Below are positions 1 through 64,000 of a DNA stretch of 64,000 bases, piece by piece. Numbering within the stretch: position 1 is the stretch's first letter; each line of letters opens with the position of its first letter. The notes below the pieces were generated by a model that did no database searches, was not told the DNA's origin, and worked only from the letters and a program-made list of their open reading frames with translations. Source of the DNA: Mobula birostris (lineage: Eukaryota); NCBI RefSeq assembly GCF_030028105.1, contig NC_092384.1, positions 3,453,665-3,517,664 of the forward strand. The letters are read 5' to 3'. Made by a program: the position numbers and the translations under genes.

Positions 1-760
1 GTGAACATTATCTGTACCCTCTTCAATGGCAGCACATCCTTTCTTAGATATGGTGCACAAAACTGTTCATAACACCCCACGTGCGGTATGAATAATGCCT
101 TATAAAGCTTTGGTATCATATATTTTCTTTTGTATTCTAGTCCTCTCGAAGTAAATGCTAACAGTGCCTTTGCCTTCCTGACCACCAACTCAACTCACAA
201 TTTAAGCTTAGCGAAATTATTCACGAGGACCTGCAATGTCCTATTGCACTTCTGACATATGAACATTCCTCACCGTTTAGAAAATAGTATTCACCTTTAT
301 TCCTTCTATAAAAGTGTATAGCCATACACTTTCCTGCTCTTTATTTCATTTGCCATTTCTTTGCTCATTCCCCTAAGCTTTCTAAGTTCTACTGCCGACT
401 CCGTCCATCCTCAACACTATCTGCCCCTGCAGCCACCTACGTATCGTTCACAACATTGACAAAATCGATGTTCCATCATTGACATATAATGTGCAAACAG
501 GCAGTCCCAGCATCGATACTTGTGCAACACTAATATTCACAAGCAGAATATCAGAAATGGCCCCTTTATTCTGACTCTTCATCACATTCCTCTTAACCAA
601 ACTACCCATGATAGCATCCTTTCTGTGATATGCAGCCTCGTTTCGGGCCTTGCAAATATGCCATCTGAAAATCCAAGAAAATAACAACCGATGCTCTCCG
701 TTTTCTGTTGTGCCCATCAAACAATTCCCACAGATATGGCAGGCAAGATTTCCTTTTAAG
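1..760 (-). mobile_element. Degenerate CR1 LINE fragment (RT region)
   Basis: ORF 448-720 contains a decayed form of the CR1 RT motif [19 protein letters not shown] (SVAQVSMLGLPVCTLYVND). The flanks resemble the other CR1 copies in the window. Confidence 0.75.
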
Positions 761-993
761 GAAACAATGTTCTCTTTAGTCTATAGAATGTGCCTACCCG
801 AAACATCACCGGCATATTGATACTCATAACGTCTAAATTTGGAGTTCAATTCCGACGTCAGCTGCTGGTTTCTCCACGTAGAATGTATCCAAAAACGTGT
901 CGGATAGTAAATTCATTGTGGGTTGTGCATTACCCCTTGACCGGGCTCGAGTAAATCGGGGTTTGCAGGGTGGCACAGCTCGAAGGGCCAGAA

Positions 994-2385
994 TGTCATG
1001 GTCCGGTCCGTGAAGTCCGTATTCCGGTTCCCGGTCCGGTCTATCGACCCTTGCTCCCGGTTTTCCTGTCTACCCTGTTTCTGTTCTTGTTGAGCTCTAA
1101 TTGAGGCAGCTGATGCTCTTTGGGGCTGGTTAAACATATATCTTCAGAGACCAGGGCGTGGCTGCTAGATTGTTCTTGTCCTTATTCATTGTATCCCTTC
1201 CTCTGCCTTCTGTTTCCTCGCCTAAAAACCTTGCCTTGTCTTGCTGGTAACTCTCGCCTTGCCTGAATTTCTCGTCTCACCTTGCATTGCCTGAAGCCTT
1301 GCCTGGTCTTGCTGGTAATTCTCGCCTCGTCTCGCCTTCCGTCTTGTCCTGGAGCCACCCCGTACTTAGCTCCATTCCTGTCCCTTACCTCCGCCGGTAA
1401 GTCAGGCTGTCTTGCCATTAGCCTGCAGCTGGTTCTGTCCCTTCCTGCCCTTTGTCTCCGTGGGGTAAGCCAGGCCATATTGCCGTTACCTACGGTTGGT
1501 TCTGTCCCTTCCTAACCTTTGCCTCTGTCCGGTAAGTGAGGCCGCATTGCCATTACCTATGGTTGTTTTTTTTTTTTCCCTTCCTGTCCCTTGCCTCTGT
1601 CGGGTGGTGATCCGCGACCTGCCCAGGAGTACTGCGCTCTGCTCAGGAGTACCGTGCCCTGCTCAGGAGGTTCCTCTATTCTCTAGCCTCTAGCCTCAAG
1701 CCTGAAGACTCTGCCAAACCTCGACTCAAGCCTCTAGCCTCTAGACTCAAGCCTGAAGTCTCCAGCGTCTAGCCTCTTGTCAAGCCTCGCCTCAGATCTC
1801 TAACCGCTAGCCTAAATCCTGAAGACTCCAGCCTCCAACCTCCTGCCAAGCCTCGCATCAAGTCTGTAGCATCAAGCCTGAACACTTCAGCATCCCGCAT
1901 CCTGCCAAGCCTCGCCTCAAGTCTTTAAACTCTAGCCTCAAGCCTGAAGACTCCAGCCTCCTGCCAAACCTCGCCTCAATTTTTTTGCCTCAAACCTGAA
2001 GACTCTAGCCTCCTGTCTCTTGCCAAGCCTAGCCTCAAGTCTCTAGCCTCAAGCCTGAAGACTCCAACCTCCTGCCTCCTGCCAAGCTTCGCCTCTAGTC
2101 TCTAGTCTCAAGCCTGAAGACTCCAGCCTCGTTCTGCGTGCCAGCAAAGCCTCGTCCTTGCCTAGTTCTGGGGTTCGAGGCAGAGGCAAGACCCAGTCTG
2201 TGTCCTTGTGCAGTCTCTGGCTCGGAGTCCAAACCCGGGCTCCTAGCTCTCTTGTCCAGTCCTGCTCCTGGTTCCCGGTTTTCCTGTCCAACTCCTTGCC
2301 CTCGCCCTGTATACTAGTCCTGTCCCTAGTACTTCAGTATCTGTGTCTTGCTCTTGGGTCCGTTCCTAGCCACCTCCTTATGACA
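994..2385 (+). mobile_element. Solo LTR (gypsy/sushi-type family) with internal tandem repeats
   Basis: Termini TGTCAT...ATGACA with a perfect 5-bp TSD CAGAA (989-993 and 2386-2390). Imperfect ~50-60 bp repeats (ctagcctcaagcctgaagactccagcctcc...) at ~1690-2130. Inserted in a CR1-like 3' tail. Confidence 0.85.
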
Positions 2386-2559
2386 CAGAAGGCCTATTCC
2401 ACGCGGCATCTCAGTAAACAGATACATAAATAGACAGTTAATCAGATAGATAGATAGATAGATAGATAAACAAACAAACAAACAAACAAGTAAACACACA
2501 AATAAATAAATAGATATATAAATAGGTAAACGGTTCCTACATCCTACCAACTAATGAAC

Positions 2560-3860
2560 TCATATAATGCTCTAGAAGCATTCCAGGATCTAGTGATTCT
2601 TTAAAAATCATTACTAATATCTCCAGCATTTCCTCAGCAACCTCTTTCAGGACAAAGACGTGTAGTCCACCTCGTCCAGCTGTTATCTACCATGATCGGT
2701 TCTCATTTACTCTTTACATATCTGAAACATTGTCGGTATCCTCTTTTACTACCATTGGTGAGTTTTCCTTCATGTTCGTTCTTTTCTCTTCTTTCGTGTT
2801 TTTTTTTCTTATCTTCTGTTGGTTTATAAAAACTTCCAAATCCTCTAGCTTCGCAGTTTTCTTGCTATATTATATGCACTCTCGTTTGATTTCATTTGTA
2901 TTGCACTTGACTTGCCAGCTAAGGTCACTTTAGTATGTTCTTTGGAATGTATACATATTTCACCATCTGAATTGCTCCAAGCAACACCAACTAGTGCCGA
3001 TATGGTGTCATGTGTGCTAGTACCCCCTCTTATCCGATGCTACTTTAAATCCCTTAACTCTACTGTAATACTGATACATCTGATTTAAGCTTTTCCTTCT
3101 CAAATTACAATACTATACTTGCTGCCTCCCCAGGTTTCCTTTACCATTAGGCCCTTAATTGAATATCTTCAATTCAATACACCCAATGCTGAATTTTCTT
3201 TTCCTGAAGCTTGTTCTAAAAAGCTGTCTTATATGCATTCTAAAAATTCCTTTTCTTGGGATCCAGCACCAACCTGATTTTCTCAACCTGTATATTAAAA
3301 TCTCAGATGAGTATCTTAACCTTCTTTTAAACATGCCTTTTCTCTCTCCTGTTATGACTTGTCACCCATATCCTTTGAACCGCTCAGATACCTGTATATC
3401 ACTCACGTCATGCTTTCTAGCCTTGCCCTTACTTAACTTTACCCACAAGGATTCTACATCTTCTGAACTTCTGGGCTTTTTAAATGGATATTATTGCTGT
3501 TTGTTATCAAGATAGCTACCCAGCCCTTCTATCCACCTTCCTTTCCTTGCAATACAATATGGATCATTGATTGTTAAGCTTCCAACAATGATTTTTCAGC
3601 CATGGCACAGTGATGCCCATAACGCCATACCTGCCGATATCTAACTACAGAACAAAATCATGTACAGTATTCCAGATATTACGTGGATTCAAATATAAGA
3701 CCTTCAGTCTTGTATTGATTACCCTTCTTAAATTTTGCCAGCTAGTTATCAGAAATTAAATGTATAACTATTACTATTTTTTTTTGCCTTTTGTTTATTC
3801 TGGAGACTAGTAATCTCTCACGCACTCTCCATCTCTTTTGATTTATCTTCGTTTTTCCAA
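2560..3860 (-). mobile_element. Old degenerate CR1 fragment (endonuclease to linker region)
   Basis: Antisense remnants of CR1 ORF2 motifs (LKVLYLN..., PRVLKEVAEE...) with many stops. Confidence 0.65.
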
Positions 3861-5905
3861 GCTGTTGAACCAACACTTCAGCCCATCACACTGTCATCAA
3901 TAACTTTCGATTCAGTCAAATCATAAATGGAAGAGCTGTAAGCAACGGCGAGTAAGGCGTATTTGCCAGTGGTAATGATGCACCGTTTGATTGAATGACA
4001 AGAAATTTTCGTCGTATAAGTGAGAAAATGCTTTAAGGAATGCCAAAACGGGAATATTTAGTAGCATCCTTAGGACATTGCGGTAGCCTTCCGATCTGTG
4101 TTTTACCAGCCATCATTTTTATAAGGAAGTAAGTTTGAAAAGAGATTGAAAGATACAGCACCGTAGATCTAATCTCAATTTAGAAACATAAGCAATATTT
4201 AGTATGTCGTCAGGATTCTGCAGAAAGAAAATTTCGTTTGACAATTCAAGTTAAAGAATCATTCCATCGATAAGACAGATAGACAGATAGACTGACAGAT
4301 AAACAGAAAGTGAAATCGGTAGATAGATAGATTAGATCGATTTATATGTTTACATTCATGCATACATATATAAATGCAAACATACTTTACATAGATATAT
4401 AGACAGAAAGGCTGACAGACGGAGATACAGGGATTATTAGAAAGGGAAACGAAATGCATTCAAAGCTGTTGCTAAATCATAAAATCTAAAATATGTTTGA
4501 AATACCCAACAGACAAGTCTGTGGTTCTTTACTGTAAACAAACAAATACAAAATTCCGATATCACAGATCAGAAACTTTGCAGTAATTCCCACTTAAATA
4601 TAACATATAAAATATAACCATATATCAATTACAGCAGGGAAACAGGCCATCTCGGCCCTTCTGGTCCATGCCGAACGCTAACTGTCACCTAGTCCCACTG
4701 ACCGCCTCTAGTGCCTAATAAGAAAACGAAGGTAAATTATTTAAAATATCGGAATTTTATATTGAACCCTGAAAGTTGCTAACTTCCCAGTGGAATGCGC
4801 ATAAATTACGAATTACTAAGTATGCATTTGGATTCTTTGTACCAGCGCAGGAAGCCACAATTAGAGAGTGGAAAATTGTATGATGGAAATTTTAATCAGA
4901 GGGAAGCAGTATTTTAGGTCCCATGTTATGGAACAGAGTTGTTCTGCACTTCAACAATCCAAAAAAACTCCGAAATATATTGATGTAGATTTGATTCTAC
5001 AGTGGCGAAGGAACACCATCACAGGTCATGAGTACACGAATAGGCATAATAATTATTTTTTTACTTGACTTCACCTGGTTGAAGACAAAGAAAAAGCCAC
5101 TCCTTTTCTCCTTTTGCGGAATGTGATGTCCGATTAAGAACGAAATAAATGCTCAACATTTTCTATATAGCATGTTTTGAACTAAGTAGCAAAAACATCA
5201 TAAATTTCTAGACTAGACTAATAAATGTCATATTATGTTGAGCCTAGTAATCTGTCAGCACAAGTCAGCTCCACTACGGGAATCTCCTTCGATGGCATTT
5301 CCAGCTGAGTTAATCACTGACAAATTTGCGTGAATGTGGGTACACCAGTATTCACAGTTGATTGAAACTTTAGAGTATTTATATCAAATTGAGATCTTAT
5401 CAACGATATTAGTTTCCTTAATGTGAATAAATTAAGTGTTGTATCGAAACTTTACAGCGCCAAAAGACGTATCGACAAATTTGCAAAACATCGCAGTATC
5501 AGCTATACTTCTTGATCGTGGAAGGTAATACAGGAATGCGACTGGGCTGTTCCTCAAAAAAGAAATCGGATTGATACTCACTTGATCCCTTGCTTTTAGC
5601 AATAAAGTGAAAATGCCATTTCACGTTTGAGCGTGATTGAGAGAAAGAACTTTTCCTCCCACTCATTTCACATGGTGTATATTTGCTTAATCTTGTGTGG
5701 AATTATGAGAACGAAGAGATCTTCTAAGGTGAATCCTACTTTTATTTGCTCGAAAGATGTAGCCATTATGAATAAAGACGAATATACTTTTTGACTAAAG
5801 ATTTTACCAAGCTGAACTCACCGAGCACCGTACAGGGAGTATGCTGTAATTAAATAAAAAGTGAAAAGAAGATATGAGACAAAGCTTTCCATTTAGTAAC
5901 GGCAC

Positions 5906-5971
5906 TTAGTAAACTAACCATTGTGTTCTGCAGCATCGTTAGTAAACTAACCATTGTGTTCTGCAGCATCG
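5906..5971. repeat. Perfect 33-bp tandem duplication
   Basis: ttagtaaactaaccattgtgttctgcagcatcg occurs twice in tandem (5906-5938 and 5939-5971). Confidence 0.95.
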
Positions 5972-6054
5972 TTGAATTGAATGTGATTCATATCAGTTAA
6001 ATTTTGAACAAAAAGATGAACAGTCCATTGTGAAATGTTCAATTATTTCTTTAG

Positions 6055-6101
6055 CAGGAACAGGGGGAGCAACGGAACAAACGCCACCTGTTGAAAGGCA
6101 G
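6055..6101 (+). CDS. Candidate first cytoplasmic exon of an inhibitory IgSF receptor
   Basis: Acceptor ttatttctttag and donor CAG|gtaggt. Read phase 1 to 0 it gives xGTGGATEQTPPVERQ, which is in frame with the next exon. Confidence 0.5.
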
Positions 6102-6569
6102 GTAGGTTTTCATCATTCCATCTATCATGGTTCGCCTGTATAAATGTACGACTGTGAAGCCAAAGGTGAAATGGCTCTTTTCCGGAGATTCAGGCACATT
6201 GTTTTATTTAAGTAAAAGGAAAATAAATAACCACGCTACAGTAAACGTTTCTTTTCATATCTGGGAGTGGGAAATACATACTAAATATTCGCAGGACGTC
6301 GCCTTTTACATTTAATTTGAAAATGTTTTGTGGTATTTTCTGTTGTCCATCCCATTAAACTATTCCGCCACTACACATCCAACACACTAAATAGCATCTT
6401 CGATATAGACAAATGAATAATGCATCTGATGTCATTCTAGTATATTCCATGTTCAGTGTTTTAACTATTACAGTGCTTGGTTTGATGTTTTATGCATGCG
6501 CAAGAATTTTGCTAAATTTATCATGCAGTAAAGTACATATGGCATACCATTTTCCTGTTTTTTTTCTAG

Positions 6570-6671
6570 GTTCCACTAAACGATATGGTGCAATACAGTG
6601 CAATAATTTGGTCCAAGTCAACGAAACGAAAAGAGGCCCGCTTTGAAGATGATTCAGTATTGTACATCCAG
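6570..6671 (+). CDS. Cytoplasmic exon with ITIM (VPLNDMVQYSAIIWSKSTKRKEARFEDDSVLYIQ)
   Basis: Strong acceptor ttttttttctag and donor CAG|gtagga. 102 nt, phase 0-0, open. Contains the canonical ITIM VQYSAI. Confidence 0.75.
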
Positions 6672-6838
6672 GTAGGATGAGCATAAAGCAAGTTCAACGA
6701 TGATGTCAAAGTGAATATATGACATCGACAAAAGTTTAACAAACCAATACACCACGTGTTCATGCCTCTTACGAATGCATATGCCGACGATTAAATTTAC
6801 ATTTGCTATATAGTAATTATTTTACTCAATACTTACAG

Positions 6839-6988
6839 ACAAGGAAATTGACAGCCAATAATAATCCAACATATGCCGTTTTGGAATTGGCGGATTCACA
6901 GAAGCCAAGAAAGTTTGAACGCAATGACGAAAGTTCGGAATATGCTAAGTTGGAAATCAGTCATCAACAACAAGTAAACAAGAAATGA
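6839..6988 (+). CDS. Terminal coding exon of an inhibitory receptor (TRKLTANNNPTYAVLELADSQKPRKFERNDESSEYAKLEISHQQQVNKK*)
   Basis: Acceptor tacttacag, phase 0, in frame with exon 6570-6671. Carries the ITIM-like motifs TYAVL and SEYAKL. Confidence 0.78.
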   Translation, partial: TRKLTANNNPTYAVLELADSQKPRKFERNDESSEYAKLEISHQQQVNKK

Positions 6989-7289
6989 ATGCGTAACTAT
7001 GTGCAAAGATGGATGAAATTTTGCAGTGCTTTCGCTTTAGCCTGTGAACTTCGACTTTCCTGCACCTTACCGTAATCGTCCTGTCATTATTTTCAAAATC
7101 TCGACAGAATATCATCAGCTAGAACGGACTTTGTGCATTACGAAGTAATCTATTCCACGAGAATTTGTAATCAGATGCTCAAAGGCTTTTGAGCTTTGAA
7201 TATTATCATATTAAAATTCGCTTTTACACATTCTTACACATCAGACATACACTGTTGGCCTTCTATGGAATTTTAGTAATGTATATCAC

Positions 7290-7795
7290 AGCGATATATG
7301 CTTACTGACCAGGTTCACAAGGTTAATTCCTGGGATGGAGGGACTGTCATATGTCGAAAGATTGGAGCGACTGGGCTTGTATACTCTGGAATTTTGAAGG
7401 CTGTGAGGGGGTCTTACTGAAACATATAAGATTATTAAGGGATTGGACACATTGGAGGGAGGAAGCATGTTCCCGCTGATGGGTGATTCCAGAACCAGAG
7501 GCCACAGTTTAAGAATAAGGGGTAGGCCATTCAGAACGGAGTTGAGGAAAAATCTTTTCACCCAGAGAATGGTGGATATATGGAATGCTCTGCCCCAGAA
7601 GGTTGTGGAGGCCAGGTCTCCGGATGTTTTAAAGAAAGAGGTGGATAGAGCTCTTAAAGTTAGCGGAATCAAAGGTTATGGGGATATGGCAAGAACTGGA
7701 TACTGATTGTGGATGATCAGCCATGATCACAGTGAATGGCAGTGCTGGCTCGAAAGACCGAATGGCCTACTGTTGCACCTATTGTCTATTGTCTA
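7290..7795 (+). mobile_element. CR1 3' fragment
   Basis: ORF2 C-terminus (RTRGHSLRIRGRPFRTELRKNLFTQR) followed by a (ctattgt)n tail. Confidence 0.9.
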
Positions 7796-9262
7796 TTCAC
7801 TATTGCTCTACATGTAGATCGTAGTGTCTACCTATCTTAACATAATTTGTCCACATTGTACTACTTTGACAACAAATTCCTATACCTGGCAGCCCCATTT
7901 TACTGCAATCATACACTCTGTATCCTGTATGAACCGCTATTGTCATCATACCGGTCAATCTGAAATCAGAACATATCAACTATAAACGTATTCAATTTTA
8001 AGATTCCTTTCCACATCTGAGCGTCAGCAGTTCTCGCTCTACAGAGTAGAGGTTTACATCCGCGAAATCTTAATTCCCCCAGTTTCTACCCCAACTCTGA
8101 GAACAACGCTGTCATTTTCTTGTCCACCTTGAACCTTAGCAACCTCTGGAGACTGTTTCCTAAGGATTTTTCCACATCCATTCAATGATGGGCTATCTGC
8201 ATTCTCACATTTAAAGATAAGTAATGCCACTTCCTCAAAAAGGTCCTACCACCTGATTGAAAATACATTTTTGATACAGTTTAGAATTTCCCTTGCATTA
8301 AATCGCACTCAACATTGGCCAAAAAAATCTAATCTCCTACTACAACCCAATGAATTAGCAGCCTTCCACGATCTTCCTGCAGCTCTGTTCTACTGAATTC
8401 TGTTAACGGAACTGTGACGATTGTGCACCTGTCCAAACATGGGCTAAGATATCTCCAACTGTACCTGTCAGTTCATTCCGAAATAGGTTTTTGCATGCTG
8501 ACTTTTACTTGTCTGACAATTTCTCATTGTGTATATTAAAAGATTGCACAACAGGTATATGCTTTTTACGACAAATTCTAGTGCCATCTTCCATCATAGG
8601 ATAACATATACGGGCAAATAATATGCACTATATCAAGGCTAATGCATTAATTTATGCAATCAAGGAGCAAAGAATAATGTGATAAACATAATCTAAATTC
8701 TACAATATGAAACCCACCTTGCTCCCCTGACTGGCTGTGGTTTGTGTGGATGCTGTGTAATTTGCAACCCTGTTACGACTCGATGCCAAGAAATAACAAA
8801 CAGTTCACTACATGCGATAAGATTAATTATATTTATGAATCTTAACTTAACTAAAATGTTAGTAAAATAAATTTACAAAGAAAACACAAAGGGCCCAATG
8901 CAATTAACAGTCAAATGTGCACAAGTTGGATCTCAACTCTTCCCAAAATTCATATTCACCAATCTTCAGTTGATCTCCGCCCTTGGTTCAATCGAATAAT
9001 GGTCTTCCACAGGGTTGAATCCTACGACCAGTTCTCCTTATCTGCTGCGTCTTCTCTCTTCGTATCCCGCCGAACGAAGGACCCAGCTCACATTCCAAAA
9101 CACCCGTTATTTCTCATCGTAACGCAAACTCTGTATCCCCAAAAGACTATTATATTAGCAGTGAAACCTTTCGCGGTGTGTTACATGTATAATATAATCT
9201 TATGACTTGTTTACAGATTAGTGGATAATGTTTTAAAAGAGGAGGTTTACAAATTTATAGTT

Positions 9263-12200
9263 TTTTATCATTTTTTATTGAGTTTTCAAACTTGTTTACA
9301 TGAAATAATAATAACTAACCTCCCCCCTCCCCTTAACCCTTCCCCCCGATACATACCCCTACCTAAAAGACAAGAAAGAAAAAGAAAAAAAGAAGGAAAG
9401 AAGGAAGGTCTCCACATGCTCCATGGGATTCGAAAATAATAATAATAATAATATATTTATTTGTTTCTTTCCCCAAAGGACCAACATCTTCATTATCGGT
9501 GCACCTATAAGTACCAACCTATCTTTTGTAAATAAGGGCGCCAAATATTCAAAAATGTATCATATTTATCTCTTAAATTATAAGTACTTTTTTCAAGTAG
9601 AATACAGCTAAAACTTTCATTTATCCAACGATCCATACTTAAATACGAATCCGATTTCCAAGGAACTGCAAGAGCGTTCTTGGCTACTGCTAATGCAATT
9701 TTTATAACATTTTCTGGTATTTACTCAATTTAAGTTTCGGTTTTATCCCTTCAATGTCACCTAATAAAAATAATATAGGGTTATGTGGAAGTTGAGTTCC
9801 AGTAATTTGTTCCAATAAATCTCTTAAATTTATCCAAAAAGGTTGAATTTGGGAACAGGACCAAGTAGAATATTAAAAAGTACTAATTCCTTGATTACAC
9901 CGATAGCGTTGATCAGATAAGTTTGAATTTAATCTTTTTTTTTCGCGGTGTAACATATAATTGCTGCAAAATTTATATTGTACTAATCTGAGTCGAACAT
10001 TTATTGTATTTGTCAACTGTCAAGAAATAGTCTTGACCAATTTGTTTCATCAATATTACTACTCAAATAAGTTTCCCATGTTTGTCGTGACTTAAGGATT
10101 CCTAGTTTAAGTGTCTGGTTTTGAATCAGGTTATACATAAATTCCTTTTTGAATTAAAGTTCCAATTTCATTAGGTTTCGGCAAAAACATTGTTTGACCC
10201 AGTTTGTCTCTTAAATAAGCCCTTAATTGAAGGTAACAAAAGAAAGTGTTATTGGATATTTTATATTTATTCTTTAATTTTTCAAAGGACATCAATATAC
10301 CTTCTTCATAACAGTCTCCTATACATCTAATCCCTTTTCGGTACCAATGATATAAAAGTTGATTATCATTGTAAAAGGAATAAGTCTGTTTTGGAACAAA
10401 GGTCTAATAACGATTTCTTCATTTCATCATCAACGTTTGCCTTATTCCATAGATCAATCTAATGTTTTAATATAGGAGGTTCTTCCTTTTCCCGTAGCCA
10501 TTTACATTGCCATTTATATGTAAAACCTGCGGGTGTTATTTCTTCTATCTTATCTAATTCTATTCTAATCCACGCGGGTTTTATTTCGTCAATAAATCTA
10601 AGTTGATTTGCTTTATAATAATTCTTAAAATTTGGAAGTTGTAAACCTCCTAACTCAAATTTCCATGTCAATTTTTCCAGGGATATTCTGGACATCTTAC
10701 CTTTTCAAAGAAATTTCCTCACACAGTTATTTAACTCTGGGGAGAAAAAAAAATCTGTTGCACTTGTATTGGTAATGTTTGAAATAAATACTGTAATCTA
10801 GGAAATATATTCATTTTTACAGCATTGACTCTACTCACTAATGCTATTAGTAATATTATCCAGTTGTCAAGATCTTCTTGATTTTTTTTAAATAGTGGTA
10901 AATAATTAAATTTATATACATTCTTTATATCATTATCACGTCTTATACCTAAATACTTTATAACATTTATCGGCCATCTGAATTGGGTTGCTAATGGACA
11001 TTGACTATACTCTCCTTTAGTAAGAGGTAAGATTTCAGTTATATCCCAATTTATTTTATACCCTGATACTTTCCCATATTCTTCCAATCTAGAAGATAGT
11101 TCACGTAACGAATGCAGTGGGTTTGTTAAATAAATCAAAACATCATCAGCAAATAAATTGATCTTATATTCCTCCTTATTAACTCTAAAACCCTTAATAT
11201 CTGAATCAATTCTAATTAATTCTGCTAATGGCTCTGTCACTGATACAAATAAACAGGTGATAATGGACAACCTTGTCTAGTTAACCTTTATAACTGGAAT
11301 GGTTTGAAATTTGACTACTTGTCACTACTTCAGCGTTAGGATTAGTGTTTATGGTTTTAATCCAGTTTATAAAAGGTACTCCTAACCCATATTTTTATAA
11401 ACCTTTAAATAAAAATATCCCATTCCAATTTATGAAATGCTTTTTCTGCATCCAAGGCTACTACATACACATTTCCTCCCTTTTTTGTGCCAAATGAATT
11501 ATAGTAAGTAGCCGAGCACATTATCTGCCGATTATCGATTTTTAATAAATCCTGTTTGATCCATATGTATTAATTTTGGTAAATATTTAGATAATCTACC
11601 AAGTTAATTTTTTTGCTATTATTTTATAATCCGTGTTCAACAAGAAATAGGCCTATGTGATGCCGGTTTTAAAAGATCTCTATCTGTTTTTGGCAATACT
11701 ATTACAATCGCTGTCGAGAAAGATTCTGGAAGTTTATGTGTTTTTTTTTCGCTTGGCATATTAACTCCATAAAAGGAGAAATTAATAAATGTTTAAACGT
11801 TTTTTAAAATTCAGTAGGAAAACCATCCTCTACTGGAGATTTATTACTTTGAAGTGATCCTAAAGCTTCTTCAACCTTTTTTTTTAATGGAAAAAGCTTA
11901 GCTAATCCCTTCTGTTCTTCAAATTCAATTTTGGAAGAGTTATTTGTGATAAAAATCTTGCTATGTCATTAACATAGTGTTGTGATTACGATTGATATGA
12001 TTCAGAGTAGCAACTTTTAAATAGACAATAAACAATAGACAATATGTGCAGGAGTAGACCATTCCGCCCTTCGAGCCAGCACCGCCATTCACTGTGATCA
12101 TGGCTGATCACCCACAATCAGTATCCAGTTCCTGCCTTATCCCCAAACCTTTGATTCCGCTGTCTTTAAGAGCTCTATCCATTTTCTTTTTTATTGAAAG

Positions 12201-15200
12201 CATCCAGAAACTTGGCCTCCACAGCCTTCTGGGGCAGAACATTTCATACATCCACCACTCTCTGGGTGAAAAAAAGATTTTCCTCAACCCCGTTCTAAAT
12301 GGCCTATCCCTTGTTCTTAAACTGTGGTCTCTGGTTCTGGACTCACGAATCAGCGGGAACATGTTTCCTGCCTCCAGCGTGTCCAATCCCTTAATAATCG
12401 TATATGTTTCAATACGATCCCCTCTCAGCCTTCTAAATTCCAGAGTATACAAGTCCAGTCGCTTCAATCTTTCGACACATGACAGTCCCGCCATCCCTGG
12501 AATTAACCTTGTGAATCTACGCTGCACTCTCTCAATAGCAAGAATGACCTTCCTCAAACTTGGAGACCAAAACTGTACACAGTACTCCAGGTGTGGTCTC
12601 ACCAGGCCCTGTACAGCTTCAGAGGGACCTCTTTGCTCTTATACTCAATTCCCTTTGTTATGAAGGCCAGCATGCCATTAGCACTCTTCACAGCCTGCTG
12701 AACTTGCATGCTTGCTTTCAGTGACTGATGTACAATAACACCTAAATCTCGTTGTACTTCCATCTTTCCTAACTTGAATCCATTTAGAGAATAATCTGCC
12801 TTCCTGTTCTTACCACCAAAGTGGATAAACTCACATTTATCCACATTAAACTGCATCTGCCATGCATCTGCCTACTCACCCAGCATTCTCATAACATCCA
12901 CCTCACATTTCACACTGCCACCCAGCTTTGTGTCATCGGCAAATTTGCTAAAGTTACTTTTAACTCCCTCGTCTAAATCATTAATATATATTGTAAACAG
13001 CTGCGGTCCCAGCACTGAACCCTGTGGTACCCCACTGAACACCACCTGCCATTCCAAAAGGGATCTATTAATCTCTTCTCTTTGTTTTCTGTCAGCCAGC
13101 CAATTACAATCCATGTCAGTACTCTGCCCCCAATACCAGGTGCCCTAATTTTGCCCACTAATCTCCTATGTGGGATTTTATCAAATGCTTTCGGAAAGTC
13201 CAGGTACACTACATCCACTAGCTCTCCCTTGTCCATTTTCGCAGTTACTTCCTCAAAAAATTCCAGAAGATTAGTCAAGCAAGATTTCCCCTCGTAAATT
13301 CATGCTGACTCTAACCGATCCTGTTACTGCTATCCAGATCTGTCGGAATTTCATCTTTTATAATTGACTCCAGCATCTTTCCCACCACCGACGTCAGGCT
13401 AACCGGTCTATAATTCTCTCTTCCTCCCTTCTTGAAGGGAGGGACAACATTAGTCACCCTCCAATCCACAGGAACTGATGCTGAATCTAAAGAACATTGG
13501 AGAATAATTAGCAATGCGTCCACGATTTCTAAAGCCACCTCCTTAAGTACCCTGTGATGCAGACCATCAGGTCCCGGGGAGTTATCAGTCTTCAGACCCA
13601 ACAGCCTATCCAACACCATTTCCTCCCTACTATAAAGGTTTCATTAATTTCTAAAGGTTTATAAGTAATTTTTATTTGCACTTGTTCCAATTGCATTCAT
13701 CATTCTGGAAGCCTGTTCTGTTTTCTACTTCCAAGCAAGAATTTTAGGTGTTATGAGATCTCTCACCTAACTCATAATACCTTTGCTTAGTTCTCATGAT
13801 TTTTTTTTTCCGTTCGATATGTCTGAAGCGTATTGTATTGTGACTTCATACTGACTAGTTGTCTTCGTTTTTCTTCTATCGTATGTCTTTGAGATTCTTT
13901 TTCTAATTTTCTAATCTCTTTTTTTTCCCAATTGGTCTAGTTCTACCATATAATCCTTCTTAATTTTAGACGTATAACTTAATATCTGACCCCTCAAATA
14001 TGCCTTCATCACATCCCATTATACAAATTTATCATCAACTGAATGAGAGTTTGTATCCAAAAAAAAACTGTTTTTTTCATAAAATCACAAAAATCTTGAC
14101 GATTTAATAATATTGAATTAAATCTCCATCTATAAGTCGCTTCTTCCTTATCCGTCATCATTATTGTCATTAACAAAGGAGAATGATCTGACAATATTCT
14201 CGCTTTCTATTGCATATTTTTCGCTCTGTCTTGAATATTCATTGATAATAGAGAAAAAAAAATCTATCCTTGAGAAGGTTTTATGTCTATTAGAATAGAA
14301 CGAATAGTTTCTTTCTTTGGAATTAATTCTTCTCCATATATCAATCAAATTTAAATCTTTCATCAATGATAAGGTTAGTTTTACTGCTTTCGATTTCGTA
14401 ATAGCCTTGGTTGATCTATCTAAGACTGGATCTAGACAAAATTTAAAGTCTCAACCTATCAATATTTTATCATGTGCATCAGCCACATTCAAAAAGGCTT
14501 CTTGTATAAATTTTGTATCATTTTCATTTGGTGCATAAATATTCATGAGAGTCCATAATTCGGAAAAACAAAAAAAAGTTGGCAGTGTATAAACACATAT
14601 CTCCCCGCAGAATCAGTTATTATATTCTGTATTCTAATTGGTAACATTTTATTGATCAAAATTACTACTCCCCTCGCTTTTGAATTAAATGAAGCTGCAA
14701 CAACACTTCCCACCCAGTCTCTCCTTACCTTCTTATGTTCTGTTTCTGTTAAGTATGTTTCCTGCAAGAAGGTTATACCTACCTTCTTTTTGTTTAATGT
14801 GTGTAAAATTCTTCTTTTTCTTTTCACCGGTCCGTTAAGCCTATCAACATTAAAACTCAGAAAATTCAATAAGTTAGTCACTATTCCTAACAAAATTATT
14901 CCAATCTAAAGCATTAGTTCACATCTCAATTCTTATAGTTCCTTTGGGAATCTCCTTAAAATTCACCATGTTGTTATGTGGAAGCAATATACCCCCCTAC
15001 TCTACTAATGTTGTGAGTGGGAAAAAAAACACAACATTACCCCCCTCCATTTTGCAGGTCATGGCTGTCGCCACGATTGCACACATGAATCCCCTACCGC
15101 TTGGTCAGTATTTCTTCCAGCTCCCCCGTAACAAAATATACAATTATTGTCACTATCCCCAACTAATATTCCTCAATCTTTTGCATTCTTTTCCCACGAT

Positions 15201-16580
15201 CATATAATTGGTAATATATTTACATATTCTTCCGCCTTTAAATATCAAACAAGTCTATTCCCTGTCCCAACCTTCATCTTTAATCCATCTCGCTGCCCTA
15301 GATTTCATCTTGTGTCTGGTGAATTCTCAGATTCTCGCACAAACTCCTGCACGATCTGGTAATCATTAAAAAGAAACACTTTTTTTCCGCCAGCCAGAAA
15401 TATCTACAAGGTTGCAGGATTGCGCAGTATAAATTGATAAACATGAACCCATTGAAATTTTTCACTGGATTGAATGTTTTCTTTCTCTTGAGAAGTTCAT
15501 AACTTATGTCAGGGTAGAAAAAAATCCTCCCTTCGATCAACAATGGCCCTTTTCTGTTTTTGGCAGCGTGGGCAGCCGCCTGTAGAATCCTTTCTTTGTC
15601 TCGAAATATTAAACATTTTATATTAAAAAAAAAGATCGCGGATTCTGGTCGTGTTGTGGTTTTGTTCATAAAGCTGTATGTGCCCGTTCGATTTCAATTG
15701 ACCGAATCCTTCTTCCATTTGCAAATTTTCCGGGATCCATTTTTGATAAAATTCTATTGGATTATCTCCCTCTATACCTTCTTTAAGAACAGCAATCTCA
15801 ATATTACTTCGCCAACTAAAAATTTCCAACGCATCCACTTTTTCCCACAACCGATCTCTTTCCATTTTCCAGACAAGAATATAATTTTCTGTTTTTTCCC
15901 ACTCTATCGTTGGTATCCTCCATTGTTCTTTCCAACTTTTGAAGTATCTTATCTGTTTTCTCCTGTCTTTTTATAGCTTTATCATACCTAATCCTAATGT
16001 TTTTAACCTCTATTTGTATTCCTTTTAATTCAAGCATTATTTGCGCTACAGTCTCTCTCATGTCTCCACGATATCCTTTACTTTTAATCTCTTCGTGTTC
16101 TTCTTCCTCCTCTTCTTCATTTGTATTCTCCGGGGAATCCGATTCTGACTCCAGATCACTCTCAGTTTCAGTGGCAGCCGGTTTCCTGTCGTTCGACTTT
16201 ACCGATTTGAGCATGTCTTCTTCTTTACGCATGCGTACTTCCCACTTCTTCTTCCCAGGGACCGCTGCCGCCGCCATTGCCCCCTGTTCTTCAACGCCAG
16301 AGATAAAATGTGTCTCCTCGGAAGGAGATCCAACCTGAGCTCAAGGTTCCATTCCTGTATTAGGCCCTTTTCTCTTCCCATCTCGTGGTGTCATCAAAAC
16401 GCCAGTCTTCATCTGCTTCTGTTTATGAGGCATATCGTAAAATAGTCTTGACTAGATTATAAGCAGTTTTCAAAAACTATTTATTAACTTGTCTTTGTTT
16501 TAACGGTACTTTGCTGATTTTTTTTTTACGGGAGAGCTGGATTTCCACGTCTCAATCCTACGTTGTCACGTGACGTCTCC
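9263..16580 (-). mobile_element. Full-length L1-clade LINE (decayed), interrupted by a CR1
   Basis: 15-bp TSD tacaaatttatagtt (9248-9262 and 16581-16595). ORF1 fragments at ~15298-16277 (coiled coil, L1 ORF1-like). APE at ~14543-14893 (FNVDRLNGPVKR, FLQETYL). RT at ~10731-11270 (LFADDVLIYL). T-rich tail on the + strand. Confidence 0.9.
12019..13625 (-). mobile_element. 5'-truncated CR1 nested in the L1
   Basis: RT fragments ([47 protein letters not shown]) and an (aatagac)n tail. Confidence 0.9.
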
Positions 16581-16649
16581 TACAAATTTATAGTTAAGCC
16601 CATTGACGAAGATCCACGCAGTAGTATAATTTTGTAAGGCATTGTGATC

Positions 16650-17135
16650 GAGGAACGTAAACACAAAATACTCTGCAGATGCTGGAGTCAAAGCAACACA
16701 CACAACACGCTGGAGGAACTCAGCAGATAGGGCAGCATCCCTGGAAACGAACAGTCAAGGTTTCGGGCCGAGATCCTTCGTAGGACTGAAGAGGGAGGGG
16801 GCAGCGTCCATATAAAGAAGGTGGGGAGAGGGTGAGAAGGAGAAGGCTGGTAGGTGACAGGTGAAGAACGAGTGAGGGAAAAGGTCAAGGGATGAAGAAA
16901 GAGAAGCAAGGAGGGATAGGCAGGAAAGGTGAAAAATAAATAGGGGAAAACAATGGGGAGTAAAAGGAGGAGCTGGAGGATAGGGCAGAGTGAAACTGGG
17001 GAAGAGGAGGGAGGGGAGGGATTCGCCTGAAGTTGGAGAATTCAATGTTCATGCCAATGGGCTGGAGACTACCCAGACTTTATATGAGGTCTTGTTCCGC
17101 CAACCTGAGTTTGGCCTCATCATGGCAGTAGGAGC
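16650..17135 (-). mobile_element. Penelope-like element 3' fragment / pseudo-LTR
   Basis: The antisense strand encodes a GIY-YIG C-terminal remnant (RLAEQDL..LGSLQPIGMNIEFSNFR). A hammerhead-like relic lies at 16751-16790. Confidence 0.65.
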
Positions 17136-17139
17136 AGTC

Positions 17140-20100
17140 GCAGCAGGAGGAGCGAGAGGCTCGGGAGGGCTTTGCGTGTGCTTAAAAATGGAGCGTGGAG
17201 GGCAACTGAAGGGTTAAATAGAGTGTTGATTAGTTGAATAGAGTGAGTGAGTGCTTGTGATAATTTGCAGGGACAAATAAAAGAATGGATAACTGAAGAG
17301 GAACAGCCAGTGTGTGAGTGGCTCAGGGTAGGACTGGAGCTTTGAGGCTTTGGCTCGAGGGGCTTCGGCGAGCAGAGGCTGAGGACGAGCCTGCTCCCAG
17401 TGAGGTAAGGCTGGGTAAATTCCTTTAATTAATTTAATTAACTCACGAGCAGGTAATGGAGGCAGCAGTTAGGGCAGTCGAGAGCTCCGCATGCGGTATG
17501 TGGGAAGTCTGGGAGAGCACAATTGTCCCTGATAACTACACGTGTAAAAGGTGCATCCAGCTGCAGCTGCTGACATACAGTTAGGGAACTGGAGCTGGAG
17601 CTGGATGAACTTCGGATCATTCCTGAGGCAGACGCAGAAAGAGACAGGAGTTTCAAGGAGATGGTCAACCCTAAAATCAGGAGGCAGGTAGCCGGGTGAC
17701 TGTCAGCAGAGGGAATGGGAGTAGACAGAATGAACAGTGGACCCCCGTGGCCATTCCCATCAATAATAAGAATATCGTTTTTGATGCTGTTGGTGGCGAC
17801 GACCTACCAGGGACAAGTTGTAATGGTCACGCCTGAGGCATCGAGATTGGACTTTCAGCTCAGAAAGGAAGGAGGGGAAAAAGAGAGCAGTAGTGATAGA
17901 GGATTCGATAGTTGGGGGTGGGGGGCGCAGATAAGAGGTTCTGTGGGAGAGATTGTGAATCCCGGATGGTCTGTTGCCTCCCTGCTGCCAGGATCTGCGA
18001 TATCTCGGATCGAGTTCTCGGTATTCTCACGAGGAAGGGTGAACAGCCAGATGTCATGGTCCATGTAGAGATCAATGACATGGATAAGAAGGAGGATGAG
18101 GTCCTGCAAAGGAAGTATAGGGAGTTGGGTACAAAGTTGAAGGACAGGACCTCCAAGGTTGCAATCGCAGGATTTCTACCCGTGCTACGTGCTGGTGAGG
18201 CTAGAAATAGGAAGATAATGCAGCTAAATGCGTGGCTAACGAGATGGAGCAGAAGGGAGGGCTTCATGTTTCTAGACCATTGGGCTTCGTGCCAGGGAAT
18301 GTGGGATCTGTTCTGACGGCACGGTTTGCACCTGACTGGAGGGGAACTAAAATCATTTGGGTAGGTTTTCTAGTTCTACCTAGGGGGGTTTAAACTAGAT
18401 TTGCAGGGGGAGGGGAACCAGAGTGTTAGAGCAGGTAGTGAGGTGGAGGAGGATAAAGGTCATGGGAGGACTGCATGTAGAGAGAGTAATTAAAGGTCTG
18501 TATGTGATAGAAATGTTCTCAGTTACATCTATTTCAATGCAAGGAGTATTGTAGGTAAGAAGATTGAGTTTAGGGCGTGGATTGACAACTGGGATGACGT
18601 CATTATTGCTATTAGTGAGACTTGGTTGCAGGAGGGTCAGGAATGATAGTTTAATGTTGCGGGGTTCCGTTGTTTCCGACGGGACAGAGAGGGCGGGATG
18701 AAAGGGGGAGGGGTGCGCTACTAGTCAGGAAGAATATCACAGCTCTGCATAGATAGGACAGCCCGGAGGGCTTGTCTACAGAGGCCAAATGGGTGGAGCT
18801 GAGGAACGGGAAAGGTGTGACTACACTAATAGGGTTGTATTATAGACCACCCAATAGTCAGAGAGAATTGGAGGAGCAAATATGTAGAGAGATAGCAGAC
18901 CGAAAAGAGACATAGAAAGTTGTAATATTAGGGGACTTTATCTTTCCACATATTGACTGGGACTCCCACACTGTGAAAGGGTTAGATGGCGAGGAGTTTG
19001 TCAATTATGTTCAGGAAAGTTTTCTAAATCAATATATAGAGATACTAACGAGAGAGGATGGAATACTCGATTCCCTATTAGGGAACTAGACAGGTCAGGT
19101 GACAGACATATGCGTAAGCGAACATTTTGAGTCCAGTGACCATAATGTCATTAGTTTCAAGTTAATTATGGATAAGGATAGACCTGGTCCTCGAGTTAAG
19201 GTACTAAATTGGAGCAGGGCCGATTTTGAGGAAATGAGAAAGGTTCTGGGAAGAGTGGATTGGGATAAGTTGTTTTCTGGCAAGGATGTGTTCAGTATGT
19301 GGAAGTCATTCAAAGGCGAAATTTTGAGAGTGCAGTGTTTGCATGTTCCTGCCAGGATTGAAGCAAAGTTAAGAGACATATGGAACCTTGGTTTTCAAGG
19401 GATATTGGCGAGCTAATTAGGGAAAAAAACAGAGAAGTGTATAGCAGGTATAGGCAACAAGGAAAAAATGAAGTACTTGAAGAGTATAGAAAATGTAAGA
19501 AAATACCAAAGAAGGAAATTAGGAAGGCAGAAAGAAGACACAAGCTTGCTTTGGCAGATAATGTGAAAGTAAACCCGAAGGGTTTCTACAAGTATATTAA
19601 GAATAAAAGGATAATAAGGACAAAATTCTTCCCCTAGGATATCAAAGTGGTAGTCTATGCGTGGAACCTCACGAGATGGGGGAGATCTTACACATTTTTT
19701 TTTTTGCATCAGAATTTACCCAGGAAACTGGCATAGCATATATGGAAGGAAGGGAAACAAGCAGCACTGTCATGGAACATATAGAGATTAAAGAGGAAGA
19801 AGTGTTTGCTGCCTTACAACGAATAAAGTTAGATAAATCGCCTGGGCCTGACATGATATTTGCTCGGACCATGAGAGATACGAGCGTAGAAATTACAGGG
19901 GCCCTGGCAGCAATATTTAAAATGTCCTTAGCCACGGGTATCATGCCAGAGGATTGGAGGTAGCCCATGTCGTTCGGTTGTTTAATAAAAAGACTACAAA
20001 AGTAAACCAGGTAATTACAGGCCGGTGAGCCTGACATCAGTAATAGGTAAATTACTGGAAGGTGTTCTGAGGGATCAGATATACAAGTATTTGGACAGCC

Positions 20101-21880
20101 AAGGGCTGATTAACCTGATGGCATGAACATTGACTTCTGTAACTTCTGCTAATGCCCCACTTCCCCTTCGTACCCCATCCCTTATTTATTTATTTATTTA
20201 TTTATTTATTTGGTTGGTTGGTGGATTATTTAGTTATATTTTTCCCATTTTTTCTCTCTTTTTTCTCCCTCTGTCCCTCTCACTATAACTCCTTGCCCAT
20301 CCTCTGGGCTCCACCCTCCCTTTCTCTCAATCTAGGCCTCCCGTCTACGACCTCTCCCTTCTCCAGCCTCATATCCCTTTTCCCAATCAACTTTCCAGCT
20401 CTTAGCTCCATCCCTCCCCCTCCTGTCTTCTCCTATCATTTCGGATCTCCCCTTTCCCCTCCCACTTTAAAATCTCTTACTAGCTCTTCTTTCAGTTAGT
20501 CCTAAAGAAGAGTCTTGGTCTGAAACGTCGACTGTACCTCTTTCTATAGATGCTGCCTGGCCTGCTGCGTTGCTTGGAATTCCAGCTTCTGCAGATCTCC
20601 TCGTGTGTAAGGATAGTCAGCATGGCTTTGTGCATGGTAGATCGTTTTTAATGAATCTTGTAGAGTTTTTCGAGGAGGTTACCAAGAAAGTAGACGAAGG
20701 CAAGGCTGTGGATGTTGTCTACATGGACTTTAGTAAGGCCTTTGATAAGGTTTCTCATGAGAGATTAGTTCAGAAGGTTCAGGCACTAGGTATCCATGGA
20801 GAGGTTGTAAACTGGATTCGAAATTGGCTGTGTGGGAGAAGACAGAGTGGTAGTGGATGATTGTCTATTAGATTGGAGGCCTGTGACTAGTGGTGTGCCT
20901 CAAGGATCTGTGCTGGGACCATTGTTGTTTGTTGTCTATATCAGTGATCTAGATAATAATGTGGTAAATTGGATCAGCAAGTTTGCTGATGACACTAAGA
21001 TTGGAGGCGTGGACAGCGAGGAAGACTTTCAAAGCTTGCAGAGGGATCTGGACCAATTGGAGGGGTGGGCCAGAAAGTGGAGAATAGAATTTAATGCTGA
21101 CAAGGGTGAGGTGTTGCATTTTGGAAGGACAAATCAAGGTAGGACATACACAGCAAATGGTAAGACACTGAGGAGTGCGGAGGAACAAAGACCTCTGGGA
21201 GTTCAGATGCATAATTCCCTGAAAGTGGCGTCACAGGTAGACAGAGTTGTAAAGAAGACTTCTGGCAGCCTGGCATTCATATATCAAAGTATTGAGTATA
21301 GGAGTTGAGATGTTATGGGGAGGTACTATAAGACATTGGTGAGGCCAAATTTGGAGTATTGTGTGCAGTTTTCGTCACCTAACTGTAGGAAGCATATCAT
21401 TACGATTGAAAGAGTGCAGAGATTTACTAGGATGTTGTGGGTCTTCAGGAGTTAAGTTACAGGGAACGATTGAACAGGTTAGGACTTTATTCCTAAGAGC
21501 GTAGAAGAATAAGGGGAGATTTGATAGAGGTTTACAAAATTATGAGGGTTATAGACAGAGTAAATGTGAATCAGCTCTTTCCACTTCGATTAGGACATGA
21601 CTGACTTTAGGGTGAAAGGGGAAAGGTTTAGGAGGAACATTAGGGGGAACTTCTTCACTCAGAGAGTGGTGGGAGTGTGGAACGAGCTGCCATCTGACAT
21701 GGTAAACGCGGGCTCACTCTGAAGTTTTAAGAATAAATTGGACAGGTACATGAATGGGAGAGGTCTGGAGGGTTATGGACTGGATGCGGGTCAATGGGAC
21801 CAGCGGCATAAACTTTCGGCACAGACTAAAAGGGCTGAACAGCCTGTTTTCCGTGCTGTAGTGCTATGGTTCTATTCTAT
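17140..21880 (+). mobile_element. Near full-length CR1 LINE (ORF1 zf/lz-esterase plus ORF2), decayed
   Basis: ORF1 SGNH-esterase remnants (MVCCLPAARICDISDRV, QPDVMVHVEINDM). APE at ~18520-19100. RT motifs [34 protein letters not shown]1 3' tail. Confidence 0.9.
20111..20590 (+). mobile_element. Penelope-like fragment inserted in CR1
   Basis: Starts with a PDGMNIDFCNF remnant, then pyrimidine-rich pseudo-LTR sequence. The CR1 RT sequence resumes on the far side. Confidence 0.65.
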
Positions 21881-22378
21881 TAAATATTTTGACTTTGAGG
21901 TGTCGTTTAGTTTTATTTCTATTTCGGCAACATTTGATCTCTTTTGTTATTGGCATAGTGAATGGTAAGTATTTTATTTTATTTTTTTCTTTTGTCTAGT
22001 TTGATTCTCCACTATTTGTCCGACCTGCCACCACATAATTTATCACTAGAAATCTTTATAGCATTCTAGGTTTTGAAAATGAAATTATGGATGACTTTAA
22101 AAACCACCAGCATCAAATTATGTAGTCAGTGATTCTATTCAAGTGTATCTTCCTTCAGACTTCCTCGGTCAATCTGTTACCTCTTGGCCACCTCAAACTT
22201 AATTTGACTGTTGATGGAGTAGCTCTGAAAAAAAAAGTTACAAAAATTGCACATAAAGGAAAACAAGAGAATAGAAGAGTTTGGGACTGCTTAAGCACAA
22301 TTGGCTTTCGTGGAGCTTTGCAATGGTGAGTACTCAAGGGTAGTTGCTCATAAAATTGTCAAACTGTAACTAGAAGTC

Positions 22379-22756
22379 TGTCAAAAGATCTGTGGGTCAA
22401 TTGTTTAAGAAAAATAACCAGATGGCTTGAGTCGAAGAAATAGATTGAGGTGCTTTTATTTACCTCAAAACAAGACAACAATTGGGGAAAAAAAAAAAAA
22501 CACAACCAATATATAACAATATAAAACAATATATAAAAGAAAACTAAATCTGAAGCCTTGGTAACCTGAGGCTTATAAATGCTAAGCCCCTCTCCCTGGA
22601 CCAACCAAAAGCTAATTAATTCAATTATCCAATTAAATTTGGTGTCCTCCACCATCAGCACACCTGTTTCAGACCTAGTCACTATTACTGCTGGGGATGA
22701 GTGTTTTACTGAATGCGCCATGTACCATCCATAGTCAGTGACGGGCCTTCTTCACA
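22379..22756 (-). repeat. 3' LTR of the Gmr1-type element (378 bp)
   Basis: Sense strand starts TGTGA directly after the PPT and ends TGACA. Contains TATA-like tttataag and AATAAA. Confidence 0.8.
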
Positions 22757-25244
22757 TTACCACCCTCCTCTCCTGCAGCAGCAACATTTGACAGTCTTGA
22801 TAGGAAGTCCGTTTTGATGTTCTCCTTGCCTGCTTCGTTCCGCACACAGAACCTGAAAGGTTAAACTTCCAGGTACCACCTAGTCACCCAGGCATTCTGG
22901 TCCTTCATTGTCTAGATAAAGATCAGGGCTCTGTGGAGCGTCTGGAGATCAAACTTCCTCCCAAGAAGGTAGTACCTGAGGCTGTCAAACGCCCACTTGA
23001 TTGCCAGACACTCCTTCTCGATTGTGGAGTACCGGGTTTCACGGGGCAGAAGTTTCCTGCTGAGATATAACACAGGACGTTCCTCACCTGGCTCTCCCTG
23101 AGCCAGTACTGCCCCGATGCCTACACCTGAGGCATCCACCTGCTCCAGGAAGCGGCGTTCAAAGTCAGGACTCTGCAACACCGGGGAAGAGCATAATTTC
23201 TCCCTCAGGCCCTGGAAAGCACTTTCACACTGCATTCCACAGGATTACGGGCCAACTTGCAGGTGTGGTTGGTCAATGGGGCCGCCCGGGTTGAAAAGTA
23301 AGGGATGAACCGTCGGTACTAGCCCACTAGGCCAAGAAAAGATCGGACCTGGGTCTTGGTACGGGGCCTGGGACTGTTCAGAATGGCCTCAACTTTATCC
23401 ACCTGAGCCCGGACTTCGCCCCTCCCCAACTGATAACACAGGTACCGGGTTTGCTGCCTGACCCACTCACATTTCTGCAGGTTGAGTGTTTGTCCTGCTG
23501 CATTGATTGCACCTAGGACTCGACGAAGGTGCTCCTCCCAGGTCAGGCTAACATGACCACACCATCCAAATATGGCGCGCTGCAGTCCTCACAACCTTGC
23601 AGCACTCTGCCCATACGCCTCTGGAATGTGACTGAGGCACCATGTCAGCCGAAGGGCATCACCGTGAACTGAAAGAGGCCTAGAGAGGTCCTGAATGCAG
23701 TGAGGGGCCGGGACTAGCTCTCCAGGGGGACCTGCCATTGCCCCTATCCAAGGTGGTGATGTAGTTGGCTCTCGCAATCCTCTCCAACAAGTCCTCAATC
23801 CGGGGCATCGGGTAGGCAACGAAAAATGAGATGGCATTCAGTTTCCTAAAGTCAAAGCAAATGCGAAGAGTTCCATCCTTCTTCGGCACAATCACAATAG
23901 GGCTACTCCACTCACTTTCAGACGGTTCGATAACTCCCAGCTCCAACATCAAGCAGACCTCCTACTTCAACGTCTTCACCAGACGTTCTGGTACTCGGTA
24001 GCATGCCTGCCGTACTGGACTCTGACCTGATTTGACTCGATGGCAAACTGCAACACATCTGTATGGCCTGGTTTCTGTGTGAAAAACTGAGGAAAGGTGT
24101 TGAATATGACTTGCAATTCAACTGGTTTCTTACCATCCAGTTGAGAGAGGTGCACCTTAGCAGGCTGTTTCCAGGCCTCCACTACACCTTCAGAGTCATC
24201 TTCCTCAATCACCCGGCGTGCCAGTAGTGAGGTGATTGAAGGAGGGCTCCTTCTTTCCTTGCAGGCTCTCAAGTGGTTCACATGGTAAGTTTGCTTTTGT
24301 TTTCCCTTCTCCGGATACAGGATCTCATATGTTGTAGGCCCCATCCTCCTTATAACCTCAAAAGGTCTCTGCCACTTGGCCAGCAGCTTGCTGGATAAGC
24401 AAGGTAGGAGCAACAAGACCTTTTGACCAGGTTTGAACTCATGTTGGTGTGCCTGCTGGTCATACCACCGCTTCTGAGTCTTCTGGGCCTCCAGAAGGTG
24501 AGTCTGGCCTCTTCTCGGTACTGCTCCAACGGGTCCCTCATATGGAGGACATATTATAAAACACCTTGCCCCTATACAGGATTATCTGCCACCTTCTCCT
24601 CCCATTTCTGTTTCAGCAGATCCAGGGACCCCTGGACTGGCCAACTATAGAGCAGCTCGAAAGGGGAGAATCCGGTGGATGCCTGAGGCACTTCCCTGTA
24701 GGCAAAAAAGAGAAAGTGTAACCACTTATCCTAATCCTACCCTGTATCAAATACAAACTTTCTGAGCATCCTCTTGTGTTTGGTTAAAACTCTCCACCAG
24801 GCCATCTGTCTCTGGGTGATAAGGAGATGTCCTGATAGTGGTTTTGCCCAACTCCTTATGGAGCTGGCTCATCACGCGAGATGTAAAGTTGGCTCCCTAG
24901 TCGGTCAAGATTTCGTCCGGGATACCTACACGAGAAAAGAGCTGGAGAAGAGCACTGGTTAGTTTTGCAGTGGTTACTGACCGAAGAGGAAAAGCTTCAG
25001 GGAATCGTGTGGCATAATCACATACAACAAGAATGTAGTAATATCCTGCTGAGCGTTTTTCCAGGGGCCCCACAATGTCCATTGCAATCCGCCTAAATTG
25101 GGTGGTAAACACGAGCAATGAATGGTGGGGTGCTCGGTCTGATTTACGGACAGCGCTGGTTTTATGACACTCTGGACACGTTTTGCAATATGTCTGCATA
25201 TCAGTGTACATTGAAGGTGAAGAGAACCGAGAGGCCAGCCTGGA
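22379..25244 (-). mobile_element. Gmr1-type Ty3/gypsy element, 3' part (IN core - RT - RNase H - PPT - 3' LTR), decayed
   Basis: On the minus strand, in order: IN (CKTCPEC, IAMDIVGPL, DYATRFPEAFPL, EILTD), GPY/F-like tail, RT (SEWSSPIVIVPKKDG..DFRKLN), RH (VDASGVGIGAVLAQ, STIEKECLAIKW), then a purine-rich PPT at ~22757-22775. Confidence 0.9.
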
Positions 25245-25254
25245 TCTTGCCTCG

Positions 25255-25492
25255 GGCTCGGAGTCCATACCCTAGCCTCTTCATGCTCCTCTAGTTCTGG
25301 GAGCCGATTCGGAGTCCTAGCCCACACCCCTTAGTTCCAGCCTAGTAGTAGTCCTGAGTCCTTGTCCAGTTCGGTACTCCTGCTCCTGCCTAGCTCTCCT
25401 GGTATCGAACAATAAACTAAATCTATGTAACCGCACATGATGTGTCTTGCATTTGGTTCCACCCTTGATCCCAACGCTCCGCCATTGTGACA
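25255..25492 (+). mobile_element. Displaced 3' end of a sushi-type LTR (inverted relative to the rest at 28202+)
   Basis: Reverse complement of the LTR end seen at 34809-35050. Contains aataaa and ends TGTGACA. Confidence 0.8.
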
Positions 25493-26395
25493 GCACACTT
25501 CTTACTCCAAACATATCTTTCCTCACCCGGCCAAAAAGTTCTATTTTAACTTCATCAGTCCACAGGACTGTTTTTTTCCAAACTGTATCAAGCTTGTTTA
25601 GATGTTCCTTTGCAGACTTCTGACGCTGAATTTTCTGGTGAGAGCGCAGGAAAGGTTTTCTTCAGATGACTTTTCCATGAATGTCATTTTTGTGCAGGTG
25701 TAGTTGCAAAGTAGAACAGTGCACCACCACTCCAGAGTCTGCTAAATCTTCCTGAAGGTCTTTTTCCAGTCAAAGGGCAGCTTTGATGTGCCTTTCTTGC
25801 AATCCTACGACCAGTTATCCCGGAAAGTTTTCTTGGTCTTCTAGATCTAAACTTGACGTCCACCGTTCCTGTTAACTGTCATTTCTTAATTGCATTAGCA
25901 ACTGAGGAAACAACTAGCTGAAAACGCTTTTCTATCTTCTTTCAGCAGTCTCCTGCTTTATGGGCATCATTTATTTTAGTTTTCAGAGAGCTAGTCAGCT
26001 GCTTAGAGAAGCCCCTGGCTGCTGATTGTTAGGACAACGTTTGAGCAGTCAGAGCATTTATAAAGCTTTGAAATTTGCATGCCCCGGCCGTTCCCAATGA
26101 TGACTATGAACAAGCCATAGCCCGACAAGCTAGTTAATTTCTGAGACTTTGGTAAAAGGTATCTGAGAGTTCAAATCTCTTGGGGTGCCTAAACTTTTGC
26201 ATGATGTTCGCTTCCCTTTTTTTCGCTCTAAAATTGTACAAAAGAAAAATAATATTCTAATCTTGCTTAAAATGTTGAAAGGAATGTTTCATCTTTAAAA
26301 TTATGACTATTGGAGATCAGTTCGTCTTCTAATTACTTAACTATTTACAGTAACATAAATTATGACAAGTTTGCCCAAACTTTTGTATGCCTCTG
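25493..26395 (-). mobile_element. Tc1/mariner transposon, 5' half (inverted)
   Basis: The minus strand encodes VLWTDEVKIELFG and, after a frameshift, RYVWSKK. A long TIR with inner and outer gggtgcc(c/t)aaactttt(g)-type repeats lies at ~26183-26395. Confidence 0.8.
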
Positions 26396-27384
26396 AATCT
26401 CCTCATTGGTAGGTAGAGATGTGGGTAGTGGCAGCTAAACTCGCCGTTGAAGATTAACAAGGAAGCATACCTGCATTTGAAGAGGAGCTGACTACAGTAT
26501 GACCTCCCTTTATGGGGTTACCCATAGCTTTATCTCTATTAGATACGGTTTAAGTTCTTCCGTTGAGCTTATGACTTTGTGATCAGCAATCCAAATACCA
26601 TCACACAATAAGAACATTAATTAAACATTTGTTCTTGTATAATAATAACGTATAAAATATCTATTCTGACTTGGTGTCCTCTCTGTGCTTAGCCGGACAA
26701 GCATGATTTCGATGAGATGGTGGCGCTCCCAGACGAGGCAGACACTATGTCTGATCAACAGGGTCTTATTATTTTTTTTTTTTTTTTTTACAATCACGTC
26801 ACTGCTAGATACTAATCACCTTAAGTACTGCAGGTCCATCCAATCAACGCGTGCTTAATAACGATGCAGATGGAATTACTGTGTACATTTTTTTTGTGGC
26901 GGGTGCTTAGTGCTGCCAGCTACTGTTCTCAGGGTGCCACTCTCTGGTCTTCGCTCTATACTACCTACAGCTTTCGCTTGCTGTAGCTCTTCCATGACCT
27001 CCCATGAAGAAGCTTGACAAGGACAAATTACTCTCAATCACTCTTTAGCTATATTATCATGGGCAATAGTATATATTTTGTGGCTGTGTGCTTTTGTCTC
27101 AAATCTTAACCATATGTGCTCTATATTCTATGAACTATGTGCTCTGTACTGTTGGCCATGCGTTTTGCACTTATGTCCCGTAGGAATGCTGTTTGGTTTG
27201 GGTATATACATGTATGATTGAATGATAATTAAACATATTGAACTTGAACCTCCATATTTATAAGGTTTAGTAATTTTTCATTCGCATTATTGCTGCTTGT
27301 TTGGTTCGCTTTGACTTAATAATGAATAAGGTTCCTCATTATTATTGCATTACCTTAATAGAATCGCCTCTAAATTGCTTACAT

Positions 27385-27660
27385 GTACTACCTCAAAGCA
27401 AGACCACAAATGGGAAAAAAAAAACCTATATACATAGCCGCCCTCAAACTAAACACAAACGAAAACTACATCAATGCCTTGGTAACCTGAGACTTTTAAC
27501 TGCTCAGGTTTTAACTGCTAAGTCCCTGCCCCTAGACCAACCAAAAGCTAATTAACTCAATTATCCAATTAAAGATGGTATCCTCCACCATCAGCACACC
27601 TGTTTCAGACCCAGTCACTACTACTGCTGGGGATGAGTGTTTTACTGAGTGCGCCATGTG
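27385..27660 (-). repeat. Partial second LTR of the Gmr1-type family
   Basis: Diverged homolog of ~22455-22725 in the same orientation (gccttggtaacctgag...tgcgccatgt). Confidence 0.75.
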
Positions 27661-27692
27661 CAACTACTTAGCACCACTAACCTCCTGTTGCC

Positions 27693-28204
27693 TGTTCCGT
27701 ATGATCTCCTAAGCACGGGTAAAAGTCTCCGTAATGCTCGTGAACCTGTGTCAGAACCGAAAATGGATGTCTCTTGTTTTGTCAGGACACGGTCCCAGGC
27801 AAAAATCCAAGCTCAGTCTGGAATACATCCTTTGCCAGACATATGTGGTAATCTGCTCAATGCTGGAACCAAAGGGCCCAGAAAGACACGTCAGCAACGG
27901 CAGTAAGAGAAACATGCTCGTACACCTTTATCTTGTGAAATGCTGAAAATGCTGTGTCAGATGTTAAGTGGGAAGTGCCAGAAAACACCACCATGTTACA
28001 ACAGCCTGATATTTGTTAAAGTCTTTGTTAACCAAAATCTTAGCCACTGCTAATTACACCGCCCAGGTAGATGGTGTAGTGTATGTTCTTCACAGCGGCA
28101 TCCTTTATCAGGGAGAGGAGCCAAGTAACAGGAGGTTAGTGGTGCCAAGTAGTTGCAGGTCCTTACACCTTACACATACCATTCCCTGGGCAGGACAGTT
28201 AGGA
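27693..28204 (+). mobile_element. Gmr1-type pol, 5' part (post-protease linker to IN zinc-binding N-terminus)
   Basis: Encodes RTRSQAK..PLPDICGNLLNAGTKGPRKTRQQR and RRLVVPSSCRSLHLTHTIPWAGQLG. The latter normally continues into the RLASRF..CPEC found on the minus strand at 25244. Confidence 0.8.
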
Positions 28205-30561
28205 CCCCAGAACCAGGCATGGACATGTCATGGAGTAGGGAGAGGAGGAACATAGAAAACAGAGCTTCGGTCTCGGGAGAGCAGGTAAATGGAACCATGG
28301 ACACATACGCAGAACAGAGTCGGGACCCCTCTTTGGATACAGGACATAGGGCCGGGACCCCTCCTTGTGTACAGGACATATGGCAGGGACTCATGACCCA
28401 CTGTGGGGCAATGGCAATACGGGCCGACTTATCCCAAGGAGGCGAGGTCCAGACAAGACAAACAACAAAGAACAACACAGTTCCTGTCTAGCTCCAGTGA
28501 TAGACCCAGACCGAGATGCAGGCGAGGGCTAAAGACGAGGGCTAGAGGCGAGAGGGGCAGAGAGAGTATTCAGACAGGGGGAGTATGACAGGAATCACAG
28601 ACCAACAGGGCCAGAACTTGACTAGGTACTCGGATGCCGCGAGGGCCAGAACTTGGACGTGGTACTTGGATGTCGCTGGAGCCAGGACGTGGTACTTGGG
28701 ACCTCTGGGTAGTGGCGAGCTCTAGACTCGGCCCAGGAACTGTAGACAGTGGATCCTGATACTCCCCGGCGGGTTAACTGACGGACCCACCTTGATGAGG
28801 AATCTTTCCAAGCTCGCTTCGGCGAGGTAACTGGACAGGGTTGCTACGGTGAGAAAGGGCGAATTACCGGCATTCGCTTCGGCAGAGACGAGGCTTGCTC
28901 CGGCCAGATGACATCGGCACACTGTACCTTTGATGACCTTGCAGACGCTACCGAGCGGAACAGCTGAAAACCGGGGACTGTAAACTACCGGTTCAGACGA
29001 GCATTAATTGCCTCTCATCACCAAAGCAGAGGGACACGGGAAAACAGGGAATCAACGGTCCGGATCGTTACGTAAACAAAGTAAATTTAAAGGGACCCTG
29101 ATCCAGAACAGGACAGTATCCCCCTCCCAATAGGAGCGTCCAGGCGGCCAACAAATTTGCCTGTATTATCTATGATGCGGTAGGTTGGAGGGGAATTTGC
29201 CGGCGGGAAATACAGAACAACAACACCTTGACTTTTCGGCTGACAAGAGTTTGGAAAAACAGTTTGTGTCTGCTGGGTCCATGTTTAGCGAGAGCGTTCT
29301 GTCACACTAGCGGGGGTGAGGGGGGTGGGCATTGGGAAGAACGGTGGACCTAAATGCTAGACACATCTTGTGAGGTTACTTAGATTTAGTTTATTGTTCG
29401 ATACCAGGAGAGCTAGGCAGGAGCAAGATTAGCGAACTGGACAGGGACGCAGGACGACTAGTAATCTGAGACTAGGGGTCCTGGCTAGGACTGGGAATCG
29501 GCTCCCAGACCTAGAGCAGACATGAAGAAGCTAGGGTATGGACTCCGAACCAGAGACTGGGCAAGGACGCAGTACCTGGGTCTTGCCTCGGGCTCGGACC
29601 CCAGAACCAGGCATGTACATATCATGGGCTAGGGAGCGGAGGAACATGGAAAACAGAGCCTCGGGTTCGGGAGAGCAGGTACATGGAACCATGGATACAT
29701 ACACAGAACACAGAGTCGGGACCCCTCCTTGGGTACAGGACATAGGGCCGGGACTTATAACCCTCCGCGGTGCAATGACAAGACGGCCTGACTTACCCCA
29801 CGGAGAAGAGGACAAGACAAGACAAACATGAAAGAACAACGGAGTTCCTATCTAGCTCCAGTGATTGCACTAGACCGAGGAGCAGGCGAGGGTTACAGCC
29901 GAGAACTAGAGGCGACAGGGGCAGAGGAAGGATCCAGACAGGGGGGTAGGAAAGGAATCACAGGCCGCCAGGATTAGGACTTCCCTAGGTACTCGGATGC
30001 CGCCGGGGCCAGGGCTTGGTATTGGGACCTCCCGGTAGTTGCGAGCTCTGGACTCAGCCTAGGAACAGTAGACAGCGGCTCCTGATTCTCTCCGGCGGGT
30101 TAGCTGACGGACCCATCTTGATGAGGAAACTTTGCAGGCTCGCTTCGGCGAGGTAACTGGACAGGGTTGCTCCGGTGAGGAAGGGCGAATTACCGGCACT
30201 CGCTTCGGCAGAGAATAGGCTTGCTCCGGCCAGATGACATTAGCACATTGTACCTTAGATGACTTTGTAGCCGCTCCCGCACCGAACAGCTGAAAGCCGG
30301 AGATTATAAACTACCGGTTCAGCCGAGCATTAATTGCCTATCATCACCAAAGTCGAGGGACACGTTAAAACAGGGAATCAACGGACCGGATCGTAATATA
30401 AACAAGGGAAATTTAAAGAGACCTCGATCCGGACCAAGACAGTACCACCGTCCCAGTGAGAGCCTCCAGGACACCAACAGATTTGCCTGTATTATCGATG
30501 ACCCGGGGGTGTGGACCGGAATTTGGCCGGCGGGCAAAACAGAACAAAAACACCTTGACTT

Positions 30562-33500
30562 AGAGCATAAGACAAAGGAGCAGAAGTAGGCCATTCGGCC
30601 CATCGAGTCTGCTCCGCCATTTTATCATGACCTGATCCATTTTATCCTATTTAGACCCACTGCCCCGCCTTCTCACCATAACCTTTGATGCCCTGGCTAC
30701 TCAGATACCTTTCAATCTCTGCCTTAAATACACCCAATTACTTGGCCTCCACTGCTGCCCGTGACAACAATTTCACAGATTCACCACCCTCTGACTAAAA
30801 AGAAAACCTGCGCATTTCTGTTCTGAAAGGGCGCCCTTCAATCCTGAAGTCATACCCTCTCGTACTAGACTCCCCCATCATGGGAAATAATTTTGCTACA
30901 TCCACTCTGTCCATGCCTTTTAACATTCGAAATGTTTCTATGAGGTCTCCCCTCATTCTTCTAAACTCCAAGGAATACAGTCCAAGAGCGGACAAACGTT
31001 CCTCATATGTTAACGCTCTCATTCCCGGAATCATTCTAGTGAATCTTCTCTGTACCCTCTCCAATGTCAGCACATCCTTTTTTAAATAAGGAGACCAAAA
31101 CTGCCCACAGTACTCCAAGTGAGGTCTCACCAGCGCCTTATAGAGCCTCAACATCACATCCCTGCTCCTATACTCTATTCCTCTAGAAATGAATGCCAAC
31201 ATTGCATTCGCCTTCTTCACTACTGACTCAACCTGGAAGTTAACTTTAAGGGAATCCTGTACGAGGGCTCTCAAGTACCGTTGCATCTCAGAACTTTGAA
31301 TTCTTTCCCCATTTAAATAATAGTCTGCCCGTTTATTTTTTCTGTCAAAGTGCATAACCATACACTTTCCAACGTTGTACTTCCTTTGCCACTTCTCTGC
31401 CCATTCTTCCAATCTATCCAAGTCTCTCTGCAGACTCTGTTTCCTCAGCACTACCGGCCCCTCCACCTATCTTCGTATGGTCAGCAAACTTAGCCACAAA
31501 GCCATCTGTTCCATAATCCAAATCGTTGATGTACAATGTAAAAAGAAGCGGCCCCAACACTGATCCCTGTGGAACACCACTGGTAACTGGCAGCCAACCA
31601 GAATAGGATCCCTTTATTCCAACTCTGTTTCCTGCTAATCAGCCAACGCTCTATCCATGTATGTAACTTTCCAGTAATTCCATGGGCTCTTATCTTGTTA
31701 AGTAGCCTCATGTGTGGCACCTTGTCAAAGGCCTTTCTTCTGAAAATCGAAATATACAACATCCACTGCATCTCCCTTGCCTAGCCTACTGGTAATTTCC
31801 TCAAAAATTTGTAATAGGTTTGTCAGGCAGGATTTTCCTTTAAGGAATCCATTCTGAGTTCTGCCTATCTTGTCATATGCCTCCAGGTACTCTGTAACCT
31901 TACCCTTGACAATCGACTCCTACAACTTCCCAACCACCGACGTCAAGCTAACAGGTCGATAATTTCCTTTTTGCTTCCTTGCCCCCTTCTTAAATAGCGG
32001 AATGACATTTGCAATCTTCCAGTCTTCCGGAACCATGCCAGAATCTATCGACTTTTGAAAGATCATCGCTAATGCCTCTGTAATCTCCACAGCTACTTCC
32101 TTCAGAACACGAGGGTGCATTCCATCTGGTCCAGGAGATTTATCGACCTTTAGCCTATTCAGCTTCCTGAGTACTTTCTCTGTCGTAATTGTGACTGCGC
32201 AAACTTCTCTTCCCTGCCACCCTTGAGTGTCTGGTATCCTGCTGTCTTCCACAGTGAAGACTGATGCAAAATACTTGTTCAGTTCCTCTGCCATCTCCTC
32301 ATCCCCCATTACAATTTCTCCAGTATCATTTTCTATCGGTCCTGTATCTACTCTCACCTGTCTTTAACTCTTTATATACTTGAAAAAGCTTTTAGTATCC
32401 TCTTTGATATTATTTGCTAGTTTCCTTTCATAGTTAATCTTTTCTCTCTTTATGACCTTCTTGGTTTCCTTTTGTAAGGTTTCAAAAACTTCCCAATCCT
32501 CTGTCTTCCCACTAATTTTTGCTTCCATGTATGCCCTCTCCTTTGCTTTAACTTTGGCTTTGACTTCTCTTGTCAACCACGGTTGCATCCTTTTTCCACT
32601 CGAAAATTTCTTCTCTTTTGGAATATACGTGTCTTGCACATTCCTCATTTCTCGCATAAACTCCAGCCACTGCTGCTCTACCGCCTTTCCCGCCAGTGCC
32701 TTTTTCCAGTCAACTTTAGCCAGTTCCTCTGCCATGCCACTGTAATTTCCTTTACCTTCACCTCAATCTCTCCAATCACCTCCGGTTCATTACACAATAC
32801 CCAATCCAGTACAGCCGATCCCCTAGTGGGCTCAACAACAAGCTGTTCTAAAAAGCCATCTCGCAGACATTCTACAAATTCTCGCTCTTGAGATCCAGTG
32901 CTGACCTGCTTTTCCTAATCTACTCGCATGTTAAAATCCCCCACAATTATCATAACGCTGCTTTTCTGACAAGCCTTTTCTATTTCCAGTTGTAATTTGT
33001 AGTCCACATCCCTGCAGCTGTTTGGAGGCCTATAAATAACTGCCATCAGGGTCCTTTTACCCCTGCTATTCCTTAGCTCAACCCATAAAGATTCTGCACC
33101 TTCCGATCCTATATCACCTCTTTCTAATGATTTAATATCATTTCTTACCAATAAAGCCACGCCTCCCCCTCTGCCTACCTTCCTATCCTTCCGATACACC
33201 GTGTATCCTTAGACGTTCAGCTCCCAGAGACATGCATCCTTTAGCCAGGTCTCAGTAATGGCCACAATATCATACCTGCCATTCTGTAGCTGTACAACAA
33301 GATCATCCACCTTATTCCTTATGCTGCGTGCATTTAAGTACAACACCTTAAGATCAGTATTTGATACTTCTTGCTTTGATTTCACTGCAACTTTATTGCA
33401 CTGCAACTCATCCCAATGGCTACACATTTGCCCCATCACCTGCCTGTCTTTCCTGACATCTTTCCTGCTCACTATCTTAGATTTATTTCTGTTTTCTCCT

Positions 33501-34738
33501 TCCTACGCTCTATCATTCTGGTTCCCACCCCTCCTGCCAAATTAGTTTAAACCCTCCCTAACAGCTCTATTAAACTTTCCCGCCAGGATATTGATCCCCT
33601 TCGGGTTCAGGTGTAACCTGTCCTTTTTCAACAGGTCATACTTTCCCCAGAAGAGATCCCAATTATCCAAGAATCTGAAGCCCTGCCCCCTACACCAGTC
33701 TCTCAGCCAGGCATTCATCTGCCTGATCCGACTGCTCTTGCCCTCGATAGCACGTGGCACAGGTAGCAATCCCGAGATTACTACCCTGGAGGTCCTGCTT
33801 CTCAGCTTCCTTCCTAACTCCTGGAAATCTCTCTTCAGGACCTCCTCCTTTGCCCTATGTCATTGGTACCCAAATGTACCAAGACAACTGGCTGCTCACC
33901 CTCCCCCTTTAGAATATTCAGGACCCGATCCGAGACATCCCGTACCCTGGCACCTGGGAGGCAACACACCATGCGGGTATCTGTCAGGCTCACCGAATCT
34001 CCTGTCTGTTCCCCTGACTATGGAATCCCCCACGACTACCGCAATTCTCTTCTCCCTCCTTCCTCTTCTCCCTCTTCTCCTGCACAACAGACCCGGTCAC
34101 GTGGACGTCCCCTGTCAGGTCATCCCCCTCTACAGCATCCAGAACAAGATATTTGTTGCTGAGGGGGACAGCCACAGGCGTGCTCTCCACTATCCGGGCA
34201 TTTCCCTTCCCTCTCTTGACAGTGAACCAGTGTTCTGACTCCTGTAGCCTGGGGATGACTACCTCCCTGTAGTTCCTGTCGATTACCTCTTCACTTTCCC
34301 TGATAAGCAGTAGGTCATCAAGCTGCAGCTCCAGAACCCTAACACGGTCTCTGAGGAGCTGCAACTCGGTGCATCTGCTGCAGATGTGGCCATCAGGGAG
34401 GCTGGAAGTCTCCTAGGATTCCCACGTCTGACACCCTGAACAAAGCACTAACCCTGCAGGCATGCTATCTAATTCTACGCGACTGAAACAGGAAAAATAA
34501 GTCTACTCACCCACTTACCTCCCTAAACAGGCAAACGTTTTAAACCGTTAGCTCGTACCGTTAGCTGTGAGAGCCCTACTGTTCCTGTCTGTCCGGGCCG
34601 ATTCGCGAAAGGGGTGGGGGGGGGGGGGAGGGAAAAAAAAAAACAAGAGGTGGCTCTTCCCTCTCGCCTCTTCTCGTTTATGGCCGAAGCCCTACACTCT
34701 GCTACCGCTCCGACAGCTGCCCGCTGTATAGGGTGGTC
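30562..34738 (-). mobile_element. Near full-length CR1 LINE inserted in the array's internal region
   Basis: TSD GACTT (30557-30561 and 34739-34743). ORF1 zf/leucine zipper (LLRDRVRVLELQLDDL) and esterase (VVVGDSIVRG). APE (KVLYLNARSIRNK, IVGDFNM) and RT fragments. CR1 3' tail. Confidence 0.9.
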
Positions 34739-36185
34739 GACTTTCTGGCTGACAAGAGTTTGGAAAAACTGTTTGTGTCTTCTGGGTCCATGTTTGGTGA
34801 GAGCGTTGTGTCACACTTGTTGGGGGGGGGCATTGGGAGCAAGGGTGGACCCAAATGCGCGACAGATCTTGTGAGGTTACTTAGATTTAGTTTATTGTTC
34901 GATACCAGGAGTGCTAGGCAGGTGCAGGAGTAACGAACTGGACAAGGACTCAGGACTACTACTGGGCTGGGACTAGGGGTCTGGGCTAGGACTTGGAATC
35001 GGCTCCCAGAACTAGAGGAGACATGAAGAGGCTAGGGTATGGACTCCACGTCCGCGACTGGGTAAGGATCCAGTACGTGGATCCTACCTCGGACTCGGAC
35101 CCCAGAACCATGCATGGACATGACATGGGCTAGGGAGAGGAGGAACATGGAAAACAGAGCCTCGGTCTCGGGCAGCAGGTACATGGAACCATGGACACAT
35201 ACACAGAACACAAGAGTCGGGACCCCTCCTTGGGTCCAAGACATAGGGCTGGGACTCATGAGCCTCCGCAGGGCAACGGCAAGACGGCCTGACTTACCCC
35301 ACGGAGGCGAAGACAAGACAAGACATGACCCCCGCAGAACAACGGAAAAACGGCCTGACTTACCCCACGGAGGCGAGGACAGAACAAGACAAATACCAAA
35401 GAACAAGACAGTTCCTATCTAGCTCCAGTGATAGAACTAGACTGAGGTGCAGGCGAGGGCTACAGACGAGGGCTTGAGGCGAGAGGGGCAGAGAAGGGAT
35501 TCAGACAGGGAGTAGGACAGGAATCACATTGCACCAGGGCCAGAACTTGACTAGAAACTCGGATGCCGCCAGGGCCAGGACCTGACGTGGTACTCGGATG
35601 CCGCCAGGGCCAGGACTTGGACTTGGACGTGGTACTTGGATGCCGCCAGGGCCAGGACTTGGACTTGGTACTCAGATGCCGCCGGAGCCAGGACTTGGAC
35701 TTGGTACTTGGTACTCCAGTACTTGGACAAGACAAGAGATTACCCCCCGCGGAGCAACGGCAAGACGGCCTGACTTACCCCACGGAGGCGAGGACAGGAC
35801 AAGACAGATACCAAAGAGCAAGACAGTTCCTATCTAGCTCCAGTGATAGAACTAGACCGAGGAGCAGGCGAAGGCTACAGACGAGGGCTAGAGGCTAGAG
35901 GTGCAGAGAAGGGATTCAAACAGGGGATAGGACAGGAATCACATTCCGCCAGGGCCAGAACTTGACTAGAAACTCGGATGCCACCAGGGCCAGGACATGA
36001 CTTGGTGCTCGGATGCCGCCAGGGCCAGGACTTGGACTTGGACGTGGTACTTGGATGCCGCCAGGGCCAGGACTTGGACGTGGTATATGGATGTCAACAG
36101 GGCAGGACTTGACTTGGCACTCGGATGCCTCCAGGAACAGAACTTGACTTGGTACTCAGATGCCACCAGGGCCAGGACATGACTT

Positions 36186-36710
36186 GGTACTCGGGTGCCG
36201 CCAGGGCCAGGACATGACTTGGTACTCGGGTGCCGCCAGGGCCAGGACATGACTTGGTACTCGGGTGCCGCCAGGGCCAGGACATGACTTGGTACTCGGG
36301 TGCCGCCAGGGCCAGGACATGACTTGGTACTCGGGTGCCGCCAGGGCCAGGACATGACTTGGTACTCGGGTGCCGCCAGGGCCAGGACATGACTTGGTAC
36401 TCGGGTGCCGCCAGGGCCAGGACATGACTTGGTACTCGGGTGCCGCCAGGGCCAGGACATGACTTGGTACTCGGGTGCCGCCAGGGCCAGGACATGACTT
36501 GGTACTCGGGTGCCGCCAGGGCCAGGACATGACTTGGTACTCGGGTGCCGCCAGGGCCAGGACATGACTTGGTACTCGGGTGCCGCCAGGGCCAGGACAT
36601 GACTTGGTACTCGGGTGCCGCCAGGGCCAGGACATGACTTGGTACTCGGGTGCCGCCAGGGCCAGGACATGACTTGGTACTCGGGTGCCGCCAGGGCCAG
36701 GACATGACTT
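36186..36710. repeat. Minisatellite, 15 perfect copies of a 35-bp unit
   Basis: Unit ggtactcgggtgccgccagggccaggacatgactt starts at 36186, 36221 ... 36676. Degenerate copies flank it. Lies within an LTR. Confidence 0.95.
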
Positions 36711-37430
36711 GGACGTGGTACTTGGCTGCCACCGGAGCCAGGACTTGGACTTGGACATGGTATATGGATGCCAACAGGGCCAAGACTTGACTTGGTACTC
36801 GGATGCCGCCAGGGAAAGTACTTGACTCGGTACTCAGATGCCACCAGGGCCAAGACTTGTCTTGGTACTCGGATACCGCCAGAGATAGGACTTGACTTGG
36901 TACTGGGATGCCGCCAGAGATAGGACTTGACTTGGTACTCAGATGCCGCCAGGACCAAGATTTGGACTTGGACGTGGTTTTTGGATGCCGCCGGAGCCAG
37001 GACGTGGTACTTGGAACCTCCGGGTTGCGGCGAGCTCTAGATTCGGCCCAGAAACAGTAGACAGCGGCTCCTGATTGTCTCCGGCGGGTTAACTGACAGA
37101 CCCACCTTGATGAGGAAACTTTGCAGGCTGGCTTCGGCGAGGTAACTGGACAGGGTTGCTCCAGTGAGGAAGGACGAATTACCGGCACTCGCTTCGGCAG
37201 AGACGAGGCTTGCTCCAGCCAGATGACATCGGCACACCGTACCTTTGATAACCTTGCAGATGCTCCCGAGCTGAACAGCTGAATGCCGGAGACTATAAAC
37301 TACCGGTTCAGCCGGGCGTTAATTGCCTCCAATCACCAAAGCCGAGGGACACGAGAAAAGAGGGAATCAACGATTCGGATCGTAACTTAAACAAGGTAAA
37401 TTTAAAGGGACCCCGATCCGGACCATGGCG

Positions 37431-38802
37431 GGTGAAGAATTTCATTAAAAGAACACCTCTCCAACTGTTAAGAACGGGGGTGAATCGATCACGCTTAGGG
37501 TTTGTGTTGCAGCCAGTGGCATGGGGAACATTTCACTGGTAGGGGAGAATGGATTCAATTAAATACCAGCAATTTCTGGAAGGATAAATCACACCGTCTG
37601 TAAAAACAAAAAGCTGAAGATGAAAAAAGTGTGGTTTCTACAACAGGATAATGATCCAAAACACACGTGAAAATCCACAATGGACGATATCAAGAGGCGC
37701 AAACTGAAGGTTTAGCCATGACACTCACAGTCCCCCGACCTAACCATTATACAAAATACCTGGATAGACCATAAAAGAGCAGTGTATGTAAGACAGCCCG
37801 AGAATCTCACACAGCTAGACGCTTTTTTTGCAAGGAAGAATGGTCGAATTTCCCCCAAACAAAAATTAAAAGACTCTTAGCTGGATACATAAAGCTTTTA
37901 AAAGCTGTGGTACTTGCCAAAGTCGTTGTTACGAAGTAGTCACCATACAGGGTGCCCAAAAATTTTCTTCGGGCCCTTTTCCTTTTTTCTGTCATTTTAA
38001 AACTGTAAAAGATAGAAATAAAAAGGGAATCTTGCTTAAAATATTAAATACATGTTTCATCTTTAACGTTATGCCTTTTGGAAATCAGGTCATATTTTGC
38101 TCGCAAAGCTATTCACAGTAACATAGAAACATGGAAACATAGAAAATAGGTGCAGGAGTAGGCTATTCGGCTCTTCGAGCCTGCACCGCCATTTATTATG
38201 ATTATGGCTAATCATCCAAGTCAGAACCCTGCCCCAGCCTTCCCTCCATACCCCCTGATCCCCGTAGCCACAAGAGCTATATCTAACTCCATCTTAAATA
38301 TAGCCAATGAACTGGCCTCAACTGTTTCCTGTGGCATAGAATTCCATAGATTCACCACTCTCTATGTGAAGAAGTTTTTCCTAATCTCGGTCCTAAAAGG
38401 CTTCCCCTTTATCCTCAAACTGTGACCCCTCGTTCTGGACTTCCCCAACATCGGGAACAATCTTCCTGCATCTAGCCTGTCCAATCCCTTTAGGATTTTA
38501 TACGTTTCAATCAGATCCCCCCTCAATCTTCTAAATTCCAACGAGTACAAGCCCAGTTCATCCAGTCTTTCTTCATATGAAAGTCCTGCCATGCCAAGAA
38601 TCAATCTGGTGAACCTTCTTTGTACTCCCTCTATGGCAAGGATGTCTTTCCTCAGATTAGGGAACCAAAACTGCACACAATACTCCAGGTGTGGTCTCAC
38701 CAAGGCCTTGTACAACTGCAGTAGTACCTCCCTGCTCCTGTACTCGAATCCTCTCGCTATAAAAATTTTGACCAAGGGTGCCTAAAATTTTGCACACCAC
38801 TG
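37431..38802 (+). mobile_element. Tc1/mariner transposon, 3' half, with a CR1 in its right TIR
   Basis: Encodes GEEFH*KNTSPTVKNGGES and LQQDNDPKHT. The TIR ends ...ttttgcacaccactg followed by TA at 38803-38804. Confidence 0.85.
38124..38760 (-). mobile_element. CR1 3' fragment (young subfamily)
   Basis: ORF 38362-38775 encodes the ORF2 C-terminus; (catagaaa)n tail. Confidence 0.9.
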
Positions 38803-38849
38803 TACATCCACGAACTGAATAAGCATTTTTCATCAGTCTTCACTGGGGA

Positions 38850-40950
38850 AGACACTAGCACAATAGTAGATATTCCATGTGTCAGTGAGCATCAAGTGTG
38901 GGGAGTTACGATAACTAGAGAAATGGTTCCTGGGAAACTGGAAGGTCTGAATGTAGACAAGTCATCTAGACTAGATAATGTTCATCCCAGAGTTCTGAAA
39001 ATGATGGCTGAAGAAATCGTGGAAGCCTTAGTAATGATCGTCCAGGAATCCATTAGATTCTGGAATGTTTCCGGAAGACCGGAAACTTTCAAATGCCACT
39101 CCACTCTTCAAGAAGGGAGAGGGACACAAGAAAGGATGGTGTCAAGTTAGTCTCAACTCAGTGGTTGGGAGGATGTTGGAGTCGATTAGCAAGGATAAGT
39201 AACAAGGTACTTGAAGGCATATAATAAAGTAGGCCATAGACAACATCGTTTCGTCAAAGGAACATCTTGATGGACAAATCCATACATGAGCTGCATCTTC
39301 ATTCTTTCTTCAGCCACTTGGTGAATTTCACACGTATAAGATATTTTTCAGAAGTCTTTTTACAAATGGTCTAAAACTTCTGTAGCTACCGTTCCCAAAT
39401 TCTAGTAGTCAATCTTCCTCTCCCAATTACCAATTACTGTACGGAATAACTCTCCACATCATCGCCAGATCGTCAATTCCGTTGGCAGACTGCTGTGGCC
39501 TCATCACTAACGTCTCCAAACACATGCAGTTAGCGAGAGTTCACTTAAACACCTTGAGCAACTACGTGTGCGTGTAGTACAGACATCGGATTACCAACGC
39601 ATCAATGTCCCAGTGATTCCGGAAAACGGCGGCTCCCCGGGTAGAGGCAAGGGGCCTTCTACGAGCAATTTCTCCCAGGTCCCTCGTTCCAGCAACATAG
39701 CCCGTCTCAGTCTTTCGGTACTCCTCCACGCTCTGCCGGTTCTACACGCACAGGAGGCTCTCGTGGACCCGATTCTGTTTATGGAGTTTGGACCCTAAAG
39801 AACTTACCTCTCATACATATAGATTTACGTGGATAGGGGGTTTGCTGTTTGGCAGTAAACACAGAGTGGGAATAAAGGGATCCGATTCTGGTTGGCTGCC
39901 GGTTACCAGTGGTGTTCCACATGGGTCCGTGATGGGGCCGCTTCTTTTTACGTTGTACCTTAACGAATTGGATAATGTAATAGAAAGCTTTGTGGCTAAG
40001 TTTGCTGATGACACGAAGATAGGTCAAGGGGCAGGTAGTGCTGAGGAAACAGAGAATCTGCAGAGAGACGTGGATAGATTAGATGAATGGGAAAAGAAGT
40101 GGGAAATGAAATACAATGTTGGACAGTGTATGGTTCTACACTTTGGCAGAAGAAATAAAAGGACAGACTATTATTTAAATGGGGAGAAAATTCAAAGTTC
40201 TGATATGCAACGGGACTTGGGAGTCCTCGTGCAGGATACCCTTAATGTAAACCTCCGGGTTGAGTCGACGGTGAATAAGGTGAATGCAACGTTAGCATTC
40301 ATTTCTAGAGGAATAGAGTATAGGAGCAGGGATGTAATGTTGAGGATCTATAAGGCGCCTGTGAGACCTCAGTTGGAGTACTGTGGGCAGTTTCGGTCTC
40401 CTTATTTAAGAAAGGATGTGCTGATGTTGGAGACGGTACAGAGAAGATTCACTAGAATGATTCCAGGAATGAGAGGGTTAACATATGAGGAACGCTTGTC
40501 CACTCTTGGATTGTATTCCTTGGAGTTTAGAAGAATTGGGGAGGGGACTCACAGAAACATTTCGAATGTTGAAAGGCATGGACAGAGTGGATGTGGCAAA
40601 GTTGTTTCCCATGATGCGGCGGGGCGGGGTCTAGTACGAGAGGACATAACTTAAGGGTTGAAAGGCGCCCATTGAGAATAGAGATGCGAAGAAATTTGTT
40701 TTAGCCAGAGGGTGGTGAGTCTACGGAATTTGTTGCCACAGGCGGCAGCTGGAGGTCAAGTCCTTGGGTGTATTTAAAGACAGAGATTAATAGGTATCTG
40801 CGTAGCCAGGGCATCAAATGTGATGGTGAGAAGGCGGGGTTGTGGGACTGAATGGGAGAATGGATTAGCTAATGATAAAATGGGGAAGCAGACTCAATTG
40901 GCCAAATGGCTGACTTCTGCTCTTTTGTCTTATGGTTTTATTTTGTGTGT
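38850..40950 (+). mobile_element. Two CR1 fragments (38850-39270 degenerate; ~39800-40950 RT to 3' end)
   Basis: HPRVLKMMAEEIVEAL in the first. ORF 39788-40654 in the second has GVPHGSVMGP, FADDTKIG and RPQLEYCGQF. Confidence 0.8.
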
Positions 40951-41706
40951 GTTGCTTGAATTTCCAGCATCCGTAGATTTCCTCGTGTTTGGTGAAAATT
41001 CGGTATTTATTTTCATTCTGTATGCAACTGAAAATTAAACGGAAACAGGACTGCGTTTTTAGCTTGGTGATGCCTTGATAATTTGCAGAATTAATCCATA
41101 AATTTCCTGCAGTTGATTCACTTCAATAAAGCCTTTGCTCCAAAACGTTAACTTCCTTTTGTTCTCTACATGTACTGCCTAACCTGGTGACTACTTCCAA
41201 TATTTCCCATTTTACTCTATGTACAGACAATTCTTGTTTTTTTCTGTAATCGATGTTTAAGTCTCCAGGTACATATCAATAATATAATCATGTCAATGCG
41301 TCCAGTAAACACTTCTATATTACTTGCATCAAGTAACTGGAGGTTCGGCTTTTAGAAATATATGGTTTAGTTGTTTTACTTTTCCTGAAATATCAAGATA
41401 GAAAATTAAGCAAATGACGCCGGACACTTGGTGTGTCTCATTATTTTAGTTGTTGAATTTAATAATATGTATATATATATATTTTTTTTTCTACACAATA
41501 GTGCAAGACAACAAATTGTCAGTTCGTAAATATTTCAAACCTGTTTAGAGTGAATTATCTAAAATAAATACAAAACCTGATTATCTTCAGAGTATTGGTT
41601 AATAATAACTTGCTGAGCACGTAATGTCTGAGGAAATGAAATGGCGGAAAATATGTGCATGTTGTACGGTGCTTGGAAAATATGTGTCTCATTTACGTGA
41701 TTATAC

Positions 41707-43725
41707 GATTTCATACTTCACTTTATTGTCGCCAAACAATTAATACAAGAGCGTACGATCATCACAGCGAAATTTGATTCTGTGCTTCGCTCTCCCTGGA
41801 GTACAAGTCGGTAGTAAATATTATAAATTTAAATTATAAATCAGAAATAGAAAATAGAAAAGGGAAAGTAAGGTAGTGGAAAAAAAAAAAACTGAGAGGC
41901 AGGTCCCCATATTTGGAAGTTACGGCCCAGAACCGGGTCAGGATCCGTTCAGTAGTCTTAACACAATTGGAAGGAAGCTTTTCCCAAATCTGGCCGTACA
42001 AGTCTTCAAGCTCCTGACCCTTCTCCCGGAGGGAAGAGGGACGACAAGTGTGCTAGCTGGGTGGGTCGTGTCCTTGATGATCCTGGCAGCACTGCTCCGA
42101 CAGCGTGCGGTGTAAAGTGAGTCCAAGGCCGGAAGATTGGTGCGTGTGATGTGCTGCGCTGTGTTCACGATCTTCTGCAACTTCTTCCGGTCTTGGACAG
42201 GACAACATCCACACCAGGTTGTGATGCACCCTAGAAGAATGCTTTCTATGGTGCATCTTTAAAAGAAAGTGAGGGTTTTGGGGGACAGGCCAAATTTCTT
42301 AAGCTTTCTCAGGAAGTAAAGACGCTGGTGGGCCTTCTTGGCAGTGGACTCTGTTTGGCTGGACCAAATCAGGTCATTTGTGATATAGACCCCGAGGAAC
42401 TTAAAGGTTTTGACCTGTTCCACTTGCGCACCACCGATGTAAATTGGGTCGTGCGGTCCGCTACTCCTTTTGAAGTCAACAACCAATTCCTCTGTCTTGC
42501 TGACTTTGAGGGATAGGTTATTGTCTTCGCACCACGCCACCAGGTTCTTAATTTCCTCCCTGTACCAAAACTCATTATTACCCGAGATACGGCCTGCAAT
42601 GGTGGTGTCATTAGCAAACTTATATATTGAGTTTGATGGAAATTTGGCTACACAATCCTGGGTGTACAGTGAGTACAGCAGGGGGCTGAGTACACAGCCT
42701 TGTGGGGCACCGGTGCTCAGAGTGATTGTAGAGGAGAGCTTGTCCCCTATTTTTACAGCCTGGGTACTGTCTGTGAGGAATTTGAAGATCCAGCTGCAGA
42801 TCTGAGTGATAAGGCCCAGGATCCGGAGCTTAGGAATCAGTTAATTTGGAATGATGGTATTAAAGGCAGGGCTGTAGTCAATGAAAAGGAGCCTTACATA
42901 TGCGGTTTTATTCTCTAGGTGTTCTAAGGAGGAATGTAGGGTCAGAGGGATGGCATCTGCCGTTGACCTGTTGCTCCGGTGGCGAATTGCAAAGCGTCGA
43001 GGTTGACCGGTAGACTGTGGTTGATGTGTGCCATAACCAATGGCTCGAAGCACATTACAGCAATTGATGACAGAGCCACAAGTTGATAGTTATTCAGGCA
43101 TGCCACCTTGCTCTTCTTCGGCACTGGGATTCTCGTTGCCTTCTTAAAACCCGAGGGGATCTTAGACTGAAGCAAGGAGCAGTTGAACATTTCAGCAAAC
43201 ACTCCAGCTAGCTCGCTTGCACAGGCCCGGAGAACCCGTCCCGGACGCCATCCTTGGATTCATTTTCAGGAAGGTCTTTCTAACGTCCTCCTCACTGACG
43301 ATGAATCTCGATGCCACCAGATGCGGTTCATCCAGAAAGAGCGGAACGTTCCTTTTCTGTTCCAATCTTGCGTAAGTTCGTCAGGAAGAGAAGCACAACA
43401 GTTATTGATATTCCCAGCCTTTTCTTTGCGCCCAGTAATCTCATTTAGACCCTGCCATAGTCTACCAGCATCCCTCTGGTTAGCCTGGGCTTCTAACTTG
43501 ACTCGGATATTACCTGTTGACGCCCTTAGTGGCTCTCCGGAGTTCACGCCTCGATTCCGTGTAGCGTCTGGTATCCCTGGAGTTAAAAGCTGCAGCTCTA
43601 GCCTTTAAAAGGGGTATGACCTCATAATTCATCCAAGATCGTCTTGCGAGACACACAGTCCTCTGTGCATTTCCAGATAAAGTCCCTGACAGCTGAGGCA
43701 TACTCATGGAGTTTAACTTCCATTG
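41707..43725 (-). mobile_element. 5'-truncated Rex1/Babar LINE
   Basis: RT and C-terminal fragments ([47 protein letters not shown]). The 3' UTR matches the copy at 50814-53500. Confidence 0.85.
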
Positions 43726-44150
43726 ATGGTCATACGTTACCATAGCAATCAAAGCATTGCTAGAAATTTGAAATAAAACCTCACAATTGTGACAGACTAT
43801 TTATCGAATATGTTTGTAAGGTCTACATCGGAAACTGCACAGCAGTAATAAATTATATGAGCACTTTTAAATTAAACACTTCAATCCATGTGACTAATGC
43901 TATAAAGTACTTGCGTGTTTTTGATTGACATGTATGTAGAGGACCAATTTTTCAAGAGACGTGTCCTTTTTTCGAAATCTTTTCTAGTTAAGGCAAGGCA
44001 AAATCACCAAAAGTAATTAGTAGCTGCTGCCACTGTATTGCGCGGTTTCGAAGTCAAGATTGTCCTGTTAAAGATCGCTATTGATTTTAGTGCCAGCGAA
44101 ATTTTACTCATACAAATATAAGACAGTAAAATTAGACTCACACTATGCCA

Positions 44151-44153
<3 letters not shown>

Positions 44154-44203
<50 letters not shown>
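44154..44203. repeat. (TG)n microsatellite
   Basis: Uninterrupted TG run of about 50 nt. Confidence 0.95.
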
Positions 44204-44212
<9 letters not shown>

Positions 44213-44270
44213 ACGTGCGCATTTCGGATCTGTTTGGAGTACATGGATTAAAATGATATTCAGTCGTTAT

Positions 44271-45096
44271 TTAATGTGAGTAAATATGAAGTTATCCACT
44301 TTGGTGGCAAAAACTGGAAAACAGATTATTATCTGAATGGTGGCCGATTAGGAAAAAGGGAGGTGCAACGAGACCTGGGTGTCACTATACACCAGTCATT
44401 GAAAGTGGGCATGCAGGTACAGCAGGCGGTGAAAAAGGCGAATGGTATGCTGGCATTTATAGCAAGAGGATTCGAGTACAGGAGCAGGGAGGTACTACTG
44501 CAGTTGTACAAGGCCTTGGTGAGACCACACCTGGAGTATTGTGTGCAGTTTTGGTCCCCTAATCTGAGGAAAGACATCCTTGCCATAGAGGGAGTACAAA
44601 GAAGGTTCACCAGATTGATTCCTGGCATGGCAGGACTTTCATATGATGAAAGATTGGATGAACTAGGCTTATATTCGTTGGAATTTAGAAGGTTGAGGGG
44701 GGATCTGATTGAAACGTATAAAATCCTAAAGGGATTGGATAGGCTAGATGCAGGAAGATTGTTCCCGATGTTGGGGAAGTCCAGAACGAGGGGTCACAGT
44801 TGAGGATATAGGGGAAGCCTTTTAGGACCAAGATTGGGAAAAACTTCTTCACACAGAGAGTGGTGAATCTGTGGAATTCTCTGCCACAGGAAACAGTTGA
44901 GGCCAGTTCATTGTCTATATTTAAGAGGGAGTTAGATATGGCCCTTGTGGCTAAAGGGATCAGGGGGTTTGGAGGGAAGGCTGGTGCAGGGTTCTGAGCT
45001 GGATGATCAGCCATGATCATACTGAATGGCGGTGCAGGCTCGAAGGGCCGAATGGCCTACTCCTGCACCTATTTTCTATGTTTCTATGTTTCTAAG
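44271..45096 (+). mobile_element. CR1 3' fragment (young subfamily)
   Basis: ORF 44276-44803; near-identical to 60964-61790; (ctatgttt)n tail. Confidence 0.92.
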
Positions 45097-47399
45097 CCAC
45101 CCTGGATAGTTGTATTCATTAATCCACACAGCCAAATGATGCAGGCACACGTTCCAGGCTCGAAGCATATCTGTCCCATCGTTCCTATAGGCAGGTCAGC
45201 TTGCCAACACAGGAAGTATTGACATCAAAATGAAACAAATATTTAAGGACTGAACACATCAAGCTTGGTAACAGGGCCGGCAGAAGTGCTAATCACATTC
45301 TTTACGAGTAAAAGACTATAAACAGTGTTTACTGAAGGGATTGGTGGAAATATATTTATTTGTTTCTGATGATTATTATTCTGGATGTAAATAAATGAAA
45401 CTTGATTAGTACATCGGTGCAACAGAATCATAGGTAACGAGGACAGTTCAGTCAGTGCATCGCGTCCACGCCGATCATCATCGTTCAATTATACTAAACC
45501 TACACCAACCTCATTTTATTCTGCTCACATCAAACCAACTTCCCACGATTGCATACCAGAACTACTCTGAGTGACACATTTAACATTCCAGTGTTTTGGA
45601 TTTGAGAGAAAACCCTTCTGAAAGGAGGAAATCTACAGGTAAAATATGCAAATTCCACACAAACAGTAGCAGAACTCAGCAGCAGAACCTTTATCGCTGG
45701 AGCTGGGAGAAAACAATACCCGCTACAATACAATGCAATTCACCGATAATGCAAAATTTAGTGTTTTGACCGATAATTCGGAAAGTACTCTGCAGTTGCA
45801 AACCGATGGCCATAAACTGTAAGATAAAAAAATTAAAACTGAAATACATGATACGATGCAGCTTGGAAGGCCGATTAAGCACAGATAATAAAGAATATGT
45901 GTTGTGAAACTAGGAAGGACGGAATAACAGAGGAACTGTGGCTGCATGTTCATATATTGTCGTGTAATAAAAGGGAAACATGTATTAATTACATATACCG
46001 GATTCTGGAATTCACCAGCTAAGATATACAAACAGTTTATTGTAAAAAGTAATAAATTAAGCGGATTATACCTGTCCTCTCACAAATACCAAAAAATCAG
46101 CCAGATGCTGGGAGTCTATTGCAACGCCCACAAGATGCTGGAGGAACTCAGTAGGCCAGGCAGCATCTATAGAGAAGAGTAAACCGGTGACGTTGCAGGC
46201 TAAGATCCGTCATCGGCACGAAACATCAACTATTTTTTTTTTCCATTGATGCTACCTTTAATTTTGTGTGTATTCTGGTTGCAACGTGATAAGAAGCTCG
46301 ATACGGCAATGCAGAAGGCACTGGGATAATCAACAGTAGATTGTTTGAGATAGAAAGTGTCAACTTGAATATAGAGTTTTTAGAAGAATTTGAAAGCTGC
46401 AAATGAGCAGCCGGATGAGATCCGAAGGCAATCATAAAATGAAAAAAAAAATAGAAAATCACTTGGAATGTCTTGCTTACGAAGGCAATGGGAGACTGCT
46501 GAACAAGACATTGATATAGTTAGTCTAGCATTAATGGAGTCCACTGAAGCTCCTGATCTCGTTGTATGATTCTCTGACTGAATTCACCGTTGAACCTCTG
46601 TAAACAATAAGAATGGCACAGCTTAATGTAATATTTATTCAATTACATTTCTGAGAGAACCACTCTCGACTACATTATAGCATATCCAGAAAAAATTGCT
46701 ACGAAAAAAGAAGTATGAAGATACTCGTTTCGCATTCATCCGCATGGAATTATGATGGTTGTGTTGGTACTTTTTGCTGTATTGACGTGGAACGGAAGAG
46801 ATCTGGAGTCATTTTGAAACTGGAGATAGACTCGAGCCTTATTTTCTCTAAATTTCCAACCGTGATAATTTGAATAATGAATGGACATTATTGAGATGAG
46901 TCAAAATTGAACGGATTTTTCTTTTTCTCAAAGGCAAATGTAAACATAAATTAACAGACACCAGGTTTCACTATGTAGAATACATTACCTTCAGCAGCTG
47001 CAGTACCTATTAAGTAATGGCAGATTTTATATTCAATCGGAAACAACCTAGCAACGTTGCGTGATCTTGCAACTCTGTGGTTTAGGCGAAAATAACGACA
47101 TTCTTAAAATGAGATTATTTCAAAACAGAGTAAGCAACTGTGATGTTGCCTTGTAAGCAATGGGTGGAAACCACTGCAACAGTCGAATATGTCACAGTCG
47201 TTTGTCATAAATACAATTCAAAACTAATCAGTATAGTTTGTAGAAAGGAACGGCTGATCCCAAATTGATGCATTTTTTTCAGATTGCATTGGTCACATCT
47301 TAAAATGTTATTTCCGTCGAATTGTTCCTCGTACGCAGGTGTGCATGCATGTACGGTGTAATCAGTATATCTCATCATCTCACGTTCTTGATATTTATT

Positions 47400-47405
47400 A
47401 TTTAA

Positions 47406-47437
<32 letters not shown>

Positions 47438-47498
47438 GGTGTTTGCACAGCTTATTGTCTCTTGCATATCGGGTGCTTTCCCGTCTTGCTCTGTGTGT

Positions 47499-47558
<60 letters not shown>

Positions 47559-47560
47559 AT
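47400..47560. repeat. (ATT)n and (TG)n microsatellites
   Basis: ATT run at ~47408-47436 and TG run at ~47492-47555. Confidence 0.9.
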
Positions 47561-49699
47561 GTGTGCGTGTTTCATGGCGTCTCTATGTATCTGGTGAATG
47601 ATCACAGGAAAACGAATCACAGGATTGTTTATAGTGCCATAAATGTACTTTGGTAATAAGTTTATTTTGAACGTTGAATATAGATGTACTTGCAGGATCA
47701 CTGGCACGTAGCCTTCACAGGAGAAAATGACTTTACCATACTGCGTGCACTTTTACAAGAAGGAACACAAGTAGATCACAAGGAACTGTTCATTTTATTG
47801 TTAAATGATCAAAATTTTTATAACGGTGTTGAACTGTAGTGATAACGATTGTGCTGTTCGTTCAACAACCGAATAGTTGAAGGAAATTAACTTAGTAGAC
47901 GCGGTTATATGAAATTTTAGGCTTCTGCAGCTCTCTCTGATGACAGCTGCGAAAAGAGAGCATGGCGTGGATGATGGGAAAATTTGATGAATTTTGTTGT
48001 CTCCTTGAGGCAATGCTTCCAGTAGATACTGCCGCTAGTAGGGAGACAGAATGGTGATGTATTGGGCTGATTCTCTGTAAGATGCACCTTTTTAAATTGT
48101 ATTTTCGAATGGGATAAGACCATGACTTATTCAATCATGATGTTTTCAAAAGTGTAACTGTAGCCGGTTTTTTAATGTGGAATTGCCAAGTCGAACCTGG
48201 AACAAATATTAATTTAATACTATTTTTTTTTGTGTAAGCGGGGAAGACTGAAATCCAGAAACTGCCTTTAAAGTTGTCCACACTTACTGCGAATCTCCTC
48301 TGAAACCCAAGATTCATATGAATTATTAATGGACTTGGTGGGGAGAGCGTACTCCTGCTACTTACTAATTTCCAATGGTAGTTTAATAAACGACTTTCTC
48401 CTTTTCAATTAGATGTATTACTTAAGAGAGTTCCATCAGTTTTTTTTTTTGCAAGTTGACTGTTGTGGGAAACAATAACTACAAAGCAAGTCAAATATGA
48501 ATGACGTTATTACATAAAAGAGAATATACTGTTTTAAATGAAATATGATAATAGTAGGATACCATGTCGGTGACAACTGTTTGCAATTAGCAGTTTAAGG
48601 TAAGCACCTGCTTGCTGGCTAAGCATATCTTCCATCCTGTGCACAATTTCGTTTCTATTTTTCAGAGGCAACGTACGAATATTGTGATGTCACTTTTGCT
48701 CCGCAGGTATGTACATCGAGGCAACGACCAACGCAGTGTAGTGCTGTACATTTGATATTTGTCAGATCCTATACTGGGGAGCTGACAGAAAGCTTGAATA
48801 TTATGAAACATATTAAATCCGCACCCAGATATTTTGCTCTGTTGGCTTGAAGCTTCCAAAATGCAAACACTCTGGGAACACTGCCTGAACAAAAATAAAT
48901 GCTTCTACTCATCCAATTACAAGGTAAGTACAATATAGCTGTCTTGGCTTCAAGGATGAATATAATCAGACCTATTTAAATATAAAATGCAAACATTCCG
49001 AGTACTTTCTCTATACCTCAAAATATTTTATATACTAGATCGCCCTTCAATCCCTATCCAAATTTATCTAAATTTCCCATAGTTATTACTTTCTAATCCA
49101 GTTATCCTCTCAGTAAAATTGTTTTTCACATTTTTCAAATCTTTTACATCCATCCTTCCTGTAGAAGCGACTACTAGAAAGTACGGTGTTGTAAATTTGT
49201 CAAAAATAATTGCATTTATACCTTTTCAGCATGATTTCCGCAAGATTACACTCAGTGTCCCTACTAATGCAAACAAGCATGTCCTACTCTTTATGCATAT
49301 TGTTGACACTTTCAGAGAGTTCTCGATTTTTAACACACAATACCTCTGTATATCCATGCTTTTGAGCGTCCTGCCATTTACCGTATATTACACACTTTCA
49401 TCGATGCACGTTTATTGGAAAACGTTGCAAAGTAGCATAAGGATTGTTTGCTATGCAACGGTGCCTGGGACTGTTTGGTCCTTTCATTCAGTAACTGTGT
49501 GAGTTGACGAGCATACCCTGTCTTCACATTCGTGTATTAATCTAGAGAGCAGATGCTACAATAGTAGCCCACGTCCCAAATGCATGCTATATGGTTACTT
49601 TAACATTGCAACAGTGTGTTATTGATTATTCGGATTTGGTGGAATGGATGTCAACGGGGAGAGAATAGGACATATTGAATATAAATCAATTTTAGACTT

Positions 49700-50170
49700 A
49701 ATATAGTGGCCTGTATTACCCAGTGGACCGGTGTCCATGTCCATACTGTACGTTTACACGACTTTATCATCTTCCTTGTCTGGCCAATTGACCGCTGGCA
49801 TTTAGGGTAGCAATGAAGATTCTCCATCTCTGGAGGCATTCACAGTATCTTAATCGTGTCAGTAGCTTCTTCTTGGTTTCCTGTCAGTCATGCAAATCCT
49901 GGGTGGAGACTCAGGAATACCGTCATACACCCATTTACAATGATTCTTCACTGTTGCTTTCAGAGCAGCTTCTTTTGTTTTTCATCCAGGTTAGTTAGCC
50001 CTGAGGTGGTGAACCTGGAGGATCGGCGGACCACTCTTAGTCTGCCCTCTACCTTTTGATATGTTTGGTATAGTTGGTCAGACTAAGATGTAAAGCATAA
50101 AACCTTGACTTCATCCAGCCTATAGCTTAGCCTCTTTGAGGCATGCAAGCCTCCAGGACAAAATTATGGA
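49700..50170. mobile_element. Possible RTE-clade relic
   Basis: The minus-strand peptide MPPE...CQRSIGQTRK resembles the RTE ORF C-terminus (MPPER..GKRSxGRPRK). Heavily decayed. Confidence 0.3.
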
Positions 50171-50299
50171 TGTCTCAGAGGAAATGCAGATTGGTGAGGC
50201 GATGATGCTCGCTCCGTTATTGTGAATAAGTTATTGTAAGTCCAATTTTAACTCGGAATTGCCATCTCCAACAACTGATCTACTTCAATATAAAATCTT

Positions 50300-53200
50300 T
50301 TATTTTAAATTTGCTAATGATACAACGATTGGAGGAGTAGTGGACAGTGAGGAAGGTTTTCAGAGCCTGCAGAGGGATTTGTACCAGCTGGAAAAATAGA
50401 CTGAAAAATGGCAGATGGAGTTTAATACAGACAAGTGTGAGGTATTGCACGTTGGAAGGACAATCAAAGGTAGAACATACAGGGTAAATGGTTAGGCACT
50501 GAGGAGTGCAGTAGGACAGAGGGGTCTGGGAATATAGTCACAAAATTCCCTAAAAGTGGTGTCACAGGTAGACAGGGTCGTAAAGAGATATTTTGGTACA
50601 TTGGCCTTTATAAATCAAACTATTGAGTATAAGACCTGCAATGTTATGGTGAGTTTGTATAAGGCATTGGTGAGGCTGAATTTGGAGTATTTGTACAGTT
50701 TTCGTCACCAAATTACAGGAAGGATATTAATAAGGTTGAAGGAATGCAGAGAAGGTTTACAAGGATGTTGCGGACTTGAGAAATTGAGTTACAGAGAAAG
50801 GTTGAATAGGTTAAAGATGGCGCCGGTAATTGGTAACTTTGCGCGTGCTCTCCGAGCAAACTGCACTCTCCACTATCCTATACCCGATAAACCCTTCTAT
50901 ACCAACAATTCAGCAAGATGAAGATCAACAACATCCTGGCGAAGCTGCTGACCCAGCTGGAGACCACCGCGAGAGAAATGCTTCTTTATCTCCGGACCAC
51001 ACCTGGACCCAACCACCGAGGCCCACCAAGTTCCCAAAGGCCCGCGGCCTGCTACTGTGCGGGAGTACTTGGAGACACGGCCCATTCCGACCAGCACCTT
51101 TCCGGAGCAGACGACCACACAGAAGTGAGGGCGGAAACCTCAAGGTGCCCCAAACGCTTCCCTGGAGCGGCCACCGTAAAGACCCGTTGCAGGCCATACA
51201 CAGTTGCCGGAAGTGAGGCTTCCGCTGCTGACCTCGGAAATCGAGCCCGAGGCTCGACTGAAGCGCAGGCCTCCGCAACTGCGACTCGGCTTGAGGACTT
51301 GCTTCAGCCAGGAGCCCGGCCCTGCGGGATTAAGTGTAGGATTCGGGGCCCGACCCAATCGACAGCCCGGGCCCCGGTCAGCTGGAAGTGGCAGCGGAGC
51401 CTCCCCCGTCACGCGGCCCGATGTGGCGTATCCGACGAAGCGACCCGCCGATCGATCCCCGTGGGACGCGTCCACAAACCTCAAAGAGCTGACAATAACA
51501 CACTGCATCGATGAACACCTGGAAAGATGCACTACTTACCGCGGAAGCGTGGGAAAAGAGCTGGAGGTCAGATTGAAGCTGAGGGGCTTCGGGGTCCCTA
51601 TGCCCACCATCCTACTAGCTAATTTGCAAGCCACAGAGAACAAGGTGGATGACCTTAAAGGGAAACTCACCTACTGCAGGGATATGCAGAACTGCTGTGT
51701 ATTCTGTTTCACCGAGACCTGGCTCTCCCCTGCCACCCCCAACTGTGCCATCCGGCTGGAGAGATTTTCGATCCATTGGATGGACCGCACGGTGTCTTCA
51801 GGCAAGACGAGGGGAGGTGGTGTCTACCTACTGATCAACACTGCGTGGCACTTGGACAGAGTGGCACTGACAAGCTCCTGCTACCTGGACCTGGAACTCC
51901 TGTCGGTGAAGTGTCATCCCTACTTTCTGCCACGGGAATTCACCTCAGTCATACTGTAAGCCGTTTACATTCCACCCCCCCAGGCGGACGTGGAGTGTGC
52001 TCTGAACATACTGTATGCCAACATCAGTGAACTTGAGACCAGGTATCCGGAGGCTTTGCTCATTACAGCAGGGGACTTTAAACAGGCCAACCTCAGAAAG
52101 GCTCTGCCAAAGTTATACCAACACGTCTCCTGCCCGACTAGCGGTCCGAATATACTTGACCACTGATACACAGCAGTCAAGGATGCCTGTTGTTCCATCC
52201 CACCACCTCACTTCAGAAAATGCCATCTCTCTGGCCCTACATTCCTCCTTAGAACACCTGGAGAATAAAGAGGCATACGTAAGACTCTTTTTCATTGACA
52301 ACAGCTCTGCCTTTAATACCATCATTCCAAATAAACTGATTCCTAAGCTCTGAAACCTGGGCCTTAGCAAACAGATCTGCAGCTGGATCTTCAACGTCCT
52401 CAGAGACAGGACCCAGGCTGTAAAAATAGGGGGAAGATCTCCTCTACAATCACTCTGAGCACTTGTGTCCCACAAGGCTGTGCACTCAGCCCCTGCTGTA
52501 CTCACTGTACACCCATAATTGTGTAGCTAAGTTTCCATCAAACTCAATGTATAAGTTTGCTGATGACACAACAATTGTAGGCCATATCTCGGGTAATAAT
52601 GGGTTTGAGGGCAGAGAGGAAATTAAGAACCTGGTGGCATGGCGTGGAAACAATAACCAATCGATTAACGTCAGCAAGACGAAGGAATTGGTTGTTAACT
52701 TCAGAAGGAGTAGCAGACCGCACAACCCAACTTACATCGGTGGTGCGCAAGTGGAACAGGTCAAAAGCTTTAAGTTCCTCGGGGTCAATATCACGAATGA
52801 GCTGACTTGGTCCAACCAAGCAGAGTTCACTGCCATGCAGGCCCACCAGTGCCCTTACTTCCTGAGAACTGTAAAGAAATTTGGCCTGTCCCCTAAAACC
52901 TTCACTAATTTTTATAGATGCACCATAGAAAGCATTCTTCTCGGGTGCATCACAACCTGGTATGGAAGTTGTCCTGTCCAAGGCCGGAAGAAGCTGCAGA
53001 AGATCGTGAAGACGGCGCAGGACATCACACAAACCAATCTTCCGTCCGTGGACTCACTTTACACCGCACGCTGTCGGAGCAGTGCTGCCAGGATAATCAA
53101 GGACACGACCCACCCAGCCAACACACTTTTCGTCCCTCTTCCCTCCGGGAGAAGGTTCAAAAGCTTGAAGACCCGTTCGGCCAGATTTCGGAACAGCTTC

Positions 53201-53935
53201 TTTCCAACTGTGATGAGACTGCTGGACGGATCCTGACCCGGATTTGGGTCGTACCCTCAAAATACCCGGACCTGCCTCTCGTTTTTTTTTTCACTACCTT
53301 ACTTCCCATTTTTCTATTTTCTATTTATGATTAATAATTTATTTTTTTATATTTACTAATTTTAACTATTTTCAATATTTTTAATATTTCACATTTTGTA
53401 ATCCAGGGAGTGTGAGGCGCAGAGTCAAATATCGCTGTGATGATTGTACGTTCTAGTACCAATTGTTTGGCGACAATAAATAATAAAGTATAAAGTGTAA
53501 AGGTTAGGACTTTGTTCCCTGGAGCGTAGAAGAATGAGGGGAGATTTGATAGAGGTATATAAAATTATGATCGGCACAGATAGCATGAATGCAAGCAGGC
53601 TTATTCCATCGATTCTAGGGGAGAAAAAAAAACAAAAAAAACAAAACAGAGTACATGGGTTAAGGGTGAAGGGGGAAAGGTTTAAAGGGAACATGGGGGC
53701 GGGGGGGGGCTTCTTCACACAGAGGGTGGTGGGAGTGTGGGATAAACTGCCAGATGAAGTGGTAAATGTGGACTCACCTTTAACATTTAAGAAAAATTTG
53801 GACAGGGACATTGGTGAGAGGCGTATGGAAGGATATGTTCCAGGTCAGGTCAGTGGGACCGCGCAGAAAAATGATTTGGCACAGACAAGAAGGGCGAAAA
53901 TGCCTGTTTCTGTGCTGTAATGTTCTATGGTTCTA
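50300..53935 (+). mobile_element. CR1 3' fragment split by a Rex1 insertion (50300-50813 and 53501-53935)
   Basis: The CR1 ORF2 C-terminus (LSYRERLNRL | GLCSLERRRMRGDLIEVYK) is continuous once the insert is removed. Confidence 0.85.
50814..53500 (+). mobile_element. Rex1/Babar LINE with intact-looking 5' end and an internal deletion
   Basis: TSD AGGTTA (50808-50813 and 53501-53506). Starts AAGATGGCGCC. APE (CVFCFTETWL, RGGGVYLLIN), RT (KFADDTTIVG) and a jump from EN to RT at ~52215. Confidence 0.88.
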
Positions 53936-54079
53936 AAATAAGCTATATTCACTTGCTGTCCTTCCTTCATCCTTTAAGAAAACCATAATTTCAAAACGAA
54001 AGGAAAGAAAAAAACATATATAGTAGCCGTTCCTTGTTCAATGCTCAACACTTCTTAAAAAGAGTATCACTTGACATCT

Positions 54080-56170
54080 GCCACGTCACTTTGGCAGGAT
54101 AGAGTCAGACTTATAGAGAAGTACAGGACAGAAACAGACCCTTTGGCATATCTTGTCCATGAGGAAACCACTGAGATTGCCTACTTCCATTGACCGGCAC
54201 AGGGCCATAGCTCTCCAGGCCCCTACTCCTGACCCACCAATCTAAATTTCTCTTAAACGTTGAATTCGAACTCACCTGCACCATTTGTGCGTAGAGCTCT
54301 TTCCACACTCCAACGACCCGCTGTGTGAAGACGTTTCCCCCCATGTTCTCCTTAACCGTTTTACTTTTCATTCTTAACCAATGACCAGTGGTTATAGTGC
54401 CACACTGTGACAAAATCACAGTGCGAACCTATCCTGTCACTACTGTCGGATACGCCCCAAGTGCAGAGAGGACACTGAAGCAGAGAGTAGTTTAATGGAA
54501 AAGAAAACAAACGCTAGGCCAAACAGGGCTGTGGGCTAAAACTCTCAAACGGAAAACTAGATACCAACACCACAGCATAAGTGAAGGGCTAAATACAAAA
54601 TGAATACTTTGGTATACAATTCTTCAGCCCCAGTCCACTCGATAGTTCGTTTTATCAGGCCAGGCCAAATCCAAGTAGGCAGCGTAACTTTTCCGTACTT
54701 TCCTCGAGTCTCGGCAAGCGCTACTGCAAAAAGGGTGTTAAATACCGCAACAATAAAATGATAATTAGCTGACACACGTATCTTCACAACCGCAGTGGCC
54801 GAATTCGCTGCGCTGCCGAGTCCGTGATTGTGACACTATTCAGTCTTTTCATATAATTCAGGTCCTCCAGATCTGGCCATATCGTTGTAAGTTTTCTCTT
54901 GTAGAAAGGTATTTTCCCTGCAGGTAAATAATCAAAACTGCACACTATACTCCAAATTAGGCGTCATCAATATCCTATTCAACGTCAACATAACATCCCA
55001 CTTCCTGTACTCGATCTTTAATTTATGAAGGCTAACGTGCCAAAAGCTTCCTTTACGGCCTTATCTACTTGTATTGGCACTGTGAACAAGTTATGTACGT
55101 GTATTCCCGTATCCATTTGTTCTCCCACACTACCCAGTGCCTAATTTTCACTGTGTAAGACCTATCATGGTTGTTCCTACTGAAGTGCAAAATCTCGCAT
55201 TTGTCGGCATTAAATTTCATCTGACATTTTTCAGTCAATTTTCCCATCTGATGTGGATCCCGCTGCAAGCCACGATAGCCTTCCTCACCATCGACTACAC
55301 CCCCAGTCTTGGTGTCATCCGTAAATTTGCTGATCAACTTAACCACATTATTCTCTAGATCATTGATTTACATGACAAAAATCAAGCGACCCAGCGCCGA
55401 TCCCTGCGGCACACAACTAGGCACAGGGCTGCAGTCAGAGAGACAACCCTCTACTCACACTCTCTGGCTTTTCATCAGTTACAATGTCTAATCCAAATAC
55501 AACATCATTGTGAATGGCAAGCGGCTGAACATTCTTGGGTAGTATTCCATGCGGGACCTTTTCAAATGCCTTACTAAAGCCTATGGTAGACAATATCCAC
55601 GGTCTTGTCTTCATCCACTTTCCAAGCAATTTCGTAGAAAATCTCTATAACATTGTCTCGACATGACCTACCATGCATGCGAAGCCATGCTGGCTATCCT
55701 TAATCTGTCCGTGTCTAATCATATCTTTATATATCCTGTGCCTTATAATATCCTCCAGTATCTTTTCAACAATTTATGTCAGACTCCCGGGCCTATGGTT
55801 AGAACCTTTTTATACGGTGGAACTGCATGGGCTGTACACCAATCCTCTAGATCCTCTAATAATGATTTAAATATCTCTGCAATTTATGCACTTGCCTCCC
55901 GTAGTGTGAGGGAACATCCTGGCAGGACCCTAGGACTTATCCAGCCTGATTTTCCTCAGAATAGGACACACCTCTCTCCCTGTAGTCGGCATGGTCACGA
56001 AGTTGATGCTACTTTGCTTCACTTCTATAGACTTTGTCTCCGTCTCCTGTATAAAATGATACAACATGATCTCACACATTTCCTCCAAGTTCCCTTTCAC
56101 TGCTTTAAATTTCTGTGCTCGCATTCGTACTCATTGCACTTCGTTTGTATTACAGCTAGGCTTGCTAAGT
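54080..56170 (-). mobile_element. Degenerate CR1 fragments (54080-54400 and ~54850-56170)
   Basis: Remnants such as KFTDDTKTGG, FSKAFEKVPH and FTQRVVGVW. Confidence 0.7.
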
Positions 56171-56539
56171 ATGTCCATTAAACCTTTTTTGGCTCGATTT
56201 CAACTCGTACTTTATTGGAAAAAAAACGGTACTCCGTGCACCTGACACCAGTATGTTGTTTATAATTGAGGCATTACTTCCCTAACTCTGTATTAAATCA
56301 ACACAGCAAGAAACTACAAACTTGCACTGGCACTTTAATTACGTGCATCACGTAGTAGTAGCCTTTTGTGAATAATGAATAAGGACATTCAGATCATTCT
56401 ATGTTTTAAGACTTTGCAAGCTTTCAGATATTTGCTGACAAAATACACAAAAGTTGACGAGAGTTCAAATAACTGATACAGAAATAAGTGACTCGACATT
56501 TGAATGGATTTGAAAATCCGACAGGAAATTCAGCCACAA

Positions 56540-58081
56540 TGTCACAATGGGGTGCTGGGGACGGACCCAAATGTGAGACACAGACACTGACGTACAAGGA
56601 ACAGGACTTGACTGGAGACAGGATGCAGGCAAGGAACAGGCACAAGAACGCAGACTGGGGCTAGGGAAAGCGGGACCAGGACTAGAAACCATGGACTAGG
56701 AGGCAAGGCTTCGACTCCGAGCCTGAGACTGGACAAGGACCCGGAACCTGGGTCTTGCCTCGGGCTCGGACTCCAGAACCAGGCGAGGACATGACATGGC
56801 TTCAGGATAGGACGTGGCTGGGGTGTAGAGGCCTGAGCTTGGAACAGGCTGGGGCCATTGCTCTTGAGGCCTAAGCTTGGAACGGGCTGGCTCCATTGCT
56901 CTTGAGGCTTGACGGTGGGGTCTTGGGTCTTGAGCTTTGCTTGACGCTGCGGTCTTGTGTTTTGAGCTTGGTTTGAGACTGGGGTCTTGTCTTCAGCTTG
57001 GCTTAAGGCTGGGTTCTTGGGTCTTGAGTTTGGCCTAAGGCTGGTGTCTTGGGTCTTGAGCTAGGCTTTAGGCTGGAGTCTTGGGTCTTGAGCTTGGCTT
57101 GGGATCCTCCAGGCTTCGGATCTTGGAGCTTGGCTGCGGGATTTTCGAGGCGTGGGTTCTTGGAGCTTGGCTGTGGGATCGTCGAGGCTTGCGTTCATGG
57201 AGCTTGGCTGCTGGATCGTCGAGGCTTGAGTTCTTGGAGCTTGGCTGCGGGATGTTCGAGGCTTCGGTTCTTGGAGCTTGGCTACCGGATCGTCGAGGCT
57301 TGAGTTCTTGGAACTTGGCTGCCGGGATCGTCGAGGCTAGAGTTTTTGGAGCTCAAAGACAGACTAGGAACCGAACATCAACATAGTGTCGGGACTTATC
57401 CTTCGACAAGTCGAGACTCATCTTTAACACGACAGGAACATGAAACAGGACAGAACATAGACATAGAGCCGGGACTTATCCGAAGACAAGCCGGGACTCA
57501 ACTTCATCTTGACACCAAGGTGGGACAGGTCCCTCTGTCAGGTAACGACAGAAAGCCCTGACTCACCCAACGGGGGCAAAGACAAGACAAGACGGATTCC
57601 CCCGCAGGGAAACAGCTAAACGGCCTGTTTACCCCACGGAGGTGAGAAAAAGAAGAGACAAACACCAAAAAACAACAGACAGTTCCGTCGCTGCTCCGGG
57701 GACACTCCATGTCTCATTTTGGCCATCAACCTCAGCTGGCTACGGAAACAGCCGGATCCCTACTTAGCTGGGAGTGACTGGCAGCCACTCTGCTGGCCCA
57801 GGAAACAGCCGAATTCCATGCAGCAAAGACAGCTCCGACTACCGACAGCAAGGCTCCATGAAGCGATGGTTCTCCAATCCCCAACAGGGCCTAAAGATGA
57901 CAAGTGGCTCCTCAAACCTCCCACCAGAAGGTTGCTCCCAGATGTATTTCAAGCCCAAAGATGGGAATCAGCTGCCCATGATTAACTCAATGAAACGAGG
58001 GACAGCTGGAAGAACCGGAGTCCTGAGTAGACAGATCGAACCATGAACCGGAATGCGGATTTCACGGACCAGACCATGACA
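56540..58081 (-). mobile_element. Solo LTR (same sushi-type family) with internal tandem repeats
   Basis: Termini TGTCA...TGACA with a perfect TSD CACAA (56535-56539 and 58082-58086). Imperfect repeats (ttcttggagcttggctgcgggat...) at ~56850-57350. Confidence 0.88.
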
Positions 58082-58109
58082 CACAAGAGTTGTGCTGATC
58101 AAAAGTTAT

Positions 58110-59520
58110 AACATAGAACTTAGAATAATACAGCACAGTACAGGCCCTTCGGCCACTTTCCTCTGCCGACCTCAAACCCTAAGTCCCATATAACCCCCCA
58201 GCTTAAACTCCTCCATACACCTGTCTAGTAGTCGCTTAAACTTCACTAGTGTATCTGCCTCCACCACTGACTCAGGCAGTGGATTCCACTCACCAACTAC
58301 TCTTTGAGTAAAATGCCGTCCTCTACTATCACCCTTGCAATTCCCACCCCTCAACTTAAAACCAAGTCCACTTGTATTGAGCAGTGGTGCCCTGGGGAAC
58401 AGGCGCAGGCTATCCACACTATCTGTTAATTTAATATATTGTATACCTCTACCATGTCTCGTCTTATCCTCCTTCTCTCCAAAGAGTAAAACTCTAGCTC
58501 CCTTAATCTTTGATCATAATCCATACTCTCCAAACCAAGCAGCATTCTGGAAAATCTCCTCTGTACCCTTTCCAATGCTTCCACATCCCTCCTACAGTGA
58601 GTCGACCAGAACTGGACACAGTAGTCCAAGTGTGGCCTAACCAGAGTTTTATGGAGCTGCATCATTACCTCGCGACTCTTAAACGCTATCCATTGACATA
58701 TGAAAGCTAACATAAGCTTTCTTAACTACCCTATCTACCAGTGAGGCAACCTCCAGGAATCTGTGGACATGTACCCCCCGATCCCTCTGTTACTCCACAC
58801 TACCAACTATCCTGCCATTTACTTTGTACTCTGCCTTGGAGTTTGTCCTTCCAAAGTGTACCACCTCACACTTCTCCGGGTTGAAGTCCATCTGCCACTG
58901 CTCAGCCCAGTTCTGCATCCTATCAATGTCTCTCTGCAATCTTCGACAATCCTCTACACTATCTACAACACCACCAACCTTCGTATCGTCTGCAAACATG
59001 CCATCTCACCCTTCTACCCGATATCCAGGTCGTTAATAAAACCCACGAAAAGCACCGATCCTTGTGGGACACCACTGGTCCCAACCCTCCATTCTGAATG
59101 CAGTCCCTCCACCACGAGCCTCTGCCTTCTGCAGGCAAGCCAATTCAGAATCAACCTGGCCAAACTTCCCTGGAGTCCATGCATTCTGACTTTCTGATTA
59201 AGTCTACCGTGTGGAACCTTGTCAAATGCCTTACTAAAATCCATATAGATCACTTCCGCTGCACTACCCTCATCTATATGCTTGGTCACCTCTTCAAATA
59301 CCTCTATCAGGCTTGTTAGACACGATCTGCCCTTCACAAAGTCATGCTGTGTCCGTCATCAGACCATGATTCTCTAAATGCCCATAGATCATATCTCTAA
59401 GAGTCTCTTCCAACAGCTTTCCCACCACAGACGTAAGCCTCATTGGTCTATAATTAGCCGCCCTATACCTACTACCTTTTTTGAGCAAGGGGACAGCATT
59501 TGCCTCCCTCCCATCCTCCA
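58110..59520 (-). mobile_element. 5'-truncated CR1
   Basis: RT fragments (YMDFSKAFDKVPH, FADDTKVGG, RPHLDYCVQFWS). Confidence 0.88.
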
Positions 59521-60276
59521 ATTAGCCGTATGAATTACCGATAACTTATTGAGTATTCACTGAAATAGATTGCCTTAGGACAGGCAACACAGGATACAAC
59601 AACACAACAATCCAATATATAGATTCAACAGGGAACAGAATATATTGGGAGATTGCTACCGTCATATCATTAAACTAATATGGATATCTATTGTGAGTAT
59701 GCATGTAATGTTTTCTCAATTTATGCTTATTATGAGGACACTTTTGGATAGAACTCACCGAATGCGAAACATTTATTTAAAACCAACTTTCCTCTTCCGG
59801 TTTTCAACCTGACCAGCCTATGTTTCGTAAGACATTTCAAAATATCTCGGTTTAGCCTGTAGTGATCGTCAGTTATTTGCTCCATTCTAGCCTATCAGAT
59901 TAAAGTCGTAAATTAGATGCCCCGTGCTTATAGGTTTGAAGATAAAATGCCTGCCATTCCGTCAGAAATAAGAGTACTTATGCTGTTGAATGAAACCATG
60001 CTGTGGACTGCGTCTAATGAAGGCAATGGCACAGGGCCTCACGTTAGCAAAACAGCCAAGTTGCATTAATCGTATCACCAACTGTCTTTAAGGTGTATTT
60101 TTGCATCCTTAAACGTAGGATGAAAGACACTGAAGTCAATTGGTTTTATCTTCAAGCTACCATCACGCCACTCTCTTAAGATCAATCGCACTGCTGAAAA
60201 CACTTTAACCGTCATGCGTCGTAATGTTTCCGACGACTGTGTCAAAACTTCGAGTTTTGTCAGTTCTGTTTCAAAA

Positions 60277-60319
60277 ATGAATCTTTTCTTGTTAGTGATC
60301 TTCAATATTATTTATCCAG
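60277..60319 (+). CDS. Leader (signal peptide) exon MNLFLLVIFNIIYP
   Basis: ATG in an aaaaATG context, 14 mostly hydrophobic codons plus 1 nt, donor CCAG|gtaaag. Phase 1 matches the V exon. Confidence 0.72.
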
Positions 60320-60444
60320 GTAAAGTATACGTTTCCCTATCTCCCTTGTGGAAAAAAGTAAACAGTAAGTAATCCAGCGCTGGAAACTTAAAACCACTTT
60401 AATATTGTAGATGTTTGAAATATGTAGTTCATTGCCGATAACTT

Positions 60445-61790
60445 CATTAGCACATTTGGAAAGCAGTGAAATGATCGGATAAAGTCAGCATGGATTCGTG
60501 AAAGGAAAATCATGTCTGACGAATCTCATAGAATTTTTTGAGGATGTAACTAGTAGAGTGGATAGGGGAGAACCAGTGGATGTGGTATATTTGGATTTTC
60601 AGAAGGCTTTTGACAAGGTCCCACACAGGAGATTAGTGTGCAAACTTAAAGCACACGGTATTGGGGGTAAGGTATTAGTGTGGGTGGAGAGTTGGTTAGC
60701 AGACAGGAAGCAAAGAGTGGGAATAAACGGGACCTTTTCAGAATGGCAGGCGGTGAATGGTGGGGTACCGCAAGGCTCAGTGCTGGGACCCCAGTTGTTT
60801 ACAATATATATTAATGACTTGGATGAGGGAATTAAAGGCAGCATCTCCAAGTTTGCGGATGACACGAAGCTGGGTGGCAGTGTTAGCTGTGAGGAGGATG
60901 CTAAGAGGATACAGAGTGACTTGGATAGGTTGGGTGAGTGGGCAAATTCATGGCAGATGCAATTTAATGTGGATAAATGTGAAGTTATCCACTTTGGTGG
61001 CAAAAATAGGAAAACAGATTATTATCTGAATGGTGGCCGATTAGGAAAAGGGGAGGTGCAACGAGACCTGGGTGTCATTATACACCAGTCATTGAAAGTG
61101 GGCATGCAAGTACAGCAGGCGGTGAAAAAGGCGAATGGTATGCTGGCATTTATAGCGAGAGGATTCGAGTACAGGAGCAGGGAGGTACTACTGCAGTTGT
61201 ACAAGGCCTTGGTGAGACCACACCTGGAGTATTGTGTGCAGTTTTGGTCCCCTAATCTGAGGAAAGACATCCTTGCCGTAGAGGGAGTACAAAGAAGGTT
61301 CACCAGATTGATTCCTGGGATGGCAGGACTTTCATATGAAGAAAGACTGGATGAACTGGTCTTGTACTCGTTGGAATTTAGAAGATTGAGGGGGGATCTG
61401 ATTGAAACGTATAAAATCCTAAAGGGATTGGATAGGCTAGATGCAGGAAGATTGCTCCCGATGTTGGGGAAGTCCAGAACGAGGGGTCAAAGTTTGAGGA
61501 TAGAGGGGAAGCCTTTTAGGACCGAGATTGGGAAAAACTTCTTCACACAGAGAGTGGTGAATCTGTGGAATTCTCTGCCACAGGAAACAGTTGAGGCCAG
61601 TTCATTGGCTATATTTAAGAGGGAGTTAGATATGGCCCTTGTGGCTACGGGGGTCAGGGGATATGGAGGGAAGGCTGGGGCGGGGTTCTGAGTTGGATGA
61701 TCAGCCATGATCATAATGAACGGCAGTGCAGGCTCGAAGGGCCGAATGGCCTACTCCTGCACCTATTTTCTATGTTTCTATGTTTCTAAG
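60445..61790 (+). mobile_element. Young 5'-truncated CR1 in intron 1, with an uninterrupted 397-aa RT reading frame
   Basis: ORF 60498-61691 has no stops and all CR1 RT motifs; (ctatgttt)n tail. Confidence 0.95.
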
Positions 61791-61959
61791 TAGGTGTTGT
61801 GGCTGTTAGCACGTGGTAACTGGTAAAATAAATTAATATTATGATGTGCAAAAAAATAAAAGTTGTATTCTCACGTATCTATGCTTGAAGATGAAATTGT
61901 TCATTCACATACTGTGTATCTACGGCTATATGTATTAATTTCCATTCTTTACCACACAG

Positions 61960-62280
61960 CCGTGACAGAAGTACGGAACAAGGTTTTGCAATTCCCTGTC
62001 AGGACAAACGTGATCATTGGTGGAAGCGTCACTTTCTACTGTGCTTTCCCACTCCTCCAAGATAACTCAGATCTAAATGTTGTCTGGTGGAAACTAGGGG
62101 GAAACAATTTTCTGCAGACTTGGCTGGACAGCAGGAAATATGTCCCTACTTTAAGTAACGGGGAGGCTTCTTTTCAGCTCATAAACGTCAGTGCCGCAGG
62201 CACGGGAGTATATTATTTTGGGGTGAAACGTCGAGATCATTCAATAATAAATGGAACTGGGTCAAAACTCGTGGTCCATG
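61960..62280 (+). CDS. VJ-type Ig V-set domain exon of a SIRP-like/antigen-receptor-like IgSF gene
   Basis: Acceptor ccattctttaccacacag and donor G|gtaagc. 321 nt, phase 1-1, open. Motifs VLQFP, GGSVTFYC, VVWW, ASFQLINV, GVYYF and the J-like GTGSKLVV. Confidence 0.9.
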
Positions 62281-62434
62281 GTAAGCAGAAATTATTAAAA
62301 TTTATACCAAAATAAAGTAAAGAAAGTTCACTTCGAGTTCTCTTATAATAACAACCTAAATTTTATGCAAAAAAAATCTGGTTTCTATTCCCACATAAGT
62401 TGTCTGTCTTCTTAGTGTTTCCAGATTTTATTTT

Positions 62435-62850
62435 TTTCTATTCCCTGGAGCGTAGAAGAATGAGGGGAGATTTGATGGAGGTATATAAATTTATGATGGG
62501 TATAGATAAAGTGAATGCAAGCAGGCCTTTTCCACTGAGGCAAGGGGAGAAAAAAAAAAACAGAGGACATGGGTTAAGGGTAAGGGGGGAAACGTGTAAA
62601 GGGAACATGGGGGCGGTTCTTCACACAGAGAGTGGTGGGTGTATGGAATGAGCTGCCAGACGAGGTGGTAAATGAGTTTTTTTTTAACATTTAAGAATAA
62701 ATTGTACAGATACATGGATGAGAAGTGTATAGAGGAATATGGTCCGTGTGCAGGTCAGTGGCACAAGGCAGAAAATGGTTCGGCACAGCCAAGAAGGGCC
62801 AAACGGCCTGTTTCTGTGCTGTAGCTTTTTCTATGGTTTTTCTATGGTTT
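62435..62850 (+). mobile_element. CR1 3' fragment in intron 2
   Basis: LERRRMRGDLMEVYK and a CR1 3' UTR/tail. Confidence 0.85.
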
Positions 62851-63897
62851 ATTGTTTCACTCTGCTGTGTTTTTGATCTGAGAGTTGGAAGCTGAATTGT
62901 AAATTCAAAATTGCTACAAATACAATATAGGGTGCGCTATGGCTTCATTTAGGGACATGACTGAAAATTTTTCGCATTCAAATTTGTTTCTGAATCGAAT
63001 CATGAATATTTTTGTCATTCAAATTTAATCTCACTTTTTTGATACTTAGTCTATGGAATAATGGTGGTGTAATAAGATCATGAAAATGACTTTCACCAAA
63101 CCTTTAACAGAAATTCCAAAGAAACACAGTCAAAAGATGATTCGATGTTCTTGGTTAGTAAGAGAGCAGTGTGACCGACAGTTCGATGCTTGTATTTTGT
63201 TATACCAACTGAAGTAATTAATGCTGAGTAATCTTTTTTTTCGCAACTCACAGTAGATGTTGGATTCAAATGACGACAATTTCGGCTGCATTCAAGTGCT
63301 TCAAAATCTACGACTTTCTTATTTACCGGGCATCGTTTAGATTTTCCTTCTTAATATTATAGTTTTCCTCCTGAAACATATCTGCAGCACCTTAAAAAAT
63401 AACTCCCAATCTCCCAAATACCTTTAGCTGTGTGATGAGAATTGCATTTTTCTAATGGCATCAAATATTGTATCTAAACGGATTCTGCCACGGTCATTTC
63501 CAACATTTACTTCATTACTTAAACCTGCCATTTGGCAATCCAAGCCTTCCTCTTGAAAATGCTACAGCTTCTTTGATGTAACCTTGCAGCATCAGAACCA
63601 CCAACTCTCTTAAGTTTGTGATCCCGCCTATAGGTACCATTATTATCTATGTGAGCATTTCAGGGCATTGAAATTAAAATGAAATAATGTCATTAATTTA
63701 TAATTTTCTCACCACCTATAGAAAACAATGTTTATGTCCTGTGCAGATATTAAACAGACAGTCCAGTAATGTTATTGATGTCACAGTCGATGAAATGTAT
63801 ACAATGTCAATTTGCTTTTACCGAAGAAAGATTTAAATTATTCTGCAATTTTGGATAAAAATATCTGTTATGAATAAATATTTAACTTGTTCTGCAG

Positions 63898-64000
63898 TTC
63901 CACCGACCCCATTACGAATTACTTACAATGAAACCAATCATAATGGATCTATCTCCCTTAAAATTGTATGCAAAACTCCTGAATTCTACCCTGATGAGAT
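63898..64000 (+). CDS. Start of an Ig C1-set exon (VPPTPLRITYNETNHNGSISLKIVCKTPEFYPDE...), runs off the window
   Basis: Acceptor tttaacttgttctgcag. Phase 1 joins the V exon G to TT = Val. Open to the window end, with the C1 signature C-x4-F-Y-P. Not in the ORF track because it lacks a start codon. Confidence 0.88.

Follow-up and report, generated by a model that had tools for sequence, protein, structure and literature searches.

Positions 6055-6988 on the plus strand of the window, the whole 64,000-nt stretch of Mobula birostris (manta) DNA that was analysed, are the last three coding exons of the gene for the RefSeq protein XP_072135196.1 (363 aa), and the C-terminus of this protein is identical to the product spliced from the window. 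XP_072135196.1 and its orthologues carry the automatic NCBI name SHPS-1/SIRP-alpha-like. The gene spans 19.7 kb and its first exons therefore lie 5' of the window; window positions 1-6054 were found to contain none of its transmembrane or Ig exons. Apart from transposons, the rest of the window contains just the next VJ-C1 gene of the cluster. This neighbour, an orthologue of a Hemitrygon protein, is also on the plus strand and is represented by three exons (60148-60318, 61962-62279 and 63897-64000) which encode a leader, a V domain with the J-like motif GTGSKLVV and the start of a C1 domain. Its second canonical V cysteine is Phe in manta (TTT, 62217-62219) and Cys in stingray, and a LINE reverse-transcriptase ORF (60483-61688) is located within its leader-V intron.

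The domain composition of XP_072135196.1 was determined with Pfam. An Ig/V domain was assigned to residues 21-119 (Ig_3, 47.7 bits) and a single C1-set domain to residues 132-207 (46.3 bits); the V-set model scored 23.2 bits over residues 24-119, which is under its cut-off of 26. The V domain ends with the J-like motif GTGTKLVV, and the transmembrane segment (residues 236-258) contains no K, R, D or E. The gene product is a non-rearranging surface receptor in which a leader is followed by a V domain, a single C1 domain, an uncharged transmembrane segment and a cytoplasmic tail of about 100 residues. In PDB, the ectodomain matched antibody heavy chains, UrIg2 (9dmx) and SIRP-alpha (2wng) with similar E-values, and 2wng was aligned to residues 18-165 with E = 1.2e-12. 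The manta ectodomain is of a generic VJ-C1 type, and its likeness to SIRP-alpha falls short of proving SIRP membership. In UrIg and UrIg2, non-rearranging shark genes, C1 domains likewise follow a VJ exon that is joined in the germline (PMC12227049), and these genes were considered as the family of the manta gene. They were ruled out on account of their many C domains (nine in UrIg2) and the lack of an ITIM tail; the words ITIM and tyrosine are absent from the paper describing UrIg2 (PMC12227049).

Because RefSeq already models the gene with exactly the same splice, there is little gain for annotation, and the only additions made here are the view of the tail as repeat units and the link to a SIRP-alpha peptide. 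Literature searches returned nothing on this receptor family, its tail unit or shark SIRP-like tails, and a search for the exon structure of SIRPA also found nothing.

Exons, motifs and transcripts of the cytoplasmic tail

The features of the tail in the window, with the four tyrosine motifs placed under the exons that encode them, are as follows.

6055-6101 (+): 47-nt cytoplasmic exon, entry phase 1 and exit phase 0, encoding (A)GTGGATEQTPPVERQ
6570-6671 (+): exon A (module A), 102 nt, 34 codons, phase 0 at both ends
6588-6605 (+): VQYSAI, an ITIM, in exon A
6657-6671 and 6839-6841 (+): VLYIQ(T), non-canonical, in exon A with the final T from exon B
6839-6988 (+): exon B (module B), 49 codons plus TGA
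6863-6883 (+): NPTYAVL, NPxY overlapping YxxL, in exon B
6935-6952 (+): SEYAKL, an ITIM, in exon B
6989-7364 (+): 3' untranslated region, from contigs of RNA runs

In the genomic sequence, exon A is bounded by AG at 6568-6569 and GT at 6672-6673, and exon B is preceded by an AG acceptor at 6837-6838. It had been proposed in the first-pass annotation that 6570-6671 is spliced to 6839-6988 and that each of these phase-0 exons carries one pair of tyrosines 23 residues apart; the sequence, the transcript contigs and the RefSeq model all agree with this proposal. In the joined product of exons A and B the tyrosines occupy positions 9, 32, 46 and 69 (289, 312, 326 and 349 in XP_072135196.1), which gives a spacing of 23/14/23. 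The ITIM consensus [S/I/V/L]xYxx[I/V/L] is matched by two of the four motifs, VQYSAI and SEYAKL, and is missed by VLYIQT, which has Thr at +3, and by NPTYAVL, which has Pro at -2. For two tyrosines placed at random in 34 residues there are 561 arrangements, of which 11 (0.02) have them 23 apart and only one (0.002) matches the exact 37-residue register of the family described below.

At the 47-nt exon XP_072135196.1 reads ...RAGTGGATEQTPPVERQ. Entry in phase 1, as seen for this exon, is usual for exons of the Ig superfamily. A NAGNAG acceptor (AGCAG) is present at 6053-6057 ahead of the exon, and its alternative use corresponds to the single Ala by which isoforms X1 and X2 of M. hypostoma differ. 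The intron just 5' of the exon contains a perfect 33-nt tandem duplication of 2.1 copies at 5906-5973.

For the analysis of the junctions, contigs of four public runs (X1-X4) were aligned to window positions 2600-8400. Both joints on which the proposed tail depends were recovered in spliced contigs with GT..AG borders: 6101|6570 in three runs (X1-X3), each with the 47-nt side of the joint, and 6671|6839 in all four (X1-X4). Since these contigs are spliced, the runs contain RNA. The contig of run X1 is letter for letter the same as the window, and the contigs of the other runs come from a species about 4-5% diverged and match Mobula hypostoma proteins; both joints are exact in contigs of the two Mobula species. 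The longest contig extends about 800 nt ahead of the 47-nt exon and 845 nt ahead of exon A, and the size of this 5' part suits a leader, V domain, C1 domain and transmembrane segment. The same-species contig supports the 3' untranslated region as far as 7128, and M. hypostoma contigs extend this cover to 7364, the point at which a high-copy repeat starts. Deep pile-ups of diverged contigs were also observed at 2988-3569 (summed depth of hundreds to low thousands) and at 4540-4733 and 7256-7837 (tens of thousands). These regions are high-copy transposon fragments that are abundant in RNA runs.

A 37-residue two-tyrosine unit in cartilaginous fish

The protein encoded by exon B was searched against 1.84 billion representatives, and three matches were obtained: a partial protein of the stingray Hemitrygon akajei, a horn-shark protein and an elephant-shark protein. 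The horn-shark protein (Heterodontus XP_067906074.1) and the elephant-shark paralogues (Callorhinchus XP_007904055.1 and XP_007902894.1) have, like manta, tails with a 37-residue unit composed of an ITIM-like Tyr, a second Tyr 23 residues on, and 14-16 residues to the next unit. In the horn shark and elephant shark this unit occurs in tandem runs of 2.5 to 4 copies with near-canonical motifs (LTYAAL, VTYITL and others), whereas manta has one canonical and one diverged unit. The tyrosine spacing is 23/14/23/14 and so on in Heterodontus and 23/14/23/16/23 in both Callorhinchus proteins, and the value of 23 was invariant in every unit of the relatives examined. Since the spacing is fixed across the family, the 23-residue spacing of the manta tail is a family trait, and its 23/14/23 arrangement equals exactly two unit periods. 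The ectodomains of these relatives have a V domain with a J-like motif as in manta, and the Callorhinchus proteins have a C1 domain; the Heterodontus isoform has no C1 domain by Pfam, unlike the manta receptor. The gene model of the elephant-shark search match has two extra units at its N-terminus, which probably derive from a neighbouring gene fused to it in error.

To score the ray modules, an HMM was built from the shark and chimaera units alone. Manta module B scored 33 bits and sawfish module B 38 bits, and judged by this comparison module B is a well-kept copy of the unit. Kinship with tails of other cartilaginous fish, which the first-pass annotation had left to be checked, was thus found by HMMER for module B and not for module A (0.1 bits). 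When the whole window was searched with the tail by tblastn no second tail was found, and the unit HMM, run on the window and the sawfish locus translated in six frames, detected no relic units. Word-indexed searches with the tails of XP_072135196.1 and of the elephant-shark match returned orthologues or one paralogue only and are uninformative on distant tails. The only PDB match of the tail, between exon A and the N-terminal region of RAD54B (E = 0.014-0.03 over 42 residues), was at chance level and was taken as coincidence.

Among rays, the tyrosine motifs are much better kept than the sequence between them. Between Mobula and Hemitrygon all 25 residues of the motif cores are identical (25/25), and in the linkers 38 of 51 are identical and 13 of 51 differ (cores versus linkers, Fisher p = 0.003). 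Exon A of M. birostris differs from that of M. hypostoma at three nucleotides, each of which changes an amino acid in a linker (I13N, R24H and E26Q), and nearly all nucleotide differences between the two species in exon B also change amino acids. The rate of evolution of the linkers is similar to that of the 3' untranslated region, with the motif cores fixed. Conservation is as strict for VLYIQT and NPTYAVL as for the two ITIMs, so that the former are probably functional as well, though perhaps not as ITIMs. A further change in M. hypostoma, C>T at 6965, converts CAA to TAA and makes the tail seven residues shorter, and the new stop falls after the last tyrosine motif.

In the sawfish Pristis pectinata, which belongs to another batoid order, orthologous exons were located at the DNA level at L001:11915-12000 (A) and L001:12180-12330 (B). 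The sawfish exon A has 86 nt, a net 16 nt less than in manta, which disrupts the reading frame between its two tyrosines; in exon B one nucleotide is missing in an A-run 5' of the first tyrosine. In the RefSeq model of the sawfish gene exon A is left out, and the frame used for exon B lacks the tyrosine motifs. As assembled, this orthologue cannot encode a four-tyrosine tail, either because the inhibitory tail has truly decayed or because of an assembly error.

Origin of module A

It had also been proposed that an exon duplication built the four-tyrosine tail from two copies of one module. The family demonstrably multiplies the unit and module A is in its register, which favours this part of the proposal; the similarity of module A to the unit is weak and absent at the DNA level. 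A DNA repeat search with exon A against exon B found no similarity, and the sole echo in the DNA is a 16-nt match within exon B itself (TYAVLE / EYAKLE, 69 nt apart). Alignment of the two exons to each other, the comparison originally suggested, gave a divided answer: nothing in the DNA and p = 0.10 for local protein alignment, but p = 0.004 for the pairwise anchored comparison.

More sensitive comparisons were made with profiles. In the fixed register of the unit, and with the tyrosines excluded, module A scored +6.5 against -21.6 +/- 7.8 for shuffles (z = 3.6, p = 0.0004), with contributions from both halves. In hhalign, the profile of A was aligned to the profile of B without anchoring, and columns 1-37 were matched to columns 1-37 without a gap (P = 0.007-0.016); the hhalign probability for this alignment was 1-5% only. 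Part of the residual similarity between A and B could come from shared constraint on SH2-binding and kinase sites.

The main alternative is that module A is no copy of the family unit but arose independently, for instance through exonisation or from a different exon of the tail, and that its 23-residue spacing converged because tandem-SH2 phosphatases favour it. The missing DNA similarity, the local protein alignment, the 0.1 bits in HMMER and the low hhalign probability are all as expected from such an origin. Moreover, spacings of 23-25 occur in unrelated receptors. The spacing of the tail tyrosines in PECAM-1 is 23. PD-1 has one ITIM and one ITSM, and its pair of tail tyrosines, Y223/Y248, about 25 apart, engages SHP-2 (PMC7078208). 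However, SH2 convergence would explain the spacing of 23 and not the 14-residue gap between the pairs, for which the chance of falling in register is that of the single placement in 561 given above. Nor would it readily explain the fixed-register similarity that persists without the tyrosines, the full-length ungapped alignment obtained without anchoring, or the multiplication of the unit elsewhere in the family. An independent origin is thus considered rather unlikely, though it is the strongest of the competing explanations, and module A is most likely an old and strongly diverged copy of the 37-residue unit. For the tail as a whole, the sequence comparisons make an origin by duplication plausible and do not demonstrate it. 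As the sawfish has both exons, any such duplication predates the split of sawfish and stingray and was not a recent event in manta.

Comparison with SIRP-alpha and proposed function

The arrangement of the manta receptor is close to that of SIRP-alpha, in which a V domain is followed by C1-set domains, an uncharged transmembrane segment and four tail tyrosines in two pairs, as in manta. SIRP-alpha differs in having two C1 domains (V-C1-C1), whereas the manta receptor has one, with its transmembrane segment starting at residue 236. The gap between the two tyrosine pairs is 17 in human SIRP-alpha and 14 in manta. PD-1 has a single tyrosine pair and a V-only ectodomain.

It has been reported that the four tail tyrosines of SIRP-alpha recruit SHP1/SHP2 (PMC11924727, PMC9319280), and that a phosphorylated two-tyrosine SIRP-alpha peptide (called BTAM in the source) activates Shp2 (PMC5589908). 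The tyrosines of this peptide, the first pair of human SIRP-alpha, are 24 apart. When the human peptide (PMC5589908) was scored on the unit HMM it reached 9.6 bits, above 3000 of 3000 shuffles with the tyrosines fixed, for sequences that are short. In fixed register the two halves of the peptide gave z = 3.9 and 3.3, values to which convergence on SH2 motifs may contribute. SIRP-alpha and the manta unit have the common pattern TYAxLxL...KK...xEYAxI(Q). Relative to SIRP-alpha, manta module A has diverged past ordinary recognition, and one manta motif carries Pro at -2 and another Thr at +3. The likeness to SIRP-alpha is therefore supported in the design of the tail and weakly supported in sequence. 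The description of a SIRP-alpha-like four-tyrosine tail in the first-pass annotation holds in this form, in view of the NCBI name, the V and C1 ectodomain with its 2wng match, and the match between peptide and unit.

By analogy with SIRP-alpha, engagement of a ligand would lead to phosphorylation of the tail by Src-family kinases. Each Y-23-Y pair would then dock the tandem SH2 domains of one SHP-1 or SHP-2 molecule, and the bound phosphatase would be switched on and would damp nearby activating signals. An inhibitory role of the manta tail and its recruitment of SHP-1/2 are inferred from this analogy.

It is also conceivable that the tail is not purely SHP-recruiting, and that NPTYAVL and VLYIQT serve PTB adaptors (Dok, Shc) or AP-2 endocytosis, in which case the receptor would signal or traffic unlike SIRP-alpha. 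NPxY motifs bind PTB domains and YxxPhi motifs bind AP-2. NPTYAVL departs from the ITIM consensus at -2 (Pro) and VLYIQT at +3 (Thr), although the two are strictly kept from manta to stingray. At -2 the units of shark and chimaera show L, V or Q, so that NPxY is a change of the ray lineage. However, the canonical ITIMs VQYSAI and SEYAKL flank the tail, the fixed spacing throughout the family fits bidentate SH2 binding, and the unit is similar to the SIRP-alpha peptide by which Shp2 is activated. A tail of this kind is therefore regarded as quite improbable, the least likely of the explanations weighed here.

Taken together, the reading that on balance we favour is that of a SIRP-alpha-like receptor whose tail consists of two Y-23-Y modules in the register of the family unit, of which B is well kept and A is most likely an old diverged copy, and which would dock SHP phosphatases. 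As a speculative extension, which we hold to be doubtful though somewhat less so than a tail devoted to PTB adaptors or endocytosis, the Y-23-Y unit may be an ancestral SHP-docking cassette shared by SIRP-alpha and the fish family. Its copy number (2 to 4 or more) would tune the phosphatase load, and in rays module A (VLYIQT) and the NPxY of module B may have been re-tuned to a different partner to give a tail of mixed output.

The manta tail shows that the two-pair, four-tyrosine design of the 'don't-eat-me' tail of SIRP-alpha is not peculiar to mammals. Receptors of chimaera, shark and ray use and multiply the same kind of two-tyrosine unit, with the spacing of 23 kept fixed. Their tails form a graded set, running from a single unit to several and from motifs that are canonical to motifs that have diverged, in which the dependence of SHP-1/2 recruitment on unit number and motif quality may be tested.

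Follow-up and report, generated by a model that had tools for sequence, protein, structure and literature searches.

A V(J)–C1 gene at the 3' end of the window

The window, the 64,000-nucleotide stretch of Mobula birostris DNA analysed here, ends within a gene of which three exons are visible, all on the forward strand. Exon 1 (60277–60319, +) starts with the ATG at 60277 and encodes a hydrophobic, signal-peptide-like leader of 14 codons plus 1 base, closing in phase 1 at the donor CCAG/GTAAAG. Another in-frame ATG and a 5' leader region lie just upstream (60214–60276, +), where the automated models of relatives begin; tblastn aligned residues 1–36 of the Mobula hypostoma protein and 1–59 of the Hemitrygon akajei protein to 60148–60321 with 75–81% identity. 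Exon 2 (61960–62280, +), bounded by the acceptor cacag/CC and the donor CATG/gtaagc and in phase 1 at both ends, encodes a V-set domain that includes a J-like G strand. This strand, N-G-T-G-S-K-L-V-V (62250–62276, +), carries a G-x-G motif, and a His codon and the GT donor come next; the G-T-G-S-K-L-V-V portion of the strand fits the family pattern G-x-G-[ST]-x-L-x-V and is encoded within the V exon. Exon 3 (63898–64000, +) follows the acceptor ctgcag/TT and stays open to the end of the window, which leaves 34 codons of this C1 exon visible. It encodes a V-P-P-T-P-L linker and then C-K-T-P-E-F-Y-P, matching the family patterns P-P-T-P-L and C-x-T-x-x-F-Y-P.

Reading and translating the sequence directly, we found that the introns are all in phase 1, that all four splice sites are canonical, and that the 155 visible codons contain zero stop codons and zero frameshifts. 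The spliced peptide is exactly the one that an earlier, sequence-only reading had assembled from three phase-compatible exons. In the orthologous predicted proteins of M. hypostoma and H. akajei, the leader–V and V–C1 junctions fall at the same residues. That reading had also described a non-rearranging V(J)–C1 gene whose V exon has its own J-like G-x-G strand with no recombination signal (RSS) beside it. We agree on each point: the J strand is fused into the V exon, and no RSS heptamer CACAGTG occurs in 60000–64000.

A large chondrichthyan receptor family

The best protein match to the window gene was M. hypostoma XP_062923424.1 (phmmer, E = 9e-55; 86% identity in V), a short-tailed protein carrying the automated name 'tyrosine-protein phosphatase non-receptor type substrate 1-like'. 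The two share 26 of 33 residues at the start of C1. Both XP_062923424.1 and H. akajei isoform X2 have the same leader, V(J) domain, C1 start and exon junctions as the window gene, and a tree of V domains joined the window with XP_062923424.1 (88) and then with H. akajei isoform X2 (100). The window copy is orthologous to XP_062923424.1 or separated from it by a very recent duplication, and could be a paralog instead. Word-indexed protein searches with the V and C1 regions of XP_062923424.1 returned only that protein itself and H. akajei isoform X2.

Across the family, phmmer gave 94 matches, and a profile search identified 64 chondrichthyan members in sharks, rays and a chimaera. Against the family profiles, the window V domain scored 125.8 bits (E = 6e-39), compared with 133–135 bits for its nearest relatives, and the visible C1 start scored 34.7 bits over 33 residues; the Pfam V-set model alone gave the window V only 20.9 bits, under its cut-off of 26. 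A chance open reading frame is ruled out by the phmmer E value and the V profile score. Family members are filed under at least 8 database names, among them SIRP-like, tapasin-related-like, B7-H6-like/NCR3LG1-like, Ig-lambda-like, CD276 and MHC class II beta, and these automated names should not be read as orthology. The literature that we searched for a shark SIRP-like family contained no description of, and no name for, a chondrichthyan V(J)–C1–transmembrane (TM) family. The suggestion that the gene belongs to a poorly characterized chondrichthyan family is upheld by the chondrichthyan-wide members recovered with phmmer and the profiles and by this literature search.

Full-length relatives (24 aligned relatives and the ortholog) have a V domain whose J-like strand is germline-encoded, then one C1 domain and a TM segment, followed by a cytoplasmic tail that is either short or equipped with ITIM/ITSM-type tyrosines; the M. 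hypostoma and H. akajei proteins both have the TM segment and tail. The window gene belongs to this large multigene family of chondrichthyan V(J)–C1–TM receptors, which are type I membrane proteins and do not rearrange. What the window shows of this copy is its 5' portion, from the leader through V(J) to the beginning of C1. Its TM segment and tail would lie beyond the window, and we infer its signalling design from the relatives. Short tails alongside ITIM/ITSM tails are the design seen in paired inhibitory and activating innate receptors.

Relation to known V and C1 receptors

We compared the family with several known receptors that share parts of its layout. NKp30 (NCR3) has a single V domain, which is of the VJ type (PMC10751288). 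The window gene has a C1 exon in phase after its V exon, unlike NKp30, as had been pointed out from the sequence, and this rules out an NKp30 identity.

Germline-joined Ig light-chain (IgL) genes occur in sharks, and an ordinary germline-joined IgL or TCR gene of cartilaginous fish would share the layout seen here. Some family members are automatically named 'immunoglobulin lambda-1 light chain-like', and the family C1 profile gives Ig kappa C 48.8 bits. However, the ortholog ectodomain shares only 25% identity with an Ig kappa-like light chain, as against 40–86% within the family, and the family V profile scores Ig kappa V at only 20 bits. The V tree, in which shark IgL was not included, places the Ig kappa-like V outside the family fork with modest support (85 SH-aLRT). 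Moreover, the orthologs and relatives continue into a TM segment and a cytoplasmic tail, and ITIM-like tyrosines occur in many of these tails. Together with the missing RSS heptamer, the low identity to the Ig kappa-like chain and the TM segments and ITIM-type tails of the relatives make an ordinary IgL or TCR gene a very improbable explanation.

The mammalian SIRP-alpha, SIRP-beta and SIRP-gamma proteins share several traits with the family: a J-like G-x-G strand in the V domain, C1-set domains after that domain, no rearrangement, and the existence of inhibitory and activating versions. SIRP has been discussed as a link to antigen-receptor evolution (PMC2785349). We asked whether these chondrichthyan genes could be true orthologs of mammalian SIRP. 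The best non-chondrichthyan match to the family profile was a camel SIRP-like protein (122 bits summed over three domains), SIRP-beta and SIRP-alpha gave the best TM-score (0.77), and among solved single domains SIRP-alpha d1 was the best match of those frog V(J) domains that lie closest to the family V. Domain by domain, however, SIRP is no closer to the family than Ig kappa is. With few reference sequences, the V profile scored SIRP d1 at 21.5 and 17.6 bits and Ig kappa V at 20.3 bits, and the C1 profile scored SIRP d2/d3 at 37.1 and 45.7 bits, below the value for Ig kappa C; BLASTP gave 50.8 bits to SIRP and 47.0 to Ig kappa. By fold, B7-H6, PD-L1 and CD276 score equal to or better than SIRP. 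SIRP has two C1 domains, whereas the ortholog and the 24 aligned relatives have one before the TM segment, the window itself showing only the beginning of the first C1. SIRP orthology is unlikely, and the label 'SIRP-like' given to the family on first reading applies to its layout and is no proof of orthology.

B7-H6 (NCR3LG1) also combines V and C1-like domains with a similar F-Y-P strand, and of all immune receptors it matched best by fold (4zso_E, Z 16.7, 24% identity). A G-x-G J motif is not known to be a feature of the B7 family. Across protein atlas and fold searches, PD-L1, CD276, B7-H6, SIRP, CADM, butyrophilins and Ig lambda all matched at 17–24% identity with no clear winner, and when single domains or the V profile were searched against PDB sequences, antibodies and multi-Ig chains dominated the results, which did not discriminate between the candidate families.

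UrIg and UrIg2 are non-rearranging antigen-receptor genes of elasmobranchs (PMC12227049). Like the family described here, they place C1-set domains after a germline VJ exon, do not rearrange and occur in cartilaginous fish, and UrIg2 (9dmx) was among both the C1 sequence matches and the fold matches (Z 14.1). However, UrIg2 is built as V–C1–C2–C3 and forms antibody-like dimers, whereas the present family is V–C1–TM with signalling tails, and the sequences are only distantly related. The relatives have a single C1 followed by TM, where UrIg has several C domains.

Two hallmark V residues are lost in the window copy

Inspection of the V exon revealed a feature that the earlier reading had passed over: the window V reads Y-Y-F instead of Y-Y-C. 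The codon at the second canonical V-domain Cys (62217–62219, +) is TTT, encoding Phe, and the position is Cys in 121/121 other family V domains. Eighteen nucleotides upstream, the codon at the Asp of the D-x-G-x-Y-x-C motif (62199–62201, +) is GGC, encoding Gly, where the others have Asp (118/121) or Glu (3/121). Among 122 family V domains, the window alone lacks the second Cys, and it alone has a non-acidic residue in place of the Asp. The M. hypostoma and H. akajei relatives keep both the Cys and the Asp.

These changes are not confined to one sample. The T at 62218 is present in the source contig and reads and in a contig of a second sample (organism B), which matches the window identically over 62070–62238, a span that covers the Gly codon. 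A relative with about 5% divergence (organism C) has G at 62218, giving TGT (Cys), in 2 contigs. Because the second sample has the losses and the divergent relative reads TGT, both losses are real and derived. The missing Cys and Asp mark a defective or aberrant member of the family and not a separate family.

The V domain of the window copy has also changed quickly. A relative-rate test with Hemitrygon as outgroup assigned 13 changes to the window V and 2 to M. hypostoma (chi-square 8.07, p = 0.0045), which corresponds to amino-acid change about six times faster than in the sister. Likewise, the end branch of the window in the tree (0.12) is about 10 times longer than that of XP_062923424.1 (0.011). 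Of the 13 changes, only three lie in the CDR3-like loop; the other 10 are distributed among framework strands (A, A', C, D, E and F) and include one at the core aromatic before the W-W motif.

The explanation that we favour, at slightly better than even odds, is relaxed constraint: this family member would be losing its function or would have lost it already. In the window lineage, the V domain has given up two conserved positions, the Asp and the second of the two Cys that form its intradomain disulfide, and has gathered 13 amino-acid changes against 2 in the sister, with frame and splice sites intact. The exons, the family membership, the two substitutions, the fact that both are derived, and the unequal rates can be read off the data; the loss of function we infer. 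Counting against decay are the open frame, the canonical splice sites and a V profile score near those of the relatives (125.8 versus 133–135 bits).

The same evidence bears on another explanation, that the gene encodes a working receptor with a V domain that does not need the canonical disulfide and salt bridge, its burst of substitutions being an adaptation to a new ligand or to pathogen pressure. Adaptive substitution bursts are common in paired immune receptors, and fast change is also expected from positive selection on an immune receptor. The intact frame and splice sites and the high family-profile score are consistent with this, as are the three changes within the CDR3-like loop and the altered state common to two samples, which implies that the altered gene has persisted. 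Against it, every other family V domain keeps the Cys and an acidic residue (121/121 in each case), 10/13 changes fall in the framework, including the core aromatic, and two region searches found no annotated protein for this gene besides those of M. hypostoma and H. akajei. We regard a functional, adapted receptor as possible, though doubtful.

If relaxed constraint is correct, the locus would be an example of birth-and-death turnover, in which one copy has lost two hallmark V residues that the sister species keeps. It also offers a concrete case for distinguishing relaxed from positive selection.

Bearing on pre-RAG receptors

The family bears on the form of antigen receptors before RAG and on how inhibitory and activating receptors came to be paired in the oldest jawed vertebrates. 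SIRP and the rearranging Ig and TCR chains may go back to a non-rearranging VJ–C1 receptor of which this family would be a surviving side branch, with the manta copy as a natural experiment. This reading fits because the domains score about equally far from SIRP and Ig kappa, but we consider it improbable. Were it true, at least two samples would carry a manta V(J) domain whose reading frame stayed open after the loss of its disulfide and salt bridge. The interest in the gene as a relative of pre-RAG receptors, raised when the sequence was first read, is overstated: this is one among many annotated copies, has lost the Cys and Asp and evolves roughly six-fold faster than the sister copy. The window locus itself adds little on pre-RAG questions because it is one of many copies, is cut by the window end and is probably decaying.

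Introns and remaining content of the window

Both introns contain repeats. Most of intron 1 (60320–61959) is taken up by a fragment of a LINE reverse transcriptase (60498–61691, +), which lies outside the gene product, contains a 397-aa open reading frame (Pfam RVT_1, E = 1.3e-22) and is extremely high-copy in all four sequencing runs mapped. Intron 2 (62281–63897) contains a second high-copy repeat, the 3' part of a LINE or SINE (62440–62855, +), with a depth of 1e5–1e6 in all runs. The one run tentatively labelled as RNA, itself probably DNA, covered nothing here but the intronic repeats. We searched the 64-kb window for a second copy (paralog) of the V–C1 gene and found none. Apart from the V–C1 gene, transposon fragments and a single stray tail exon make up the content of the window.

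Gene structure and the J-like strand

An earlier sequence-only reading had proposed a germline-joined V(J)-C1 gene at the end of the window, and on reading 60100-64000 and translating it we recovered exactly the same three exons and spliced peptide. A leader exon (60277-60319, + strand; donor CCAG/GTAAAG) is followed by a V exon (61960-62280, +; acceptor ..cacag/, donor CATG/GTAAGC) and a third exon that begins the C1 domain at 63898 (+; acceptor ..ctgcag/) and stays open to the window's last base. All four splice sites are canonical, every exon border is in phase 1, and the 155 visible codons contain neither a stop nor a frameshift. The predicted ortholog proteins show the leader–V and V–C1 joins at the same residues, which backs the splice pattern independently of RNA.

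The V exon ends in N-G-T-G-S-K-L-V-V-H, a J-like G strand of its own with the splice donor directly 3', as had been proposed. The reading's statement that no recombination signal lies beside the V exon also held: a search for the CACAGTG heptamer found none in 60000-64000, with ten in the window overall.

Immediately 5' of the leader ATG, the frame of 60148-60276 (+) is also open, with an ATG at 60214, and has 75-81% amino-acid identity to the N-terminal ends predicted for the Mobula hypostoma and Hemitrygon proteins. Because the public models begin at such upstream ATGs, they include an N-terminal extension that is not signal sequence; the leader, which is hydrophobic, starts at 60277.

A chondrichthyan receptor family

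An exhaustive phmmer run that used the V domain (106 residues) as query returned 94 proteins, headed by M. hypostoma XP_062923424.1 (287 aa, E = 9e-55, 86% identity), which is annotated as 'tyrosine-protein phosphatase non-receptor type substrate 1-like'. The other V-C1 matches whose sources we traced belong to sharks, rays and a chimaera (Heterodontus, Carcharodon, Heptranchias, Mustelus, Scyliorhinus, Hemiscyllium, Chiloscyllium, Hemitrygon, Hypanus, Pristis, Mobula birostris itself and Callorhinchus). The proposed assignment to a chondrichthyan family was right in substance. Searching with a profile of 25 full-length members gave 76 proteins, 64 of them chondrichthyan family members. In databases they go by names such as SIRP-like, tapasin-related-like, NCR3 ligand 1-like, Ig lambda-1-like and CD276 homolog, and our literature search found no paper naming this family.

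Members share a common plan: a leader; a V domain bearing the motifs W-W-K and D-x-G-V-Y-Y-C; a G-[TS]-G-[ST]-x-L-x-V strand and a V-P-P-T-P-L linker; a single C1-set domain (C-x-T-x-x-F-Y-P ... Y-T-C-x-V-S-H); a transmembrane segment; and a tail that is either short or carries tyrosines of the L-T-Y-A-A-L / T-E-Y-A-x-[LV] type. Paired inhibitory and activating innate receptors are built to this design. An AlphaFold model of the ortholog ectodomain was confident (pLDDT 88) and contained two beta-sandwich domains.

One public model, the 'tapasin-related protein-like' Heterodontus francisci XP_067905015.1, matches reverse-transcriptase fragments of the window (60699-61145, 58859-58996, 20973-21266 and 39992-40129) over its residues 51-187. 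It seems to join a transposon-derived N-terminus to a family V-C1 body.

Relationship to SIRP, immunoglobulin chains and other V-C proteins

The label 'SIRP-like' given in the sequence-only reading fared less well. SIRP-beta and SIRP-alpha gave the top TM-score (0.77), and a camel SIRP-like protein was the best non-chondrichthyan match to the family profile (122 bits, summed over three domains). However, among the few reference sequences compared, individual domains and BLASTP placed SIRP no closer than Ig kappa; the label, only partly justified, was overstated. The family V profile scored SIRP d1 at 21.5 and 17.6 bits versus 20.3 for Ig kappa V; the C1 profile gave 48.8 bits for Ig kappa C, 45.7 for SIRP d3, 37.1 for SIRP d2 and 28.5 for TCR-beta C; and BLASTP with the ortholog ectodomain gave 50.8 bits (27%) for SIRP versus 47.0 bits (25%) for an Ig kappa-like chain. 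Fold matches at 17-24% identity spanned PD-L1, CD276, B7-H6, SIRP, CADM, butyrophilins and Ig lambda. B7-H6 was the top-scoring immune receptor in the comparison with solved chains (4zso_E, Z 16.7, 24% identity); UrIg2 and SIRP-gamma scored Z 14.1 and 13.5. Beyond cartilaginous fish, the closest V domains belong to turtle and frog multi-V(J) proteins (40-58 bits). The best single-domain solved match of the frog domain is SIRP-alpha d1, making it a weak transitive link from the family to SIRP. From these comparisons we conclude that the family probably forms a V(J)-C1 lineage in its own right, with SIRP and Ig chains at about equal distance from it.

An ordinary germline-joined light chain was rejected, given about 25% identity to Ig kappa and members with transmembrane segments and signalling tails. 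The sole Ig kappa-like V in our tree, which included no shark IgL, fell outside the fork holding the family (SH-aLRT 85, modest). NKp30 was rejected on account of the C1 exon downstream of the V exon, and UrIg/UrIg2 because those proteins have several C domains (PMC12227049), whereas the family has one C1 domain. The V-C1 layout of SIRPs has been discussed as a link to antigen-receptor origins (PMC2785349); another paper treats VJ-C1 precursors (PMC10751288).

Divergence of the window copy

In a tree of 121 V domains, the window V is sister to that of XP_062923424.1 (SH-aLRT 88), with a Hemitrygon akajei protein next outward (100*), the order that should be expected for a manta/devil-ray gene with a stingray outgroup. 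In protein searches with the V and C1 regions, M. hypostoma and H. akajei were the only species to yield an annotated protein for this gene. The terminal branch of the window copy is 0.12, versus 0.011 for M. hypostoma. With Hemitrygon as outgroup, the V domain has 13 residue changes on the window branch versus 2 on that of M. hypostoma (Tajima's test, chi-square 8.07, p = 0.0045; binomial p 0.007). Ten of the 13 lie in framework strands, one replacing the aromatic before W-W (aromatic in 20/23 other aligned members), and only three fall in the CDR3-like loop. No comparable asymmetry (2 versus 1) is seen over the 33 residues of C1 that the window includes.

V-set domains are characteristically stabilized by an intradomain disulfide and an Arg-Asp salt bridge. 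Where relatives read V-Y-Y-C-G and A-A-D-T-G, the window reads V-Y-Y-F-G and A-A-G-T-G. When 122 V domains of the family were aligned to its profile, the second cysteine proved to be retained in 121, the window alone having Phe, and the Asp position holds 118 Asp, 3 Glu and the window's Gly, the only non-acidic residue. Loss of both hallmark residues explains the weak Pfam V-set match (20.9 bits; cut-off 26).

These losses are real and not assembly errors: a contig from the source organism's own reads (61766-62466) is identical to the window, and a contig from a second, very close sample, organism B, covers 62070-62238 with 0 differences. Organism C, a relative about 5% divergent, has G at 62218 in two contigs, which makes the codon TGT (Cys). 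The change from Cys to Phe is therefore a derived one, on the window lineage. Asp-to-Gly is likewise derived, since the M. hypostoma and H. akajei proteins and the rest of the family retain Asp. In run X9 of organism C, 62201-62376 is covered by two distinct contigs, about 5% and 12% divergent from the window; that species may carry another copy related to this one, or else a highly divergent allele.

We favour relaxed constraint or loss of function in the window copy, with a probability of roughly 0.55; the simplest account would be one member of a birth-and-death family evolving under relaxed constraint. A functional, diverged receptor is the less likely alternative. In its favour are the uninterrupted frame and canonical splice sites, the 125.8 bits that the window V still scores against the family profile, and the persistence of the altered residues in two samples; positive selection could be an alternative source of the replacement burst. 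On the favoured reading of relaxed constraint, the copy is aberrant and is probably decaying, one member of a family already predicted in databases, and the interest originally attached to it was overstated.

Surrounding sequence

Outside the gene, the window holds transposon fragments and a single isolated coding piece of the receptor family. That piece is a lone terminal exon at 6839-6988 (+; AG acceptor at 6837-6838), which encodes a receptor tail with ITIM/ITSM-like N-P-T-Y-A-V-L and S-S-E-Y-A-K-L motifs before its stop and shares 51% identity with a Heptranchias protein's tail. It lies upstream on the same strand and so cannot belong to the gene at 60277. The window contains no V, C1 or TM exon near it, which leaves two readings: a relic, or the far-off final exon of a gene lying further upstream.

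Pfam identified RVT_1 ORFs from transposon fragments at 39788-40654 and 52463-53236, and one of 397 aa (60498-61691, +; E = 1e-22) in intron 1 of the gene. Both introns carry sense-oriented retroelement pieces (60408-61826 and 62343-62858) that finish in short tandem tails (ttctatgt.., ttttctatgg..). The intronic retroelements reach summed contig depths of 1e5-2e6 in runs of three organisms, which ranks them with the commonest repeats in these genomes.
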